This document shows, one piece after another, positions 1 to 64,000 of a stretch of DNA of 64,000 bases. Position numbers and translations under genes: made by a program. The stretch is from an uncultured virus (IMG/VR IMGVR_UViG_2811995097_000007). Its lineage: Duplodnaviria; Heunggongvirae; Uroviricota; Caudoviricetes. Position 1 is the stretch's first letter. Each line of letters opens with the position of its first letter. The notes beneath the pieces are model-generated. The model was given only the letters and a program-made list of their open reading frames with translations. It was not told the origin of the DNA and did not search any database. Location of the stretch: IMG/VR virus record IMGVR_UViG_2811995097_000007. The stretch is one strand, 5' to 3'.

Positions 1-345
1 ATGAAGAATCAGCAGGCCCATCCTGCGTTAGAGGCTTTATTTTGGTTGAGTTCTGAATTTGGTACAGATGAAAAATATGACACTGGTTTTCTTTCAGAAC
101 TGTATTCATTCCGTAATGACCTTGAGCATAATTATGTCAGAGTTTGCGAAGGTGGCAGCTCCCCCTGGGATTCTTCTTCAGATTACGCAAGGACTGTGAC
201 GAGAGAAGAACTCGTTGATTTAACACGTTTATCTTTGTCTACAGCTAGATCTGCGCTTTTTTACCTAACTTTTTTTGTTAAGTCGCAGGAAGAAGAAGTA
301 GAAAACGCAGGGAATCTCTTTCACAAGTCCGTCCCTTATGTATAA
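1..345 (+). CDS. HEPN-domain protein, LA2681-like (probably the C-terminal part of a longer gene)
   Basis: LEALFWLS followed by an RxxxxH motif (RNDLEH), as in LA2681-type HEPN RNases; AT-richer than the phage genes; convergent with the last tail gene. Confidence 0.65.
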   Translation: MKNQQAHPALEALFWLSSEFGTDEKYDTGFLSELYSFRNDLEHNYVRVCEGGSSPWDSSSDYARTVTREELVDLTRLSLSTARSALFYLTFFVKSQEEEVENAGNLFHKSVPYV

Positions 346-360
346 CGAGAAAAAGTCCTC

Positions 361-1488
361 CTAACCACTTATACTATCCAGCTTCCCCTTAAATGCCTCC
401 ACTTCGGTGGAGTGCGCGTCAACCTCGACTTGGTTGTTCGGCGTAGTGTTCAAAGCCGGATGCGTATGGACGGCCAGGTCGTGCAGGGCGCAGCGTACCT
501 CCTCCATGAATGCAGTAATGGTGGGCAACAGACTTATTCCGGTACCGCTCTGGCCCATGCGAATGGTGGTCGCCTGCAGGTTGATGAAGGGCGCCTCGAT
601 GGTCTTGTTCCCCGTCACCTTCTCTGTTGATTTTCCACCGATGGTTGCGGTTGCATCACCACCGATATCCGTGGTCCGCTTGCCCCCGACAGATTCCGTG
701 TGATCGCCGCCTATGTCTTCGGCCTTGCTCCCGACAACGGTCTCATCCCGGTTGCCTTTGACCGTTGAGGCGTGATGCCTGCCGACGACTTCCTTTCGGT
801 CCTGGGCGATGATGACATTCATGTCCCGCCCGGTCGTCAGATTGATATTATCCACAGATACCAAGCCAGCGGATCCACCGGACCGGAGCCGGAGCGCTCC
901 CAGGGCCTCGATCGTCTTGACGCCGCCGATCTCCTCGATGCTGTTCTCCCGGATCTTACGATGGTCACGCGAAAAGTCTTCCCTGTTTTCCACGGCCTCG
1001 ACCTCCCGCTTGAGCGATTTGTCGATTATGGCCATGTCCGTTTCGCGTCTCCAGTTGCCGTCCTTGTCCACAGTTTGGAAAACCGCCGCCGACTGCTGCC
1101 AGCGCTGTTGGCCCATGGATATCTCGGGCAGGCTCATGCCTTGCGGATAGATGTGCCGTACCAGTGGATGATCTGGCCGTCCGTAGGCAAAACCGATTTC
1201 GACAATTACTCCCGGCTCCGGGAAGCCGAACAGCCCGGCCTCCTGCCCACAGCCAACCGGAACAGGCAACTGCACGGCTTCATAAACGGGGAAATTCTCG
1301 TCGCGTTCACCGTCCGGTGTCAGGACTTCCAGATCAACGGCATACCGTGGCCGAAAACGCTCGGACAACCCGCCATCAGCCGGAGCATCATGAACATTCA
1401 GTACCCGCGCAAAACGGGGGAGGTGCAGCCCCGCCGACAATTCCGGAAAGAGTTTGAGAATGATCTGCTTTACAGTCTGTCGGAGCAT
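361..1488 (-). CDS. Baseplate spike protein (gpV/Gp5-like)
   Basis: OB-like N-terminus, 8-residue beta-helix repeats (TVKGNRDE TVVGSKAE DIGGDHTE SVGGKRTT), HxH motif (VHTH) near the C-terminus. Confidence 0.75.
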   Translation of the reverse strand: MLRQTVKQIILKLFPELSAGLHLPRFARVLNVHDAPADGGLSERFRPRYAVDLEVLTPDGERDENFPVYEAVQLPVPVGCGQEAGLFGFPEPGVIVEIGFAYGRPDHPLVRHIYPQGMSLPEISMGQQRWQQSAAVFQTVDKDGNWRRETDMAIIDKSLKREVEAVENREDFSRDHRKIRENSIEEIGGVKTIEALGALRLRSGGSAGLVSVDNINLTTGRDMNVIIAQDRKEVVGRHHASTVKGNRDETVVGSKAEDIGGDHTESVGGKRTTDIGGDATATIGGKSTEKVTGNKTIEAPFINLQATTIRMGQSGTGISLLPTITAFMEEVRCALHDLAVHTHPALNTTPNNQVEVDAHSTEVEAFKGKLDSISG

Positions 1489-2162
1489 GTCGTCACCATC
1501 TTCTGTCCTTCAATTTGTGTACTTGCGACATATTTGCCGTTCAGAACCACGCCGGGGCGCAGCTGGGGCAGGATCACGGATTGCCGACCGCCGGTGGCCG
1601 TCACCTTGTCGAATAACCCTTCGGAAAGAGCAGCTGGCCTGGTCGCCCACCGTGAATCCTTCCACGATCCGACAAAGACCTGCCCGTCACCTTGCTGTTG
1701 CCAGATATAGTCCTCGATGCCGAACACCGCGCCTATTGAGTTAAGCCCATGAAATCCGTCTCCGAGTGCATAAAAGGCCGGGACGATCCGATGGGCATAC
1801 TCCCGATCCGGCACAACAAAGCGCAGCCCGGTCCGTTTGGTGTACCACTGCACCACCTCGAGCAGCGTCGGGTGTCGAAGCGCGACCGGCATCGGTGCAT
1901 ACAGAACCGATGTCAGCTCACGGCACCGCAATCGTTGCTGCTTGGCGTTCACCGTCTCGCTGGTCCGAATCAGCCCGGTGAAATACACCAGATCCCGCTC
2001 CTGGGCGGTGTACCCGATTTCAAACCGGACATGCCCGGACAGCACGGTTTCGCTCTGTACCTGAAAGATTGCCCGTCCCGGTGAGCGGAGCGACAGCCGG
2101 ACCTCCGCCTTATCGAGTTGAACAGGCTGATTATTGACGTACAGGGTCTTGCGTAACCTCAT
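1470..2162 (-). CDS. Baseplate hub-like tail protein (HP1/K139 type)
   Basis: Position and size in the tail operon; overlapping start/stop with neighbours. Confidence 0.6.
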   Translation of the reverse strand: MRLRKTLYVNNQPVQLDKAEVRLSLRSPGRAIFQVQSETVLSGHVRFEIGYTAQERDLVYFTGLIRTSETVNAKQQRLRCRELTSVLYAPMPVALRHPTLLEVVQWYTKRTGLRFVVPDREYAHRIVPAFYALGDGFHGLNSIGAVFGIEDYIWQQQGDGQVFVGSWKDSRWATRPAALSEGLFDKVTATGGRQSVILPQLRPGVVLNGKYVASTQIEGQKMVTTCSDRL

Positions 2163-2698
2163 GCCAGCACCTTATCCAGATAGTAGAGAGCATGTTCAAC
2201 CAAGCCCATTTCTTGGATTTCCTGTTCTGCTTTTTTGAGCGCTGCGGTATCCGTAACAGTCGATGTCCCCTCGCTGACCTGGGCAACCGGCTCCGGCTTC
2301 GGTTCACGTTGCTCAACGCGTTCAGGATTGGATTGGTACTCTTTGAGGGTGAAGGAAATATCCCAGGCTCGCAGCCCGTCTTTTTCCCTGACACTGAAAT
2401 TCTCGGCAAACCGGACCTGTCGAATGCCCATGGCGTTAGCAGTCTTGTTGACGATAGTATAAATCTTTCGTTCGCCATTTGTTTTTGCTTCAGCCACGCG
2501 GGTCAGCTCTGTCAGATCACTGGCATCGATCGCCTTGATAACAAGCGACACCGTGATTTTTTTGGGCTTGAATCCATTTTCGACTTCATCGGTACCGCTC
2601 GTATCCCCGGACGCATCCGTCGTGCGGATGTCCATACTCGCCCCGATTTTCAATTCATGGCCGGGCATGTTGTAATTGTCCAGTCGCAACAAACTCAT
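2159..2698 (-). CDS. Phage baseplate/tail protein
   Basis: ATGA-type coupling in the tail operon; HP1-type gene order. Confidence 0.55.
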   Translation of the reverse strand: MSLLRLDNYNMPGHELKIGASMDIRTTDASGDTSGTDEVENGFKPKKITVSLVIKAIDASDLTELTRVAEAKTNGERKIYTIVNKTANAMGIRQVRFAENFSVREKDGLRAWDISFTLKEYQSNPERVEQREPKPEPVAQVSEGTSTVTDTAALKKAEQEIQEMGLVEHALYYLDKVLA

Positions 2699-3600
2699 AG
2701 GCTTACCATCTCCCGAATAAATGCAACGTCATCGGTGCTGCCGATCCAGCAGCACAACGCGCTCAGTTTATAGCCTTCCACTGGCGGTGTGTTCTCTTTC
2801 AGTTGTCTCCGGATGCTGCCCATGTTGCCGTTCAAAGCCAGCCCCATGCCGGAATCACCGCACAGCGCGTCGGTCACCAAAGTCCATGCCGCGTCCAGCT
2901 CCTGCAGATGGGTGCGCTTTTTCTCGATGAGCGCGTTCAGCTCCGCTTCAGGGCGCGTGTTTTCCTGCTCATATCCCTCGGCCATCCCCAGCAAACCGCC
3001 AATCTCCTGATCCAGCTGCACAGTTCGAGAGTGCCGTCGCGTTTCATGGCTATGCCATGAAGGATGCACAGGACCGACCGCACGGATCAGCTTGTCCTTT
3101 TCCAACGTCGCCAACCACTTGGCCCGACGCTTTGCCAGCATCAGCTCCGTTACCGGAAAGAGCGTGCAAAATGCGCCCAGGACATCAGCAAAATGTTCGT
3201 GGTCAACGCCTCGCAACAGGAGGAAAACGCTTTCTAGACCATTTTTAGATAATACATCCTGCGGATCGGCCAGCTTGTCAGCCATCCCTGTTACCGTCTG
3301 TTGCGGGGTCAGGTAGGCATATTCGCCGCGCCGGTCTCCCAGGGGGTGAATGTACGGGTGCAGGCATAGGAAATGCCCTCCGGCCTGCAACAGCCCAATC
3401 GTGGAGGTTCGCAGTGCCTCCACACCGGCAGCGGCAGCGGCCACCGGATTGGATGCAATGGGGATCGCACCATTTACCGCAGCCAGACGGTTCTGGCTTG
3501 TGTTCAATTCACCAGGAGCAGCCCCCCGGCATCCCTGCAGTTCGTCATGGACTGCCTGCAGGGATGGCGGTGGGGCCAGTGTGATGGGGTGCCAGGTCAT
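2695..3600 (-). CDS. Phage tail-region protein
   Basis: Coupled ORF in the tail operon. Confidence 0.5.
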   Translation of the reverse strand: MTWHPITLAPPPSLQAVHDELQGCRGAAPGELNTSQNRLAAVNGAIPIASNPVAAAAAGVEALRTSTIGLLQAGGHFLCLHPYIHPLGDRRGEYAYLTPQQTVTGMADKLADPQDVLSKNGLESVFLLLRGVDHEHFADVLGAFCTLFPVTELMLAKRRAKWLATLEKDKLIRAVGPVHPSWHSHETRRHSRTVQLDQEIGGLLGMAEGYEQENTRPEAELNALIEKKRTHLQELDAAWTLVTDALCGDSGMGLALNGNMGSIRRQLKENTPPVEGYKLSALCCWIGSTDDVAFIREMVSL

Positions 3601-3602
3601 GG

Positions 3603-4013
3603 CTACCCAGCTGTAGGCGGTTCAGGCCAGGTTATGGACGCCGGGAATCCCGCCTGCAATGGCACGTCCCTCAACTGCTGAATGTATTGATCCAATGGTT
3701 CGATCGGCTCTGTCGGTTGAACTCCTTGTCTCAGCTCGGAAAGATGGCGCTCAACTCGCCAGCTTATACCCTCAATGAGGGCATCCCTCTGACTCCTTAC
3801 CATCTTAGTCAATTCTTGAGTGGTTGGTGTCGGTCTATTAACGGCGATGGGATTGCCTTGATCATCAGGAACAATACATTTTCCCAACTCTTGTTCGCCC
3901 ATTAGTTCCGCATGGCGCTCAATAGATATCAAACCATCAGCGGGCGTATACTCTTCAGTCAGCGGGAAAAAACCACGGGTATTTTTATCGTATAGGTATC
4001 CAGTAATGCTCAT
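3603..4013 (-). CDS. Tail fibre assembly chaperone
   Basis: R..RDAL and YIQQLRDVPLQAGFP..ITWPEPP motifs; follows the fibre gene; start set at MSITGY with RBS. Confidence 0.85.
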   Translation of the reverse strand: MSITGYLYDKNTRGFFPLTEEYTPADGLISIERHAELMGEQELGKCIVPDDQGNPIAVNRPTPTTQELTKMVRSQRDALIEGISWRVERHLSELRQGVQPTEPIEPLDQYIQQLRDVPLQAGFPASITWPEPPTAG

Positions 4014-4023
4014 TTTTCCCCCT

Positions 4024-5391
4024 TTAATATCCAATGGCAAACCAGTATACATTGGGGCTGACGCCCGATCCGATCTCAGCACGAACGGTAAATTGTGTGA
4101 GAGTATAGCTGTGTGTAGTAACGGCTTCGTTACCTAGCGTTCCATAATCTTTACCTAAAGAAGCCACTACGGAACAACAGCTATTGGGGAACGCCAATGG
4201 GAATGTAACGATCGAGCTTGAAGGCGACGCAATCGTATTCCCCCACTGAAGAATCAGTCCGTTTGGCATCACTGTGTAGCCTGTTGAAGCATTGTTCCCC
4301 TGCCATTGCCCTGTGGCTCCACGTGCTTGGGCCGTCCGTAGCGGGGTCATTTTACCAATATCGTTTATGCCGTTTTTGGCTTCGGCCTCGGTTGGTATAG
4401 TGGTCCTCCCAATTAAGGCGTGAAGCGCTGCCTCAACATCCTGTGTACCGATGAGTCCGGCTTGCTCCCCGCTATAACTGACATTGTTTGCCTCTATCGT
4501 TTCATACTCGGGATGGTTATGGGCTTTCCCCGCAACAACGCCACCGAGTTCTCCGGCCAAAGTTTTGGGCCGAAAATCGGTAATGGTCCTGTCGACCGCG
4601 ATGTCGGCGATTTTCTGGCCGTAATGTTTGCCGTTGGTCCCGTCCATGTAATCGCCGGGATCCGCGTACACCACAGAGGCCACGGCCACGCGATCGGAAC
4701 CTTGGGACTGCAGTGCTACATCCAGGAATACCTCGGCAGGCAGGGCTGGCGGGGTAATCTCCTGTAATGTGTCCAGCTCGATGCGGATACCCTCAACGTA
4801 GGCCAGTCCCGGCTGGAGCTTAAAAGCTCCGGCATCATCAATGACCAGATACCCGTCGCCGAAGAAACAGGCAGGGCCGTAGATGTCGCGGTTGGAAAGC
4901 CGTTCGCGCTCGTCTATGCCTTTGAGCCGGGCAGTAAAGTCGATCTGCCATGTGGACGCTTCAACCGTGATGTTGGTCACACCCTGAACACCGGAGTATT
5001 CCAGCATGAAATTGCGGGTGATGGCGTTGCCCATGACCGGGTGTGCCGTCTTTTTCTTGTTCAGCGTGGGGCAGTAGGTGATGGCGATGACAGCGTCGTC
5101 GGCAGAGGAATACAGCCCGATCCAGTTGAAATCGAAATCGCCGATGTCGGAACCCAACAACATGGAATAGACGACCTGGTTAGGGTTTATATACCCCTTG
5201 TTCTCGGCGGGGATGGTGTACTCATGGACAACGTACTCGGCTCCGGGCTTTCCCTCGGTACGGTCCACGGCCACCGTTGGGTCCAGCCCCGGTACATTGG
5301 CGACAATGAACTTGTCGATGACCAGAGGCGTTTCCAGATTCTGGTGCAGGGCGAGAAGGGCCTCGCCCGCGTTGGTAATGGCACTGCTCAT
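4024..5391 (-). CDS. Tail fibre protein (tail-collar N-terminus, gp53-like C-terminal tip)
   Basis: N-terminal SAITNAGE...GDFDFNWIGL...WQIDF; C-terminal GYTVMPNGLILQWG...FPLAFPN...YWFAIGY. Confidence 0.88.
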   Translation of the reverse strand: MSSAITNAGEALLALHQNLETPLVIDKFIVANVPGLDPTVAVDRTEGKPGAEYVVHEYTIPAENKGYINPNQVVYSMLLGSDIGDFDFNWIGLYSSADDAVIAITYCPTLNKKKTAHPVMGNAITRNFMLEYSGVQGVTNITVEASTWQIDFTARLKGIDERERLSNRDIYGPACFFGDGYLVIDDAGAFKLQPGLAYVEGIRIELDTLQEITPPALPAEVFLDVALQSQGSDRVAVASVVYADPGDYMDGTNGKHYGQKIADIAVDRTITDFRPKTLAGELGGVVAGKAHNHPEYETIEANNVSYSGEQAGLIGTQDVEAALHALIGRTTIPTEAEAKNGINDIGKMTPLRTAQARGATGQWQGNNASTGYTVMPNGLILQWGNTIASPSSSIVTFPLAFPNSCCSVVASLGKDYGTLGNEAVTTHSYTLTQFTVRAEIGSGVSPNVYWFAIGY

Positions 5392-5406
5392 GAAGGCTCC
5401 TGTTGG

Positions 5407-5658
5407 TTACTTGCTGACATCAGCAACAAGGTCTTTGATGTTAGATGCGAGATGGTCTGTGACTTTTTTGAATCCTTCGGATTCATTCTCTTCTGGAAAT
5501 CCTCTGTACCTACAACGGGCAGGATAGACGGATGTCACAGCCTTGGTCTCTTCGTCGACCTCGCAGACCAAAGCCCACCCAAAAAGGTGGAGTATGCGAT
5601 TAACCCACCAAAGCAGCCCCGCTTCACGGAAGTTTTCCCAGGATTGTTTTTCAAGCAT
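5407..5658 (-). CDS. Hypothetical protein inserted in the tail operon
   Basis: 83-aa ORF with GGAG RBS between the tail I-like and fibre genes. Confidence 0.6.
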   Translation of the reverse strand: MLEKQSWENFREAGLLWWVNRILHLFGWALVCEVDEETKAVTSVYPARCRYRGFPEENESEGFKKVTDHLASNIKDLVADVSK

Positions 5659-5670
5659 TGGCGCTGCTCC

Positions 5671-6273
5671 TTATAGTTTAGCGGATACAACCGCTTGATC
5701 GTTGTTGATTTCATGTAAACGAGGGCCAACCACCAGGGGAGGCACTGCTGCATTCATGGTCTGATAGTCGTTGTCAAAAGTCTCCACACGGATGGAGGTG
5801 GGCAACGGGGTAATGATGGTCCACTCGTACCGGCGGCACGTCCTGCCGTAGTGCTGGATGAGGACCTGCAGCAGATCCTGGTTGTCTGCCAGTTGAGAGT
5901 CGGAGAGGAGAATAGCCAGCACATCCCAATCGCGGCCAGGCATGCGTTCCTCTATCTTGATGTAGCCAACCCCCAGCCGTTGGAATATCCGCTTGAATCC
6001 TTCAACCGATCCGGCATCCCTGGCGTTGACGTATGCGTACTTGACGCGCTTGCGGAACAGGTCCAGCGGTTCGCCGTTGAAACGGTCGATATCGCGCTGC
6101 CAGGCAATCAGGTTCAGGACCGGCTCGACACAGGTCTCGGGATCCATCTGCTGGGCAGGCCAGGACGCCCACTCCATAATCTGGTCGAACCAGATGGCGG
6201 CAGCTTTGGATAATTTGGTCAGCTCCGCGCCTGACATCCAAAAGGGTAATTGGAATGCTCGAATGTCCTTCAT
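5671..6273 (-). CDS. Phage tail protein, P2 gpI-like
   Basis: DPETC...LIAWQRDI...AGSVEG motifs; follows baseplate J. Confidence 0.85.
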   Translation of the reverse strand: MKDIRAFQLPFWMSGAELTKLSKAAAIWFDQIMEWASWPAQQMDPETCVEPVLNLIAWQRDIDRFNGEPLDLFRKRVKYAYVNARDAGSVEGFKRIFQRLGVGYIKIEERMPGRDWDVLAILLSDSQLADNQDLLQVLIQHYGRTCRRYEWTIITPLPTSIRVETFDNDYQTMNAAVPPLVVGPRLHEINNDQAVVSAKL

Positions 6274-6285
6274 CAGGTCTCCTTG

Positions 6286-7452
6286 TTATCCGAGCTGTAC
6301 GAGCAGGGTGCCGAGTACCGGCAGGTCCATGGTTGATACGATGTCCGTCGTCCGGTTGAATTCAACAGACAACAGGTCCGGCATGGCATGCAGGTCCTTG
6401 TCCAGTTGCGACAGGGAAAACCGGCTGTGCGGCATGGTTTTGGTCATGGTAAAATTGGTGTTCTCGCGGAAGGCGCAGCGGACCCTGTCTTCCACGTCTT
6501 TTTTCAGCGCTGCTATCCTGTCTTCCGAGAGGTTGGGCTTGGGGAACACCGTCACAGTCAGGTCGTGCGGCGTTTCCGGCATGGGATAGCAAACCATGTC
6601 GTCGCCGTGTCCATGGTTGCCCTTGTCCCGAATGTGCTGGTTGATGTCGTCAACCCATTCCTGGGGCGGCGCTCCTGTCTCTTGCATGATGAAGCAATTG
6701 GCTGTCCCTGGACCACGCGGGGCGTTGTGTTCAAAGAAGAGATAGTCGGTCCGAATCCCGGCATATTCCGATATGACAGCCTTGTATGCGGCGTCATGGT
6801 GATACTGGCCCACGGCGCTGAACTGGTTGCGGCCACGCAGACGCAGCTCCTCGTCTTTCTCCTCATCCGCTCCAGGCGTCACCAGCCAGTCAGCCGTGTT
6901 GCTGACAGCCACAATGCCGGGGATGGGCGCAGGCAGAATCGAATAATAACCGGGGCCGAGGTTGTAGGCCGATCCGGGCTTTTCCGCCTCGACCGGCACG
7001 GAAGCAACCAGCATCCCGTCCGGGATCGTCGTGTCAGCCGTCACGATGACACGGTAAATATACCCGTCCAGCTTTGGGCTTTCGATGACAGTCCCGGCCG
7101 GGACTGTCATTTCCCCTGCTGACGTTTCGCGGGTAAACGGGATGGAGCCAACGGCCTTGGTCTCAGGCTTGCGCTTGATGTTTACAGCCCACACCAGCAC
7201 GTCCAGCCACTGGCCGGATGCGTATTTCATGAACAGGTTGGGCAGGGCCGTTATGACCAGCAGGTCCACCAGCCATTTACACGGCGTGGTAACAATTGCC
7301 TGAATGAGTCGCCAGAACGGGCTCCACTTGGAATCGTTGGTGATGAGACTGCCCTGGGCCTCGTTGATCTGCTTCCAGCGCGTTTCCATGTCAGCTTCGG
7401 AAATGGGGATATCCGCTTCCTTCAGCATGCCTTCAAACAGTTCCCGGCTCAT
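6286..7452 (-). CDS. Baseplate J/gp47 family protein
   Basis: ASGQWLD, VPAGT, PGADEEKDEELR, PRGPGT motifs; start set at MSRELF. Confidence 0.9.
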   Translation of the reverse strand: MSRELFEGMLKEADIPISEADMETRWKQINEAQGSLITNDSKWSPFWRLIQAIVTTPCKWLVDLLVITALPNLFMKYASGQWLDVLVWAVNIKRKPETKAVGSIPFTRETSAGEMTVPAGTVIESPKLDGYIYRVIVTADTTIPDGMLVASVPVEAEKPGSAYNLGPGYYSILPAPIPGIVAVSNTADWLVTPGADEEKDEELRLRGRNQFSAVGQYHHDAAYKAVISEYAGIRTDYLFFEHNAPRGPGTANCFIMQETGAPPQEWVDDINQHIRDKGNHGHGDDMVCYPMPETPHDLTVTVFPKPNLSEDRIAALKKDVEDRVRCAFRENTNFTMTKTMPHSRFSLSQLDKDLHAMPDLLSVEFNRTTDIVSTMDLPVLGTLLVQLG

Positions 7453-7781
7453 GTTGTCTCCATTGTCATATTGATTTTTCCGAACTCCACTGTGTCGGCC
7501 TGCAGGAAGAAACGCCCCAGCTCCACTTCGGTGATCACGCATGATCCGGGGACGATGCGTTCGTCGTTGTCCACTTCCAGAGTGAGCTTGACCAGGTTCT
7601 CGGCTTTCTTGCCTTCGTCCCGGTTGGCAACCAGCTCCACCAGTAATCCAGATTCCCGAATCATGTGCTGAATGTCCTGGGCTATTGAGTCCCGGTCCTG
7701 GCACCGTTCCGGTAAGCCGCCGACATCCAGTGTCAGGTCGTTGTCGGTAATGAGGAGGTCAAAATACTTTGCTTCAGCCAC
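7449..7781 (-). CDS. Baseplate wedge-like protein (DUF2590-like)
   Basis: DLLITDND...SIAQDIQHMIRESGL...RIVPGS; HP1-type order. Confidence 0.75.
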   Translation of the reverse strand: MAEAKYFDLLITDNDLTLDVGGLPERCQDRDSIAQDIQHMIRESGLLVELVANRDEGKKAENLVKLTLEVDNDERIVPGSCVITEVELGRFFLQADTVEFGKINMTMETT

Positions 7782-7784
7782 TGC

Positions 7785-9542
7785 CTACCTCCCTCCCAAC
7801 AACCACATACGCTCTTCAAGCTCCTGGTTGCTCATGTTGGTGTGGAAGTGGTTTTCCTGCTTGCCGATGGTCCGGCTGTCGCTACGGTTCTTGGCAACGG
7901 TATTGGCGATATGGGTGGTCATTCCACCGGGGACAGCGTCCATCTTTCTGCCTGAATCCAGCGAGGGAGAAGAGATGGTCTCATCTTCGCCGAAGCCGAA
8001 GAAACCGCCGACCTTGTCCACAACCCATCCGATATTGTCGGACAGCATCCCGAACCCCTTCAACAGCCAGTCAATGATCTGCATGATCCCTTTGCCCCAG
8101 CTGGTATCCAGGAATGCGGCCTTGAGGTCGTCCCACCAGTAGATGACAGCGCCAACCGCAGCCACCACCCCAACAAGGGCGGCAACCAGCCAGACAGCCG
8201 GGTTGGCCCAAAAAGCGGTGTTCAACAGCCACATGACGCCCTTGGCGATGAGTCCCTGCTTGGTAAACAGCGCCAAAGCCCACCTGGCCGCGCTGATGGC
8301 CGGAGCCAGCCCAATCATCCCGAGCTTTGATAGCCCCATGACAACACTGAGTGCGCCGAGAGCGGCCGTCATGCTGAATACGGCGAGCACGCCGTAGCCG
8401 ATCCAGCGTGTGATGTTTTGATATTTCCCCATCCATGCCGTCATGGTTGCGGCCGCATTGGCCATCCCGTTGATGAGCGGATCCAGTGCCGGGTTCAAAC
8501 TTTGTCCAAGGGCTGTGGTAATGCCGAGCACTCCCTGCCAGATGCGTTGCAGTGGAGTGACCATGTGTGACGCCATCTCTGTGGCCTTGTCCATGCCGTT
8601 GATTTTGCCGAGCATGTCCATCTTTTCTGTCAACTCGCCAGTTTTTCCATAGAGACCTTCGACAAGCGCAGCGGCTTCATCAGTACCGAAAGCCTTTTTC
8701 AAAAGGTCTTGCTCGACAGCATCCAATTCACCAAATTTGTTTTGTATTTTTTCCATGATATCAACCATGGGAAGGAGACGATTGTTTGAGTCGACAAACG
8801 AAAGGCCGAGTTTTTGTTGAGCACCGTAGGCGCTGGAAAGAAACGCTTTGTACTTGGTGCCAGCCTCGCTGCCGGACATGGTCTGCTGTAATTTGCCAAG
8901 CACACTCAACTGTTCGGCAATGCTGACACCTGCATTGGTGGCTTTGGAACCAAGCGTGGTGAATGCTGCGGACATTTGGCTGCCGTCAGTTCGGAAAGCT
9001 TGAACTGCTGCCGCCGTTTGTCCGGTCAACCTTTCAACCCACTGTGCTTTACCCATTTTATTCGCTTCATCTTCGAAGATTCCGTACATAGTGGACATGT
9101 ATCCGGTGATGGTCCCCGCATCGGACTTGGTCGCTGTCGCCAGCACGTTGCCCGCGTTGGTGAACACGGCCAGATCGTTACCCTCAAGACCGCTGATAGC
9201 GGATTGAATGTCATACGCCGACCGGACAAACCCGTCCGCAGCGCGGCCATACTTGATGGAATACTGGAGCGCCTGGTCAGACAGCCCTTTCAGGGTGGAA
9301 TCGTCCACGCCGAGACTTGCCACCTCGCCCATGGCCTGGCGCAATTGCTCGGCAGGGTTGATCAGTCCCATGAACGACAACCCGGCACCGGCTATCCCGG
9401 CAGCGCCCGTTCCCACTTGGGTAAACGCTCGTTCGGAAGCCGCAGCCATGCCGGACAGGTGCTTCTGCACCTTGGCAACAGGGGCTGAAACCCGATCGAT
9501 GAGGTTGATGGAAAACATCAGCTTCTGCAGTTTTTCGTTCAT
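7785..9542 (-). CDS. Tail tape measure protein
   Basis: 585 aa, Ala/Gly-rich helical, GSEAGT motif, hydrophobic ANP region. Confidence 0.9.
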   Translation of the reverse strand: MNEKLQKLMFSINLIDRVSAPVAKVQKHLSGMAAASERAFTQVGTGAAGIAGAGLSFMGLINPAEQLRQAMGEVASLGVDDSTLKGLSDQALQYSIKYGRAADGFVRSAYDIQSAISGLEGNDLAVFTNAGNVLATATKSDAGTITGYMSTMYGIFEDEANKMGKAQWVERLTGQTAAAVQAFRTDGSQMSAAFTTLGSKATNAGVSIAEQLSVLGKLQQTMSGSEAGTKYKAFLSSAYGAQQKLGLSFVDSNNRLLPMVDIMEKIQNKFGELDAVEQDLLKKAFGTDEAAALVEGLYGKTGELTEKMDMLGKINGMDKATEMASHMVTPLQRIWQGVLGITTALGQSLNPALDPLINGMANAAATMTAWMGKYQNITRWIGYGVLAVFSMTAALGALSVVMGLSKLGMIGLAPAISAARWALALFTKQGLIAKGVMWLLNTAFWANPAVWLVAALVGVVAAVGAVIYWWDDLKAAFLDTSWGKGIMQIIDWLLKGFGMLSDNIGWVVDKVGGFFGFGEDETISSPSLDSGRKMDAVPGGMTTHIANTVAKNRSDSRTIGKQENHFHTNMSNQELEERMWLLGGR

Positions 9543-9594
9543 GCTTGATCCTGTTCTCTATAAGCCCCGGTTTGGAATCCCGTTCCGGGGCTTA

Positions 9595-10037
9595 TTATTT
9601 CATGGCGATCAGTATCCCGTTGTTCACGGCCACTTTCATCCGTTCCCAATAGTCGTTCTCAAGAAACAGCGCTTCGCCCAGTGATTGTTCGGTGACGGGC
9701 CGCTCCCCGAACCACTTGCGGTGATACGTGTAGAACTGCCCTATGGGGTCGCGTCGGAGCTGTTCGGCGACCGCTTCGACTTTCCCACGGTGACCCGCAG
9801 ATCAGGGGTGTACTCCTCAACCAGATCGCCCACGATGGTCAGCGGTGCGCCGGGGATGAGCAGTAGTTCTTTCAGTTGCTCCTTGCAGCCCTCGTCCACC
9901 GTCCGCATCAGAAAGTTGTGCGCCGGGGAAACCTTGTTGTTCGGCTGCATTTCATTGAGGAAACGGTTGTAATCGTCCGGTTCGATGTGAAAGGTGATCG
10001 GCTTGTCGTTGATGTCCAAAGTGATGGTCTTTTTCAT
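9595..10037 (-). CDS. Tail assembly chaperone (9741..10037) with a -1 frameshift extension to 9595
   Basis: Slippery GGGAAAG (minus strand, 9780-9786); the -1 frame stays open (VEAVAEQLRRD...NNGILIAMK*) up to the tape measure gene. Confidence 0.8.
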
Positions 10038-10054
10038 GATGCTCCTCCAAAAGG

Positions 10055-10273
10055 TTATGATGTTGCGATCGCCAGATAAACGAGACGGGCAATCAGACCG
10101 GTTGATACGGTCACGCTCCCCCACACAAGGCGCTCGAGGGTCTTTATTTTTTCCGTGTGACTCGCACAGCTTCGGGCGAGATTGATCTCGCGTATGTCGT
10201 CCTGAATAGACTTCACCCGCTCATCAATCCGCACGAGCAGCTCCTGCAGGTCTATTCGCTCCATTGCGGTCAC
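10055..10273 (-). CDS. Small membrane protein of the lysis region
   Basis: Coiled N-terminus and C-terminal hydrophobic helix. Confidence 0.55.
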   Translation of the reverse strand: MTAMERIDLQELLVRIDERVKSIQDDIREINLARSCASHTEKIKTLERLVWGSVTVSTGLIARLVYLAIATS

Positions 10274-10770
10274 TTTCGGGCCTCCATGAATTTGGTGAAC
10301 AGCGGCATGAGATTCTTGACGGTCCGTTCGCCGAACAGGAAGCCCAGCACCAGAATATTCAGGGCGATGATCAGGATGCCTTCGGCGGTGAAATCGCCGG
10401 TGTCCAGTGTGAGCTTGACCTTCCAGGCATTGGAGAAGATCTGCCAGTCCACAAACAGGGTGAAATAGCCGAAGGTCGGGCGCATGCAGCCGCGCAGGAA
10501 AATGACCAGCGGACCGATGAGCGGGACCGTTTTCAGGTCCTTGGCCGTCCCTTCCAGTTCGGCAGCGCGGCGGGTCACTTCCTTGTCGGCCTCAACGGCC
10601 AGCTCGAGCAGTCCCTTTTCCCGTTGATATTCAGCTTCGCGGATCTTTGCCGACAGTTCGGCTTTTTCCTTGTCGCTCATGGACGGTGGAAAATAATCTT
10701 TCACGGTGTCCACGATGGTCGAGACCGTCCCGCCCGTTAAAAAGTCGGTGACTTTTGCAAAGAAGCCCAT
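10270..10770 (-). CDS. Putative holin
   Basis: MRP(T)..Y and LGFLFGER transmembrane motifs typical of 3TM/GTA-type holins. Confidence 0.65.
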   Translation of the reverse strand: MGFFAKVTDFLTGGTVSTIVDTVKDYFPPSMSDKEKAELSAKIREAEYQREKGLLELAVEADKEVTRRAAELEGTAKDLKTVPLIGPLVIFLRGCMRPTFGYFTLFVDWQIFSNAWKVKLTLDTGDFTAEGILIIALNILVLGFLFGERTVKNLMPLFTKFMEARK

Positions 10771-11183
10771 CAGGCACCTCCCGATGCATCGGAAATGCGG
10801 AGTTCAAACGCATCCTGGTCAGCGACGCCGAGCAGGAAGGTTCTGAACGTCTGGCCGGAGTTGAGCACGGCACGCTTGTGACGCAGAAACCCGAAATGCT
10901 TGCCCAGCAGGACACAGCCCATGGAATCATCTTCGACATTGCCGGGGTGAATCAGGATATGCGTCCGGTCGGGGACTCCGGTGATCTCAAAGGTGTTGCC
11001 GTACCTGGGCGAGTTCACGCGCTTGCAGCGGTACACGCCTTCCGGGATGCAGGAAATGTTTCGGGCGTTGTCCTTGTCTTCCGGTTCCAGCGTCACACAG
11101 AAAACCTTGCCGTCCAGTTTCAGGACGCCAAAGGTGCCGTCCAGCGATTTTTCCAAACGGATGAGTTCAGCTGTATTGATCAT
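10770..11183 (-). CDS. DUF5675-like protein, putative endolysin
   Basis: GTFGVL...TLE...SCIPEGVY...ILIHPGN...SMGCVLLG; start set at MINTAE. Confidence 0.75.
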   Translation of the reverse strand: MINTAELIRLEKSLDGTFGVLKLDGKVFCVTLEPEDKDNARNISCIPEGVYRCKRVNSPRYGNTFEITGVPDRTHILIHPGNVEDDSMGCVLLGKHFGFLRHKRAVLNSGQTFRTFLLGVADQDAFELRISDASGGA

Positions 11184-11383
11184 TGTTCCTCCTGTTGGGT
11201 CTGACAGGTGATGCAGAGTTCCACGCCGGGGATCGCCGCTCTGCGGGGGGCCGGGATGACGTCGCCGCAATCGGCGCACGTCTCCCGGCTGGGCTTGTTG
11301 GTCTTTTTCAGTCCGGCATTGGCAAGAGCCGCTTTCCGGGCGAGACATTCAAGGTTGCTTGCATCGTCACAGAAATCAGCCAT
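11180..11383 (-). CDS. TraR/DksA C4 zinc-finger protein
   Basis: CADCGDVIP..RR.AIPG..LCITCQ. Confidence 0.9.
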   Translation of the reverse strand: MADFCDDASNLECLARKAALANAGLKKTNKPSRETCADCGDVIPAPRRAAIPGVELCITCQTQQEEQ

Positions 11384-11393
11384 GCCGTTGCTC

Positions 11394-11849
11394 CTAGATC
11401 AGGTCCCTGGTGGAAGATTCAGACAGATAGGGAACACCGTTGATGCGGATGAAATCCGGGCTGGTCACGTCAAAGGCCAGCTTGGTGATGTCCTTGTCGC
11501 CGCCATTGCTGTCGGCATCGAGCAGCGACTCGATCTTGAAAACGCAGCCAAAGGCTTCAACCTTCTTTTTCTCCCGTTTGGTCTCGGCGTGGAACACGCA
11601 GTCAAACGGCTGGTCGGCCAGGTCCTCAAAGCTCCCGGCGTTACGGGCTGCTTCAACAATGAGTTTGAATGCCGTGGCATCCAGGTCCATGGAGCCGGAT
11701 GCCCCAACGTCACCGGACACGGTCCCGTCAGGAACGCCATGCGATTTGGCAACAGATCGGTTGTCCTCGATGTCCAGGGAGACTTTGTCGGCGTGAACCA
11801 GCAGGTCCCCCACATAAAAGTCGAAACTTTTTCCAGATATACGGCTCAT
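11394..11849 (-). CDS. Tail tube protein (DUF2597-like)
   Basis: RISGKSFD...GVPDG...VTSPDFIRINGVPYL; follows the sheath gene. Confidence 0.8.
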   Translation of the reverse strand: MSRISGKSFDFYVGDLLVHADKVSLDIEDNRSVAKSHGVPDGTVSGDVGASGSMDLDATAFKLIVEAARNAGSFEDLADQPFDCVFHAETKREKKKVEAFGCVFKIESLLDADSNGGDKDITKLAFDVTSPDFIRINGVPYLSESSTRDLI

Positions 11850-11857
11850 GACGCCTC

Positions 11858-12976
11858 CTATTCAGTGTAATTGGTCAGATCCAGCATGATGTGACACTTG
11901 ATTTCCTTGGGACAGTTGTAGGGGCGGGCGACCATGTAGATGGAGACCTTGGTCTTGGTGGCCCAGCTGATGACGATGTCGCCTTCCTTGGGAGGCTGCA
12001 CTTCGCCGGGAAAGGTGATGCCCATTATCTCAACCGACTTGCTCATTTCGCGCAGGGGCCGCATGAAATACGATTCATGGTAGCTAATTGATGCGGGGGT
12101 GGAGTTGAGCTTGCGGTCGGCGACCTTGGCGATAGCCAGGGCGCGTACCTTGCGCATGGCTTTGTGGGTGACGCGCAGATTCTCGATGACCTGAAAGTCA
12201 CCGCCCGGAACGTCAAGCACGTTGCCGTCGCCAAAATAGACACCCGGATAATCGGGATACCACTGCGGAACCGACCAGCGCCCGGTGTCCAGTGCTTTGA
12301 GCTGGGCCATGGACACTTCGACGTCGGCATTGTCCACCGGCTTGATCGACCGGACGCCGACCACAGGGCCGGTCTCCACGCGCATGGGGGAATCCGCAAC
12401 CGTTACGGCACGGTTGCAGAGGCGTCCGCAGTATACGCCCTGGTCATCATCCCAGATGGTGGCAACCGGGTTGACCTGGTCAGCCGCGATACCATTCAGG
12501 ATGGCATTGCGGGAGGAAACGAAATCAGGCCAGGATTCGGTCAGCGGATCAATGGCCGCACAGGTGGGGATGAAAATGATGGGACGACCATACTGGCCTT
12601 CAATTTCAACGGCCTTGGCCTGCATGCTCTCAATGTCTGCAGCGGAAGCAACAGCATCCGTGAGGACAAACGCCTCGCAGGACATCTGCGTCATAATATA
12701 GTCGACAGCCACATCCCAGGTTGCAACACCGTCAAGGGGATACACGGCGGCAAACCAGTTTTCCCCGGCATTCTTTCGAGCAGCATCGAGCTGTGTTTTC
12801 AGATTGCTGTCGGCAGAGCCAAGAGCAACGTCCAGGTCTGTGTCGTTGCTCACGGACAGCAGCTTGCCTTCATTGGTACCGGCTCCAAGCCCGACATAGA
12901 TGAAGAATCGTTCGACATCAGCAATGTCGCCCTGTTTCAAATTCTCTTTGTTGACATCAACACTTCCGAGCGCCAT
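11858..12976 (-). CDS. Tail sheath protein (DUF2586-like)
   Basis: MALG.V.V, GRLCNRAVTVADSPMRV, WYPDYPG motifs. Confidence 0.85.
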   Translation of the reverse strand: MALGSVDVNKENLKQGDIADVERFFIYVGLGAGTNEGKLLSVSNDTDLDVALGSADSNLKTQLDAARKNAGENWFAAVYPLDGVATWDVAVDYIMTQMSCEAFVLTDAVASAADIESMQAKAVEIEGQYGRPIIFIPTCAAIDPLTESWPDFVSSRNAILNGIAADQVNPVATIWDDDQGVYCGRLCNRAVTVADSPMRVETGPVVGVRSIKPVDNADVEVSMAQLKALDTGRWSVPQWYPDYPGVYFGDGNVLDVPGGDFQVIENLRVTHKAMRKVRALAIAKVADRKLNSTPASISYHESYFMRPLREMSKSVEIMGITFPGEVQPPKEGDIVISWATKTKVSIYMVARPYNCPKEIKCHIMLDLTNYTE

Positions 12977-12991
12977 GACGGACTCCTATAG

Positions 12992-13687
12992 TTAACGGTT
13001 GCGTATTTGGGACAACGCCGCTCTGGCGAGGTCGTCTAGAAATTTGTATTCGGTCCCCGGCTTGGGGCCGAGAAAGGGCCGGGCGGTCGGCTTCACTTCC
13101 CAGCGCTGTTTGCCGCGCCTGGTCTTGTCGCGCATCTGTCGGAGAATGATGCCAGCCTGACCAACGGTAAGGTTCTGCATGATCCACTTCATGGAAACGC
13201 GGCGAAGCGTGCATCCCTTGCCGCGCTTTTTTTTGACGCGAAGCCGGTAGCCTTCCGCTTTCAATGCTCTGGCTTGTCCCCTGGTGGCGGGGTTGTCGTA
13301 ATCCGGCTTGCCGTACACCTTCTCGGCTTTGGGAGCGGTCCATTGTTCGGGTATCCCGCGCTGATGCCGGTCCGCGATTTTGGCGGTCATCCCATTGGCC
13401 CAGGTCAGGTCAACACGGTTGGGGCCCCGCATAAAAGGTTTCAGCCCTTTGCCCATCTTCCGCAGAAGTTTGCGCTTGGTGCGTGTCCCTTTGCGTTCAG
13501 CCATGGATCGGCCATGGATAGTGCGTTGCCGCCTGATATTCTGCTTGGCGTCCTTGATGATGGATCGCCCCATCCGCATGGTGATATTGCGGCGGGTCCG
13601 ATGCGGCAGAGAGACAATGTCCAGCTGCTCATATAGCCGCATGCGTCCGCGTGGATCGGTGTCAAGCTGGAACGGCTGGTTAGCCAT
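12992..13687 (-). CDS. Virion morphogenesis/tail completion protein (P2 gpS-like)
   Basis: Basic protein with ARPFLG C-terminal motif. Confidence 0.75.
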   Translation of the reverse strand: MANQPFQLDTDPRGRMRLYEQLDIVSLPHRTRRNITMRMGRSIIKDAKQNIRRQRTIHGRSMAERKGTRTKRKLLRKMGKGLKPFMRGPNRVDLTWANGMTAKIADRHQRGIPEQWTAPKAEKVYGKPDYDNPATRGQARALKAEGYRLRVKKKRGKGCTLRRVSMKWIMQNLTVGQAGIILRQMRDKTRRGKQRWEVKPTARPFLGPKPGTEYKFLDDLARAALSQIRNR

Positions 13688-14144
13688 TGGCTTCCTCGCT
13701 CTGCCTTGCGACCTTGTCCACGCCTTCAGCCACGTCTATGGGGACATCGGCAACCGTCCACATCTGGCCGTTGTAGGGGATGGATCCACTTTCATCAGGG
13801 ATGAGCTGCAGGCTCTCCTCGAACTCGATCAACAACTCGACGTCAGCGGTGCCGTCACCGTTGAGGCTGATGTCAATGTCCGGGTCGGCCAAACCGTCCC
13901 TTTCCCGGTCGGCATCATTGTCAGCGAGCCAGGCAGGAATAAAAACGAGCAGGGTATAGCTGTCCCGATCCGGGAGGTTCTCAATTTGAATGTGCGCGTC
14001 ATACTTCAGCTTCGCCACTTCGATTCCATGCCCGAGATCCTTGCCGGTGAAGAAGTATGCGCCCTGGTCAACGGCTGAATAGTCGGAATCCTTGAAGGCT
14101 CCGGCATCCTGCAGGGCGGTAGTCAGTGCTTTGAGTTTCTTCAT
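13680..14144 (-). CDS. Tail completion protein (P2 gpR-like)
   Basis: MKKLKAL start; position after L. Confidence 0.7.
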   Translation of the reverse strand: MKKLKALTTALQDAGAFKDSDYSAVDQGAYFFTGKDLGHGIEVAKLKYDAHIQIENLPDRDSYTLLVFIPAWLADNDADRERDGLADPDIDISLNGDGTADVELLIEFEESLQLIPDESGSIPYNGQMWTVADVPIDVAEGVDKVARQSEEANG

Positions 14145-14605
14145 AGCAACACCGCCGTAACCCGGCTCTTGCTCAGAATGTCGGATATGGCCTGTTGGGC
14201 GTACTCGTAAAATTTGCTTTCGGTTTCTTCGCTTTCCCTGGCCTCATTGGTGGCAGCTTCCCGGCGATCCACCGTGGGGTACTGCTGCAGGAGATATCCT
14301 TTGGCGTGGCTGTAGACAGCCCGTCGGTAATTGATGAGGTGCAGGGTCTCATTCCCCAGCCTCGACTCGCATGGGACATCCAAAAGTCCGGCAAACCCGG
14401 ATGCGACCTGTCCAGCCTTCCAGCCCATGAGTTCCTTGTTCGCCCAGGCTGCGCCTATCTGCAGGCCGTCCACCAGTAATTCTTCGGCATACTCGGACGG
14501 CATCCGGTACCGCTTTTGGAAATCGGCAACAGAAAAGTCGGGCCACCAGCCGTCGTTCTGGACGATGGCGGTGGATTCTGCGGTGGTTTTGCCGGAAAAG
14601 CTCAT
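14141..14605 (-). CDS. Head completion/stabilisation protein (gpL-like)
   Basis: NDGWWPD, YRRAVY..AK motifs. Confidence 0.85.
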   Translation of the reverse strand: MSFSGKTTAESTAIVQNDGWWPDFSVADFQKRYRMPSEYAEELLVDGLQIGAAWANKELMGWKAGQVASGFAGLLDVPCESRLGNETLHLINYRRAVYSHAKGYLLQQYPTVDRREAATNEARESEETESKFYEYAQQAISDILSKSRVTAVLL

Positions 14606-14691
14606 GGTCTATCCTTTATTGGCTGCCCCCGTCGGTCTGCTGCCAGGCTATTGCCCGAACAGACCTTGGGGGCAGCGACGGGTTGGAGGAG

Positions 14692-15408
14692 CTAGGTTGC
14701 GCGTTCCTCGGTCTCTACTGCTGGCTTGGCGTCGTCCAGCTTTTTGGTTACTTCGGCCAGTACGGTCTTGACCGTCGCGCCGACCTTGACGCCCTTCTCG
14801 AAATTGTCCTTGGCGGTTTCGAGATTCCCGGCCTCGTATTCAATGAGACCTTTCAGCTTGAAATACTTGGCGCGAACTTCATCGTGCTGCGCCCAGGGAT
14901 CAGTGCCGCTCGATGTGACAACGAGTTCATAGACTTCGCTGAAATACGGCTCGGAACTCAGCCCGTCCTTGAAATTCTGTTCAGCCCATTTATGGGTCAG
15001 GTCGGCAACAAGCGTCGGGATGTCTCGCCGGAAGTATTCTTCATCCGGCTGGATTCCCTGCTCCATGCAGTAATGGGCGACCTTCAGAGCCGGACCGATG
15101 AGACCGGCGTCAAGGCACCAGATCATGTGCCAGGGCAACAGGTCGTGCGCCCACCCCTTGTCCATGAGCCGGTCGACATACTCCTGAAATTCGGGAGTCA
15201 GCTTTTCCTTCTTGTGGGCGACCTTGTCGGATTTGGAGCGCAGGCTTTTCAGCCCCTTACGGGCCACGTCCAACGCATCGTCCAACAGCTTCATGAGCGT
15301 GGGCTTGTCCACGGCCCCCTTGGCTCCGGGGCCGGAATTGCCGACCGTAGCAGGGGGGGCGGCTTCGCCTTCTTCAACTCGTTTTTTCCATCGCAGTGCC
15401 AAACTCAT
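14692..15408 (-). CDS. Terminase small subunit (gpM-like)
   Basis: IWCLDAG, VRAKYFK.. motifs; follows the capsid gene. Confidence 0.8.
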   Translation of the reverse strand: MSLALRWKKRVEEGEAAPPATVGNSGPGAKGAVDKPTLMKLLDDALDVARKGLKSLRSKSDKVAHKKEKLTPEFQEYVDRLMDKGWAHDLLPWHMIWCLDAGLIGPALKVAHYCMEQGIQPDEEYFRRDIPTLVADLTHKWAEQNFKDGLSSEPYFSEVYELVVTSSGTDPWAQHDEVRAKYFKLKGLIEYEAGNLETAKDNFEKGVKVGATVKTVLAEVTKKLDDAKPAVETEERAT

Positions 15409-15481
15409 ATCGTTGCTCCTCCGGAGTGATTGGTGGGTGAGGGGGCAGCCAGGCCACCCCCTCTGTGCAAATTAAGGAAGA

Positions 15482-16519
15482 TTAAACCCAGTTCTGGCCA
15501 CCGTCGCGGGTGACCTTGATGTTGTCGTCCTTGAATTCCAGGGCCACGAACGCCTCGACGTCTTCCACGACGTAGCCTTCATTGAAGCTGTTGAAGTCTT
15601 CCACGCGGTCCTTGGACGGGTTGTCCTTCAGGTGGCGACGCCAGCTTCCCTTCTGCGTGTAGATGGACAGATTCTTGAGCGGAGTAACCACCAGACCCCG
15701 GCTGGGGAAATTGGACGGGGTCATCCAGGACAGGCCGCCGATGGTGGACATGGCAGACTTGGCGAGAACCTTGTTCTGCGGATCCATGCCGATGGCTTCC
15801 ATGAGCTGCGTGTGCTCTTCGGAAACCAGCTCGTCGCCGACCAGGACAATGAGGTCTTTGCGCTTGTGGCGGGGGATCAGTCGTTTCATGTCGGAAACGG
15901 CATGGTCGAGGTTGGTGTAGTCGCCACCAGGGCCGATCTTGATAACACCGGAGGCTGGTACACCCTCTTTGATGATATGGGCCGGGTTGTTTTCGCGCAT
16001 GTACTGCATCCAGCCCTTGTTCACGTCCTGGAGCATCGGGAAGGTGGCTTTGTCGGTCGTGATCGCCACGGTTTCACCGTACCAACCGATGATTTCCTTG
16101 CCGTTGGCAATGGCTTCCTGCACGTAGCGGGTGTATCGCGTAGACAGGTCCGGGAACATGGACCAGGAGTCCATGGTTGCATAGGGCAGCGCTACGTCGC
16201 CGTTGGTCTTGTGCAGCTCATACCCTTTGGGGTCCAGGCCGAGTACGTTGGCAGGAACACGCTCTCCGTTACCGGAGGTGTCGGTTCGGCTCAAAACGGA
16301 ACTGTTGGCAGAACCGTAGATGACCTGGCCTTTCATATCGCGAACCGGGACATTACCGTTGATGAGTTGCAGAAATTCAGACTGCTCGATGATCTTGTCC
16401 TGCAGTTCCTGCTGGATGGATGGCTCAACAGCGAACTGCTGATGCACATTTTGAACGCCGTAGCTTTCGCCCATACTGTCGCAGAGCTGCTGATACATTT
16501 CGCGGGTTGTGACTTCCAT
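15482..16519 (-). CDS. Major capsid protein, P2 family (gpN-like)
   Basis: FAVEPSIQQ, PMLQDVNKGW, NLSIYTQ.GS.RR, NEGYVVED. Confidence 0.93.
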   Translation of the reverse strand: MEVTTREMYQQLCDSMGESYGVQNVHQQFAVEPSIQQELQDKIIEQSEFLQLINGNVPVRDMKGQVIYGSANSSVLSRTDTSGNGERVPANVLGLDPKGYELHKTNGDVALPYATMDSWSMFPDLSTRYTRYVQEAIANGKEIIGWYGETVAITTDKATFPMLQDVNKGWMQYMRENNPAHIIKEGVPASGVIKIGPGGDYTNLDHAVSDMKRLIPRHKRKDLIVLVGDELVSEEHTQLMEAIGMDPQNKVLAKSAMSTIGGLSWMTPSNFPSRGLVVTPLKNLSIYTQKGSWRRHLKDNPSKDRVEDFNSFNEGYVVEDVEAFVALEFKDDNIKVTRDGGQNWV

Positions 16520-16528
16520 GGTTCCCTC

Positions 16529-17419
16529 CTAAAGGACTTTGCCGCCGTCGGCGGGCTTGTGTGTTTCGGGAACCGGAGTACCGGGCTTTGCCTGCTCGAA
16601 GCGCTTGGTCAGGTCGTCGACCTTGGCGTTGAAAGCTGCTTCAATTTCCCCCAGCTTTTCGGTGAAGGGCTTGATGGCCTCGTTCACTTCAGCGGAAAAG
16701 TCCTGCTTTCCGGCTTCAGGGGCGGCACCGGCGTCAGAGCCTTTGCCCTCTTCATCCTGTTCGGGCTTCTGCGCGGCGAACTGCTCAAGCGTAGCGAGAC
16801 GCTTTTCCTGATCGTCGAACTTGCCCATGAGCGCATTGAACTGCTGTTCAGTCATGGTGTCCTCTTCGGGTTCGGGGGAGTCCCCCTGGTTGTTGGGAAT
16901 ATTGCAGCCAAGCATCCGTAAGGTTTTGGTGAACCATGTGATGGCTTCGCTCTCCGACAATTCTTCTTGGAGGTCGCCGAGTTCGACGCCATCCACCAGA
17001 AAGTTGTCGGGGTTCTGCTTGCGGTGGGAAAAGTGGAGTTCGGAGGTTCCCAGGCTTGCCGGGATGTCCGTGACAGCCAGACCGGTCAGGTAACACTTGC
17101 CGGTCTTGGCGAAATCGGGTGTCAGCTCCATGGAGGTGAACAGCTTTTGCTTGTTCTTGTTATGGCTCAACAGCCATTCATTGGGCTGCAGCTTGGCATA
17201 CAGGCTGACAATACCGTCTTTTTCTTCGGCTTTCAGCGCAACCACTTTGCCGAAGCTGCCGTGGAACCGGAAATGGTCAATCCAGATCACGGCGGTGTAA
17301 GTATCGGGATCGTAGGTGTCAGCGGCATCGAGCAGCCACTGACCTTCGATCTCCCGTCCGTCCATGGTGGGGCCGGACTGCCCTATTTTTTTCCAGTCGG
17401 TAATGAATGTGTTCGGCAT
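16529..17419 (-). CDS. Capsid scaffolding protein (gpO-like)
   Basis: SGPTMDGREI, YLTGLAVTDIPASLGT; start set at MPNTF. Confidence 0.92.
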   Translation of the reverse strand: MPNTFITDWKKIGQSGPTMDGREIEGQWLLDAADTYDPDTYTAVIWIDHFRFHGSFGKVVALKAEEKDGIVSLYAKLQPNEWLLSHNKNKQKLFTSMELTPDFAKTGKCYLTGLAVTDIPASLGTSELHFSHRKQNPDNFLVDGVELGDLQEELSESEAITWFTKTLRMLGCNIPNNQGDSPEPEEDTMTEQQFNALMGKFDDQEKRLATLEQFAAQKPEQDEEGKGSDAGAAPEAGKQDFSAEVNEAIKPFTEKLGEIEAAFNAKVDDLTKRFEQAKPGTPVPETHKPADGGKVL

Positions 17420-17463
17420 GCGGCAAGAGTACGCGTGCAGGAAAACCGGAAGCAATAAAACCG

Positions 17464-17488
17464 ATTCCGATTACTGTAAAATCGGAAT
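17464..17488. promoter_or_regulatory. Inverted repeat in the divergent late promoter region (candidate Ogr site)
   Basis: ATTCCGATT-N7-AATCGGAAT between the divergent O and P genes. Confidence 0.45.
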
Positions 17489-17531
17489 TGAATATGGCGC
17501 GGTCTATGTAGTGGCAATGTATTGATACTGC

Positions 17532-19301
17532 ATGGCGCAGCATTCAGCAGAAATAATAGCGGCAGCAAAGTCGCTGTATCTTCGTGGAAACAAGATTCCC
17601 GAGATTCATAAAGAGATGAAGATTGCCCGGCGCACCTTGTATCATTGGAAAGAGGTGTACAATTGGGATGATCTGAAAATCAATGAAGACGCGATACAGT
17701 GTATAGCGCGTCGTTTTAATCTACTGATCGAGCGAGACAACAAAACGGATGGCGATCTCAAGGAAATGGATCGTCTTCACCAGTACATGCTCCGCGAACG
17801 GGAAATGCGTCTTCGGGAACTGGAATCTGCCAACGAGGAAAAGGATGCGGGTAAACCCGTTGTCGGTGGCAGAAAGCGCAGGCCAAAGAAGAAGCGCGGC
17901 AAGGTCATCAAGAATGATGTCTCCCACCTGACGGAAAAGGATTTCAAGGAAAAGTTCCACAAGGACTTTTTCGAGTACCAGCATGAGCTGCGTGAAGCAA
18001 AAAAAGTCCACCGAAGCCGAAACATTCTCAAGTCACGCCAGATCGGCGCGACCTGGTATTTTGCCCAGGAGGCCTTTGAAGACGCCGTACTGACCGGCGA
18101 CAATCAGATATTCCTTTCTGCAACCCGGCGACAGGCCGATGTCTTCCGGCGGTACATTGTCGCCATCGTCAAGGACAAGTTCGATATTGAGCTGAAAGGC
18201 ACGGAAGAAATAGTCCTGCACACCAAGCACGGCTCGGCCTCGCTTATCTTCCTGTCGACCAATTCCAAGTCGGCACAGTCGCACTCCGGCCATGTCTATA
18301 TTGACGAATATTTCTGGATCACGAAATTCAACGAGCTGTACAAGGTCGCCACGGCCATGGCCTCGCACAAGAAATGGCGCATCACGCTGTTTTCAACGCC
18401 ATCAGCCGTCACCCATGAAGCCTATGACCTGTGGACAGGAGACCGTTTCAACCGGCGGTATACACAAAAGGGCAGGCGACAGGAATTTCCGGGCTTCAAG
18501 GATATGCAGAAGGGCGTTGTTTGCCCGGATAAGACTTGGCGCAAGATCATTACCCTGAAGGATGCGGAGAAGGGCGGCTGTGATCTGTTCGACATCGAGT
18601 ACCTGAAGATTCAGTACAGCGATGACGAATTCAAGAATCTGTTCATGTGCGAATTTGTGGACGAGCTGCAGGCGGTGTTCCGGTTGCGGCAGCTTGAAGC
18701 ATGTATGGCCGATCCAGAGGATTGGGACGACGTTGATCCCGATGTCGACCGCCCGTTTGGCAACAGGCAGGTATGGGGTGGGTACGATCCGAGCCGCAAC
18801 CGTGATGATGCCGCGTTCGTTGTTCTGGCACCACCGGAACAGCCAGGGGGAAAGTTTCGCGTCATAGCCCGTTTCAAGTGGGTGGATAAATCCTATACCT
18901 GGCAGGCCGAACAGATAAAGAAGCTGACCGAACGGTACAACTTCTCTCACATCGGCATCGACACCACAGGTCCCGGCATCGGTGTCTATGACATTGTGAA
19001 GTCATTCTTCCCGGCCACCGCTATTCACTATTCCCCGTTGACCAAAAGCCAGCTGGTCCTCAAAGCCAAGGACGTCATCGAAAACGGGCGGCTGGAATGG
19101 GATTCCGTCCATAATGACATAGCCCACGCCTTTCTCACGATTCGTCAGGACACGTCGACCACCGGATTCATTACCTACTCGGCTGCGCGTACAGCCTCCA
19201 CCGGCCATGCTGACGTTGCATGGGCCATCATGCACGCCCTGCATAACGAACCGCTGAACACGAAATACAAAAAAAAGATTGAGATAATCGTCGGCAAATA
19301 A
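17532..19301 (+). CDS. Terminase ATPase subunit (gpP-like)
   Basis: LKSRQIGATWYFA, YIDEYFW, GYDPS, GHADVAWA. Confidence 0.95.
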   Translation: MAQHSAEIIAAAKSLYLRGNKIPEIHKEMKIARRTLYHWKEVYNWDDLKINEDAIQCIARRFNLLIERDNKTDGDLKEMDRLHQYMLREREMRLRELESANEEKDAGKPVVGGRKRRPKKKRGKVIKNDVSHLTEKDFKEKFHKDFFEYQHELREAKKVHRSRNILKSRQIGATWYFAQEAFEDAVLTGDNQIFLSATRRQADVFRRYIVAIVKDKFDIELKGTEEIVLHTKHGSASLIFLSTNSKSAQSHSGHVYIDEYFWITKFNELYKVATAMASHKKWRITLFSTPSAVTHEAYDLWTGDRFNRRYTQKGRRQEFPGFKDMQKGVVCPDKTWRKIITLKDAEKGGCDLFDIEYLKIQYSDDEFKNLFMCEFVDELQAVFRLRQLEACMADPEDWDDVDPDVDRPFGNRQVWGGYDPSRNRDDAAFVVLAPPEQPGGKFRVIARFKWVDKSYTWQAEQIKKLTERYNFSHIGIDTTGPGIGVYDIVKSFFPATAIHYSPLTKSQLVLKAKDVIENGRLEWDSVHNDIAHAFLTIRQDTSTTGFITYSAARTASTGHADVAWAIMHALHNEPLNTKYKKKIEIIVGK

Positions 19302-19310
19302 GGAGCAGAC

Positions 19311-20297
19311 ATGAGCGAAAGCGAACCCTTGGTTTTCACCTTCGGCGACCCCGAACCGGTCATGGCCGGTGCAATCTATGATTCCCTCGGCACCTGGCTG
19401 GTGGATAATGGCCGTTACTATGAAACGCCGGTTCCTTTGAAGGGATTGGCCCGGCTGCTTCGGGCAAATGCCTACCATGGCCCGGCCATAGAGTTTAAAG
19501 CGCTGCAGGTCATGCAGAGCTTCAAAGAGTCGTGGGCGGTGTCCCATGAGGATATGAATGCGGCAGTGATTGACTTTGGCGTCTTCGCCAACGCCACATT
19601 CCAGAAAATCCGCAACGGTTTCGGTGAGGTCGTTGAATTACGGCACCTGCCATTCATCAACATGCGGCGCATGAAAGAGCCGAACAGGTACTGCATGCTC
19701 CAACCGTATGGGGCGATAGTGGAATTTGAACCCGATGAAGTCCTGCACATCAAGAACTATGACGTAAATCAGGAAATATACGGATTACCGGGATATCTTG
19801 GCGCTATCCAATCCATGCTGCTCAATGAGGATGCAACCCTGTTTCGCCGGAGATACTACAAAAACGGCGCTCACATGGGATATGTTTTTTACGCTGGTGG
19901 TGAGCTGGACGAGGACTCAAAGAAGGCAGTCCGTGAAGCTGTCGAAGGTTCCAAGGGGGTGGGGAACTTCCGCTCCATGTTCCTGCATATCCCGAACGGG
20001 GACAAGGATGACGTCCAGATCAAGCCGGTTGGTGACTTCTCCACCAAAGACGATTTGGAAAAAATAAAAAACCTGTCCCGCGATGACATTATCGCGGCGC
20101 ACCGCATACAGCCCGCCCTGGCCTGTCTCATACCACAGAATCAATCCGGCTTCGGCGACATTACCAAGGCCGATGAAGTCTACCAGAAAAACGAAATACA
20201 ACCTGTCCGAAAACACCTGGCAGCGTCCGTCAATCGAGTGCTGCTCCCGAAAGACAGGATTTCGTTTGACCCAAAAAATGAAACTACCCCAATGTGA
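19311..20297 (+). CDS. Portal protein, PBSX family (gpQ-like)
   Basis: FTFGDPEPV, QEIYGLP.Y, ATLFRRRYYKNGAH. Confidence 0.93.
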   Translation: MSESEPLVFTFGDPEPVMAGAIYDSLGTWLVDNGRYYETPVPLKGLARLLRANAYHGPAIEFKALQVMQSFKESWAVSHEDMNAAVIDFGVFANATFQKIRNGFGEVVELRHLPFINMRRMKEPNRYCMLQPYGAIVEFEPDEVLHIKNYDVNQEIYGLPGYLGAIQSMLLNEDATLFRRRYYKNGAHMGYVFYAGGELDEDSKKAVREAVEGSKGVGNFRSMFLHIPNGDKDDVQIKPVGDFSTKDDLEKIKNLSRDDIIAAHRIQPALACLIPQNQSGFGDITKADEVYQKNEIQPVRKHLAASVNRVLLPKDRISFDPKNETTPM

Positions 20298-20332
20298 TAA
20301 CTCCAATGTCATGAATCCGAGAGGGAAATACA

Positions 20333-20587
20333 ATGGCTTTTCGAGTGTACTGCCCCATCTGCGAAGATGTCGCCGTGATCCACAGCTCCAACGCCGTGGA
20401 TCCGAAGCTGAAGGAAGCATACTGTTACTGCACCAACCAGGACTGCGGTCATAGCTTTGTCATGAGCATGGAATTTTCACACACGGTCAGCCCTTCGGCA
20501 CTGTCTCTCCCCCAGGATCTGCGAAAGCGGATCAGCGAAACCCAACCCGAACAGCAGGCATCACTTTTTGCCCATGCCGGTTCATAA
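20333..20587 (+). CDS. ogr: Ogr/Delta-like zinc-finger late activator
   Basis: CPIC...YCYCTNQDCGHSF....EFSHTVSPSA. Confidence 0.9.
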   Translation: MAFRVYCPICEDVAVIHSSNAVDPKLKEAYCYCTNQDCGHSFVMSMEFSHTVSPSALSLPQDLRKRISETQPEQQASLFAHAGS

Positions 20588-20599
20588 CCTCAAAAAACT

Positions 20600-20625
20600 A
20601 AGCCCCGACACGAATGCCGGGGCTT
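20600..20625. terminator. Intrinsic terminator, probably bidirectional
   Basis: AAGCCCCG...CGGGGCTT stem with an A-run on the left and GTTTG on the right. Confidence 0.7.
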
Positions 20626-20635
20626 GTTTGCAAGC

Positions 20636-20712
20636 GGAGTAGGCGAGGACGGAAAACGCGTCCCCACTGGCTCGATGCTGCCACATCGGACCACGACCGA
20701 AGCCGCTACTCC
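20636..20712 (-). ncRNA. Candidate 77-nt cloverleaf RNA divergent from dam
   Basis: Four-stem fold with a cUUCGg loop, upstream TTTACA-N17-TACCAC promoter-like motif, downstream terminator; homologue at 41177-41255. Confidence 0.55.
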
Positions 20713-20777
20713 TCCCCTTTATTCAAGGGTTTGAGCGTGGTAGCAGGCGAGGTCAAACCTGTAAAGGTGATAACACC

Positions 20778-21545
20778 ATGAAAAGTCCCCTGAAATGGGT
20801 CGGCGGTAAATCAAGACTGGCCGATCAGATCTGCAATCTCATTCCCGAACATAAGCATTATGCTGAAGCCTTTGCCGGTGCTGGCTGGGTATTCTTCCGC
20901 AAGGATCCCAGCAAATTTGAAAGTTTGAATGACATCAATGGCGACCTGGTCAGCTTCTATCGAGTCCTGCAAAATCATCTCGAGGAGTTCTGCAAACAAT
21001 TCAAATTCATCTTGTCATCAAGAGAAACCTTCTCAGAATTCAAGGAACAGATGGAGGCTGGTGGCTTGACCGATATTCAGCGTGCAGCAAGATTTTACTA
21101 TCTGCAGCGCCATTCTTTCGGCGGGAAAGTGACCGGGCGTAACTTCGGCGTCAACGTAAATGGATACCCGCCAATTAATTTGCTCCGTTTGGAGACAGAG
21201 CTTTCAGACGTTCATTTGCGACTGGCGCGTGTGACGGTCGAAAATCTGCCCTGGGCAAAATATATTACACGGTATGATCGTGAGGAAACTTTTTTCTATC
21301 TGGATCCACCGTACTATGGAACAGAGTTCTTTTACGGACGTGGCTTGTTCACCAAAAATGACTTTGTTGAACTCGCCGAAATACTGAGGGGAGTAAAAGG
21401 CAAGTTCCTACTATCCCTCAATGACTGCAAAGAAGTCCGGGATATCTTTGACGGATTCGATATCATCACAACAAAAACAAAATACACCGTCGGCGGCGGG
21501 AAAAAAATGAAAACGGCTGGCGAGGTTTTTATTAAAAACTATTAA
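20778..21545 (+). CDS. dam: DNA adenine methyltransferase (Dam/D12 class)
   Basis: LKWVGGKS, EAFAGAG, LNDIN, YLDPPY. Confidence 0.93.
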   Translation: MKSPLKWVGGKSRLADQICNLIPEHKHYAEAFAGAGWVFFRKDPSKFESLNDINGDLVSFYRVLQNHLEEFCKQFKFILSSRETFSEFKEQMEAGGLTDIQRAARFYYLQRHSFGGKVTGRNFGVNVNGYPPINLLRLETELSDVHLRLARVTVENLPWAKYITRYDREETFFYLDPPYYGTEFFYGRGLFTKNDFVELAEILRGVKGKFLLSLNDCKEVRDIFDGFDIITTKTKYTVGGGKKMKTAGEVFIKNY

Positions 21546-21583
21546 TAAGCAAGCCCCGGCATTCATGCCGGGGCTTGCTTATT
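21544..21583. terminator. Bidirectional terminator
   Basis: AATAAGCAAGCCCCGGCAT / ATGCCGGGGCTTGCTTATT perfect inverted repeat between convergent genes. Confidence 0.8.
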
Positions 21584-21787
21584 TTATCGTCTTCGATTTG
21601 TTTTTGAATGGTGCGGTGAATCTGGAATGTGCGGATGCACAACCCCCATGGCTTCACCCATGGATATAGCCAGTATGTCCAGTGTGCTGGACAGAGTCGC
21701 GTCAGTTGAATCTTCGGTCACTCGACTGAGTTCTTCAAGGGCATAGGAAATGAGATAGAGTCGATGGCGTGCGTCTTCGGGAGTCAT
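21584..21787 (-). CDS. Small hypothetical protein
   Basis: 67 aa, ATGA-coupled to the upstream ORF, GGAGG RBS. Confidence 0.6.
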   Translation of the reverse strand: MTPEDARHRLYLISYALEELSRVTEDSTDATLSSTLDILAISMGEAMGVVHPHIPDSPHHSKTNRRR

Positions 21788-21951
21788 GATATTACCTCCC
21801 GCGTTTCCAGTTCTTCGGCAATACCGAATAACTTGCCGGCCAGATAGTCCAGGGACGTGAATTCGTCCGGTACGATCTCGCGCAGCTGGTCCAGCATGTC
21901 CGCTACGTCGCGGATGTCCTCAACAGGGGAAAGGGGGGTTGCTTGTGCCAT
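21784..21951 (-). CDS. Small hypothetical protein under C4-like control
   Basis: Start set at MAQATP; its GGAG RBS lies inside the antisense target box. Confidence 0.55.
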   Translation of the reverse strand: MAQATPLSPVEDIRDVADMLDQLREIVPDEFTSLDYLAGKLFGIAEELETREVIS

Positions 21952-21995
21952 GAGGCTACTCCAAGTGTGTTTAAGTCGGCATCGCAAAAAGAAAA

Positions 21996-22072
21996 ATGCC
22001 GGGTGGTAAACACAGCTTGGAGCTGCTGGCGTATTTCCCCGAAGGGTATTGTATTCGGCCACCACCCGGCAT
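21996..22072 (-). ncRNA. C4/CI-like antisense RNA
   Basis: 12-bp closing stem; internal GCTCCAAG and TGTGTTTA are complementary to boxes at 22139-22153 and 21958-21974. Confidence 0.6.
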
Positions 22073-22189
22073 GAAATCATACCGTTATCGTCCCTTCATC
22101 GGACGCAAAAAAACCACTTCTTACGGGTGTGGCTGCCGCCAAGGTGTGTTTAGCACCAAACGCAGTAAGCCACACCGGGTAGGGGTGTG

Positions 22190-22552
22190 TCAAGGCATAG
22201 GTATTCCGAGAGCGTTGAGAAACTCTTCAATCGTGACGATCTTCACGCCTTGAAACTCAGCTTTTTCGATTTTTGATGGTCCAGGTTCCGGGCCACAGCA
22301 AAGGAAGTCGAGTTGTTTAGTGACCGCATCACGCACGATGTACCCGTTCATTCTGGCTATTTCTTGCAGCATGGATTTCTCTTTTCCACGCCCGAACCCA
22401 GTGAAGCATATCTCCGGTACATAAAACTCCTTTCTGAAATGCCCAGGAAGCCGACAAATTGTCTCCCATAACTCCCACTCTGAAAGGTCGGCATATTCTT
22501 CTTCTGCGAGACCCGTTTCAGCCAATATCATACTGGCTCTACCTTTTCCCAT
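22190..22552 (-). CDS. BRCT-domain protein
   Basis: EICFTGF...VTKQLDFLCCG..PGPSKIEKA...GVKIVTIEEF. Confidence 0.85.
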   Translation of the reverse strand: MGKGRASMILAETGLAEEEYADLSEWELWETICRLPGHFRKEFYVPEICFTGFGRGKEKSMLQEIARMNGYIVRDAVTKQLDFLCCGPEPGPSKIEKAEFQGVKIVTIEEFLNALGIPMP

Positions 22553-22700
22553 ATCTCCTCCTTAGCTATATTGGGATAGGATTTCGCGTTTATCATAGTT
22601 TTTGTTGCCAGTGGGAAACTCCATTTTTTAGCTACTCGGAACGGCAAAAGCCCCGCAGATTCTATCTACCGGGGCTTTTGCCGTTCTTTTTAAGCAGGGG

Positions 22701-23510
22701 TTAACCCACTTTGCGGAAAAGGAGAAGGGGGGTTACGCCAATGGCTGATTTGGGACAACCTACAAGCTCATTAATACCAGAAGCTGCCTGGCTTAAGCCA
22801 GAAGCCATCTCATTTGTAAGAAACGCATTAGGGAGGGCCGGTTGTTCTTGATGGAGTTGATCGACAATGCCGAGCATAGACCACTTTCCTGTGAGGGTTG
22901 AGCCATACATTAAACTCATGGTTGCAGCTGAATCTCTAAGTTTTTGCTTGTCAATGATAGCCCATCCCTCAACATTGTTAGCGTCAACAATCATCTGAAC
23001 TTCCCAAGGTAGCATGTTTGCAATGGCTGAGAGTAAGATGGACCCTGTTTCGTTGGTTTTGTTGTGTTCCTTGAGGGCTTGCCTTCTTTGCTTCTTGGGT
23101 AAGTGCGAAAGATCTGGTGTGGAGGATCCGGCAAATGTAGGAATTAGGTCTACAAACTCCTTTCCCATTCCATAATCTACAAATGAGACCTTTCCCTCCA
23201 AAACGATAAAATTACCAACATCAATGTCTCCGCTGCCGTCCTTGATCAGTTCCATTTCGTGGAGTCCTGCAAGGACATCACTTAGAATAATGTCATGGGG
23301 AGAAATGTGCTGAGTCTTGGACTCAGCAACTGTTGTTCTATTCGAATGGGATAAATTCCCAATAGGATCGCCGCCAAGCTGACCGCTATTAGACTTTTCT
23401 TCCTCCTGACCATAGAGAGCCTCCATGGCATGAAGAAGCCCAGAGTTCATCTGGGCATAAAGTGACTGCATCCGGTCAAGGTCGATGTAAAGGAAATCAT
23501 ACAGAGTCAT
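22701..23510 (-). CDS. Hypothetical protein (DUF6414-like)
   Basis: LYDFLYID.DR..SLYAQ N-terminus and VTPLLLFRKV C-terminus; low GC. Confidence 0.65.
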   Translation of the reverse strand: MTLYDFLYIDLDRMQSLYAQMNSGLLHAMEALYGQEEEKSNSGQLGGDPIGNLSHSNRTTVAESKTQHISPHDIILSDVLAGLHEMELIKDGSGDIDVGNFIVLEGKVSFVDYGMGKEFVDLIPTFAGSSTPDLSHLPKKQRRQALKEHNKTNETGSILLSAIANMLPWEVQMIVDANNVEGWAIIDKQKLRDSAATMSLMYGSTLTGKWSMLGIVDQLHQEQPALPNAFLTNEMASGLSQAASGINELVGCPKSAIGVTPLLLFRKVG

Positions 23511-23709
23511 TGTTATACCGTCTTACTCCTTGATTGAGCTTGTGGGTAACTTTTTTGTGCAACTCTTTGAATCGGTTTGCTTGTCTTTCCATGTCTTCAA
23601 GCACCTGCTTCCTTGAACGTGCATAGGTCGCAACTGCACCATCATGCATGGAATTGTCCTGCTTTTGGCTACGGTGTTCTTCAGACATTGCTTTCTCCAC
23701 TTGATACAA
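23497..23709 (-). CDS. Small hypothetical protein overlapping the next gene
   Basis: Overlaps the start of the 269-aa gene; true start may be the second Met. Confidence 0.5.
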   Translation of the reverse strand: MYQVEKAMSEEHRSQKQDNSMHDGAVATYARSRKQVLEDMERQANRFKELHKKVTHKLNQGVRRYNNDSV

Positions 23710-23874
23710 GGTGGCTTAGAATATTTATCGTAACGGTAAATAGCAGTTCCGGTCAATGTGCTATGCGAATCTTCTATTCCATGTTTCGGGTCTGGTGTGA
23801 ATTGAAAATTAAAGAGTGTGTAAAAAATATGCACAGATATTGATGGGCTTCTCTGTCGTGTGTGTCATATATAT

Positions 23875-23936
23875 ATGAACGGCAGGAAGGTTATACAGAA
23901 AGAGTGTCAGGGGTCAAACTGAGGAAGGGGGGCTAG
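23875..23936 (+). pseudogene. Remnant of a hicA toxin gene (internal deletion)
   Basis: MNGRKVIQK in one frame and SGVKLRKGG* in another, directly upstream of hicB. Confidence 0.5.
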
Positions 23937-23994
23937 GCCCCCCGCCTCACTGCGTCCCCATTTATATATGACTCAAAAAATCAAGGAGAAAACC

Positions 23995-24402
23995 ATGGCA
24001 ACGTACTATGCAGCCCTGTTCCAGGAAGAAGATGGGAGCTTCTATGCCGAGTTCCCGGACCTGGACGGATGCATCACCCAGGCGGACAGCCTGGAGATGC
24101 TGGATCATATGTTGAAAGACGCCATGTTTGTATGGCTGGATGGTTGCAGGGAAGACGGAGAACCGATTCCGGCATCACGCACCTTTGAAGAAATACGCAA
24201 TGAAGTGGCTGGGCAGGAAGACTTTCATTCCGTCACCCTGGTGGTGATCCCGGAGAAGGTTAAGAGAGTGAGCAAGAACGTTCGATTCACTGAGCCGGAT
24301 CTGGAACTCATTGACCAGGCCGCAACCAAACACAATATGAACAGATCGGAATTCCTCGCCATGGCCGCAAAGAAGGTAGCCTCCGGCGCATGTGAACTGT
24401 AG
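23995..24402 (+). CDS. hicB: HicB family antitoxin
   Basis: YYAAL..EEDGSFYAEFPDLDGCITQAD...GEPIP; C-terminal RHH (IDQAA....NRSEFLA). Confidence 0.92.
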   Translation: MATYYAALFQEEDGSFYAEFPDLDGCITQADSLEMLDHMLKDAMFVWLDGCREDGEPIPASRTFEEIRNEVAGQEDFHSVTLVVIPEKVKRVSKNVRFTEPDLELIDQAATKHNMNRSEFLAMAAKKVASGACEL

Positions 24403-24462
24403 AGTTGTCGGCCTGAAAAGCAAAACCCCGGCAGGTCCTAGACTGCCGGGGCTTCTTTTGGG

Positions 24463-24654
24463 CTACTGGTTTGACGGAGTATCCAGTGCCAAAATGCTTT
24501 CAGAGATCGTTTGTTCTAGTAGTTTCAGCACGGCCCCCAGGTCGTTGCTTTCATTCTGTTCAGCAAGAAAGCGAAGAGTGTGGGCAACGAGTGAAAGTTT
24601 GTTGAGAGAGTCCTTGAGGTCCTGCGGGTGTGGGTCGAGCATGAGAGTCTCCAA
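24463..24654 (-). CDS. Small hypothetical protein
   Basis: Short helical ORF convergent with hicB across a terminator. Confidence 0.5.
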   Translation of the reverse strand: METLMLDPHPQDLKDSLNKLSLVAHTLRFLAEQNESNDLGAVLKLLEQTISESILALDTPSNQ

Positions 24655-24774
24655 TAGTCGGTAGTGAGTAGATCCTCTGAAAAGGGAACCAATGCGTCAA
24701 ATAAATGGACGCGACAATATCAAAAACACTCACATGCTAAATTTGTACCCTGAATATTCATTAATAATGAGTAG

Positions 24775-25002
24775 TTATAGAAGTCCAAGCTGCTTCATTT
24801 TATGAGTTATTCCTACGTTTCTGGACTTGACACATACAGACTGCGCCCTTCCCGAACTGCATTTATACCGCTTGGCTTCATCCATATCGAGCCTGGCTCC
24901 GGTTTCCAGGTAGACAACAGAGCCTATGACCTGTCGGATCTTCAAAGACATCCCATCAATGAGAAGATAATCACCAGCGTCCATCATGACTCCTTTCCCC
25001 AA
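24775..25002 (-). CDS. Small hypothetical phage protein
   Basis: AGGAG RBS before MMDAG; ends in QLGLL. Confidence 0.5.
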   Translation of the reverse strand: MGKGVMMDAGDYLLIDGMSLKIRQVIGSVVYLETGARLDMDEAKRYKCSSGRAQSVCVKSRNVGITHKMKQLGLL

Positions 25003-25017
25003 TCAGGGGGTGGGCTA

Positions 25018-25310
25018 CGGAAAAGTGTAATTTTTGTAATTGAAAATCTAAAACCAGCCGTTAACCCGCATCATACTTGAGTTTCACAACAGAATGCAAA
25101 GTGTAATTTTTGTGTAAACAGATGTAATATGAAATGTAATATCCAGTTATTTCAGCGAGTTGATTTTTTGTGAAATGTAATAATAGAACTGTAATAATAT
25201 TACGTTTTGATTACATAAATATTACACTCTGTTCACTCAGCGAAAACCCTTGTGGCTCTAAGCTTAATCCATGTTTTCAAAATCCATATTACAAATATTA
25301 CACTTTTCCG
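25018..25310. repeat. Putative replication origin: converging TGTAAT/ATTACA iterons
   Basis: 7 TGTAAT then 4 ATTACA; 23-bp terminal inverted repeat with 1 mismatch; AT-rich; downstream of the primase-helicase. Confidence 0.7.
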
Positions 25311-25623
25311 AACCCCTCTCTGGTTTGTTGGAATCCTCCTCACGCGCGACGCGCACACGCACGCACGTGCGTAAATGAGTAGGTCTATGCCATAGACAAA
25401 ACAGAGCCGCCGCCCTGGTCATTCATTGAACCAGGACGGCGGCAGAGGCGAGGGTATGGGATAATTATCTAAAAGGATAAAGGATGAGGGCAGTCAGATG
25501 AACACCGCTCCCCGAAGAACCAATTAGCTCCGCAGTATTTACAAACATAGTGTCCGGCCATAATTATCTCCTTGTGCTGAGTAGTATTATTATTGTTTCA
25601 ACCGTGATATCAACAAGAGACTA

Positions 25624-25965
25624 TTGAATCTAAGAACCCTAACCAAAGGAAAAAAAATGACCCAAGATGTTGAAAATGCCCTGAATAGAATGCTGTGCTG
25701 GAATCCAGGAATCGACGAAATTGCCCTAGTGCCATGGCCCGACGAAACAATGATCAGTGCTAAATACTTATCGGCATGTCTAGCAAACCATGCACACGTC
25801 CAAGAAATGGATTTTGAACAGCGAAAGACATTAATTTTTATAGAAGCAATGCACATGATAATTCGCGACAAATGCGACCCGATGGCAGTCCATAAAACTC
25901 TCTGTGGTCTTGAAGAATATCGAGACGGATTGAGAGCTGGGATGTTAGATACAACAGAAGATTGA
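25624..25965 (+). CDS. Hypothetical protein
   Basis: Low-GC ORF; AAGGA RBS before the internal MTQD start. Confidence 0.55.
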   Translation: MNLRTLTKGKKMTQDVENALNRMLCWNPGIDEIALVPWPDETMISAKYLSACLANHAHVQEMDFEQRKTLIFIEAMHMIIRDKCDPMAVHKTLCGLEEYRDGLRAGMLDTTED

Positions 25966-26037
25966 CGAATGGAGCCCCTTTTGCAATCCTTCTCAATACT
26001 TGTTTAAGGCCATTGATATTTTAGATTAGTTCTTAAA

Positions 26038-26274
26038 GTGGGTTTCATGTGTGAGCATTTTGAGATTATATGGATTGAGGCTGAGGAATTGGATTTTCAT
26101 CCAAAGGTAACATGTAAGGAAACTGGGGTACCTGCTGAAATACAATTCACTCCTGAAAAACAAGATTCTCGGGTCGTTCCAGAACGATTTTACACGTTTC
26201 GTTGCAATGAACATGACATTGAATGCACAAAGCATTTGGTTAAGGACCAAGGCAAATGGCATGACGTCGAATAA
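26038..26274 (+). CDS. Small hypothetical protein (Cys-containing)
   Basis: Low-GC ORF followed by a terminator hairpin at about 26297-26324. Confidence 0.45.
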   Translation: MGFMCEHFEIIWIEAEELDFHPKVTCKETGVPAEIQFTPEKQDSRVVPERFYTFRCNEHDIECTKHLVKDQGKWHDVE

Positions 26275-26450
26275 ACAGCTTGGCATGTGTTTCCCCTAGC
26301 CCCCGGAGAAGGGGGCTTTCTTTTATAGCGTACTATTCTGAATCATCCTGCCCGTTATCGATCTTGATTCCGGGTAGAGGTGTCAAGCTTTTTGCCGGTT
26401 TCCCATTCCATTCCTTCTGTACCGTTTGCAAAATATGCCATCTCCTCCTC

Positions 26451-29261
26451 CTAGCGCTTGAATATCCAGCAACGGTGAACCTTCGGTTTCCATATTGGCT
26501 TTCCACTTTCGTCCAGGTCTGAGGACTTGTATTTTTCCCAACGGCTGGACACGTTCTTGCCGGAGGCAATGAGTTTGTGGCGTTTGCCGTGTTTGAGCAG
26601 CTTCTTCAGCTGGTTCATGTCGGGGAGTTCCTGCCCCTGGTGCAGGCATTCTTTTCTGTACTGGTTTAGGTTGATGGCGATCTGTTCCTGTTTATTGGAA
26701 TGGTTCAGGAACTCTTCGGTGTCGGCTTCCCTGGCGTTGTTTATGTATTGAACCGTTTCCCAAAATTGCTCGACAAGCGGATGGTCAGCTGCGAGGCGCT
26801 GCTCCCTGGCTTCGGCTCGTTCCAATATGTAGTCGCCAAGCTTCTCAACTCGTTCATCTGTCATGCTGGGAAACATGATTTGTAGTGCTTTCCCGAAGGC
26901 TGCGACCTGGGCGTGGTTCTTGGCTATTCGCTCGTTGCGGATTTTGTCGCTTTTGCTGAAGAGGTCTTCAAAATGGTGAAAAGCCTGCTCATAGGTTTCG
27001 ATAATCTTTCGCTCGTTTTTCAAAGCTTTGCGGAGAAAGCCGCCAACGGTTTTACTGTTTTGCTTTTCAAACCATCGGGCGATGTCTCGCGATCCCGGCT
27101 TATGGTGACGCTTGTCGACATGGACATGGACGACGCGCTGCAGCAGTGCTTCGGATCCGTCGACTTCTGCGTTTTGGCTAATGATAAGGGCTGATCGGAA
27201 TGGGCTCTCCTCGATGTCGTTGCCGCGCTTGGCTATCCCGAGTGTGCCGGTGCCGCGTCCGTTAAAGAAAGGTTTGCAGAGGTCAAAATCAAACTGCTTT
27301 GCCTTGGCATCGGGTGATCCATTGTCGCGATCAGACTCGATGAGAACAACAGGCATATTGGATACCTGGTTCATGGCTCGACGTCGGCCTGCAACCGTCG
27401 CCTTCATGATGTCGAATCCCTCCCAATCATCACGGCCACAACAGGCCCAAAGGAATTCAAGAGCCGTCGACTTACCTGCACCAGGTTCGCCGGTGAACTC
27501 CAAAAAAGGGAAAGACTTGTGCCTGTCCCTGACTTGTTGGACAAACAGACTGCCGAGCCAGAAGGCTAGCAGGACCATGCCCTGGTAATGAAAGGCTGTG
27601 ATATATTTGTCGAGCCAGGATGGATCAAATTCACCTTCCGTGACGATGTGAGTCCCCATCAGGCTTGTTTTGATACCGTTTTGCCCGACATCAAAGTAGC
27701 CATCCTTGTTCATTTCCAGTTCTTTGCCATTTAAGTAGGCGCGATCCTGAAAGACATAGGCTTTTGTCTTGTCGTCATATCCAACAAAGGGAATGGATGA
27801 GACCATACGCATTCGTTTGCCAAGCCATCGGTCCCGCAGGCTCTTTAATTGTTTGAAGTCACCATCGAAGACGCCGCCTCGGGTCTTGTTCAGCAGCGCC
27901 TTATGCAGCGCGTCGGGACTGGTAATGTTTGTCCCCTCCAGACGAACAATATCTGGAGAGGTGCCGTTGGCGTAGTGGATCTCGAAAACGTAGAACTGTT
28001 CACCCATGACGTCGTCGATTTCCATGTAAAGAAAGCGCGGGAGAGTGTTGGATAATTTGTCCACGTCATGATGACGCATGAAAATGTTCCAGCCCTGTTC
28101 CGATCCCAGGTCAATTTTCTCCGGCTCTGGTTCGCCGTCTTCCTTCTTGCCTGGGGAAAGCTCGCCTTCAATTTTGTCGGTGTAGACCTCTGCGGAATAA
28201 AGCGCGTTGGCATAATCCAGAGTGAAGGTGCGGTAACCGTTCCGCATGTACATGTAATAGGCTTTTTCATGGACATTCTCGGCCATGAATAATTTGCCGT
28301 GATAGAGGCGATCATTGATGAAAGTGTCGGTGAGCCGTCCATCGCGGTAGTAATCATCCCAATCCATTCCGTTATCCGGTAGGAGCAGGACTTCATACTT
28401 CTCGCCCATGTCCTGCAGCATCCGTACAAAGCGTCTTGTTCCCTTGCGTCCTGCTTTGTCTCCATCCAGAGCTATGACCCAGGTTATATCCTTGCCGCTG
28501 TGCTCCTCAATGAACAGGCTTGGGAAGTTGCCAGACGATAAGCAGGCTGCAGCATTCTTTGGCTCTTTCATGTGGTACATTGCCGCTGCATGTATACAGC
28601 CTTCAACCAGAAAACAGCGATCGCCTTCATTCAAAGAAAAGTCGGGCGGGGTCCACGCCATTCCTTTGTGTGCACCTTGAAAGTGTGCTTTGCGGCCAAT
28701 CTTTTGAATGAATCGATTGTCAATGAATCGCTCCATCCAGATGCCTGCCCCCTTATCAATGTAAAAGCGCACAGTGGGTGTGAACTCATTTGAGCGTGGC
28801 CTTTGAAATGAACCTTGCTCATACCAGCCTCGAATTTTGGAAAGGTCAAAGCCTCGGTCAATTCCGAGATATGCAGAAGCGGTGGCGTTCCTATCTTTTT
28901 CAGTAGGAGGATATTTGGTGGCGAAGTCAGCAAATAAATCAGGGAGTAATTCGCGGGTAGAGGATGACCAACCACATTTGTTAAGCCTGCCACACTGAAC
29001 CTTCCAAGGCTTTTCCGTGCTGATGAACAGTTCCTTTTTCCCGCAACAGGGACAAATCCCCTTCCGAAGGTATTCGCCCTGTTGCTGGAATTGGAGGGAA
29101 GATTCGGCCAGCAACGCACGGACAACCTCTTCAGCTCCTATGTCTTTTCGGTATGTCACGTTATCTCCTGGGCGTGGATGCTGTAAAAATGGGGTCACCA
29201 ATGGGGGTGCCATCGGGAATGAATTCGCCGTTTGTAATGGTTCCAAGAGTTTCATTGACAA
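26451..29261 (-). CDS. Zn-finger/Toprim primase - P-loop helicase replication protein
   Basis: CPCCGKKEL...CGRLNKCG, LVEG, ALDGDKAG, DWDD, GEPGAGKST; exact start uncertain. Confidence 0.88.
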   Translation of the reverse strand: MSMKLLEPLQTANSFPMAPPLVTPFLQHPRPGDNVTYRKDIGAEEVVRALLAESSLQFQQQGEYLRKGICPCCGKKELFISTEKPWKVQCGRLNKCGWSSSTRELLPDLFADFATKYPPTEKDRNATASAYLGIDRGFDLSKIRGWYEQGSFQRPRSNEFTPTVRFYIDKGAGIWMERFIDNRFIQKIGRKAHFQGAHKGMAWTPPDFSLNEGDRCFLVEGCIHAAAMYHMKEPKNAAACLSSGNFPSLFIEEHSGKDITWVIALDGDKAGRKGTRRFVRMLQDMGEKYEVLLLPDNGMDWDDYYRDGRLTDTFINDRLYHGKLFMAENVHEKAYYMYMRNGYRTFTLDYANALYSAEVYTDKIEGELSPGKKEDGEPEPEKIDLGSEQGWNIFMRHHDVDKLSNTLPRFLYMEIDDVMGEQFYVFEIHYANGTSPDIVRLEGTNITSPDALHKALLNKTRGGVFDGDFKQLKSLRDRWLGKRMRMVSSIPFVGYDDKTKAYVFQDRAYLNGKELEMNKDGYFDVGQNGIKTSLMGTHIVTEGEFDPSWLDKYITAFHYQGMVLLAFWLGSLFVQQVRDRHKSFPFLEFTGEPGAGKSTALEFLWACCGRDDWEGFDIMKATVAGRRRAMNQVSNMPVVLIESDRDNGSPDAKAKQFDFDLCKPFFNGRGTGTLGIAKRGNDIEESPFRSALIISQNAEVDGSEALLQRVVHVHVDKRHHKPGSRDIARWFEKQNSKTVGGFLRKALKNERKIIETYEQAFHHFEDLFSKSDKIRNERIAKNHAQVAAFGKALQIMFPSMTDERVEKLGDYILERAEAREQRLAADHPLVEQFWETVQYINNAREADTEEFLNHSNKQEQIAINLNQYRKECLHQGQELPDMNQLKKLLKHGKRHKLIASGKNVSSRWEKYKSSDLDESGKPIWKPKVHRCWIFKR

Positions 29262-29511
29262 AACGATTTGCCAGAGAGTCCAGTTTTATTACTCGCTGGT
29301 TGTGTCCCCCAGGGCCGCAATGCGGAGCGTTAATCATCAAAGTCCCTACAAAGGCATGAAGAGCTGATACTCTCGTAAAAGCAGCGTCTCCATGGAACTG
29401 AGGAAGAAGCTCAAGAAGTGAAACCTCTTTTTTTTGCTTTCTAATGCCTATGCTGAGAAAAAGTGCCAGTTGATGCTTTCTTTCCATTCGTGTCTTTTCT
29501 CTTGGAGTCAT
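29161..29511 (-). CDS. Hypothetical early protein
   Basis: ATGA-coupled ORF in the early operon. Confidence 0.55.
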   Translation of the reverse strand: MTPREKTRMERKHQLALFLSIGIRKQKKEVSLLELLPQFHGDAAFTRVSALHAFVGTLMINAPHCGPGGHNQRVIKLDSLANRFVNETLGTITNGEFIPDGTPIGDPIFTASTPRR

Positions 29512-29816
29512 GCCGTCACCTTCTGTTTTGGATTGTCGTTTATGCCCAGGGTTTCTTCGTCCAATGGGATCATGCCGACGGCTTGAATGTATTCATTGCG
29601 GATCTGTTCAGCCTCCTTCAGGGCAAGGGCCATACTACTGACAGGCTTCGTGACGCGAACGCCTCTGAGGCGTCCTGCAACTTTAAGGTCCAAACCTTCA
29701 ATGACTGAGACAGTGTCTACCGGACCATTTATGAGGAACCGGAGAAGATCATCTTTGTCAGGGAAGTCGTGGAGCCAAGCTTTTTGCTTTGGATTCAATT
29801 CGTATTTGTCCATCAC
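29508..29816 (-). CDS. Hypothetical early protein
   Basis: Coupled ORF in the early operon. Confidence 0.6.
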   Translation of the reverse strand: MMDKYELNPKQKAWLHDFPDKDDLLRFLINGPVDTVSVIEGLDLKVAGRLRGVRVTKPVSSMALALKEAEQIRNEYIQAVGMIPLDEETLGINDNPKQKVTA

Positions 29817-30313
29817 TCCCCCTTGCTCTTTTCCTCGACCAGCTCTCTTTCCAGCGCTCCCAGGTCGGCCATTAACTCGATGGCCTTGGTCATGACTTCG
29901 CCGACTTCTTTTTTCATTTTTCGGGTTTCACCCAGATCGATTTCCCCGTCTTCGACTGCTTCCTGACCCTTTTGCCCAACGTCGCCGACTTCGGCGAAGA
30001 GTTCGCCGATCCGGGCGAAGAGGTTTTGGCAGTTGAGCGATGTGTATTGAATCGGGGCTTTGCCCTGGAGCACATTCATCTGAATCCACTGAATGATGAT
30101 AGTGTTGCCGACAGTGATGCAGAACTTGGGAAGTTCATCAAAAGAGGGGAAGTAGCGGCCAGTCGCAAAGACTCGTCGGGTTTTGTCTTGTCTCCAATTC
30201 ATTCGATCCATGAACTGTTTTTGGGTGAGACCTGAGAGAGCGAACGCCTGCTTGAAGGCGTCCGAAGGGTCCATGCCAGCTAGACTTTTTGTGTCAAAAA
30301 TTTCGTGTTCCAT
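29813..30313 (-). CDS. Phage regulatory protein, CII family
   Basis: After cro; E.GDV....EAVEDGEID..E...KE motif of 186/P2-type CII. Confidence 0.7.
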   Translation of the reverse strand: MEHEIFDTKSLAGMDPSDAFKQAFALSGLTQKQFMDRMNWRQDKTRRVFATGRYFPSFDELPKFCITVGNTIIIQWIQMNVLQGKAPIQYTSLNCQNLFARIGELFAEVGDVGQKGQEAVEDGEIDLGETRKMKKEVGEVMTKAIELMADLGALERELVEEKSKGE

Positions 30314-30365
30314 TGTATTTCTCCTCCGTCTGGAAATACGTTGATTGCGGGGATCTCCCCACGTG

Positions 30366-30575
30366 CTAGGACTTAGACTCGCTCTCGTACAAATCGGGTC
30401 GCAGACTTTTGACCGGGATCATTAGTTTTGCGTGATAACGGGCTACAGCAGCTTCCGGGACGACCATTGCTTTACAGTGTCTCATGACGGTGGCGCGGTC
30501 TTTTCCGACCATGCGCGCCAGGTCTGCGTAGCTGAGCTGATACCTCTGCCGATATTGTTCGAGTGCGTTTTCCAT
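30366..30575 (-). CDS. Cro/Cox-like HTH protein
   Basis: LSYADLARMVGKDRATVMRH, LRPDLY; divergent from the repressor. Confidence 0.8.
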   Translation of the reverse strand: MENALEQYRQRYQLSYADLARMVGKDRATVMRHCKAMVVPEAAVARYHAKLMIPVKSLRPDLYESESKS

Positions 30576-30583
30576 GACTACTT

Positions 30584-30601
30584 TGTTGCATTAGCACAAC
30601 A
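30584..30601. promoter_or_regulatory. Operator TGTTG-N8-CAACA (copy 1)
   Basis: Palindrome between cro and cI; same motif at 31209. Confidence 0.6.
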
Positions 30602-30647
30602 ATAAAGTCAACACAAAATTAAGCGCCAAGTTAACGAGAGGGGGTAT

Positions 30648-31166
30648 ATGTCCGAAAGCATGGATAGTTTTAAAATCAACGAACGCGCTTGGTTTCTTAT
30701 CCTTTCAAAGGTGAACGCATTGCTGGAGAAGGGAGAGACGCAGTCTTCTATTGCCCGGATTATTGGCTGCGACCGTGCTACCGTTAACCGTTGGATTCAA
30801 GACCGTAGAGGCGGGGAACGCACAACCTTCAGGGATATGATTCGATATCTGGATAGGCTGCGGATACCCTTGCATGAAGTCTTTGATGTAAGCGAAGGCG
30901 AGCTGCCTCCGCCTTCACCAGACCGAACCCCTACGGAGTTGGATAAGTCGATCGCTTCAACCTTGGTGATAGTTGCCAAGGCAGTAGGCAAAGGGACTGC
31001 GGATATTGCACGGGAACTGGAGTTGTTGGATCTGCCTGATATTCAAGCCATGCTGAAGGGTCGCGCAACTATGAGAACAAGCGACTTCTCCAAAATTTGC
31101 AAGGCTATTGGTGTGGACCCTGGCGTCATCCTGAAGCGAGCGGAGTCTCTCCAGTCTGACGATTAA
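30648..31166 (+). CDS. CI-like repressor with two XRE-type HTH regions
   Basis: TQSSIARIIGCDRATVNRWI; second HTH-like segment near the C-terminus. Confidence 0.75.
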   Translation: MSESMDSFKINERAWFLILSKVNALLEKGETQSSIARIIGCDRATVNRWIQDRRGGERTTFRDMIRYLDRLRIPLHEVFDVSEGELPPPSPDRTPTELDKSIASTLVIVAKAVGKGTADIARELELLDLPDIQAMLKGRATMRTSDFSKICKAIGVDPGVILKRAESLQSDD

Positions 31167-31208
31167 TTTTTCCTTCTTGGGAAAAGTTAACGTTTTATTG
31201 ACTCAGCT

Positions 31209-31226
31209 TGTTGCAGTGTGGCAACA
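31209..31226. promoter_or_regulatory. Operator TGTTG-N8-CAACA (copy 2)
   Basis: Directly downstream of TTGACT (31198-31203), upstream of xis-int. Confidence 0.6.
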
Positions 31227-31256
31227 CAAGAGCCTTCAAAAAATGAGGGCTCCTAA

Positions 31257-32516
31257 ATGGATCGTTGGTTGAAAATGGGTGCAGCATGCAAGGCTGCGAA
31301 TTGTCATCGGGATACCATGATGAAATGGATTCGCGATGGACATGTCGTTGCCGAGCAGCGCCCTGCAGGAAAGCGTATGGATTGGGTAATCCTGGAACGC
31401 TCTCTGAATAACCCCGCCAACGCTTTTGAAGTCGAAGTCCTCGCTCTCCTTGAGAAGGCGGGGCCATTGGTGGACGTTATGGCTATCAGCAAGAAGCCCT
31501 TCAAGGTCAGTGGAAAGGCCAGCTACTATTACAAGGTGGACAAGCGCCGTCTGTCGCTGGGAACGTCCAACTACTCCAAAGCCTGCCAGTCGCTTGGACG
31601 AATCAAGGACGCCTACATGGCCGGAAAACTCGACCACCTCTTAGGCGAATGTGGCATGACCCTGGGTGAGTTCAAGAAGGAATACGAACCATGGGCAGAG
31701 GAAACCCAACCGACCAAAACCTTCAAAGCTAATATGTTGGCGTTGAAGAAGGTCATAGAGATTGAGGGCGAAAGCCAGCGTCTTGACCGGCTGACCAAGA
31801 AAACCATGGATGAGCTGAAACGTCTGAAGCGCGAAAAGAAAGGGTCGGACGGAAAGCGGAAGCCATTGAAGGCAACAACGATCAACAACTATATCCGCCA
31901 CGCAAAGGCTGTTTTCAATAAGCCGGTGGATTGGGGATACCTGAAGGCCAATCCCTTCAGAGGTGCAAAGGAACTCCCAAAGGGCAAGCGGGTGGAATAC
32001 CTTAACCCTGACCAGGTCAAAAGCTTTATCAATGGGATCAAGGATATTGACGTTCGTCGCTTTGTTGCAGCGTGCCTAGCAATTGGTCGTCGCCGGTCGG
32101 AAGTATTTCGGCTGACTTGGGATGATATTTTGTGGGAGGAAAACAAGTATTACATCGCCAAAGAGAAACGACACTTATGCAAAACCTACCCCATGAATGA
32201 TCTTTTCAAAGCCGTGCTGAAGTCCATGCCCAAAGGCAAAGGGCGGATCTTCAACAGGTGGGCGCATGCGGACACATATACCCATAAAGTCAAATCGGCA
32301 TTGAGGGCGGCAGGTTTCGGCCATCTTAAACTTCACGATCTCCGGCATTCATTCTCTGTTGCTTTCCTTGAAGCCGGTGGCAGTCTCAAAGAATTGCAAG
32401 GCGCACTTGGTCACTCCGAATTCCGCGTCACTGCAGACACGTATGCACACATCACGGACGACGCCCTGGAAACTGCGGTTAACCAGGTTAAGTACGGTCC
32501 GGTCGATTTGTTTTAA
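31257..32516 (+). CDS. int: Tyrosine integrase with an in-frame N-terminal excisionase-like HTH
   Basis: GRRRSE, HDLRHSF, LGHS, TY catalytic motifs; first 74 aa resemble a MerR-type HTH; internal ATG at 31479. Confidence 0.92.
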   Translation: MDRWLKMGAACKAANCHRDTMMKWIRDGHVVAEQRPAGKRMDWVILERSLNNPANAFEVEVLALLEKAGPLVDVMAISKKPFKVSGKASYYYKVDKRRLSLGTSNYSKACQSLGRIKDAYMAGKLDHLLGECGMTLGEFKKEYEPWAEETQPTKTFKANMLALKKVIEIEGESQRLDRLTKKTMDELKRLKREKKGSDGKRKPLKATTINNYIRHAKAVFNKPVDWGYLKANPFRGAKELPKGKRVEYLNPDQVKSFINGIKDIDVRRFVAACLAIGRRRSEVFRLTWDDILWEENKYYIAKEKRHLCKTYPMNDLFKAVLKSMPKGKGRIFNRWAHADTYTHKVKSALRAAGFGHLKLHDLRHSFSVAFLEAGGSLKELQGALGHSEFRVTADTYAHITDDALETAVNQVKYGPVDLF

Positions 32517-32527
32517 TCCAAAAAAAG

Positions 32528-32592
32528 AGGGACCTCGGAGGGACCCGATAGGGACCCCGACTATCGGTCGAGGGACCCCAGCTGGGGTCCCT
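32528..32592. repeat. AGGGACC repeats, candidate integrase arm-type sites
   Basis: Direct copies at 32528, 32539, 32550, 32571 and an inverted copy at 32586. Confidence 0.6.
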
Positions 32593-32674
32593 CTGCCCCT
32601 ATTTTCGATAGTTTTAGTAGGTATAAAAAAAGGCTGACAATGGGTGGAAACCCTTGTCAGCCCTTGATTTACCG

Positions 32675-32725
32675 TGGAGCCAGAAATCGGAGTTGAACCG
32701 ACGGCCTACTGATTACGAATCAGTT
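32675..32725 (-). tRNA. 3' fragment of tRNA-Thr(CGT), att-site duplication
   Basis: Minus strand AACTGATTCGTAATCAGTAGGCCGTCGGTTCAACTCCGATTTCTGGCTCCA: anticodon arm, T arm and CCA present; D arm and 5' acceptor strand absent. Confidence 0.88.
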
Positions 32726-32878
32726 TTAATCTGTATGCTTTTTCAGTGTTTTGTAGTTTTATTCAATTAAATTAGGTTGTTTATTGTGTTTACTGTTGTT
32801 TATATTTTCTTAATACAGCTATATTTTTATATTAAGTGTCCCAAAAATGTCCCTTGTTACTAGGTCGGGATCAGAGTT

Positions 32879-32918
32879 GTATAAGTGCATAAGTGTATAA
32901 GTGTGATACTGCATAAGT
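32879..32918 (+). repeat. Five tandem 8-mers (GYATAAGT consensus) upstream of xis
   Basis: gtataagt gcataagt gtataagt gtgatact gcataagt. Confidence 0.6.
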
Positions 32919-32998
32919 TCATACTTTTCAAATGTTTGTTGACAATAATTACGAAAGAGGAGATATGTTTAAACAAAACCACATCTGAGGAGAAAAGC

Positions 32999-33253
32999 AT
33001 GAAAATTTTGGACCGTATTGAAACTTCAAAGCGCTTGGGTATGACGCCAGCCGCTTTGAGTTGTCATGTCAGTCGAAGAGGATGGGAAACCGGAGCCATA
33101 CCTATGCCCGTTAAAATCGGTAATCGCTGGAAATGGATAGACGAGAAGGTAACGGAGTTTATTCAAGAAAAGTGGGAGGAGGGGCAATCTTCAACATCAA
33201 ATAAAAAACGCGGCCCAGGGCGGCCACGTAAAACTAGGAGTATGACGTGCTGA
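32999..33253 (+). CDS. AlpA/excisionase-like HTH protein with AT-hook
   Basis: TSKRLGMTPAAL...IPMPVKIGNRWKW; C-terminal RGPGRPRK; GAGGAG RBS. Confidence 0.8.
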   Translation: MKILDRIETSKRLGMTPAALSCHVSRRGWETGAIPMPVKIGNRWKWIDEKVTEFIQEKWEEGQSSTSNKKRGPGRPRKTRSMTC

Positions 33254-33443
33254 TTAGGAAAAATGAAGGGAACTGTTCGTAGCGCCGGCAAGCATTAGCG
33301 AACAGTCCCCCTGGCACTTCCCGCTCGAAAGCGGAAGAGATCCTTATTTTCCCCTAAACATCTGGAAAATTCAAGATGTGATTTCTCGCATCTGATCCTC
33401 CGCATCGAGTGGTTACCTTAAACCGTTTCGATACGGAGGCACT

Positions 33444-34910
33444 TTGCGTCTCACACATGCCCAATACGACCCAGTGCATCATGCCCTGGGTGACATCCCT
33501 AGTCCTTTCCGCGATGCTGCCATGGCAGCTTTCAAGGAGCTATCTACAACTCTTATCCTGAACAATGGTGGACAGCTTTCGACCCACTCTCTGGACAGCA
33601 ATAATTTTGAGCCTGTCCACCAGTTGGCGAGCTTCCCGGTGGATTTCTCTTCATTCGATCAAAAAGAACGTCCTTGGGCTAAACGAGATTGGCTGCTTTC
33701 GGAGCTCCGAGAGTTGCGTTTGCAAGGCGTCAAGTGGCTCACTCTATCCCCTGAAAACATTTGGCTATGGCGTAGAGCATTCAGGCAGGCGGTTCGAAAA
33801 AACGAAGAGGTTGAAAACAGTGCTCATAATTCTTTTAGAGAGTTCAATTTTTCATCATGCGGAGCCGCTAAGTCTTGGGGATGGGAAGTGAGTTATGCTG
33901 ATGGTGATAGACGTTTATCAGCGTTTTCATGCGGAGAAACGGCATGTCCTGGCTGTTATGACAGAGACAAGGCACGAACTGCCCGCCGTTACCTCGACAG
34001 AATAAGTGCAGCGGCTTCCGCCCAAAAGATGGATCGGTTCTGGTCTTTCGTAATTACTCTGCCAGAGCAATACGAAGCAGACGTCCCAAAAGGATCAGAG
34101 AAGCGAAGACGCCTATTGCATGAGATCAAGAAGTTTGAACGCAAATTGTTTGGCTTCAAAACTGAAGATGGTCTTTTTGCTTTTGCTAGTGTTCATGCTG
34201 TTGGCGATTCCAATCTGATGCGTGACCGTTTTCATGTTCACAGCGGGGTGCTTCCTATTGCTGTTCGACGCATTAATAAACAGCCACAGATTATTAAGAG
34301 CCAAATCCAGGGAAAGATTGATGTTAAAGCGGCCCGCGAAGAACTAGCAAAGCACCTTAGAAGGGTTTTTCCTAGTATCGACAAAGAATCAATCCAGTTT
34401 AATGCAAAGTTCTATTCATTGAAAACTGAAAAGGACATTCGAAAGCTAGCTCATCGGCTAAAGTATGACCTTCGAGGGTTTGGCAAAGACATCGAAAAAT
34501 CGCCCATTTTCTTTGATCCCCAAAGTGGTCTGGCTGTTCTCAACGGCGGTAAAGATGACTACGGGGTTTATACCATATCTCAAGTTGCTTGGCGCTGGCG
34601 TTGGATTCGCAATCAGCGCGATCTCCGTTCATGGGGATTGCTCAACCAATGGAACAAATATGCTGAGCTACTTGGCGTTGAATTTGTAGAAGATCCTGAG
34701 CCAGAAGTAACAGATGAAACTCCTGTAACAGTCATACGTTCTTACGGCAGAGAGTGGGACAAAAAACGTGCACAAGTCAAATGGGTGGATATCAAAGTAG
34801 CATTTCGTGAGTCGGGCGAAGAAATCGAAAACATCGAATGGGGCCGAAAGGGATCTGAAGGCAACTGGAGGCCAATCTCTAAAACAAATAACCTAGGAGG
34901 AACAGGATGA
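33444..34910 (+). CDS. HUH-family rolling-circle Rep-like protein
   Basis: Cys cluster SCGETACPGC, motif I FVITLP, HUH RFHVHSG, candidate catalytic LKYDLR; GGAGG RBS before the TTG start. Confidence 0.7.
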   Translation: MRLTHAQYDPVHHALGDIPSPFRDAAMAAFKELSTTLILNNGGQLSTHSLDSNNFEPVHQLASFPVDFSSFDQKERPWAKRDWLLSELRELRLQGVKWLTLSPENIWLWRRAFRQAVRKNEEVENSAHNSFREFNFSSCGAAKSWGWEVSYADGDRRLSAFSCGETACPGCYDRDKARTARRYLDRISAAASAQKMDRFWSFVITLPEQYEADVPKGSEKRRRLLHEIKKFERKLFGFKTEDGLFAFASVHAVGDSNLMRDRFHVHSGVLPIAVRRINKQPQIIKSQIQGKIDVKAAREELAKHLRRVFPSIDKESIQFNAKFYSLKTEKDIRKLAHRLKYDLRGFGKDIEKSPIFFDPQSGLAVLNGGKDDYGVYTISQVAWRWRWIRNQRDLRSWGLLNQWNKYAELLGVEFVEDPEPEVTDETPVTVIRSYGREWDKKRAQVKWVDIKVAFRESGEEIENIEWGRKGSEGNWRPISKTNNLGGTG

Positions 34911-35758
34911 AAGAGACTTTCTTGATCACCATTTTGTTGATCCTCTTAGTGTTATATTTACCTCATTCGGTTTACGCGCTTGGCGTATCCGACCCCACTA
35001 GTCATATTTATTTAGCCGAACAAGTTTCTCAGCTGACTGAACAGCTCGAACAAATGGAAGCGCAGTTGAATGAAGCGGTAAAGGCAAATGAGACACTTAC
35101 CAAATCGTATGAAGCTGTGACCAGCACATATACGAAGTTCAATGGTGTCTATGACGACATCATGAAGACCAAAGCGTTTCTCAACGATTCCTACAATACG
35201 GTCTTGAACCAGTATGGCCATTACAAGGACCTATACGAGGAACTAGCCGATCCTGACAAAGGGGACATTGAAACCATCAAGGGGCTGCTTGAGGGCGTTT
35301 TCAGCGACCCTCGGACGATGTCCTCAGAGGAACGGCGTAAACAGGCAGAGCAAGCCTATCAGGTCCAGCAAGAAGCCTTGAAGAAAGCCATTGAGGATGG
35401 TGAACACACTTTGAACACCATGCCTGAAAGGGCTGAAAAACTGAAAGAGCTTGGTACAAAGGTAGGAAAGACTGCCGACACGAAAGAATCCCAAGCTCTC
35501 ACTAACACCCTCCTTCTGGAAATCTTGGAGGTTCTCCAGGAGCAGTTGGCTCTTACCCTTCGCTTTCAGCAAGCAATGGCTCTTCAGAGCTACTCTGGAA
35601 TAACCGAAGATAGCATCAAAATAAGGGCCGACGCCCTTAAGCATGTTGTTCTGCGAAAGGATGTCATTGGTAAGGAGCTTGCGAATTTACGACAAGCTGG
35701 AATGACCGACATGACGGATATCAAGTCACTCATCCATAACAATCTTGATCTCAAGTGA
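34907..35758 (+). CDS. VirB5/TrbJ-like T4SS protein
   Basis: Signal peptide, VSDP motif, long coiled coil, position before lipoprotein and VirB6. Confidence 0.7.
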   Translation: MKETFLITILLILLVLYLPHSVYALGVSDPTSHIYLAEQVSQLTEQLEQMEAQLNEAVKANETLTKSYEAVTSTYTKFNGVYDDIMKTKAFLNDSYNTVLNQYGHYKDLYEELADPDKGDIETIKGLLEGVFSDPRTMSSEERRKQAEQAYQVQQEALKKAIEDGEHTLNTMPERAEKLKELGTKVGKTADTKESQALTNTLLLEILEVLQEQLALTLRFQQAMALQSYSGITEDSIKIRADALKHVVLRKDVIGKELANLRQAGMTDMTDIKSLIHNNLDLK

Positions 35759-35765
35759 GGATTCA

Positions 35766-35999
35766 ATGCGACGCATCATAGTTTTGGTTTCTCTATTGTT
35801 TGCTTGCGCCTGCGTGCAGGAAGAAAGCGAGGTTTTAGTTCATCGTTCAAAGGAAGATCGCCAAGCTATTCATCAAGAAACGTTGAAGAACGAGAAAGAA
35901 GCGCTAGAGAGCATTGGTATCGATACCTCCAAGCCTGTGAACATCAAAGAGATGATGGAGAAGGCGCGAGAAGCATCAGCCAACAATAGAGGGGAGTAG
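35766..35999 (+). CDS. Small lipoprotein, putative entry exclusion (TrbK/Eex-like)
   Basis: MRRIIVLVSLLFAC lipobox-like signal; lies between virB5-like and virB6-like genes. Confidence 0.6.
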   Translation: MRRIIVLVSLLFACACVQEESEVLVHRSKEDRQAIHQETLKNEKEALESIGIDTSKPVNIKEMMEKAREASANNRGE

Positions 36000-36001
36000 A
36001 C

Positions 36002-37060
36002 ATGGAAGAATATGGAATATCTGCGGCAATATTTAACAATTTGCTTTTGATGAACACACAGTACATCGAGTCGATTTATAGCGATTTGATGAGATCATTC
36101 GGTGTATTCTTTAGGGCTATTTTCATTCTGTATACCGTATACATCGGATACAGTTGGTTTAATGCCAAAAGCCAAGTTTCAGTCTATGATCTTCTGATTT
36201 CATACCTCATCGTTGCAGGTGTTTATTCCTGTGTATTGGAACTATCATGGTTCTATGATGTTGTTATCGAGACAGCTATTGATCTGACATTGGACACTTC
36301 TTCATTCTTTATTTCTGCAACAAACAAACTGCCGTTTGGAGAATCAGCAAGCAACATTCACGAACTCTTTAAATATCTGGATGCAACAATCCTGGATTTT
36401 TACGGAGCGCTGGAGAATCTGGCTCCTAAAGGGAACTGGATAACCAATGCATGGCGATACGTCTGTTTTGCCTTGGCTATGCTACCTCTTTTTATGGTGT
36501 TTCTGGCAATGTATGCGGCATTTTTTGTTGTCTTCGGGATGGCTTTTTTTTCGATGTTCATTTTCTTCATCGTAGGTGGAATATGCATGCTGTTCGCGGC
36601 ATTTCCTGAGACACGTCATATTTTCTACACGTGGCTTCGAGGGCTTTTGAACTACATGCTGCTAGCCATGTTTGCATCTGTGATTATGGGCATATGTGGA
36701 AAGGGGATTAGCGAAGCCGTTGTAATGTTTGCCTCTCAAGTAGATACAGTTTCAGTTTACGTTTCGGACGCCTATCTCAAAATCCTCATTTGGTGTGCAT
36801 TTTGCCTAGCGATGATCCTCAAAGCCCCTGATTTTGCAGCTCACATGACGGGAACCATGGCTGGTTCAACAACCGGTATCGCTGGTGCAATGTCAGCAGG
36901 GGCTTCTGCCTTGGGTGGTGGCCTCTTTGCTGGCGGAAAGCTGGCCGGGGCAGCCACAGGCAAAGGCGCATGGGAAGCGGGCAAGTGGGGAGCTTCTGCA
37001 ATGGGTAGTGTGGGCCAAAGTGCTCTGCAGAGGCTAAAAGAATTACGCAACGCTAAATAG
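36002..37060 (+). CDS. VirB6/TrbL-like T4SS membrane protein
   Basis: Polytopic; F..TR.IF..W...LLNY, P.FAA..TG motifs; Gly/Ala-rich tail. Confidence 0.85.
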   Translation: MEEYGISAAIFNNLLLMNTQYIESIYSDLMRSFGVFFRAIFILYTVYIGYSWFNAKSQVSVYDLLISYLIVAGVYSCVLELSWFYDVVIETAIDLTLDTSSFFISATNKLPFGESASNIHELFKYLDATILDFYGALENLAPKGNWITNAWRYVCFALAMLPLFMVFLAMYAAFFVVFGMAFFSMFIFFIVGGICMLFAAFPETRHIFYTWLRGLLNYMLLAMFASVIMGICGKGISEAVVMFASQVDTVSVYVSDAYLKILIWCAFCLAMILKAPDFAAHMTGTMAGSTTGIAGAMSAGASALGGGLFAGGKLAGAATGKGAWEAGKWGASAMGSVGQSALQRLKELRNAK

Positions 37061-37069
37061 GAGGACAGC

Positions 37070-37273
37070 ATGAATGGGCAAGTGAAGGGCGTCTCGAAAG
37101 ACGAATTAGAAAAGAGACGCCAGGAACTCTGTGTGTGGAAGAAAAGATTCATTGAACGTCTAGCCAAAAAGCCATGGCCATCAAGACGTGACAGACGGGA
37201 GTTCAGTGCTCTTCGGCGGGCGATTAACTGTTACTGCAAACAGTCGGTAATATGCAAAGATGATCCTTCCTGA
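37070..37273 (+). CDS. Small basic hypothetical protein
   Basis: GGAGGA RBS; ends directly before the GGGACAC array. Confidence 0.55.
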   Translation: MNGQVKGVSKDELEKRRQELCVWKKRFIERLAKKPWPSRRDRREFSALRRAINCYCKQSVICKDDPS

Positions 37274-37282
37274 AAGCGAGGG

Positions 37283-37396
37283 GGGACACCACGCTCAATG
37301 GTGGGGACACCTGCGGTTAGGGCAGGGACACATCATAAATACCCAGGGGACACCTTGTTTTTTGTCAGGGACACATATGGCTTGGGCAAGGGACAC
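37283..37396 (+). repeat. Six GGGACAC direct repeats at 21-22 bp period
   Basis: Copies at 37283, 37304, 37325, 37347, 37368, 37390 with unrelated spacers. Confidence 0.9.
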
Positions 37397-37546
37397 CTTT
37401 TGTAAAAAATAGCCAGGTTTAGATATGGTTTTTCTTAAAAAGGTAATTATAACAGACGATTAGCATCAGTCTAAGAGGGATGGGGAAAGCGAAAAAGGCT
37501 GTGGAGTTGTGTTTTATATGCTTTACACACAGCCTTTTTCTTTGTG

Positions 37547-37575
37547 GCAGGATACGCACTTTTTAATAAAAGTGC
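37547..37575 (-). promoter_or_regulatory. oriT (RP4/MOBP-type nic site)
   Basis: Minus strand GTATCCTG^C matches the YATCCTG^Y nic consensus; adjacent inverted repeat GCACTTTT..AAAAGTGC; upstream of mobC. Confidence 0.75.
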
Positions 37576-37698
37576 TATTTGCTACCGCAAATCCTGACTT
37601 GTCAGCCGACAAGGGATGGGGGTGGCCCCCCTCACTGCCAAGGGCAGTTCACCCGCTTAGACCTTCCCTAAAGGGTCCCGGTTTGGAGGAATAAAAAG

Positions 37699-38052
37699 AT
37701 GACCAAGAAGCCGATTCTTACCTTTCAGGTGGAAGCAGAAGAAGAGGAAGCGATTAATCGCTACTTGAAAAAAAATGGAACCCCAAAGCGATCACCCTTT
37801 TTGAGGGAGGCTGTATTTGCATGGATCAACAGCGACCAACCGGAACTTAGAAAAGAAATCCACGAAGACTTAGAAGCATGGCGAAAGGAGTTCCACGGCG
37901 TTGGTTCCAATTTGAACCAAGTTGCCTACCGCATGAATGCAGATCACCCGCTTTCGTCGAAGCAGATCATCGAGACACTGGAGGAGCTCCAGGATCAGTT
38001 TGATAGATTGGCCACCAAGTTTTTGGAGTTAAGAAATGATCTCAAATTATGA
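37699..38052 (+). CDS. mobC: Relaxosome accessory protein MobC
   Basis: RHH N-terminus (RSPFLREA), VGSNLNQVAYRMN. Confidence 0.9.
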   Translation: MTKKPILTFQVEAEEEEAINRYLKKNGTPKRSPFLREAVFAWINSDQPELRKEIHEDLEAWRKEFHGVGSNLNQVAYRMNADHPLSSKQIIETLEELQDQFDRLATKFLELRNDLKL

Positions 38053-39286
38053 CCGTGAAGATGAATTTAAAATCAGAAGAGCAAAGCGGAGTAAAGCTGG
38101 ATCACTAAAACCAAGCATCAAGTTTCCCCGTAAAGGCGGGAAAGGGTTTAAACCGCAAGCAATGGTTAAGGTGGCAGGATGGGCAAATACTTCTTCTTCG
38201 GTAAAAAGGATGCTCGATTATATAAGTCGAACCAAGGAAAAGGAGACTGTAAAAGGAGTGGTAGCACTTGAAACTGAAATGGGAACTCAGAAACGTGGTG
38301 CATCAAAAATCACGGAACTTTATGATCAGTGGAAGGCCGACTTCAAACGTAAATCTAAGACAGCGACAAGAGCGCCACGTCATGCCGCACACCTTGTTTT
38401 TTCGGCATATGCGGAGTTGACTCCGCGCAATGTGGAAAAAACGCTCCTAGCGGCCCGTAGAACTCTTACCCGGCACATAGGAGACAAGGGGTATAAGTTT
38501 GCTCTTGGCGTCCACCAGGACGGAAAGTATCCGCATGTTCATGCGGTAGTGAAAACTGACAGCACGATCAAAAAGCAGCCTAAGTTGCGGCTTGGGCCAC
38601 AAGTGCTTTTTGAAATAAGAAAGACTCTGGCGAAAGAATTGACCAGGGAAGGTTTGACTCATGTGGCCACACGCGAGAAACGCAAAATGAGGCAAAGGCC
38701 ATCCAACTACAAAACCTCCGCACCGAACGTGCTTGAGCGTACAAAAAAAACAATTAGCAAACTCAAAAGAGAACACAGGCGGTTTGAGCGCGCCTTGAAG
38801 CGTGAGAGTCCAAGAATCAATGCCTTGAAGCATCGAGAACAGCAGTCCAAAGCGCTCGACACCCTACGTGCCCAGGTCAAGGAGGATAAGCTGTTGGCGG
38901 ATAAAGAACGGAAGGAAGCTTTCGATCTCATCCGTTCATTTCGGAGACACCTAGCAAGGAAAGGTGTTGATAAGAACTTAGAAACTAAGGCTACTCTGAG
39001 TGATTTGATATCCAGAATCGACAAATGGGAGAAGGATGTCATAATATTTCAAAGGGGTATAGCGAGGAAAGGCAACTCTTTCGGTCAAAATCTCAGTGAG
39101 AAAAATAACCGGGAGCAGCTTCATGAACGCGGTGGGAAGCTACTTCATCAAGTTGATAGTTTTGTGAGTCAGTTGAAACAACTTGATATGCCAGTTCACC
39201 GCAAAAAGGAGATATTTCGTGAATTGCGCGTCAAGTATCTGGGAGTGAAGAAAAGCAGGTCTCTTGCTTTGGAGCGTGGGCGCTGA
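38036..39286 (+). CDS. Relaxase, MOBP/VirD2-like
   Basis: QAMVKV...LDYISR, HLVFS, VHQDGKYPHVHAVV. Confidence 0.88.
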   Translation: MISNYDREDEFKIRRAKRSKAGSLKPSIKFPRKGGKGFKPQAMVKVAGWANTSSSVKRMLDYISRTKEKETVKGVVALETEMGTQKRGASKITELYDQWKADFKRKSKTATRAPRHAAHLVFSAYAELTPRNVEKTLLAARRTLTRHIGDKGYKFALGVHQDGKYPHVHAVVKTDSTIKKQPKLRLGPQVLFEIRKTLAKELTREGLTHVATREKRKMRQRPSNYKTSAPNVLERTKKTISKLKREHRRFERALKRESPRINALKHREQQSKALDTLRAQVKEDKLLADKERKEAFDLIRSFRRHLARKGVDKNLETKATLSDLISRIDKWEKDVIIFQRGIARKGNSFGQNLSEKNNREQLHERGGKLLHQVDSFVSQLKQLDMPVHRKKEIFRELRVKYLGVKKSRSLALERGR

Positions 39287-39354
39287 TGTAAACTATAGCT
39301 CCATTGAACCAATAGAACGACTTCACCTTACAAGGAGGTCGTATGCTCAGGAGA

Positions 39355-39936
39355 TTAGAAGCTAAGGTAAGATAAATAGGCAAAAGTACCCAACATTAGA
39401 AATGCAGTAATGTCACTTAGCCCTTCAAATTTGCTTAAGTACGGGAGTCGCATATAGCCAGTTTCTTTGTCGGATGGAACTGGAACAAATTTGGGGATAC
39501 CCATTGGTGTCATCGCATCAAGCAATAAATGTGAAGCCCACCCCAAGGCTAGCGGCTCTAGACCAATGAAGTACAGAATTATTGGGATTGGCCACCAATG
39601 GCTGATTGTTCTGTGTAAAGTCCACCAAGTTCGTTTGCTTTCAAACATCTCGTTGAACTCTCTATCAGAGAGCCACTCCCCTTTATCCTTTCTGTGCTGC
39701 AGATAAGTCCCACGCTTGTGGTTAGAAAGTAGCTTGTCAAAGCTGTCTGGCAGAATTCCTCCCACGGCAAGTAAAATAAACAATGTGAGGTCAGGAGGGA
39801 AGTTAGAAAGCCATGAGGCTGATGCATAGCAATACTCTCTAGTAAAAGGGCTTACCGTATTGGGATCACTGAAGATGTCGACAAGTGCTACAACATTTAG
39901 CGGGAAAAATACGTGGGCCACTTTATTCATAGGCAA
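39355..39936 (-). CDS. YdjM-like membrane metal-dependent hydrolase
   Basis: GGILPD, HRTISHW, GWASHLLLDAMTPMGIP. Confidence 0.85.
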   Translation of the reverse strand: MPMNKVAHVFFPLNVVALVDIFSDPNTVSPFTREYCYASASWLSNFPPDLTLFILLAVGGILPDSFDKLLSNHKRGTYLQHRKDKGEWLSDREFNEMFESKRTWWTLHRTISHWWPIPIILYFIGLEPLALGWASHLLLDAMTPMGIPKFVPVPSDKETGYMRLPYLSKFEGLSDITAFLMLGTFAYLSYLSF

Positions 39937-40073
39937 ACTGATAGCCTAGAAAGGGGTGAGTGTCTATGAAAGCGGGGTCCAGGGGCAGCAGCCCCAGGAT
40001 TGCTCTTGCCCCGCCCCGAAGGGGGGAGAGGGGTTAACACTCTGTGAGGACGAACATGGCCTGGGCGCGACAT

Positions 40074-40160
40074 CGTAAAGCGGCGCGCGAAAATTCGCGG
40101 CGAACTGTGAGATAATTCCCCCGCCATTGCCGTTTCATATTTTGAAAGAGTGTTTCAAAA
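40074..40160. other. Mu R-end-like transposase binding region
   Basis: TAAAGCGGCGCGCGAAAA at 40076 versus the Mu R end TGAAGCGGCGCACGAAAA; YGTTTCA at 40131 and 40151. Confidence 0.65.
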
Positions 40161-40206
40161 ACAAAGGGTCACGTCAAAGATTTTGGCGTGACCCTATCTA
40201 TATGTA

Positions 40207-40956
40207 TTAGGTCGAGGTTGGACCGCAGCCCCAGGAGGTGAGTTCGCTGAGGCGGTTGGTTGCGATCTCGAAGTAGGCGTCCGACATTTCGATGCCGATG
40301 AACTTGCGGGCCGTCTCGAGACAAGCCTGGCCAGTGGAACCGGACCCCATGAACGGGTCCAGGATCGTGCCGCCCTCGGTTGCGATCTCCAGGAGGTTTC
40401 GCAGTAGCGGAACGGGCTTTTCGGTCATGTGTTTACGGGCAGCGCCGGACACGATGGACTGGCGGAATATGCCGGGCAAGCAGCGATCATGTACCCGCTC
40501 AAACTTCTCCTTGGAGCCTACCAGAACAAACTCGCATTGGTTCTTGAATTCACCTTTGCTGGGGCGGGCTGTGGGCTTGTCCCAGACGACGATCCGCCGC
40601 CACTGCCAGCCTCCGGCCTGGAGGGCGTCGCTCATGGTGGGGAGCTGCCGCCAGTCGGTGAACATCATGCACACCGATCCGGGCTTGGCCACTCTGTAGC
40701 ATTCAGCCAGCCAGAGAGTGGCCCAGGACATGAATGAGCGCTGGTCTCGGCTGTCTCCGCTGAAATCTGGGAATCGTTTCTTGGCGTTGGTGCTCTGGTA
40801 CTTGTCCGATGTAGCCCGCTGCTTTTGGCCGAGGCTCACGCCGCCGCTGGAATACGGCGGGTCGGTCAGGATCGCGTCAACGCTGCAATCTTCCAATGTG
40901 CCAAGGATACCCAGGGCCTCGCCCTGGTACACCTTGGCGTCTCCAATCTGTATCAC
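40207..40956 (-). CDS. Site-specific DNA methyltransferase (N4/N6, beta-class motif order)
   Basis: TDPPY precedes H.TEKP and LDPFMGSGSTG. Confidence 0.93.
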   Translation of the reverse strand: MIQIGDAKVYQGEALGILGTLEDCSVDAILTDPPYSSGGVSLGQKQRATSDKYQSTNAKKRFPDFSGDSRDQRSFMSWATLWLAECYRVAKPGSVCMMFTDWRQLPTMSDALQAGGWQWRRIVVWDKPTARPSKGEFKNQCEFVLVGSKEKFERVHDRCLPGIFRQSIVSGAARKHMTEKPVPLLRNLLEIATEGGTILDPFMGSGSTGQACLETARKFIGIEMSDAYFEIATNRLSELTSWGCGPTST

Positions 40957-40957
40957 T

Positions 40958-41113
40958 TCATTTCTCCGAGCGGTCCTCCTGGGACTCTCGGCTGGGACTC
41001 TTGGTCCTCAGATTGTTCATGGCCCGGCATTTGGGGCATTTAATGCTCAGTTCCCCTCTAATGTCTTCTTTTGCCAATAGGCGGTTACAGCGCCAACAGC
41101 GAAATTCCTTCAT
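40958..41113 (-). CDS. com: Com family zinc-finger regulator (51 aa, not in the ORF track)
   Basis: Read from sequence: MKEFRCWRCNRLLAKEDIRGELSIKCPKCRAMNNL...; directly upstream of the MTase. Confidence 0.88.
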   Translation of the reverse strand: MKEFRCWRCNRLLAKEDIRGELSIKCPKCRAMNNLRTKSPSRESQEDRSEK

Positions 41114-41176
41114 ATTGTACGTCTTTACAGTTGCGCCTTGCGCCTGCTACCTACCGTCCAGCCTGATCAGGTGAAT

Positions 41177-41255
41177 GGAGCAGCAAGCCCGGCTTGTGGC
41201 GCCGTGTTGCAGCACAGCGCCAGTGGGGGGCGTTGCCGCGCCCCCCGCCTGTTCC
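41177..41255 (+). ncRNA. Candidate 79-nt cloverleaf RNA divergent from com-MTase
   Basis: Same four-stem topology as 20636-20712; TTTACA promoter-like motif at 41124; hairpin at 41263-41290. Confidence 0.55.
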
Positions 41256-41333
41256 TCTTGAGCGGCCCGGCGGAGTGATCCGGCGGGCCGTGGTCTCTAT
41301 TAAAGCCTATTTAATTGTCAATGAACGAGGTGT

Positions 41334-41729
41334 TTATTCTGACATGGCGGGTTCTTCCGGCCAGACCACGGCTTTGGGGAAACCAGATTGCCGGGGGAGG
41401 TCTCGGAGGGCCTGTCGGTATGCTTGCCAGCGAACTATGTCCTGATCACCCAATTGGCAATCTTTTAGTTGAGTCCAATCAGTCTTAGCTAATTTTGCAT
41501 CTCTCTGCCCCCTTACTATTTTAGACAGTTCTTCATTGCTAGGAGCAGGTCTCTCAATGGCAATGGGATTGCCTTTATCGTCTGGAACGAGAATTTTCCC
41601 AGCCCCCTGCTCGGACATCAGTTCTGCATGTCGTTCAATGGATATCAAACCTTCGGCAGGTGTATAAGGTTTAGTCAGCGGAAAAAATCCAAGAACTTCT
41701 TTGTCGTATCGGTATCCGTAAATATTCAT
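41334..41729 (-). CDS. Tail fibre assembly chaperone
   Basis: RDAKLAKTDWTQL...YRQALRDLP.Q.GFP..V.WP. Confidence 0.88.
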   Translation of the reverse strand: MNIYGYRYDKEVLGFFPLTKPYTPAEGLISIERHAELMSEQGAGKILVPDDKGNPIAIERPAPSNEELSKIVRGQRDAKLAKTDWTQLKDCQLGDQDIVRWQAYRQALRDLPRQSGFPKAVVWPEEPAMSE

Positions 41730-41738
41730 TGTCCCTCC

Positions 41739-42410
41739 TTAATGGCCGAGAACAAACCAAAAGACTTCGTCTGTTGGTATGGTTGCAGTGGAATCGTAAA
41801 CTAGGGTTATTTGAGATGTGCTTGCGAAAGAGACATAGGCACTGGCAACCCCGTTTACGGACAAGGATCTATCCGGCCCGGCTAGCCCCATGAGTCCTTG
41901 AGTGGGGAAGGAAATAGGTAGGGTAATCGAAATCGCTCCTGTATTTTCGGATATTGGCCCGCTTTTGCCCCATTGAAGAATCAGGCCGTTGGGCTGCACA
42001 GTATACCCATTCCCTGTTAAACTTTCAGACCATACCGATTCAGGATGCACATGATCCACATCGGCCTTGCCCTCCAAAGCTCCAACTAGGCCAGTGACCT
42101 CTTCCATCAAATGATCATGAGGCGTGTTTTCAATTATATCGACAATGGCGGCGGTCAACCCTGAGACGATTTTCTGCAAGTCTCCATCATCAACCACGCC
42201 GGGCATGTACCGCCCTGCAATAAACTCGGCCAATCCAGCTGCCATATGAGAGGTTTGCCGAAGGACCATATTCATCAACTCACGGCGTGCAATGCCGAGT
42301 TGATGCCCCCCCAAACGCTGGGGTTCGACCAGGTAGTCGGCCAACAACATGACGTCACCGTCCTCAACGGTTCCGCCGCTGCCAAAAGGATAGATTTCAT
42401 TGGTAGCCAT
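41739..42410 (-). CDS. Short tail fibre protein with gp53-like tip
   Basis: N.VLRQ...MAAGLAEFI N-terminus; NGYTVQPNGLILQWG...FWFVLGH. Confidence 0.8.
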   Translation of the reverse strand: MATNEIYPFGSGGTVEDGDVMLLADYLVEPQRLGGHQLGIARRELMNMVLRQTSHMAAGLAEFIAGRYMPGVVDDGDLQKIVSGLTAAIVDIIENTPHDHLMEEVTGLVGALEGKADVDHVHPESVWSESLTGNGYTVQPNGLILQWGKSGPISENTGAISITLPISFPTQGLMGLAGPDRSLSVNGVASAYVSFASTSQITLVYDSTATIPTDEVFWFVLGH

Positions 42411-42418
42411 TATTCCTC

Positions 42419-43105
42419 CTACGGAACAAGGGTTTCAGGCCATGAGCCAGCGTTCCAGCCGCCCAAGGCGTTCGATTCTCCACCCCAGGCGAACAATTGC
42501 CCACCTTCAGGAGTGACTGCGTAATAGCCGATAGCGACGCCAGACGGTTTTAACGGTATGTAGCCGCCCACCAGCAGGGCTTTGGAAACTGCATCCGGGC
42601 ATATCCCCGCCACACCTACCGTCATGGTCATGTCTTGATTGTCTTGGATGACGATAATCATGCCAGTATCGCCGAATACGGCCTCCCAGACGCCGTAAGC
42701 ACCTTCTGTGGTTCCGTCCCACGAATTGGCTGCGACCTTGCCCCGCAACAGGGTGCGGTAATGGTCATCCGGCAATGACACAAGGCCCGTGTCTGGATCA
42801 TACGGACCTTTCCACGTCCCTTGCTGCCAGCCCACACCAGATTCGCCCCAGGAAAAGTAAACGCCCTCCAAAGGAGTCTCCAAGAATCGGCTTCGTCCCA
42901 CCCACTCGCCAACGTGATCCAGCTGGACACCTACGCCATCATCCAGGTCGAATCCTTCTCGAATGTCCTCAAGAACTCTCTGGAGGTCTACCAGCGGCTG
43001 GACCTGGGAGGTACACAGGCCGATGAACAGCGGCTGGTTTCGATAAAGCGAAGTGATGAGGCCGAGGTAGGTATCAAGAGTTTGCGCCATGCTATGCCTC
43101 GACAA
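42419..43105 (-). CDS. Baseplate wedge protein (DUF2612-like)
   Basis: FDLD..VGVQLD.VGEWVG.SR, L.DD.YR. Confidence 0.8.
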   Translation of the reverse strand: MSRHSMAQTLDTYLGLITSLYRNQPLFIGLCTSQVQPLVDLQRVLEDIREGFDLDDGVGVQLDHVGEWVGRSRFLETPLEGVYFSWGESGVGWQQGTWKGPYDPDTGLVSLPDDHYRTLLRGKVAANSWDGTTEGAYGVWEAVFGDTGMIIVIQDNQDMTMTVGVAGICPDAVSKALLVGGYIPLKPSGVAIGYYAVTPEGGQLFAWGGESNALGGWNAGSWPETLVP

Positions 43106-44270
43106 CGGTCAGGGTGACATTGGAGGCATCGCCAATGGCCACCTCATTGAACAAGATGGCAAGATTCGCAGCAGCCTGATTGTCATTAATTCGAGCCATG
43201 GTCAGAGCCGTTACGTCAAATGTGCGCTGACCAGGGACCGGCTCTGCCTCATTGATGGGCGTGTATAGTTTGGAAAGCAGCACGTCCTCGCCGATCTCCA
43301 GGCTATTGAGATATTCGGCCAGGTTGCCCTGGATAGCTTCGCCCGTGGTCGAGACGTACCCGGCCCTAGGCGCGATGGTGACATGAATGGCGATGACCAC
43401 ATCCGAGGAACGGTAGAACTTGACCACGGTAGGCATTCCATAGCGATCCGGCACGACCTGAGAGACGTCGCCCACAAAGGCAGCGCCGGGCGTCTTCTTC
43501 ATGGCCATGGCCGTGGCGATCTCGGTTGCATCACCGCCTTCCACTACCATGGTCACGCTATTGGGCGGCATGCCGTTACCGTCCTCCACCCTGGTATCAT
43601 TTTCGTAGGGCTTGAATCTGGTCACATCTTTGAGGTTGGCCACGGCTCCGGCCATGCCCTCCAGGACGGTCTTAGAAGGCAGCGCTGTGGAGACTCGCTG
43701 ACGGCCTCGCAGGACGCCATCGCTTTCGGCATCAACGCCCGGCGTGGCAGCCAGTGTATTGGTGACAGACTGCCAGCCTCGCGTCGGGGTGCCGATGATG
43801 TTGACCTCACCGGCAGCGGCCTGAATCGCGCCAGGCTCTTTGGCCGTGGCCGTGACCGTGATCTCCCCGGAAAGCGGGATGATGACTTCGGCAGGAAGAA
43901 GCCAGAGCTGCTCGGCGACGTCCTTAGCCATGCCGTTGGTGATGATGGTGCCGGGCTGACCAATGATGAGAAGGTCAACTATGGAATAGCTGAAATCCTT
44001 GCGAGTGATTCCGTTGATCTTGACCTGGCGGGACAAGCCTGCGCCCTGGGCGGTCTGCGGGCTGTACGAATTAAAAACGGACTGAGCCAGTTGATAGCAG
44101 TCGTATTCAACCAGGGCATTCATAGCCACCATCTGACCTTCCTGGCTGTCCGGCTCCAGGTACACGTCTTCACCAAAGATGGCTCGAAAATCGGCTTTTC
44201 GCTTTTCCAGGACTTCGGGGTAGGTCGGCATGTGGAAACCTTTTTCATCTATGTATGCGAGTAAAGCCAT
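43092..44270 (-). CDS. Baseplate J/gp47 family protein
   Basis: P.TAQGAGL, GWQSVTN, G.DAESD..LR. Confidence 0.88.
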   Translation of the reverse strand: MALLAYIDEKGFHMPTYPEVLEKRKADFRAIFGEDVYLEPDSQEGQMVAMNALVEYDCYQLAQSVFNSYSPQTAQGAGLSRQVKINGITRKDFSYSIVDLLIIGQPGTIITNGMAKDVAEQLWLLPAEVIIPLSGEITVTATAKEPGAIQAAAGEVNIIGTPTRGWQSVTNTLAATPGVDAESDGVLRGRQRVSTALPSKTVLEGMAGAVANLKDVTRFKPYENDTRVEDGNGMPPNSVTMVVEGGDATEIATAMAMKKTPGAAFVGDVSQVVPDRYGMPTVVKFYRSSDVVIAIHVTIAPRAGYVSTTGEAIQGNLAEYLNSLEIGEDVLLSKLYTPINEAEPVPGQRTFDVTALTMARINDNQAAANLAILFNEVAIGDASNVTLTVVEA

Positions 44271-44623
44271 TACAGAACCTCCTCAATCGTGGCCGGGCCG
44301 TATTGGGTTTCGATCTCAACAGAAACAGTGATCTTGCGCGTCTCTCCGTCAAAGCTGGATTCGTAGCTGGCGATGCCAGTCACACCTTCGGTATCCAGGA
44401 TGCGGGCGCGGATAACAGGGTCATAGCTTTCCTTGGTATGCTTTCCGAAAACGCCGCCCGCATACGGGGTGCCTTCGGCCAGGTCCATGAACCACTCACC
44501 GGCAAGCAACCGGAGCCGCGAGACAACGGCCTGAGCCACGCCCATGGGATCGTCTACCCAGTAGTCAGCTTGACCATGGCCAAACTGAATGTCATTGCCA
44601 TCGGTCCACTTGCGATACCTCAT
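44270..44623 (-). CDS. Baseplate gp25/W-like protein
   Basis: VAQAV..RL....GEWF.D..EGTPY. Confidence 0.75.
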   Translation of the reverse strand: MRYRKWTDGNDIQFGHGQADYWVDDPMGVAQAVVSRLRLLAGEWFMDLAEGTPYAGGVFGKHTKESYDPVIRARILDTEGVTGIASYESSFDGETRKITVSVEIETQYGPATIEEVL

Positions 44624-45402
44624 TGCGGCTCTCCACTGAGTTCATCACCGGCGACGACGCCAGTGGTCAGGTGGTGCTGGAGACTCGTGCCACCGGCCAC
44701 GTGGTCGCCGGTGGAGTCGATTTTACCATCATGGTTGAGGTCGCCCTTCATGACGGCGGTGGTGTTGCCTCCATCCAGGCTGGCAAGGCTGAAAGCATCA
44801 GCAGCAATGCCCACGAAAGGAGCCTCCAGCAGAATACTCTGGGTCGCCGTGCCGGTGACATTTCCATCCGGCGGCATGTTGATGGAGCCGCCGGGGTTAC
44901 TGGCGTTGATGGTGTAGTCGGGCTTGATGGTTATGCTGGCCTGGCCATCATCGGTGCGCAGCTGCACGTCCTCCGTGCTGACGTTGGGGAGTGTGCGCGG
45001 CTGCGATCTCGGACCAACCAAGGCAAATCCATCGGACAGGTTGTGCATTCTCGGCTCCAGCGGTTCGCCGATGCCGCCGGATTGCCACCAGCTGTCTATG
45101 CAGCGGCAGGCAAAGACAACCAGCGCCTCGTCGCCTACTTTAACGGGAAAAGTCAGGGTGAACCCTCCACCGCCGGGAAAGACCGCTGGCACGTCCACCA
45201 GGAGCGGCAGATTCACGGAGACCACGGAGCCGTCCGGCTGTTCAATTCGGCCACGGATGGACGGCTGGATTGTAACGGTTTCGGCGTCCGGGTCGAAAGA
45301 TTGGACGATGCCCGGCATGGCGGTCCACGCCTCAGCCAGCATTCCCTCCATGGCGGCGCGGTAGGCCTCCACGGGATCGTCCAGTCGCTCTCTGCGATCC
45401 AT
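44620..45402 (-). CDS. Baseplate spike protein (Gp138-like)
   Basis: AMPGIVQSFD, FP.GGGFTLTFPVKVGDE, R.HNLSDGFA. Confidence 0.85.
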   Translation of the reverse strand: MDRRERLDDPVEAYRAAMEGMLAEAWTAMPGIVQSFDPDAETVTIQPSIRGRIEQPDGSVVSVNLPLLVDVPAVFPGGGGFTLTFPVKVGDEALVVFACRCIDSWWQSGGIGEPLEPRMHNLSDGFALVGPRSQPRTLPNVSTEDVQLRTDDGQASITIKPDYTINASNPGGSINMPPDGNVTGTATQSILLEAPFVGIAADAFSLASLDGGNTTAVMKGDLNHDGKIDSTGDHVAGGTSLQHHLTTGVVAGDELSGEPQ

Positions 45403-46334
45403 TATCTACCTCCGTTGGTGTCAACGAGTTTGGAACCTACGGGTGCGGAATCGTCGATGCCCACGCAAATGAGGTCGGCATACCAATCCTTGCCCCGCGT
45501 ATCGCCTGTGAAGTCCACACCCAGAATTCGGTACAGGCCGTCATCGTCGAGGCGCGGTGCTTTGTTGAACGCACCAACAGTGATCTCAGTGCGAAATTTC
45601 TTGATGGAGGCATTGTCCAGCTTGATGCGGCCACCAACCCGGAAGCGGGAATTGATCAAGGCCCGGACCTTGATGCCTTCGTTGGTCTGTTCGGGCTGGC
45701 CAATGAGGCCGGTCTGGGCCGTAAGCACCACCGCCTCGCCAGGCAGATAACCTTGGGTGGGTACCACTTGAGTGGCTCCGTTCTGGATAGACCAGGAGCT
45801 GTCCGTGGCCTGTGAAGCGTCCCGCATGGTCTTTCTGGCCATGCCGTACATCACCCGGCCACGCGGCAACGCCGGGCCGCCCAGCTCCGGCAGGTGCCCG
45901 GTTTCCACACCATGTTCAGCCATAGCAGCCTGGGCAGTTCGCACCTGGTCGCTGGCAGTGGAACCGGCGGCCAAAGTAGAGTTGACAACAGCATAGTTGT
46001 AGGCGCGGTCTCCATCACTGGCCAGAATTTCCAGATAGGTGTCCTTGCCGTTTTCACGGCCTCGCCGCACCTGGCGGACGGTGCCGTCGAATATCAGGCC
46101 CATGTTGCCCTGGTATCCGGCCTGAAGCACCACTTTGGTAAACTCTTTTTCAATGCGCCGGGCTGTGGCCTCTGCGAGGTTGTACACCCGAATGTCTGCA
46201 TGATTCGGGGTCTCGTAATCCGCATGATGAGTCTGGAAGGCAACGTGCAAATCAGCGAGTTCCAAGCCCTGGCCATCATTGCCAACCACCAGGCTGCACT
46301 GACGTAGATACTGAAGTTCGGCTACCTGGCTCAT
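45402..46334 (-). CDS. Baseplate hub protein
   Basis: I.VYNL, LQAGY, IFDG, TGLIG.P motifs. Confidence 0.75.
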   Translation of the reverse strand: MSQVAELQYLRQCSLVVGNDGQGLELADLHVAFQTHHADYETPNHADIRVYNLAEATARRIEKEFTKVVLQAGYQGNMGLIFDGTVRQVRRGRENGKDTYLEILASDGDRAYNYAVVNSTLAAGSTASDQVRTAQAAMAEHGVETGHLPELGGPALPRGRVMYGMARKTMRDASQATDSSWSIQNGATQVVPTQGYLPGEAVVLTAQTGLIGQPEQTNEGIKVRALINSRFRVGGRIKLDNASIKKFRTEITVGAFNKAPRLDDDGLYRILGVDFTGDTRGKDWYADLICVGIDDSAPVGSKLVDTNGGR

Positions 46335-46651
46335 GCTTCCTCCTGGACCACGAAAAGGATGTCCACACCGCTGCCCAGGTTGTCGATAGACGGCGGATCA
46401 TCGTGGTCATCGCTCCAGACCATGAGGCCGCCACCAATGCCGAGGTAGCCATAGGGTTCCAGCAGGTCAACGCCGGTAACCAGAGGAATGGAATTCACTA
46501 CTTGGCCAGCGTTCTCAGGAAGATTAATGTCCAACACCCAGCCGCCCTCAAGGACGTCATTCCAGCGTACGGTCAGTTGGTACAGAGTCCCGGCCAGCAT
46601 GATGGAAAAGGCTTGCGGCACAGGTGTCAGAGGGATGCGGTATGTCTTCAT
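46331..46651 (-). CDS. Baseplate plug-like protein
   Basis: IPLVTGVDLLEPYGYLG; position in the operon. Confidence 0.7.
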   Translation of the reverse strand: MKTYRIPLTPVPQAFSIMLAGTLYQLTVRWNDVLEGGWVLDINLPENAGQVVNSIPLVTGVDLLEPYGYLGIGGGLMVWSDDHDDPPSIDNLGSGVDILFVVQEEA

Positions 46652-47214
46652 CCAAACAGCCCCTTCAAACCATCTTTCAGAGCCGAACTCTGCTGAGGCT
46701 TGGATTCAAGTTGCTTCTGGCCAGTCGAGTCAGTCCCGCCGGTGGCCATGCCTCTCCGCTGGCGGGAACGCGGAATGGAGACGGCCTGGACCGTGGCCAT
46801 AATGACTTCGCGCAGCTCGGCGGTGAAGATGAGCGCATTCTCGGTTTCCTTGTCCGTGGTGGTGGAAAGGGAACGGATGAGCATATTCTTGTAGACGCGC
46901 TTGCCGGTGATGAGGTCGAAAGGCTCACGCTTTTTCTGGAGTTCGAGCAGCTTCTCATATGCCTCAACGGAACGCTTGTCGCCGGTGGACGTGCCGCCGG
47001 AATCGGAAACACCTGCGGTAATGGACACCGTGGGCGGCTGCATGAATGCGTGGTCGGTCACGTTCGCGCCGTTCTCAACGGGGTGGTCCGTGATCTCCAG
47101 GTCATCGTTGTGGTTCTCTTCCACGGTCACATCCATGACCAGGCCGCCAATGGAGCGGGCCGGGCGGACGTAAACCGATTCGGCGGATTGGCTCAAGACG
47201 TTGACACGGCTCAT
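46648..47214 (-). CDS. Dit-like/tube initiator baseplate protein
   Basis: ITDHPVENGANVTDHA, TGKRVYKNMLI. Confidence 0.75.
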   Translation of the reverse strand: MSRVNVLSQSAESVYVRPARSIGGLVMDVTVEENHNDDLEITDHPVENGANVTDHAFMQPPTVSITAGVSDSGGTSTGDKRSVEAYEKLLELQKKREPFDLITGKRVYKNMLIRSLSTTTDKETENALIFTAELREVIMATVQAVSIPRSRQRRGMATGGTDSTGQKQLESKPQQSSALKDGLKGLFG

Positions 47215-48839
47215 CGTGCTGCCCCCTTGGTGTGGCGTACCAGGTCCGCGTTGACACGGCCCTGACCTCGGCCAACGGAACGGGCCACAGCGGCAGGATC
47301 ACCGGCACCGTCCACGCTGATCTGCGTGGTGGAGTGAATGACGGTATCGCCTCCGGCGCTGCCGCCAGCGGCTACGGCCAGGGCCGGAGACGGGCCAAGG
47401 ACGGGCGAGCTGGCCGGGGCGTCATCGTCGCCAAAGCCGAGCATGCTGCCAAGACCGTCGGCGGCCCAGGAAATGGCGTCACCGAGAAGGTCTTTTCCGA
47501 AACCAAGTACGGCTTTTATGTTTTCGATTAAAGCTGTGAGGAGGTCTCTCAGGTGACTCAGGGCTTCACCAACGGCATCGACGGCCCCCGAAAAATCACC
47601 TTGGAATAACCGGACAAGGGCTTGGACTAGAGCAATCACAGCGCCCAAGATAGAGCCAACGGTGGAAAGGAATTGCTTGCCCCAAAGACCGATGATTTCA
47701 AACAACGGCCCCTTGATGACACTCCAGAGCTGGCCAAGCATGTCCAACAGACCGGACACGCCGTTAATGATTTCGCCGATGTCGTCAGCCCATGGCCCCC
47801 AATCAATAAGGCTGTCGCCGCCGTCCTTCCAGACCATGAAATCGTCGATGAGCGCCAGCAGCGCGATGAGACTGGTGATGATGATGCCGAGCGGCGTGGC
47901 CAGGAATGCCAGGTTGAGATAACGCCAGGCAGCTGCGAAAGCCAATACGCCCAGGATAAGCGCCTGGGTGCCGGAATCCAGCTTGCCGAACCAATCCACG
48001 ATCATGCCTATCCAGGTCATGAGCCGGGCAGTCAGGCCAAAGAAAACTTTTCCGATTCTGAGAATGACGTCGATAATGGTTTTGAGCACCGGGATAATCT
48101 TGCCGACGTTCTCCTGAATGAGCTTGCGGAACCGGGTGACATCCCGGCCCATTTCACCCACGAAGATGGCAGCAATGCCGTCTCCTACGAGTTTGACCAT
48201 GGTGTAGAGCGCCTTGACTTCGCCCACAAATACGCGGCTGTCTTCGGCAGCCTGATCGGCGTCCACGCCCACGGCCTGGTACATGTCCTGATACGCTTGG
48301 CTAAGGCCGGAGACGTCGTCGGTGAGCATCCTGAGCATGCTGCGGTCGATGCCCAACTGATTGAGGTACATGGTGGACTTGGCCGGGTCCATGTCCTTAA
48401 CCTTTTCCCCTACCTCCATAAGAATATCCACGGAATCGCGGAGTTCGTTGTTGTTGTCCCGGATGGAGATGCCCAGGCGGTGGAAAGTTTCCAAACCGCC
48501 CTGGCCGATAGAGGCACCGGCCAGGGCTTCGGTTACGTTCTCAATGGATGAATAGAGCTTGTCGGCGGATGAACCGGACTGCTCGGCCACGAAGGCCAGC
48601 TCTTCCAGCTTGCTGACAGGTACGCCAATGGCATCCGCCATGGTGAGCAGTTCGGACTTGGAGCTGGCGATCTGGTAAATGGCCGCATACGCGCCCACAG
48701 CCAAAGCCTGAACAGCAGCGCCGAATGCCAACACCTTGGTGGTGGATTCGACAAGGGTGGAATCGAATTCCGCCGCTCCGGCTTCGTCTACCTCGAACCC
48801 TAATCGGGCCAGGAAGTCTTTCAATACCTCAGCTGCCAT
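47211..48839 (-). CDS. Tail tape measure protein
   Basis: FL..LGF.VD N-terminus, DDF.VW..GGDSLIDWG; start set at MAAEVL. Confidence 0.85.
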   Translation of the reverse strand: MAAEVLKDFLARLGFEVDEAGAAEFDSTLVESTTKVLAFGAAVQALAVGAYAAIYQIASSKSELLTMADAIGVPVSKLEELAFVAEQSGSSADKLYSSIENVTEALAGASIGQGGLETFHRLGISIRDNNNELRDSVDILMEVGEKVKDMDPAKSTMYLNQLGIDRSMLRMLTDDVSGLSQAYQDMYQAVGVDADQAAEDSRVFVGEVKALYTMVKLVGDGIAAIFVGEMGRDVTRFRKLIQENVGKIIPVLKTIIDVILRIGKVFFGLTARLMTWIGMIVDWFGKLDSGTQALILGVLAFAAAWRYLNLAFLATPLGIIITSLIALLALIDDFMVWKDGGDSLIDWGPWADDIGEIINGVSGLLDMLGQLWSVIKGPLFEIIGLWGKQFLSTVGSILGAVIALVQALVRLFQGDFSGAVDAVGEALSHLRDLLTALIENIKAVLGFGKDLLGDAISWAADGLGSMLGFGDDDAPASSPVLGPSPALAVAAGGSAGGDTVIHSTTQISVDGAGDPAAVARSVGRGQGRVNADLVRHTKGAAR

Positions 48840-49493
48840 GCTCTTGTTCCTTTGCGTCGTGGTATCGCCATTGGTTTTCGCCCTGGACGTCCAGGGCATC
48901 GTTCATCAGCATCACATCAGCCAGACTCAGGGTGCCGTCCAACAGGGACTCGTAGCGGCAGCACCCTGCCAGTACCGGACGGAGAAGCCACTCCTCTCCG
49001 TCCAGCATCCGCACCGCCTCAAAGGCTACGTCTGGGTCGCGCCGGGGATAACCCCCGGCAGGGCGTCGAAAAAACCGGAGAGGTTCCTCTTCACCACCTT
49101 GGCCGTCAGCGTCAGCATGGCCACCATGTCAATGTCCTCAAACATGAACTGGCCATCGGCCACGACCTTGGCGTATTCACCGCCGCCCTGCTTGCGCTCA
49201 ACAACGGTCAGGCAGGTGAGAATGATGAACTCGGCTGCCTTGTCATCCATGTTGGCGATCTGCTGGGCGATTTGATCCAGGGCCTTGCCGAGCTTGTCCA
49301 TATCCAGGGTCTCCATCAGCTTGGCCATGGCTATCCCGGCCTTGCCAGGCTTAGGTGCATCCTTTTCGATCTTCGTCAGCTCGAAGAGGCCAACCAAGAC
49401 GGGCGAAAGGCGGCGTACCACATGGAACTGTTTCATCGCGGACAGGGTGCCGATACGGTATTCTTTTCCTTTAACGGTGGTAGATACACTCAT
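48829..49493 (-). CDS. Tail assembly chaperone (49026..49493) with a -1 frameshift extension through 48829..49014
   Basis: T TTT TTC slippery site (minus strand, 49068-49074); the -1 frame is open into the downstream ORF. Confidence 0.75.
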
Positions 49494-49502
49494 GTCGGCT
49501 CC

Positions 49503-49955
49503 TTAAACCTGCGCTTCCGGGGCACCATCGCCCAGGTTGGTGTCGCTCTTGGCTCCATCCCATGCCCATTCGAGAATGTTGCCCTGGGCCGCCCATTCGT
49601 TCGGCGGCTTCTTCTTGAAGGCCGCGCCGGTCACGATCTCAACATCACCACGGGCCGCGTCGCGGATCGTGATGGTGTTCTTGCCGTGCCGGGCGGCGCT
49701 GCCGGTCTGGTGGTTGAACATCTGCATGAGCTGCTTGTTGACCTTGGAGGTCTTGAGCAGGCGAAGGGTCACGACACAGGCGCTGCCGGATGCCAAGGAG
49801 TGCATGACGCCGCCGTCGGCTCCTTCGGTCATGCTGTTCTGATCGCTCACGGGTTCAACGGAGATGCCTCCTTCGGCAGTGTCTTCCTTGATGGAGAAGT
49901 TGCCGCCGGGACCGTCGATGACGACGGACACGTCCAGAAAGCTATAGGCTGTCAT
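49503..49955 (-). CDS. Tail tube protein (DUF3277-like)
   Basis: YSFLDV, EGADGGVMHS; follows the sheath gene. Confidence 0.8.
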   Translation of the reverse strand: MTAYSFLDVSVVIDGPGGNFSIKEDTAEGGISVEPVSDQNSMTEGADGGVMHSLASGSACVVTLRLLKTSKVNKQLMQMFNHQTGSAARHGKNTITIRDAARGDVEIVTGAAFKKKPPNEWAAQGNILEWAWDGAKSDTNLGDGAPEAQV

Positions 49956-49970
49956 TGTTCGTCCTCCTGT

Positions 49971-51452
49971 TTATCGGTTCACATCGACCTGGACGTCCAC
50001 GGAGTGGATCGCACCGGCCAGTTTGATGGCGACCTGGGTGGGAGGAGCTTTGCGCTGTTCGCGCTCTTCCTGGGCCTGGTCGTTGATGGGCTGGGTGTAA
50101 ATGTAGAAACCTTCCTTGAGGAAATCGCCTTCCAGCAACTGGCCAAAGCCATCGGAGTTCCACACGCCGGGCGCGATGAGGCCGTTGGTGACGCCTTCAT
50201 CCAGCACCGAAGCGATGCGGCCCTGGATGCGGGTAACGCCGTCTTCGGTCTGGGGCACCTTGGTCTTGGATGTGTAAAGCAGGTTCCACACGCCGGTCTG
50301 GATCGCGTTCTGGAGCCAGTCCGTTCCGTGTACTTCGTCGAAGAAAGCACCGTTGGCCATGACGCCGTCCTCAAGGATGGCCGTATCGTTGTCGTAGCTG
50401 GCGAAGAAGTTGATGTTCTTGGCTTCCAGAGCCTTGGCCTCGGATTCTTTCAACGTTTCCGGAGTTACGCCAGGCAGGTCTTTGAAAGCCAGCGTGATGG
50501 TGGTCTTGCTGCCGCTGAAATTGACCGTGAAGGCCCGACCAAAGACGGACGCCACGGCATGAGGCACGTTGCTGTAGAGAGGGAATGAGCGCTGGTAGCC
50601 GAGCGCCTTCAGGCGGGAACCCAGGTCCGTGGTGAAAGTGGATGCCTTGGCACGGATGTCGGAGATGGTCACGCCGTAGACTCGGCTCTTTTCCGAGGCT
50701 TCGATAAAAGCCGCCACATCAATGTGCTCTTCGTCGGTGAGGGCGTTGGAGGTGGCGAACATCAGGCCGTACCACTCACTGGAAACGTCAGCCAGGGCGG
50801 CGGCGCACTCTGCCGGAGTTTCGGCGTCATAGCCGGGCACCGGCGTGTAGGCCAGGGCCTCGGTCAGTCCGGTCATGGTGGAGATATCCGTTCCTGCGGT
50901 AGGCGAGGTGGCGTGACCCATGAAGGCCGTTGCGCCGGTGGCCGCGGTGGAGATCACGAACTGGCTGCCGTCCCAGGTGCAAGTCGCACCGGACTGGCCA
51001 GCGCCGGAAAGCGCTGTGCTGATAACCGAAGCCACGCCGTTCATGTTGGATTGACCGGAGAAATCCAGAGTGGACAGGCTGGCCTCAACGCCGTCCACTT
51101 CGATTTTCATGGCCCCATCGGTGATGGCGGTCCAGGTTGCCAGCTCACTGACTGCCTGGCTGCCGCGCAAGCTGGCCTTTGTGGCGGTCTGAATCCAACG
51201 ACCAACGGCCATGACTTTGGGCTTGGGTTTCTGCGAAAAGTACAGCTCGGCGGCTTTGTACTCCGGTGAATCCATGCCGAATTCATCCGCGATGTCATCT
51301 GCGGAAGTGTAAAAACGGATTCGCTCCAGGCCGGTGATGACGTCCGAGTCACCCACGGCGCACAGTACGCCGAAATTGCGGCGCGGGACGGCCTTGCGGG
51401 ACAAGTAAATTGCCACATAGACCTTGCGGTTAACGGAAAGTCCGGTTCCCAT
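49971..51452 (-). CDS. Tail sheath protein (DUF3383-like)
   Basis: DEFG..SPEYKAA..YFSQ, DE.HG.DWL, LAGAIH. Confidence 0.88.
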   Translation of the reverse strand: MGTGLSVNRKVYVAIYLSRKAVPRRNFGVLCAVGDSDVITGLERIRFYTSADDIADEFGMDSPEYKAAELYFSQKPKPKVMAVGRWIQTATKASLRGSQAVSELATWTAITDGAMKIEVDGVEASLSTLDFSGQSNMNGVASVISTALSGAGQSGATCTWDGSQFVISTAATGATAFMGHATSPTAGTDISTMTGLTEALAYTPVPGYDAETPAECAAALADVSSEWYGLMFATSNALTDEEHIDVAAFIEASEKSRVYGVTISDIRAKASTFTTDLGSRLKALGYQRSFPLYSNVPHAVASVFGRAFTVNFSGSKTTITLAFKDLPGVTPETLKESEAKALEAKNINFFASYDNDTAILEDGVMANGAFFDEVHGTDWLQNAIQTGVWNLLYTSKTKVPQTEDGVTRIQGRIASVLDEGVTNGLIAPGVWNSDGFGQLLEGDFLKEGFYIYTQPINDQAQEEREQRKAPPTQVAIKLAGAIHSVDVQVDVNR

Positions 51453-51461
51453 GGTAATCTC

Positions 51462-52040
51462 CTACGGTTTTGGCGTAATGTCTCTGGCAAGCCCGGTGTC
51501 GGTCACCAGCTCTCCAGAGGCACTCAGTATATTCAGCACGCCATAGGTCTGGCGCGTTTCCCATTGCATATTCAGGGGCAGGTCCACACGCGGCACCCAA
51601 GCCCCGTTAACCATCTCCGGCGCGTTGGTCGGTTTCCCAATCTCGGAGACGGATATTCCAGCCTTGCGCAGCTCGGCCCTGTTCTGATCCGGCACGAGGC
51701 CGTCCCGCAGCCTAGTGGCCATTTCTTTGGCTCCAGGGCCGTAGAACGAGGCCAGCACCTCCAGTGATTCAACGGTGATCACTACGTCCTGGCCATCGCC
51801 CTCGCTGTCGTGAGTCTTGGAGGAATGGCTGCCCAACGTGTCGCTCACGCCGATGGCACACCAGTTCTCATCTTTGCCCGGTCTACGCGGCGGCTTCGGC
51901 TGATACCTGGGCCGCACCATTTCGCCGGGCAAGCCGGTCACGCCCACGACCATGGCCTGGATCGCGTCCTCAAATGCTTCCTGCTGAATCGGTGCGGACG
52001 TGGGTGTCAGATAGCCGGAGGTTGCGGACGTGTTGGTCAT
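51462..52040 (-). CDS. Neck/tail terminator protein
   Basis: GVTGLPG..VRPR.Q, ASFYGP. Confidence 0.7.
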   Translation of the reverse strand: MTNTSATSGYLTPTSAPIQQEAFEDAIQAMVVGVTGLPGEMVRPRYQPKPPRRPGKDENWCAIGVSDTLGSHSSKTHDSEGDGQDVVITVESLEVLASFYGPGAKEMATRLRDGLVPDQNRAELRKAGISVSEIGKPTNAPEMVNGAWVPRVDLPLNMQWETRQTYGVLNILSASGELVTDTGLARDITPKP

Positions 52041-52420
52041 TACCCATTCTCCTCAACATCACGGCCCACAACGCTGGTAGACTGGATCAGGGCTTCGCAG
52101 AACCCAGCCAACTGCATGTAGTCTTTGACCGACTGGACCTCGTAGGTGTCTCCGCCCCAGGCGATGACGTCTGCGGCAAGCGTTTCGCCGCCTTCCGTGA
52201 GCAGCTTGGGGCTGTACACTGCAAGCGTCTCAGAGCTGCGCCGTTCTTCCGGCAGCCGTTCGATCTGCTTGGCGGTTGCGGGCAGGATCACGCCCGTCAC
52301 AGGCGTGTCCGTGTTCGTGAATTCTGCCCGGCCCTTGTCGTTGACCGTCTCCTGGGAGCGGGTCAGGATGAACTCGGTTGCGAGTTCCGGGTCTTGAAGT
52401 ATGTCGTCGAAATTCATCAT
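52040..52420 (-). CDS. Head-tail adaptor/closure protein
   Basis: Position; D.I.W.G..Y.V motif. Confidence 0.65.
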   Translation of the reverse strand: MMNFDDILQDPELATEFILTRSQETVNDKGRAEFTNTDTPVTGVILPATAKQIERLPEERRSSETLAVYSPKLLTEGGETLAADVIAWGGDTYEVQSVKDYMQLAGFCEALIQSTSVVGRDVEENG

Positions 52421-52956
52421 TTCCCTTTCTTCACCACATAGGTCACGGCCTTGCGGAGCTGGCCGGAGTCGAGCAGCGGATTGACCGCGCCGCGCTCCTG
52501 ACGGCTCTTGCCGTGCTTGGTGGGCTTGCCTTCGTCGTCACGCTGGATCACGGGACGGCGCTTGAGGGTTTTCTCGTCAAGCTCCGCCCAATCGTTGTCT
52601 ACGAACTGAGCGCGGACAGAGTTCTGGGCGATGATCCCGGCCCGTTCCAGGCTGCTGTTCACGCCGCTGACTTTTCCTTCCAGGGCGGCCTTCCCGGCAG
52701 CGCGGAGCTGATCCACGATCTGCGGGTGAGCTGCGCGGATGCCGGGAGTCAGAAACGGCCTGGCCGGGATGTTGTTGGCGGGGCTGCCCTTCTCGTGAAT
52801 GAAGCCGATCTCGGCGTTGGTGAGGTCGCTGTCCTCGTCGCTTCGGCCACCTTCCCCCGGAATCCCCACCAGCACGGATTGCATGGTGAGGGCGCGCATA
52901 GCCTTGCTCACGTCAAAGACATCGTTTTTCAAAACCTTCACGCCGGACTTGCTCAC
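52417..52956 (-). CDS. Neck/tail completion protein
   Basis: VLVGIP, IHEKGSP..NIPARPFL, PLLDSGQL. Confidence 0.75.
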   Translation of the reverse strand: MSKSGVKVLKNDVFDVSKAMRALTMQSVLVGIPGEGGRSDEDSDLTNAEIGFIHEKGSPANNIPARPFLTPGIRAAHPQIVDQLRAAGKAALEGKVSGVNSSLERAGIIAQNSVRAQFVDNDWAELDEKTLKRRPVIQRDDEGKPTKHGKSRQERGAVNPLLDSGQLRKAVTYVVKKGK

Positions 52957-53345
52957 AACTGAATGCCTCCCATGCCCACGATGTTGGCCAGGTCACGAAA
53001 CTGCTGGCCGTAGATGGTGGCATTCCAATGCCCCTCGCCGGGTTTGGCCGTGGCCGCACTGGTGTATGCCCGTGATTTGGACACCGGCCCCACGGTCTTG
53101 GATTCGCTGGCCAGAGTTCCAGCAGCAGCGTCCATACCGCCCGTGCCATCCTTGGCCTGGTTCGCCTTGGCTTCCAGGGTCAGATAGTGGGCGACAAACA
53201 GTCCGGTGCCGTCCTCCAGGAGTTCGTCCCAGCGTTCGGGTGACAGGCGCAAGCCTGCCACCCGAAGGTGGAACGCCACACGAACGTCCGGGTGCAGCTC
53301 CGCAGTGAATGCGGGATATGCTTCACGGAATCCGGCAACGTCCAT
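52953..53345 (-). CDS. Head-tail connector (DUF4054-like)
   Basis: FREAYPAF, LFVAHYL, WNATIYGQQF. Confidence 0.8.
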   Translation of the reverse strand: MDVAGFREAYPAFTAELHPDVRVAFHLRVAGLRLSPERWDELLEDGTGLFVAHYLTLEAKANQAKDGTGGMDAAAGTLASESKTVGPVSKSRAYTSAATAKPGEGHWNATIYGQQFRDLANIVGMGGIQL

Positions 53346-53348
53346 GGG

Positions 53349-54032
53349 TTACTCCTGGCCTTCCTGGAACTTGGCCCAGGCAGCGGACACCTGGTCTGCG
53401 GTCACGTTTTCACCCAGGAGGGTTTCCACGGACTTGACCTTGGGGGTGCCGTCGGTCTTGTAGTCGTCGGCGGTCAGCTTGGGGAACACGGCCAGCATCT
53501 TGGATTCGAGATCTTCCGGTCCCTGATCGCCAGCGGGATCTTCCTCTGCCGGACCGGCGGCTTCCAGCTCTGCCAGCTTGGCCTTGGTCTCGTTATGGGC
53601 TTCGACCTCCTGGGTCAGCTCATCCTCAGCCCGTTCACGGGCCTGGGTCTCATCTGCCAGCTTGGTCTTGGTTTCGCCGTGGGCGGTGACTTCATCAGCC
53701 AGCTTGGATTCTGCCTGTTCGCGGGCAGCGGTCTCATCAGCCAGCTTGGTCGCGGTAGCTTCCAGCTCGGAACGCTGAACCAGGTTCAGAGTGGTTTCCG
53801 GGTCGTCACCAGAGTCGCCTTGGGAGTCCTGGTCGCCGCCATCGATGTCGTCTTCATCGTCGCTGTCGGGCTGCTCAACGGCTCGACCTTCGTTGATGGC
53901 CGCCTGGGTGTACCAGTGCTCCACCTGTTCGTCGGTCAGCGTGATGGTGTCGCCTTCATTCGCCTCGGTCATGGGTTCGCCAGGAGCGAAACGAATCTTG
54001 AAGGAGCCTTTCTTGATTTTGAGATCGGGCAT
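53349..54032 (-). CDS. Acidic head-region protein with 14-aa coiled repeats
   Basis: KLADE repeats; C-terminal DYKTDGTPKV..V domain. Confidence 0.65.
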   Translation of the reverse strand: MPDLKIKKGSFKIRFAPGEPMTEANEGDTITLTDEQVEHWYTQAAINEGRAVEQPDSDDEDDIDGGDQDSQGDSGDDPETTLNLVQRSELEATATKLADETAAREQAESKLADEVTAHGETKTKLADETQARERAEDELTQEVEAHNETKAKLAELEAAGPAEEDPAGDQGPEDLESKMLAVFPKLTADDYKTDGTPKVKSVETLLGENVTADQVSAAWAKFQEGQE

Positions 54033-54103
54033 GGTCGGTATCCTCTTTGGAATCGGGCGGCCCGGATAGGCCGCCCGGTTGGTTACTTTGTTCTCTGCCG
54101 GGC

Positions 54104-55042
54104 CTACAGGCCGTCAGCGTAGGTCACGGTTTCCGGGTAGACGAACTCGACCTCGCCCATGGTGCCGAAGTAAGTGGTCACCTGGTGGATGCCGCGATGT
54201 TCCAGCGGAGTGCGCTGGAGCGGGACCATCGGGAACCGCACGAACTGCTTGTTCTTGGTGTAGGCGATGGCCCGGTTCTTGCCGCCCACGCCCGCGCCTT
54301 TCAGGTGCTTCATGGGTACGATGGTGAGATCGCGGCCATTGATCACTTTGCACAGGCACTTGCGCATGACGTATTCCAGGATGGATTCGCTGCCAGCGGC
54401 GGTCACGGGCTTGGTCAGGAAGCCGATGGCTGCCGGATGGAGGCCCAGGCGATCCGGGCAAATGGTGTAGCCGGAGCGGGCATAGCCTTCGTTGATGAGA
54501 TCGTTGATGTCGCTCAACATCTGGTCAGCCGTGGTGGCGTCATCCCAGACACCGGAGTAGCCCAGGGGCGTGATGGCGGGATTGTTGACCAGGCCGGTGA
54601 TGCCCAGGTCGGCATCGCCGATGTACACCTGTTCGTCCGCGTCCATGTTGTGCTTGAGCTTGATGCCCTCATGTTTCTGGGCGTCAATGGGGCGGCTCAA
54701 CTGCTGGCCCTTGAGCAGTTCGGGGATGGACCATGCGGCTTCCATGCCCCACAGGTTCATGGGCAGAGTGGTCTTGTCCGTGTTCACGGCAATGCCGTTG
54801 ATGGCGGTGGACTTGGGACCGATCCAGTTCTTGCCGGCGGTGGAGTTGGACCCCATGGCGGCCAGCGAGGTGGTGGTGAAGGCGGAGGCTTCGTCCGCGA
54901 TGGTCACGTCCTCGCGCAGGTCGATGTCCCGGTGCCAGGTGACCGAGACCAAGGGCATGTGAAGCTCTTTGTCAAGGCGCTCCAGCTCACCCACCAGGAA
55001 CGCACCGGAGTCCTGCACTTTCTGAGAATCAAAAGTAAGCAT
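54104..55042 (-). CDS. Major capsid protein (DUF2184-like)
   Basis: GAFLVGELERLD, VYIGD...G..GL.N, VRFPMVP, G.VE.VYPET. Confidence 0.88.
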   Translation of the reverse strand: MLTFDSQKVQDSGAFLVGELERLDKELHMPLVSVTWHRDIDLREDVTIADEASAFTTTSLAAMGSNSTAGKNWIGPKSTAINGIAVNTDKTTLPMNLWGMEAAWSIPELLKGQQLSRPIDAQKHEGIKLKHNMDADEQVYIGDADLGITGLVNNPAITPLGYSGVWDDATTADQMLSDINDLINEGYARSGYTICPDRLGLHPAAIGFLTKPVTAAGSESILEYVMRKCLCKVINGRDLTIVPMKHLKGAGVGGKNRAIAYTKNKQFVRFPMVPLQRTPLEHRGIHQVTTYFGTMGEVEFVYPETVTYADGL

Positions 55043-55050
55043 AGTCGCTC

Positions 55051-55521
55051 CTAGATGTTGTAAGAGATTTCAACGGAACCATCGGTATCCGCTGCGCCCA
55101 TGAACTTGGCGTTGATGGCCACGTTGCCCGTGGCGGTGCCAGCTTCGATGTCGCCGACGTCCTTGCCGGTATCGGGAGCGACGCGGACATACACATCGTC
55201 ACCCTTGGCGGCGGTGCCGGTGGCCAGCTTCGCGGCCATGTAGCCAGAGCGCAGGACACTGCAATTGGAGCCAGCCGGAGCCACGCCGGGAGTCAGCGTA
55301 GTGATGCCGCCCTGGGTCGGAGCATGGCGGGCCATGAAGCCGTAGATGTCGGCGGCATCATCACCGTTGGCCAGGGGCACGAGTTTGTCGTTTTCGAGTT
55401 TGACCGGATCGCCATGCGGCACATCGGATGCGCCGACGATGCCGGGTTCCAGGATTGCCCCGTGAGTGCGGGTCACTTCACCGGGGATTCCGCAGGGCAT
55501 GCGTTTTTCGATGACAGGCAT
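55051..55521 (-). CDS. Head decoration/cement protein
   Basis: RMP.GIPG, VLRSGY, VYVRV, EISYNI. Confidence 0.75.
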   Translation of the reverse strand: MPVIEKRMPCGIPGEVTRTHGAILEPGIVGASDVPHGDPVKLENDKLVPLANGDDAADIYGFMARHAPTQGGITTLTPGVAPAGSNCSVLRSGYMAAKLATGTAAKGDDVYVRVAPDTGKDVGDIEAGTATGNVAINAKFMGAADTDGSVEISYNI

Positions 55522-55525
55522 GTAA

Positions 55526-56731
55526 TTACCCCTTCTTGTGGAATTCGGAGTTGAGGCGGTTGATGTCCGCCGGAGTCACGGGCTTGCCGAAGTCCTTGAC
55601 GGAAACCTGGGTCAAGCCGTCCGTGGTGGTCTGGTTGTTCTTGGCCTTGGCAACCTCGGAGGCGGCCAGGAAGGCGGCGTCCAGGGTTACGCAGTCGCAG
55701 CTGTCCAGCGTGGAGCCGTTCAGCGCGCTGGCCACGACGGCACTGACGTTGGAGTCGTTGGCCGAAGCTGTGCGCAGAGCTGCGCGCTGAACAGAGCACA
55801 GTTTGTCGGTGTCATGCACAACCATATTGGGCACGAGCACCTTGGCGCGGGTGGTGGTGTCGGCGTCCACGGTACGGGCCATGGCTGCGTCGGCGGTTTT
55901 CTTTTCTTCGGGAACGTCCGGCTCGGCGGGCTGCTCTTCGTCAGCTGCGGGCTTTTCCTTTTCGGGGTCGTCCTCGTCTTCGGTGGGCTTGGAAAGGTTG
56001 CGCACCTGAATATCCAGCTCGTTGACCTTGGCCTCAAGGGCGGCAATGCGATCATCGGGAGCATCGGCGGCGGGCGTTTCCTTTTCCTTCTCGGCGGGCG
56101 GGTCGCCGCCTTCCTCATCCAGAACCTTTTTCACCTCCGGGTCGGCAAAGAAATCTTTGACCTTGTCCCGGAAGCTCTTCTTCTTTTCAGGCATGGTGTC
56201 CTCGCTTTCATCGTTGATACGGCACCGGGAACCGCAACGGCCCCGATGAACCAAGGCAATGTGATTGCCACGAATGTTGCTTTGACGCCCATGTCCCGGA
56301 GCGACCTGCTCATAATCCGCGTCATAACCGCAGGAAACCTCCCGCAGCCCCCCGCGAATCAACTTGATGGCCTCCTTGTCGGTGATCACCATGTCGGCCA
56401 ACAGCAGGTCGCTTGCCTCTCCCGCCCCGCGCCGGATGTTCTGAGCATGACCAACGGCCAGCTCCTTCCAATTCGCAGGGGTCACGTCTTCCGCAGGATG
56501 GTTGATGGTGCCGGGCTTGCCCTCAAAGGAGGCCATGGCGTCAGGATCAAAAACGGCCTTTTCGGTTCGCTCAACGCGGACCCTGCCGTCTTTGCCTGGC
56601 TCCAGTGGCACCTCGTGAGATGCGTATTCCATGAAACCCGTTCGGGCGATGGGAACAGCCGCGCACACCAAAAACCCCTCGCGGGTTTCGGCAATGTGCT
56701 CCGATAATTGTGTTTGGGTGTAAAAGCGCAT
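55526..56731 (-). CDS. Capsid maturation protease/scaffold (DUF2213-like)
   Basis: VPIARTG, SFEGKP.T..HP, EVSCGY, NHIALV..GRCG; start set at MRFYT. Confidence 0.9.
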   Translation of the reverse strand: MRFYTQTQLSEHIAETREGFLVCAAVPIARTGFMEYASHEVPLEPGKDGRVRVERTEKAVFDPDAMASFEGKPGTINHPAEDVTPANWKELAVGHAQNIRRGAGEASDLLLADMVITDKEAIKLIRGGLREVSCGYDADYEQVAPGHGRQSNIRGNHIALVHRGRCGSRCRINDESEDTMPEKKKSFRDKVKDFFADPEVKKVLDEEGGDPPAEKEKETPAADAPDDRIAALEAKVNELDIQVRNLSKPTEDEDDPEKEKPAADEEQPAEPDVPEEKKTADAAMARTVDADTTTRAKVLVPNMVVHDTDKLCSVQRAALRTASANDSNVSAVVASALNGSTLDSCDCVTLDAAFLAASEVAKAKNNQTTTDGLTQVSVKDFGKPVTPADINRLNSEFHKKG

Positions 56732-56957
56732 GGGCCAGAGGTAGCCCACACGCCCGGTGCGGTCTTGTAACGCGGGTTATAAAATGGATGGGTGCCCGGC
56801 CATTGTCAGCGCCGAAGGCTCAAAGAGAGGGAAAAGCCGGGTTGAACGGGCAGCCCCGCCGTGTTCAAAAGCGTTTATGAACACGCTTGAAGACTTTTTC
56901 TAGACTTTTTCCTTATGTGGGGTGCTCAAAAATACAAAAACGCCTCTGTGGGCGTTT

Positions 56958-57215
56958 TTAGGCGGGAGCGATCTGACCGGGTTTGAGGGTGATGATATGG
57001 AAGGTTCCGGTATGCAGCAGCTCATCACCATCGAATTCAGGTTCGCGGATAGTGAATTCGACCTCAAAGGATGCGCCTTGGTCGAAGACTTCCAGGATGG
57101 TTCCCTCGGTTCCTACGGGCACGGTATGAACCACGCCCTGGCTGTAGTGGCCCGGACCTTCCTGTGCCTCCAGCAGGCGGATGGTGTCGTATTCTTTAAG
57201 CTGTGCCATGGTCAT
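56958..57215 (-). CDS. DUF4926-like protein, putative immunity protein
   Basis: LKEYDTIRL...PVGTEGTILEV...FEVEF; ATGA-coupled to MuF. Confidence 0.7.
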   Translation of the reverse strand: MTMAQLKEYDTIRLLEAQEGPGHYSQGVVHTVPVGTEGTILEVFDQGASFEVEFTIREPEFDGDELLHTGTFHIITLKPGQIAPA

Positions 57216-58432
57216 TTCCCTACGAAACAGGTGATCAACTTTGGTTTGGTGGACACGCTGCCTCTACCCCTCTTGTATATCCAGGCGGTGGTCACGTCAA
57301 CGGTGCGCCCGTTCGGGCCTGTCACCGGCACCAGGACGCTGAACCGTTCGCCATGCTCGTCAGTCGAATCCTTGAGCGCCGGGAGCTTGGGCAGCTGATC
57401 CATGATCTGGCGCTCCACGTCCTTGGCCTGGCTCTTATCCATGCCGAGCGCCGAAGCCCAGACACGCGCCTTGGACTTTCCACGCGGGTGGTCCGGGTCC
57501 ATTGAATACTTGGTCAGCTTGTTGGGCACGAATGCGGCGCGCTCCACGTTATGCAGCGGCCTGCCGTCCGTGTGCGGCGTCACCGGGTTGTACTCCTGGC
57601 GTTCCCACAGGCTGCGCAGCTTGTGTTCACCGCTTTGCTTTTCCTCTTCCATGGTCGGGATCGGGCTGGCCACTTCCTTGATGCCAGCCTCGTGGACCAC
57701 GGGTTCTGGGTAGCACCGGCAATTCGGGAACTCGCCCGCATGGCCAGTCATGCCGTCAAGCGTAACAGGTTGATCCCAGCGGACGAACTTGCCTTCCATG
57801 GCCGCATGGCTGCTGCGGCGGTTGCCGTCCCTCGTGGTGCGCCAGATATAACCCTCACTGCCCACGGATTCTGAACGAGCTTGGGTGAGCGCCGTGCTGG
57901 TCTTGGAAATCTCTGTGGTGGCGATGGTCCTGGCCCGGCTCAGGGCGACGTTGCCCTTCTCCGCGATCCGCTTGGCCAGAGTCTCGGAGCGCATGCCGCT
58001 TTGAAGAGCTTCCTGGGCCAGCTCCCCCACGCTCTCGGCTGCCTGCCTCGGCAGGGACGTGATGAGGCGGATGTTCTCCTGGACCTTGCTCTGGATGGCG
58101 TGGGTGATGTCGCCGGACAACACGTTCTTGATGTTAATGCCCCAACGCTCGGCAGCGGCCCGCCAGGTCTGGTCGGTTTTCCGCTGGCAGTTGCGCACCA
58201 TATTCGTGGCGGTCTGCTCGGCCCATGGTTCCAGCTTATTGGCGTATTGCTCAAGCTGCTGCTGGGCCTTGGCCGGGTCCGTGGTGTTCTCCAGGAGCTT
58301 GGACACTTCCTTGCCCACGCTTCGCAGCTGCTTGGCGTATCGACGCTCGGCGGCCTTGGAGGGCTGCCACGCCTTTGCGGCGGCGCGGCTCTTCTTCACG
58401 TCCTGCCATGACCAGGCACGGGTCCAGCTCAT
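57212..58432 (-). CDS. MuF minor head protein with C-terminal toxin-like (DUF6883-like) domain
   Basis: RARTIA.TE, YIWRT..D..R.SH, HAGEFPNCRC, then KL..Y...DHPRGKSKA...GPNG...VTTAWI...PKLIT. Confidence 0.8.
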   Translation of the reverse strand: MSWTRAWSWQDVKKSRAAAKAWQPSKAAERRYAKQLRSVGKEVSKLLENTTDPAKAQQQLEQYANKLEPWAEQTATNMVRNCQRKTDQTWRAAAERWGINIKNVLSGDITHAIQSKVQENIRLITSLPRQAAESVGELAQEALQSGMRSETLAKRIAEKGNVALSRARTIATTEISKTSTALTQARSESVGSEGYIWRTTRDGNRRSSHAAMEGKFVRWDQPVTLDGMTGHAGEFPNCRCYPEPVVHEAGIKEVASPIPTMEEEKQSGEHKLRSLWERQEYNPVTPHTDGRPLHNVERAAFVPNKLTKYSMDPDHPRGKSKARVWASALGMDKSQAKDVERQIMDQLPKLPALKDSTDEHGERFSVLVPVTGPNGRTVDVTTAWIYKRGRGSVSTKPKLITCFVGK

Positions 58433-58434
58433 GC

Positions 58435-59802
58435 CTAGTCCTCATCCATCCCAGGAGCCGGAGCTTCGGCTCCTCTGGCCCGTTCAATGGATTCGTCGGT
58501 GATATGGTCGAATCGTCCGGTGAGACGGCCAGAGTTGCGCAGCTCGGACTTGGCTTCGGCCTCGTCAATGAGACCGGCGCTGAACAGCCCAGCAACGCCT
58601 TGGGCGTCATTGGTGGCGATGGTGGACTTGTCCACTTCCGTGGGCTGCCACAGGTCGTTGAACTTGAATTGTGTACTCTTCGGCAGCTGCTTGCCCCACA
58701 GCGACATGGAACAAATCGGTAACAGCGTTTCATATGCTGGACGCAAATCATCGTCCTGGGCCGTGGCGATGGTGTCATAGTAGGTCCGCAGGTCGGACTC
58801 GCCCGTGCTGAATCCCTTGGGACTCTGGCCGAGCAAGCGCACCAGCGGGATGCCTGTGGCCCCGGAAATCTGTTCTGAGAACGCCTGGAGGGCTTCATAA
58901 ACCCCGGCAAAGGTCCAGTTATGGGTGGTGAAAGTGTCCTTGGCATCCAGCAGGGTCAGGCCCTCATTGGTCTGCATGAGCCGGATCATATCGAACATCT
59001 TGGTCAGGGCCTTCTCGGCCTTGCCACCAGCGGCCAGGATATCGCGCAGTCCTTCCACGCCGATGGTGCGGAGGTATGAGCGCAGGATCAGGTTGGCGCT
59101 GCCGTGGGTGGAGCTGTCCAGGGCCAAGATGCGGTCAAAGGCACGTTCCACCGTGGAAGCGCCCCAGCCCTGCTCGGTCTGACGCTCGTGATACGGCAGT
59201 TCCACACCGACAAACCGGATAACGCGGGAGTGGTGGAAGCGCAGATTGGAAAGACCGCTGGTATCGTTGACCGTGTAGTATTCCGGGTAACCCAGCTTGG
59301 GGCCGAGGTCTCGGACAACCTCGGTTGACGGCGTGACCTGGTGGCGATCCAGGACATGCAGTCCTTTGAAGCTGTCCTTGGCAACATAATCCAGGCGCAG
59401 CGGCGAAGATTGGATGGCACCGTCAATGAGGATCACGGCCAAAGCGCCGCCGTAAAGCCGCGACCATTTCAACGTGTCGGACAACCGGCCATTGACGCCC
59501 ATGCGGCTCATGTAGCGCAGCAGCTCGTCAATCTCGCCGGGCGGCAGTTCGGATTGGATGTCGATACCGCCGCGCACCATGTCCTCGGCCACAACATCCA
59601 CCATGCGCCCGACGATCCAGGACGTGCGGTACATGGAATCAAGCTGCGGACGGTTGGCGGACAGGTTCACGCCCGGCGTATACATGCCAGCTGCCAACGG
59701 GTTGTCCTGGCCCAGCCCCAGCTTGGCCACGAAGTTATCGAAGCCGTCCTTGGTGTTTGCGAATTTCTTTCCGCCAGGCTTGTGGTCTCTCCTTCTACCC
59801 AT
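58435..59802 (-). CDS. Portal protein (DUF1073-like)
   Basis: YR.SW....VDV.AEDM.R, W.RLYGG, HHSR, IPLVRLLGQSP.G. Confidence 0.88.
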   Translation of the reverse strand: MGRRRDHKPGGKKFANTKDGFDNFVAKLGLGQDNPLAAGMYTPGVNLSANRPQLDSMYRTSWIVGRMVDVVAEDMVRGGIDIQSELPPGEIDELLRYMSRMGVNGRLSDTLKWSRLYGGALAVILIDGAIQSSPLRLDYVAKDSFKGLHVLDRHQVTPSTEVVRDLGPKLGYPEYYTVNDTSGLSNLRFHHSRVIRFVGVELPYHERQTEQGWGASTVERAFDRILALDSSTHGSANLILRSYLRTIGVEGLRDILAAGGKAEKALTKMFDMIRLMQTNEGLTLLDAKDTFTTHNWTFAGVYEALQAFSEQISGATGIPLVRLLGQSPKGFSTGESDLRTYYDTIATAQDDDLRPAYETLLPICSMSLWGKQLPKSTQFKFNDLWQPTEVDKSTIATNDAQGVAGLFSAGLIDEAEAKSELRNSGRLTGRFDHITDESIERARGAEAPAPGMDED

Positions 59803-61153
59803 TGGCTAACGCCTCCCATGTTCTCAAAGTATTCTTAGTGGCACCTGCCGCATGCAGGGCCAGCGCCAAAGCCCAGAAACGGTCAGCGTGGCCGTCCGGG
59901 GTGCGCTCTGCCGTGAAACGGATGTTCCCGGCTGCGGTGGTCTGTTTGGTTACGGAACGCAGGTCGGCACGAATAACCGGATCATATGGAATCCTGAGCT
60001 TCTTATCCTCAAAAGCTCCACGCACCGGATAGGCCATGGCCTCCTTGCTTTGTTGGGTGAAGCTGACGCCTTCTATCTTGTGTTCGCCAAAGCGATCCTT
60101 GGCGTCATCCACCCAACCGATACCTAGGCCGGTTTCGTCAATACACACCCGGTCCGACTTCTCAAACCAGGGGTAAATGATGGCTTCCTGAGCGCTCTTC
60201 TTCATGTTCTGGAGGCATTCCAGGTGGCGGGTGTAAACTACGTCGCCCAGCCGTTCTAGAACCCAAAGCACGGTCAGGTCTTTCTTGCGTCCGATGTCAA
60301 CGCCGGAATAGAGCCGCCCCTGTTCCATGATGCTCCAGTCCACATCCTGGCCATATTCGCAGGAAGCAATCAGGTCATATTCCAGAAACGCGGCATCATC
60401 GTCGGCGGGCTGACACATGTACTCCTGAAGGAAAGACTCCTCATCAGCACAACCGGCCTTGGTGAAGTCAAAATATTCGGCCTCATCCATGGCCTGGCGT
60501 TCATCATGGGCGGGCAGCGCCTGTTGGAGCTTATAGAGAAAGCCCTGATTGAGGGCGTCTTCAAGAGTGGTGGTGTGCAGGCTGATTCCTTTGGGGTTGC
60601 CAGCCTCTTTCACTTCGCGCACCAGTTGGTTGAAAAAGTTGTTGCTGCCGCGATGAGTGGAGATGATCTCCATATTGCCGCCCCAGGTCAGGCCGGGATA
60701 GGCGATGGACCACAGCTTGCGCGGGTCGGGATGCAGGGCGAACTCGTCAAGAAGACGCGGGCCACGCTTACCGGCCTGGGCATCCGGGTTGGATGACATG
60801 GAATGAATGCGGCGGCCATTGGCAAACTTGAGAACGTAAGCGGATATGCCCTTGTCCGTATCAATGACGACCTCGCCCATATCCTGAGCCGCAATATCAA
60901 GGATGCGCGCCCAGAACACACAGTCCTCCAGGAACAGCTTGGACTGGATGGAATCGCGGGAGCTGACCCACTGATCCAGCCGGGCGGACTGCGCGCCGGT
61001 TCTCTCATCAGCTCCATATGCCGCTGTCCATGACGCGCCGATCTGGCGAGATTTTTGCCAGAGCTTGAGGCGGCTGTTGTCGGCAACCCATGCGGTTTGG
61101 AACGGCAGAAAGATGGCGTCCGGGTTGGTCGGTATGATCTTGGCATTACCCAT
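59795..61153 (-). CDS. Terminase large subunit (Mu gp28-like)
   Basis: KSRQIGASW, LDEFALH, GVDIGRKKDLTV, GHADRFWALALA. Confidence 0.93.
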   Translation of the reverse strand: MGNAKIIPTNPDAIFLPFQTAWVADNSRLKLWQKSRQIGASWTAAYGADERTGAQSARLDQWVSSRDSIQSKLFLEDCVFWARILDIAAQDMGEVVIDTDKGISAYVLKFANGRRIHSMSSNPDAQAGKRGPRLLDEFALHPDPRKLWSIAYPGLTWGGNMEIISTHRGSNNFFNQLVREVKEAGNPKGISLHTTTLEDALNQGFLYKLQQALPAHDERQAMDEAEYFDFTKAGCADEESFLQEYMCQPADDDAAFLEYDLIASCEYGQDVDWSIMEQGRLYSGVDIGRKKDLTVLWVLERLGDVVYTRHLECLQNMKKSAQEAIIYPWFEKSDRVCIDETGLGIGWVDDAKDRFGEHKIEGVSFTQQSKEAMAYPVRGAFEDKKLRIPYDPVIRADLRSVTKQTTAAGNIRFTAERTPDGHADRFWALALALHAAGATKNTLRTWEALANG

Positions 61154-61159
61154 GCGAAA

Positions 61160-61729
61160 CTAGACCTCGAACCCAAGTTCCCGACGGATGGCAGCTCTAC
61201 CTTCGTCGGACAAGCCTTCCTTTCGGGCAACCTTGTCCACGGCCTCGGCGGCCTCGGCGCGGGCTTCCTCTTTCAGCTTGGCAATGAGGTCGGCATCCTG
61301 CTTGGAGGCGCGGGCCAGGTGGTCCATGGCCTTGGCCATTTCCATGGCTCCACGCGGCGAAAGAGTCAGCAGGACGGATTGGGCGTTTTCGTCGTCGCCA
61401 TCCTCGGCCTCGGTTCCATCTGGCAACTGACTCATCATGTCCAGCATAATGCCGTGCAGCAGCTCAATGTTGAGCCTGGCCGTCTTGGACTCCGGGGCGT
61501 CGCCGTAGTTGCGCACCATGGCCTCGGCGATCTCGCGGCTGCGTCGGATGCGCTCGGATACCTTGTCGAGGCTCTGCTTGTAGCGGCCCAGGGCAGAGCG
61601 CGAGACTTCCACGTCCAGGCCGGACAGGTGTTCGACGATCTCATCCAGGGTGCGGCCCTGGTCAAGCAGCGCACCGATCTTGTCACGAATTTCCGGCGGC
61701 AGTTTCTTGATGGTAGATTGCCGTGGCAT
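61160..61729 (-). CDS. Terminase small subunit (Mu gp27/DUF3486-like)
   Basis: R.STI..LP.EIR, VSRSALGRY; start set at MPRQST. Confidence 0.85.
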   Translation of the reverse strand: MPRQSTIKKLPPEIRDKIGALLDQGRTLDEIVEHLSGLDVEVSRSALGRYKQSLDKVSERIRRSREIAEAMVRNYGDAPESKTARLNIELLHGIMLDMMSQLPDGTEAEDGDDENAQSVLLTLSPRGAMEMAKAMDHLARASKQDADLIAKLKEEARAEAAEAVDKVARKEGLSDEGRAAIRRELGFEV

Positions 61730-61730
61730 A

Positions 61731-62027
61731 CTACTCTCCGGGCACGGGACGCTTAACGCCGGGGACGCGGGCGCGGCCAGCGGCCACATCGCTGCCACGG
61801 CTCGTCAACTTGACGATGCGGACGTTGTCCAGCTCTTCCACTTTGACGAGGCCCTGCTCGGCAAGCCAGGCCGCGTCGGTTTCCACCTGATCCTGGGAGC
61901 AATCATGCCCTATGGAGCGCAGCCCGGTTGCCAGTACATAGGTGTTGGCTTTGCCTCCGGGAGCCTCATCAAGCAGGCGCAGTTCTACAAGACGGCGATC
62001 CGCTGTAAGCAGGTCGGAAAAACTCAT
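61731..62027 (-). CDS. Mu gp26-like winged-helix protein
   Basis: DRRLV.LR.L, WLAEQGLV, LT.RG.DVAAG...VPGV.RP. Confidence 0.85.
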   Translation of the reverse strand: MSFSDLLTADRRLVELRLLDEAPGGKANTYVLATGLRSIGHDCSQDQVETDAAWLAEQGLVKVEELDNVRIVKLTSRGSDVAAGRARVPGVKRPVPGE

Positions 62028-62395
62028 TATTTGCCTCCATTAATTTCGTTTTCGAGCAGCAGATTAAGAGGGCGTTCAATACGCTTCATAGCTTCGGTCT
62101 GAGCCTCAGCTCCAACCCGTAGCGCCTTGATGTCTCCCGCCATGCTGCCTAGCTGTTCTTTGATGGCGCTCATCTCCTTGCCGGTGGGAGCCGTTGATTG
62201 GGCCAGCTCTGTGACGGTCTGGCGATCTTCAAGCACCTTCCGTTTATCTTCATGCTCCTTGCACTTCTTCTCGCAGTCTTTGCTGCTGACAAATTCTTTG
62301 CGCAGATAGAGCATGCCACCGGCGATGACGAGTTGGACCACTGCCAACACCACAGAAGCTATCCGGCTCCAGTCGGCTGCTGTTTCCAGATTCAC
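62027..62395 (-). CDS. Mu gp25/DUF2730-like membrane protein
   Basis: N-terminal transmembrane helix, coiled coil, LLLENE end; GTG start. Confidence 0.7.
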   Translation of the reverse strand: MNLETAADWSRIASVVLAVVQLVIAGGMLYLRKEFVSSKDCEKKCKEHEDKRKVLEDRQTVTELAQSTAPTGKEMSAIKEQLGSMAGDIKALRVGAEAQTEAMKRIERPLNLLLENEINGGK

Positions 62396-63075
62396 GGCAC
62401 CACCTCCCCGGCGTTCAGACCAGCGGCCCATTCGATCCAGGTGGAGAGCCTTGCCTCCAGCTCACGGGTGTATCGGCCCATGTCGCGGGCATGGGCGAGG
62501 ATGTCTTCCGGTGTCACTGTAGGTGCTCCTGGAAGTATCCCGGCTTGAGGGGCTTGGGCAGTTCCGGCATCACCATCAACGCGGGAGGTGGAGGCGGGCA
62601 CGGCGTCACCACGGTCACGGGTACGGGAGCCGGTTGCCTCGTTGTAGAGGCGCACCCACTCAGGGCCAAAACGGCAAGAGCCGTCAGCAGTATCAACATC
62701 TTTACTCGCATGGGCGATCCTTTGGTTGGTCAGTTCGCGGGACTGCTTTTCAATTGTTTGCTGGGCGGCCAGGTATTGGCTTTCCAGTGTATGGTTCCGG
62801 GCAACTGCTTGCTCAATCCGCTGCCTGGCAGCGGACTCGGCCTTGACAAGGGCGCGGAGGTGTTGCTCCTGGATCGCGGCCATGGCTTGGGTGTGCTCTT
62901 CGCCCAGCGCGGCCACTTCGGCTTGGCGTTCCAGGTCAGCGGCATCGTATCCGGCGTGGTAGCCGCGCCATGCGGCGGCAGCTACGACCAGGGACACTAT
63001 GATGACAGCGACCAGGCCGATGGCCAGTTTCTTCCAGCCGCCTCCGGCCAGTGCTGCCAAAGGAATGGGAATCAT
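62392..63075 (-). CDS. Rz-like inner membrane spanin
   Basis: N-terminal transmembrane helix plus coiled coil after the endolysin. Confidence 0.65.
   Translation of the reverse strand: MIPIPLAALAGGGWKKLAIGLVAVIIVSLVVAAAAWRGYHAGYDAADLERQAEVAALGEEHTQAMAAIQEQHLRALVKAESAARQRIEQAVARNHTLESQYLAAQQTIEKQSRELTNQRIAHASKDVDTADGSCRFGPEWVRLYNEATGSRTRDRGDAVPASTSRVDGDAGTAQAPQAGILPGAPTVTPEDILAHARDMGRYTRELEARLSTWIEWAAGLNAGEVVP
62514..62711 (-). CDS. Rz1-like outer membrane spanin nested in Rz
   Basis: Lipobox LSGC and Pro-rich mature part (PCPPPPP) in an alternate frame. Confidence 0.65.
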   Translation of the reverse strand: MRVKMLILLTALAVLALSGCASTTRQPAPVPVTVVTPCPPPPPALMVMPELPKPLKPGYFQEHLQ

Positions 63076-63710
63076 GGGCATACTCCTTTGCCCCATCCGG
63101 CATTTTCGTAGAGGGGTTCGAGCACCAGGAGGATACGGCGAGGATAGCCACGATTTTCACGGATGGCCCACTTGGCCCGGCCCGCGTTGACCGCTTCCAC
63201 CTGGTCCCACCAGCGGGTCGGGTCCAAGCCAAGGGCCTTTGCCAACTTCTTGTCCTTATAGAGCCAGCCCAACCCGCCGTTGTAGGCGGACAGGGTCATG
63301 GCCATATGGTCGCATTTCGTGGCGCTCTTGATGCGTTTCCAGAGCCACAGGTCGTAGGCGGTCAAGGCGCGGAGCGCCCAGCCCGGATTGAACGGATTGG
63401 CCTTGCCAACCTGCGGGGCAACCTCCGGCAGCCATGTGGCCGTGGAGGGCATGAACTGAGCCAGCCCACCGGCACCCACAGGGGATTTTGCATCGGCACG
63501 CCAAAGACTTTCCTGGTGGAGCTGCGCGGCGAAGGTGGCCACGGGAGCCTCAAGCCCCCATTCCACACGGGCGCAGCGGATGAGCGTAGAGCGGTACTTG
63601 TAGGCTCGGGCCGGTACGTCTGCTGCGCAAACAATGGTTGCCCACAGCAGAAATCCAAGCACGAACATGGCGGGTAGCACCAACAGCTCCCAATTGCGTA
63701 AAAACTTCAT
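63072..63710 (-). CDS. Lytic transglycosylase endolysin (SLT)
   Basis: QES, GAGGLAQFMPST, AYNGGLG; start set at MKFLRN. Confidence 0.9.
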   Translation of the reverse strand: MKFLRNWELLVLPAMFVLGFLLWATIVCAADVPARAYKYRSTLIRCARVEWGLEAPVATFAAQLHQESLWRADAKSPVGAGGLAQFMPSTATWLPEVAPQVGKANPFNPGWALRALTAYDLWLWKRIKSATKCDHMAMTLSAYNGGLGWLYKDKKLAKALGLDPTRWWDQVEAVNAGRAKWAIRENRGYPRRILLVLEPLYENAGWGKGVCP

Positions 63711-63712
63711 GG

Positions 63713-64000
63713 CTACAGCCCCAACCCTACCGCCAGCATGCAAGCACAGACGATAGCAGCGCGGCGGAACTGAGCCGCCACAAAGGGTATCCAGTCGGAA
63801 GACGAATCAAAGACAGTGGTGGTTTCCGATTCAGGCTCCTGCGACTCGGAAGCCTCAACAAGAATGCCATCGATGTCGTACTTGTCGGGCCGTGCATAAG
63901 GGAACAGGGCGCGGTCAAAGCAGTAACCGGCGAACCCGGCGATGGTGACGAGGCTGACCTTGTAGACAATGACGGGGAGCTGCTGAGGGGAGATGAACGC
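63713..64000 (-). CDS. Putative holin (partial, 5' end outside the window)
   Basis: Read from sequence: ISPQQLPVIVYKVSL...GYCFDRALFPYARP...RRAAIV...AVGLGL*. Confidence 0.8.
   Translation of the reverse strand, partial: AFISPQQLPVIVYKVSLVTIAGFAGYCFDRALFPYARPDKYDIDGILVEASESQEPESETTTVFDSSSDWIPFVAAQFRRAAIVCACMLAVGLGL

Follow-up and report, generated by a model that had tools for sequence, protein, structure and literature searches.

Organization of the two loci

The window analyzed here is the whole stretch of viral DNA in IMG/VR record IMGVR_UViG_2811995097_000007, 64,000 nucleotides in length, and it contains a P2-like and a Mu-like prophage, each with one copy of a small folded element beside DNA-modification genes. 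The genes that define the two loci are as follows.

1-32,500: P2-like prophage (P2-family capsid, GPO scaffold, small and large terminase, portal, Toprim primase)
20333-20587, plus strand: Ogr/Delta-type zinc-finger gene, of the P2-type late activator family, convergent with copy A (PF04606, E = 3.6e-15)
20636-20712, minus strand: copy A, four-way junction RNA of 77 nt
20778-21545, plus strand: D12-class Dam DNA adenine methyltransferase gene, divergent neighbor of copy A (PF02086, E = 1.3e-35)
31257-32516: integrase gene of the P2-like prophage
40,200-64,000, minus strand: Mu-like prophage (Mu F-like protein, portal_3, DUF2213)
40207-40956, minus strand: N6/N4 DNA methyltransferase gene downstream of com (PF01555, E = 6.9e-33)
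40958-41113, minus strand: com, encoding a Mu Com-type zinc ribbon, divergent neighbor of copy B (PF10122, E = 2.9e-13)
41177-41255, plus strand: copy B, four-way junction RNA of 79 nt
41334-41729: tail assembly chaperone gene, convergent with copy B

The order in the P2-like prophage is the Ogr/Delta gene, copy A on the other strand, and the D12 Dam gene. The end of the Mu-like prophage consists of the tail fiber genes, the tail assembly chaperone gene, copy B on the plus strand, com, and the N6_N4 methylase gene, and the slot taken by copy B is the position of the mom control region in phage Mu. The next genes downstream of the two copies, ogr and the tail assembly chaperone gene, are both convergent with them, so the fold does not act as a leader for any gene on the strand that carries it. 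The original prediction, made from the letters of this window, had placed the same architecture beside a methyltransferase of a different class in the Mu-like prophage. The architecture is indeed repeated there, but the immediate neighbor of copy B is com, and the N6_N4 methylase gene comes only after it.

Copy A reads on the minus strand, from 20712 to 20636, exactly as the original prediction had written it. Both copies fold into the 7-bp closing stem with three hairpins that had been proposed, and the GT and GC linkers are identical between them. The parts of the fold and the hairpins that flank it are listed below.

20715-20729, minus strand: 5' hairpin of copy A, CCCTT-GAATA-AAGGG, just upstream of the junction (from a fold of 20588-20735)
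20712-20706 with 20642-20636, minus strand: closing stem of copy A, 7 bp
20705-20694, minus strand: hairpin 1 of copy A
20693-20668, minus strand: hairpin 2 of copy A
20667-20666, minus strand: linker GT of copy A
20665-20645, minus strand: hairpin 3 of copy A
20644-20643, minus strand: linker GC of copy A
20590-20625, minus strand: intrinsic-terminator-like hairpin of copy A, 11 bp with a T-run, just past the stop of the convergent ogr-like gene
41161-41172, plus strand: 5' hairpin of copy B, GCCTGATCAGGT
41262-41291, plus strand: GC-rich hairpin after copy B with a weak T-tail (GGTCTCTAT), which a stricter terminator scan did not call
41305-41328, no strand assigned: conserved noncoding motif GCCTATTTAATTGTCAATGAAC, whose com strand contains TTGACA

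The minimum free energy of copy A is -39.3 kcal/mol (z = -3.6, with 1 of 200 shuffled sequences folding equally well), and that of copy B is -52.2 kcal/mol (z = -4.3, with none of 200 shuffles as good). With the flanks included, each copy gains a short 5' hairpin and a GC-rich 3' hairpin. The 5' hairpin of copy B is a 10-nt perfect palindrome, CCTGATCAGG, with GATC at its center and a flanking G·U pair. After copy A, the terminator and T-run of the original prediction were called by the scan at 20625-20600. The two copies share 75% column identity over 238 aligned columns, with the blocks CTTTACAG, CGCCTGCTACC, GCCAGT-GGGG, and CGCCTG in common. The GCCTATTTAATTGTCAATGAAC motif has a single good copy in the window and recurs in a loose form in 14 of 65 copies of the family described below. 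The motif TTGACAATYRAATAGGC was considered as a general late promoter and rejected; only one good copy occurs within the window, so it is not a repeated late-promoter box.

Searches against known RNA families

Rfam 15 gave no match anywhere in the window at gathering thresholds. The scan that had been suggested with the original prediction, with the C4, c4-2, and tRNA models, found nothing at E ≤ 10 in the regions 20450-20900 and 41000-41450 (451 nt each). At that same permissive level the only notable Rfam match in the copy A region was rnk_pseudo, which scored 35.9 bits (cut-off 55) and rested mainly on the copy A terminator, and the copy B region returned noise only. Neither copy matched ctRNA_pGA1 (RF00236) at E ≤ 10. 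ARAGORN predicted no tRNA genes in the window. The arms of the fold, of 4 to 5 bp, 10 bp, and 7 bp and with no spacer after the acceptor-like stem, are unlike those of a canonical tRNA. Searches of the openly accessible literature gave no description of the RNA.

Phage-encoded regulatory RNAs of tRNA size with several hairpins are known in the C4 RNA of P1 and P7 and the CI RNA of P4, and the element shares these three traits with them. It could accordingly be taken for an immunity RNA of the C4/CI class, or for a tRNA-like gene, processed by RNase P and acting on complementary sites in an immunity operon. The size and the cloverleaf outline speak for such a relationship, as a resemblance of shape. 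However, no C4, c4-2, c4-a1b1, or tRNA match was obtained even at E ≤ 10, the element adjoins late modification genes rather than an immunity region, its loops vary freely, and the neighboring mRNAs contain no recurring complementary site of at least 9 nt. We therefore regard membership in this class as extremely improbable. The element represents a new family of RNAs that occupies a regulatory niche already known.

A covarying and strand-specific RNA family

Altogether, 65 distinct copies were collected; they come from viral contigs and from genomes whose titles name Desulfovibrionaceae or Thermodesulfobacteriota. A first search pattern, derived from both copies, identified seven loci on viral contigs, and a second pattern identified 49. 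A covariance model, R1, was built from 25 distinct simple members. It scores copy A at 77.1 bits (E = 3.8e-15) and copy B at 77.3 bits (E = 3.4e-15), and a scan of 51 pattern sources with it gave 39 hits of at least 51 bits, the remaining sources being chance matches or the weaker reverse strand. A pattern scan of genome contigs yielded at least 120 stretches (80 full loci and 40 short ones), most of which proved to be a conserved coding motif (…TETGAGQWGSALAFACS…) or other chance matches. Among the genome-contig matches listed, 6 of the 80 full loci passed R1, and their records are titled Desulfovibrionaceae, Pseudodesulfovibrio, Oleidesulfovibrio, or Thermodesulfobacteriota. One short locus, L138, passed as well, and the other 39 of the 40 short loci were read by eye.

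To give an estimate of prevalence, genomes were sampled from the family of G002, the genome titled Pseudodesulfovibrio that carries locus L071; we infer this family to be the Desulfovibrionaceae. The element was present in 29 of the 151 sampled genomes, with 44 hits in total and a maximum of four per genome. A phylum-wide sample gave 2 positive genomes out of 151, both of which were already in the family sample. A blastn comparison of both copies with 50,697 phage records produced no match.

Covariation among the homologues is strong, as the original prediction of an RNA had required. In a MAFFT alignment of 25 members, for which the structure was supplied by hand, 96.5% of the cells pair, against 42 to 62% when the partners are slid by one to three columns. 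Twelve pairs show double changes, in 65 cells, and none of 500 shuffles reached the observed values. In the model-fitted alignment of 69 hits (65 distinct), which is biased towards the model, 97.3% of stem positions pair and compensatory double changes occur in 22 of the 29 base pairs, in 184 cells, a figure again reached by none of 500 shuffles. Conservation peaks at the junction, where the flanking bases are nearly invariant, and the loops and outer stem positions vary. The invariant core consists of the G-C pair at the join of the closing stem and hairpin 1, GUGG, CA-GU-GGGG, and C-GC-CU. The GU linker is kept in all 65 distinct copies and the GC linker in 64 or 65 of them. Because the search patterns used for the viral loci specified part of this core, its apparent conservation is inflated. 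GU and GC are kept as well in the 35 whole-genome loci that the model found with no core-fixing pattern. One subgroup has hairpin 1 enlarged to a longer, branched arm.

The alignments also indicate which strand carries the fold. Across the 65 distinct copies, G·U combinations outnumber A·C combinations by 132 cells to 14, so the folded strand is the one that leads away from com or dam, in agreement with the strand originally proposed. The opposite strand could nevertheless be considered as the functional one, the fold then being a structured leader at the 5' end of, or a processing site in, the com or dam messenger or a late read-through transcript. The complement of copy B can also fold (-46.4 kcal/mol, z = -3.4, against -52.2 kcal/mol for the proposed strand), and read-through into com is plausible in many copies, where only a few bases and no terminator separate the end of the upstream late gene from the junction. 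Against this stand the 132 G·U positions, all of which are mismatches on the com/dam strand, and the much poorer fold of copy A there (-27.8 kcal/mol against -39.3), and 43 com-strand leaders that we folded showed no common helix over the ribosome-binding site. A leader on the opposite strand is thus quite unlikely. The element is a real, strand-specific family of RNA folds.

Linkage to DNA-modification modules

The divergent neighbor within 450 nt is a Pfam-confirmed DNA-modification enzyme in 53 of the 65 distinct copies. Four classes are represented, namely D12 Dam (17 copies), N6_N4 methylase (18, one of them just under the cut-off), C5 methylase (9), and Mom (9). The D12 Dam gene is always directly adjacent to the element, and Com never precedes it in this clade; the N6_N4, C5, and Mom classes are preceded by Com. 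The other 12 copies divide into several kinds. Three (L018, L033, and L056) have a D12 N-terminal motif when read by eye. In three others Com is followed by a fragment that resembles a modification-enzyme gene, which in L186 scores below the N6_N4 Pfam cut-off and in L048 and L130 was read by eye. Another three (L138, L190, and L211) have Com alone, and L003, L212, and L216 have too little upstream sequence or lie outside the neighbor analysis.

The earlier suggestion that the element follows DNA-modification genes rather than a phage lineage is upheld by these 53 copies, with their four unrelated enzyme classes, and by its presence in the P2-like and Mu-like prophages of the window, which are unrelated to each other. 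What the element is linked to is the modification module, irrespective of enzyme class and phage lineage. Likewise, the notion of a stand-alone and undescribed phage RNA associated with modification genes is supported by the fold, the strand, the convergent downstream genes, the neighbors, and the Rfam searches. The element is a constant component of the modification-module control region (com-mom, com-methylase, or dam) in prophages, both Mu-like and P2-like, of Desulfovibrionaceae-type hosts.

Promoter-like box, palindrome, and terminator

Between the element and its divergent neighbor, both copies carry a promoter-like box oriented toward the fold.

20737-20765, minus strand: box of copy A, with TTTACA (20765-20760), a 17-nt spacer ending in TGC (20745-20743), and TACCAC (20742-20737)
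41124-41153, plus strand: box of copy B, with TTTACA (41124-41129), an 18-nt spacer ending in TGC (41145-41147), and TACCTA (41148-41153)

The copy A box corresponds to the TTTACA-N14-TGC-TACCAC of the original prediction, which is present in the sequence as given. Its TTTACA lies 12 nt from the start codon of dam on the other strand, and that of copy B lies 10 nt from the start codon of com, again on the other strand. Spacing is tight across the family. The distance from the neighbor's start codon to the closing stem is 62 to 68 bp, a CTTTAC box lies 7 to 12 bp from that start codon, and a TGnTA box follows 16 to 19 bp beyond. Counting hexamers with at least four of six matches, a spacing of 16 to 19 nt, and a position 15 to 40 nt ahead of the closing stem, a TGnTA box with a -35-like hexamer is present in 42 of the 64 copies with enough upstream sequence; the hexamers include TTTACA (20 copies), TTTACG (9), TTTACT (5), and TTGACG (4). 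The -10 box ends 22 to 27 nt ahead of the junction, and the predicted RNA start lies a few bases ahead of the first hairpin. A strict sigma-70 scan called a promoter in neither copy A nor copy B, in the case of copy A because the -10 box has no T at position 6, and -10 hexamers across the family are weak and mostly lack this T. Furthermore, CTTTAC is the complement of the neighbor's Shine-Dalgarno-like GTAAAG, which confounds its conservation as a -35 element.

In 39 of 64 members the first hairpin is a perfect DNA palindrome of at least 10 nt, copy A being an exception. There are 20 different palindromes, with the centers GATC (20 members), GCGC (9), GTAC (8), CGCG (1), and TGCA (1). From its sequence, the palindromic first hairpin is best read as a putative operator of a dimeric DNA-binding protein, placed over the 5' end of the RNA, since an RNA hairpin needs no palindromic loop. 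This dyad also bears on whether the element might function as DNA only, as an operator cluster or a cruciform with no RNA product. A palindrome that is perfect through its center is what a dimeric DNA-binding protein requires and an RNA does not, and the promoter evidence is weak; both observations would suit a DNA-only feature. On the other hand, compensatory changes maintain three further helices and the closing stem while their sequences drift, whereas operators conserve sequence, and the asymmetry between G·U and A·C indicates one single strand. We know of no precedent for cruciform extrusion of a four-way multibranch. A feature without an RNA product is consequently very improbable.

A terminator-like hairpin follows the junction in 32 of the 65 copies, several of them weak, and is therefore not a family-wide trait. 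In the copies without one, the upstream late gene ends a few bases from the junction. The predicted RNA would measure about 100 nt when counted from its start through the junction, and copies with a terminator behind them would yield about 150 nt.

A possible restraint on the modification operon

We favor the reading of the element as a small structured RNA gene that restrains the neighboring modification operon, a countertranscript unit like that of momP2 in Mu, and we assign this reading a probability of roughly 55%. The -35 hexamer lies 7 to 12 bp from the start codon, so the putative RNA promoter occupies the 5' untranslated DNA of the module, and with a promoter in that position the outward unit and the operon would have to compete. 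The fold, its strand, its conservation, and the link to the neighboring genes are observed, and transcription, the direction of control, and the partner are inferred. In the lysogen or early in infection, RNA polymerase would occupy the outward promoter and fire from it, and this firing would compete or collide with transcription into com or dam. The stable folded RNA might in addition pair with a late or read-through transcript that crosses the region, or bind a protein through its conserved junction. Promoter competition and RNA together would then prevent the production of a modification enzyme that is potentially toxic. A dimeric phage regulator probably also uses the dyad-symmetric first hairpin as its operator, and this regulator would shut the RNA promoter late and so release the operon. 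Two promoter geometries can be envisaged. The outward and operon promoters may stand back-to-back, as in Mu, or they may stand face-to-face, in which case the RNA would lie antisense either to a long leader or to transcripts that run on from the tail operon. Antisense overlap with the com or dam leader is an assumption of the model.

Pairing in trans was searched for between the RNA and the com or methylase mRNAs from -40 to +900, and no recurring site of at least 9 nt was found. The sole exception, seen at a few loci, was the 3' CGCCUGCU against GGUAGCAGGCG at -40 to -30. A switch helix between the TGnTA box and the 5' strand of the closing stem was also considered and dropped, with an average of 4.7 closing-strand bases paired upstream compared to 4.4 for the shuffled strand. 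A plain antisense RNA would not need an invariant junction core with free loops.

These patterns raise the alternative of an RNA that is real and acts in trans, as a protein-binding, decoy, or anti-defense RNA carried in the same anti-restriction cassette or as a sponge for an RNA-binding protein of the host or the phage. An invariant core with variable loops is typical of a site recognized by a protein or through a tertiary fold, there is no conserved complementarity to com or methylase mRNAs, and the element is kept whichever enzyme class follows, with or without Com. Anti-defense genes are also known to cluster together. Co-location alone does not, however, explain a promoter-like box that always lies 7 to 12 bp from the neighbor's start codon; no candidate partner was found, and the RNA showed no similarity to tRNAs, Y RNAs, CRISPR repeats, or any Rfam family. 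We hold a purely trans-acting role to be rather unlikely, with a probability well below that of the countertranscript unit.

A more far-reaching interpretation retains the link to the operon and treats the junction as a sensor or adaptor RNA. Its invariant core would bind a specific protein or a small ligand and, together with the dyad operator, would constitute a portable "licensing switch" for any modification enzyme. This proposal is tentative, and we judge it about as doubtful as the trans-acting role.

Comparison with known control systems

The nearest parallel to the proposed countertranscript unit is the com-mom region of phage Mu. Pmom in Mu has two divergent promoters, with RNA polymerase bound at momP2 without the activator C and shifted to momP1 with C, and the modification gene is regarded as a late function with toxic effects (PMC3378877, PMC4287176). 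The likeness extends to the slot, which in a Mu-like genome is at the end, flanked by the tail-fiber genes and com, to the packing of an outward promoter (here a predicted one) against the operon, and to the dyad in the control region. Mu has no detectable copy of the RNA: with filters off, the best match of the models R1 and R2 in Mu 34000-36717 had an E value of 0.66 and lay inside mom. No momP2 product with a conserved fold is described in the accessible parts of these papers (PMC3378877, PMC4287176). In the present family, the outward unit contains a four-way junction that covaries, and the enzymes it serves belong to four classes, either with Com or without it. R1 and R2 found nothing significant in the com carriers Mu, B3, Mana, RS-AB1, Mcat3, and Smp131, which shows that com-type control does not generally require the element. 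The same models gave nothing significant in the cultured com or dam phages VP882, PhiKM, Aval, phiE125, KS9, and TJ1.

Short structured RNAs transcribed from a promoter that faces the regulated gene, and acting by interference, by pairing, or by both, are familiar from sar/ant of P22 and from pR/pL of coliphage 186. The element resembles these systems and ctRNA_pGA1 in that its putative promoter faces the transcription of the regulated gene, with interference and/or pairing as the presumed means of action. It differs from such countertranscript systems in that the RNA leaves the ribosome-binding site uncovered.

A further likeness is to a multibranch element that lies divergent from Dam in the Burkholderia phages phiE125 and KS9 and from Com-Dam in the Curvibacter phage TJ1. 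In these phages the first hairpin is a perfect palindrome (GCCTACGTAGGC, CCTAGCTAGG) and the multibranch is closed by GCAGGG...CCCUGUUU. The same palindrome-first layout is seen in copy B and in 39 of 64 family members; the first hairpin of copy A is not palindromic. In phiE125, a good -10 box (TAGAAT) lies 9 nt ahead of the palindrome. The phiE125 element occurs in 27 Burkholderia phage records, none of which lists an RNA feature under the match, and against RF00236 it scores 38.4 bits, under the cut-off of 45. On loci of this type, R1 gave weak matches in the right place and on the right strand at four of six loci (E = 0.057 to 0.98), and R2 gave weak matches as well (E = 0.18 to 0.26). The number of branches and the core sequence differ from those of the family described here.

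Implications for phage DNA modification

The DNA-modification enzymes of phages protect the phage genome from restriction and are harmful if made at the wrong time. The mom gene of Mu is the textbook case of the many-layered control that results, and the classical picture of that control is one of proteins only (C, OxyR/Dam, Fis, and Com). Here, four modification enzymes that are unrelated to one another share a coupling to one conserved RNA gene. This gene occurs in two or more phage lineages and in about a fifth of the sampled genomes of one bacterial family. With its strong covariation and defined context it is a candidate for a new Rfam family, and it may be useful as a marker for phage modification modules in metagenomes. 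If the junction is a licensing switch, phages would attach that switch to Dam, N6/N4, C5, or Mom enzymes and so time their anti-restriction modification, which would amount to a new class of RNA-based control of phage epigenetic self-protection. If the element is a timing device, it would add an RNA layer to the protein-only picture of C, OxyR/Dam, Fis, and Com, and the divergent promoter of the mom region, long a puzzle, would gain both a product and a purpose.

Gene content of the two prophages and the region between them

In the P2-like prophage, where one copy of the four-way-junction RNA lies beside dam, the slot after the terminase and portal genes is occupied by an Ogr/Delta zinc-finger gene. 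Phage Smp131, also P2-like, has a Com-like regulator and then a methylase at this position. A cargo region (window 22701-24402) adjoins dam. The relevant genes are as follows.

20333-20587, Ogr/Delta zinc-finger gene
22701-23510, DUF6414 protein, cargo region
23968-24402, HicB-like antitoxin, cargo region

The stretch between the P2-like and Mu-like prophages, window 33444-39286, contains portions of a conjugative or mobilisable element, and the relaxase-like gene is followed by a gene for a membrane protein.

36002-37060, TrbL/VirB6-like gene
38036-39286, relaxase-like gene
39355-39936, YdjM-like membrane protein gene

Variants and look-alikes of the RNA

In one subgroup of the family (loci L028, L036, L042, L048, L185, L186, L188, L190, L203, L207, L215, and L216), hairpin 1, the first arm inside the junction, is longer by approximately 25 to 30 nt, which form an extra hairpin bordered by conserved AUCGAA or GUUAUCUCU and GGGG. 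A similarly organised element, divergent from Dam, occurs in cultured Burkholderia and Curvibacter phages.

L219 556-672, minus strand of the locus, phiE125 element
L222 560-700, minus strand of the locus, KS9 element
L218 355-500, minus strand of the locus, TJ1 element

This element combines a palindrome hairpin with a closed multibranch that ends in CCCUGUUU, and it is present in 27 Burkholderia phage records; no annotated RNA feature is listed under elements of the phiE125/KS9/TJ1 type. The ctRNA_pGA1 model matches the phiE125 element below threshold (38.4 bits versus a cut-off of 45). Among the matches listed, a coding stretch widely conserved across many phyla (…YNK…TETGAGQWGSALAFACS…; L057-L176, genome contigs) also fits the RNA search pattern, and pattern scans using GCCAGTGGGG…CGCCTGYTCC are easily misled by it.

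DNA motifs near the ends of the RNA

A 22-bp noncoding conserved motif, GCCTATTYRATTGTCAAAGAGC, lies 3' of the terminator in 14 of the 65 family copies and contains a perfect TTGACA when read on the com strand. Because the window holds only one good copy, the motif is ruled out as a general late-promoter box.

41161-41172, first hairpin of the copy beside com
41305-41328, GCCTATTYRATTGTCAAAGAGC motif

Within the 40 nt that precede the closing stem, the first hairpin forms a perfect palindrome at the DNA level, centre included, in 39/64 copies. Twenty different sequences are represented among these 39, with centres of GATC (20 copies), GCGC (9), GTAC (8), CGCG (1), and TGCA (1). These palindromes suggest that a protein operator is overlaid on the 5' end of the RNA.
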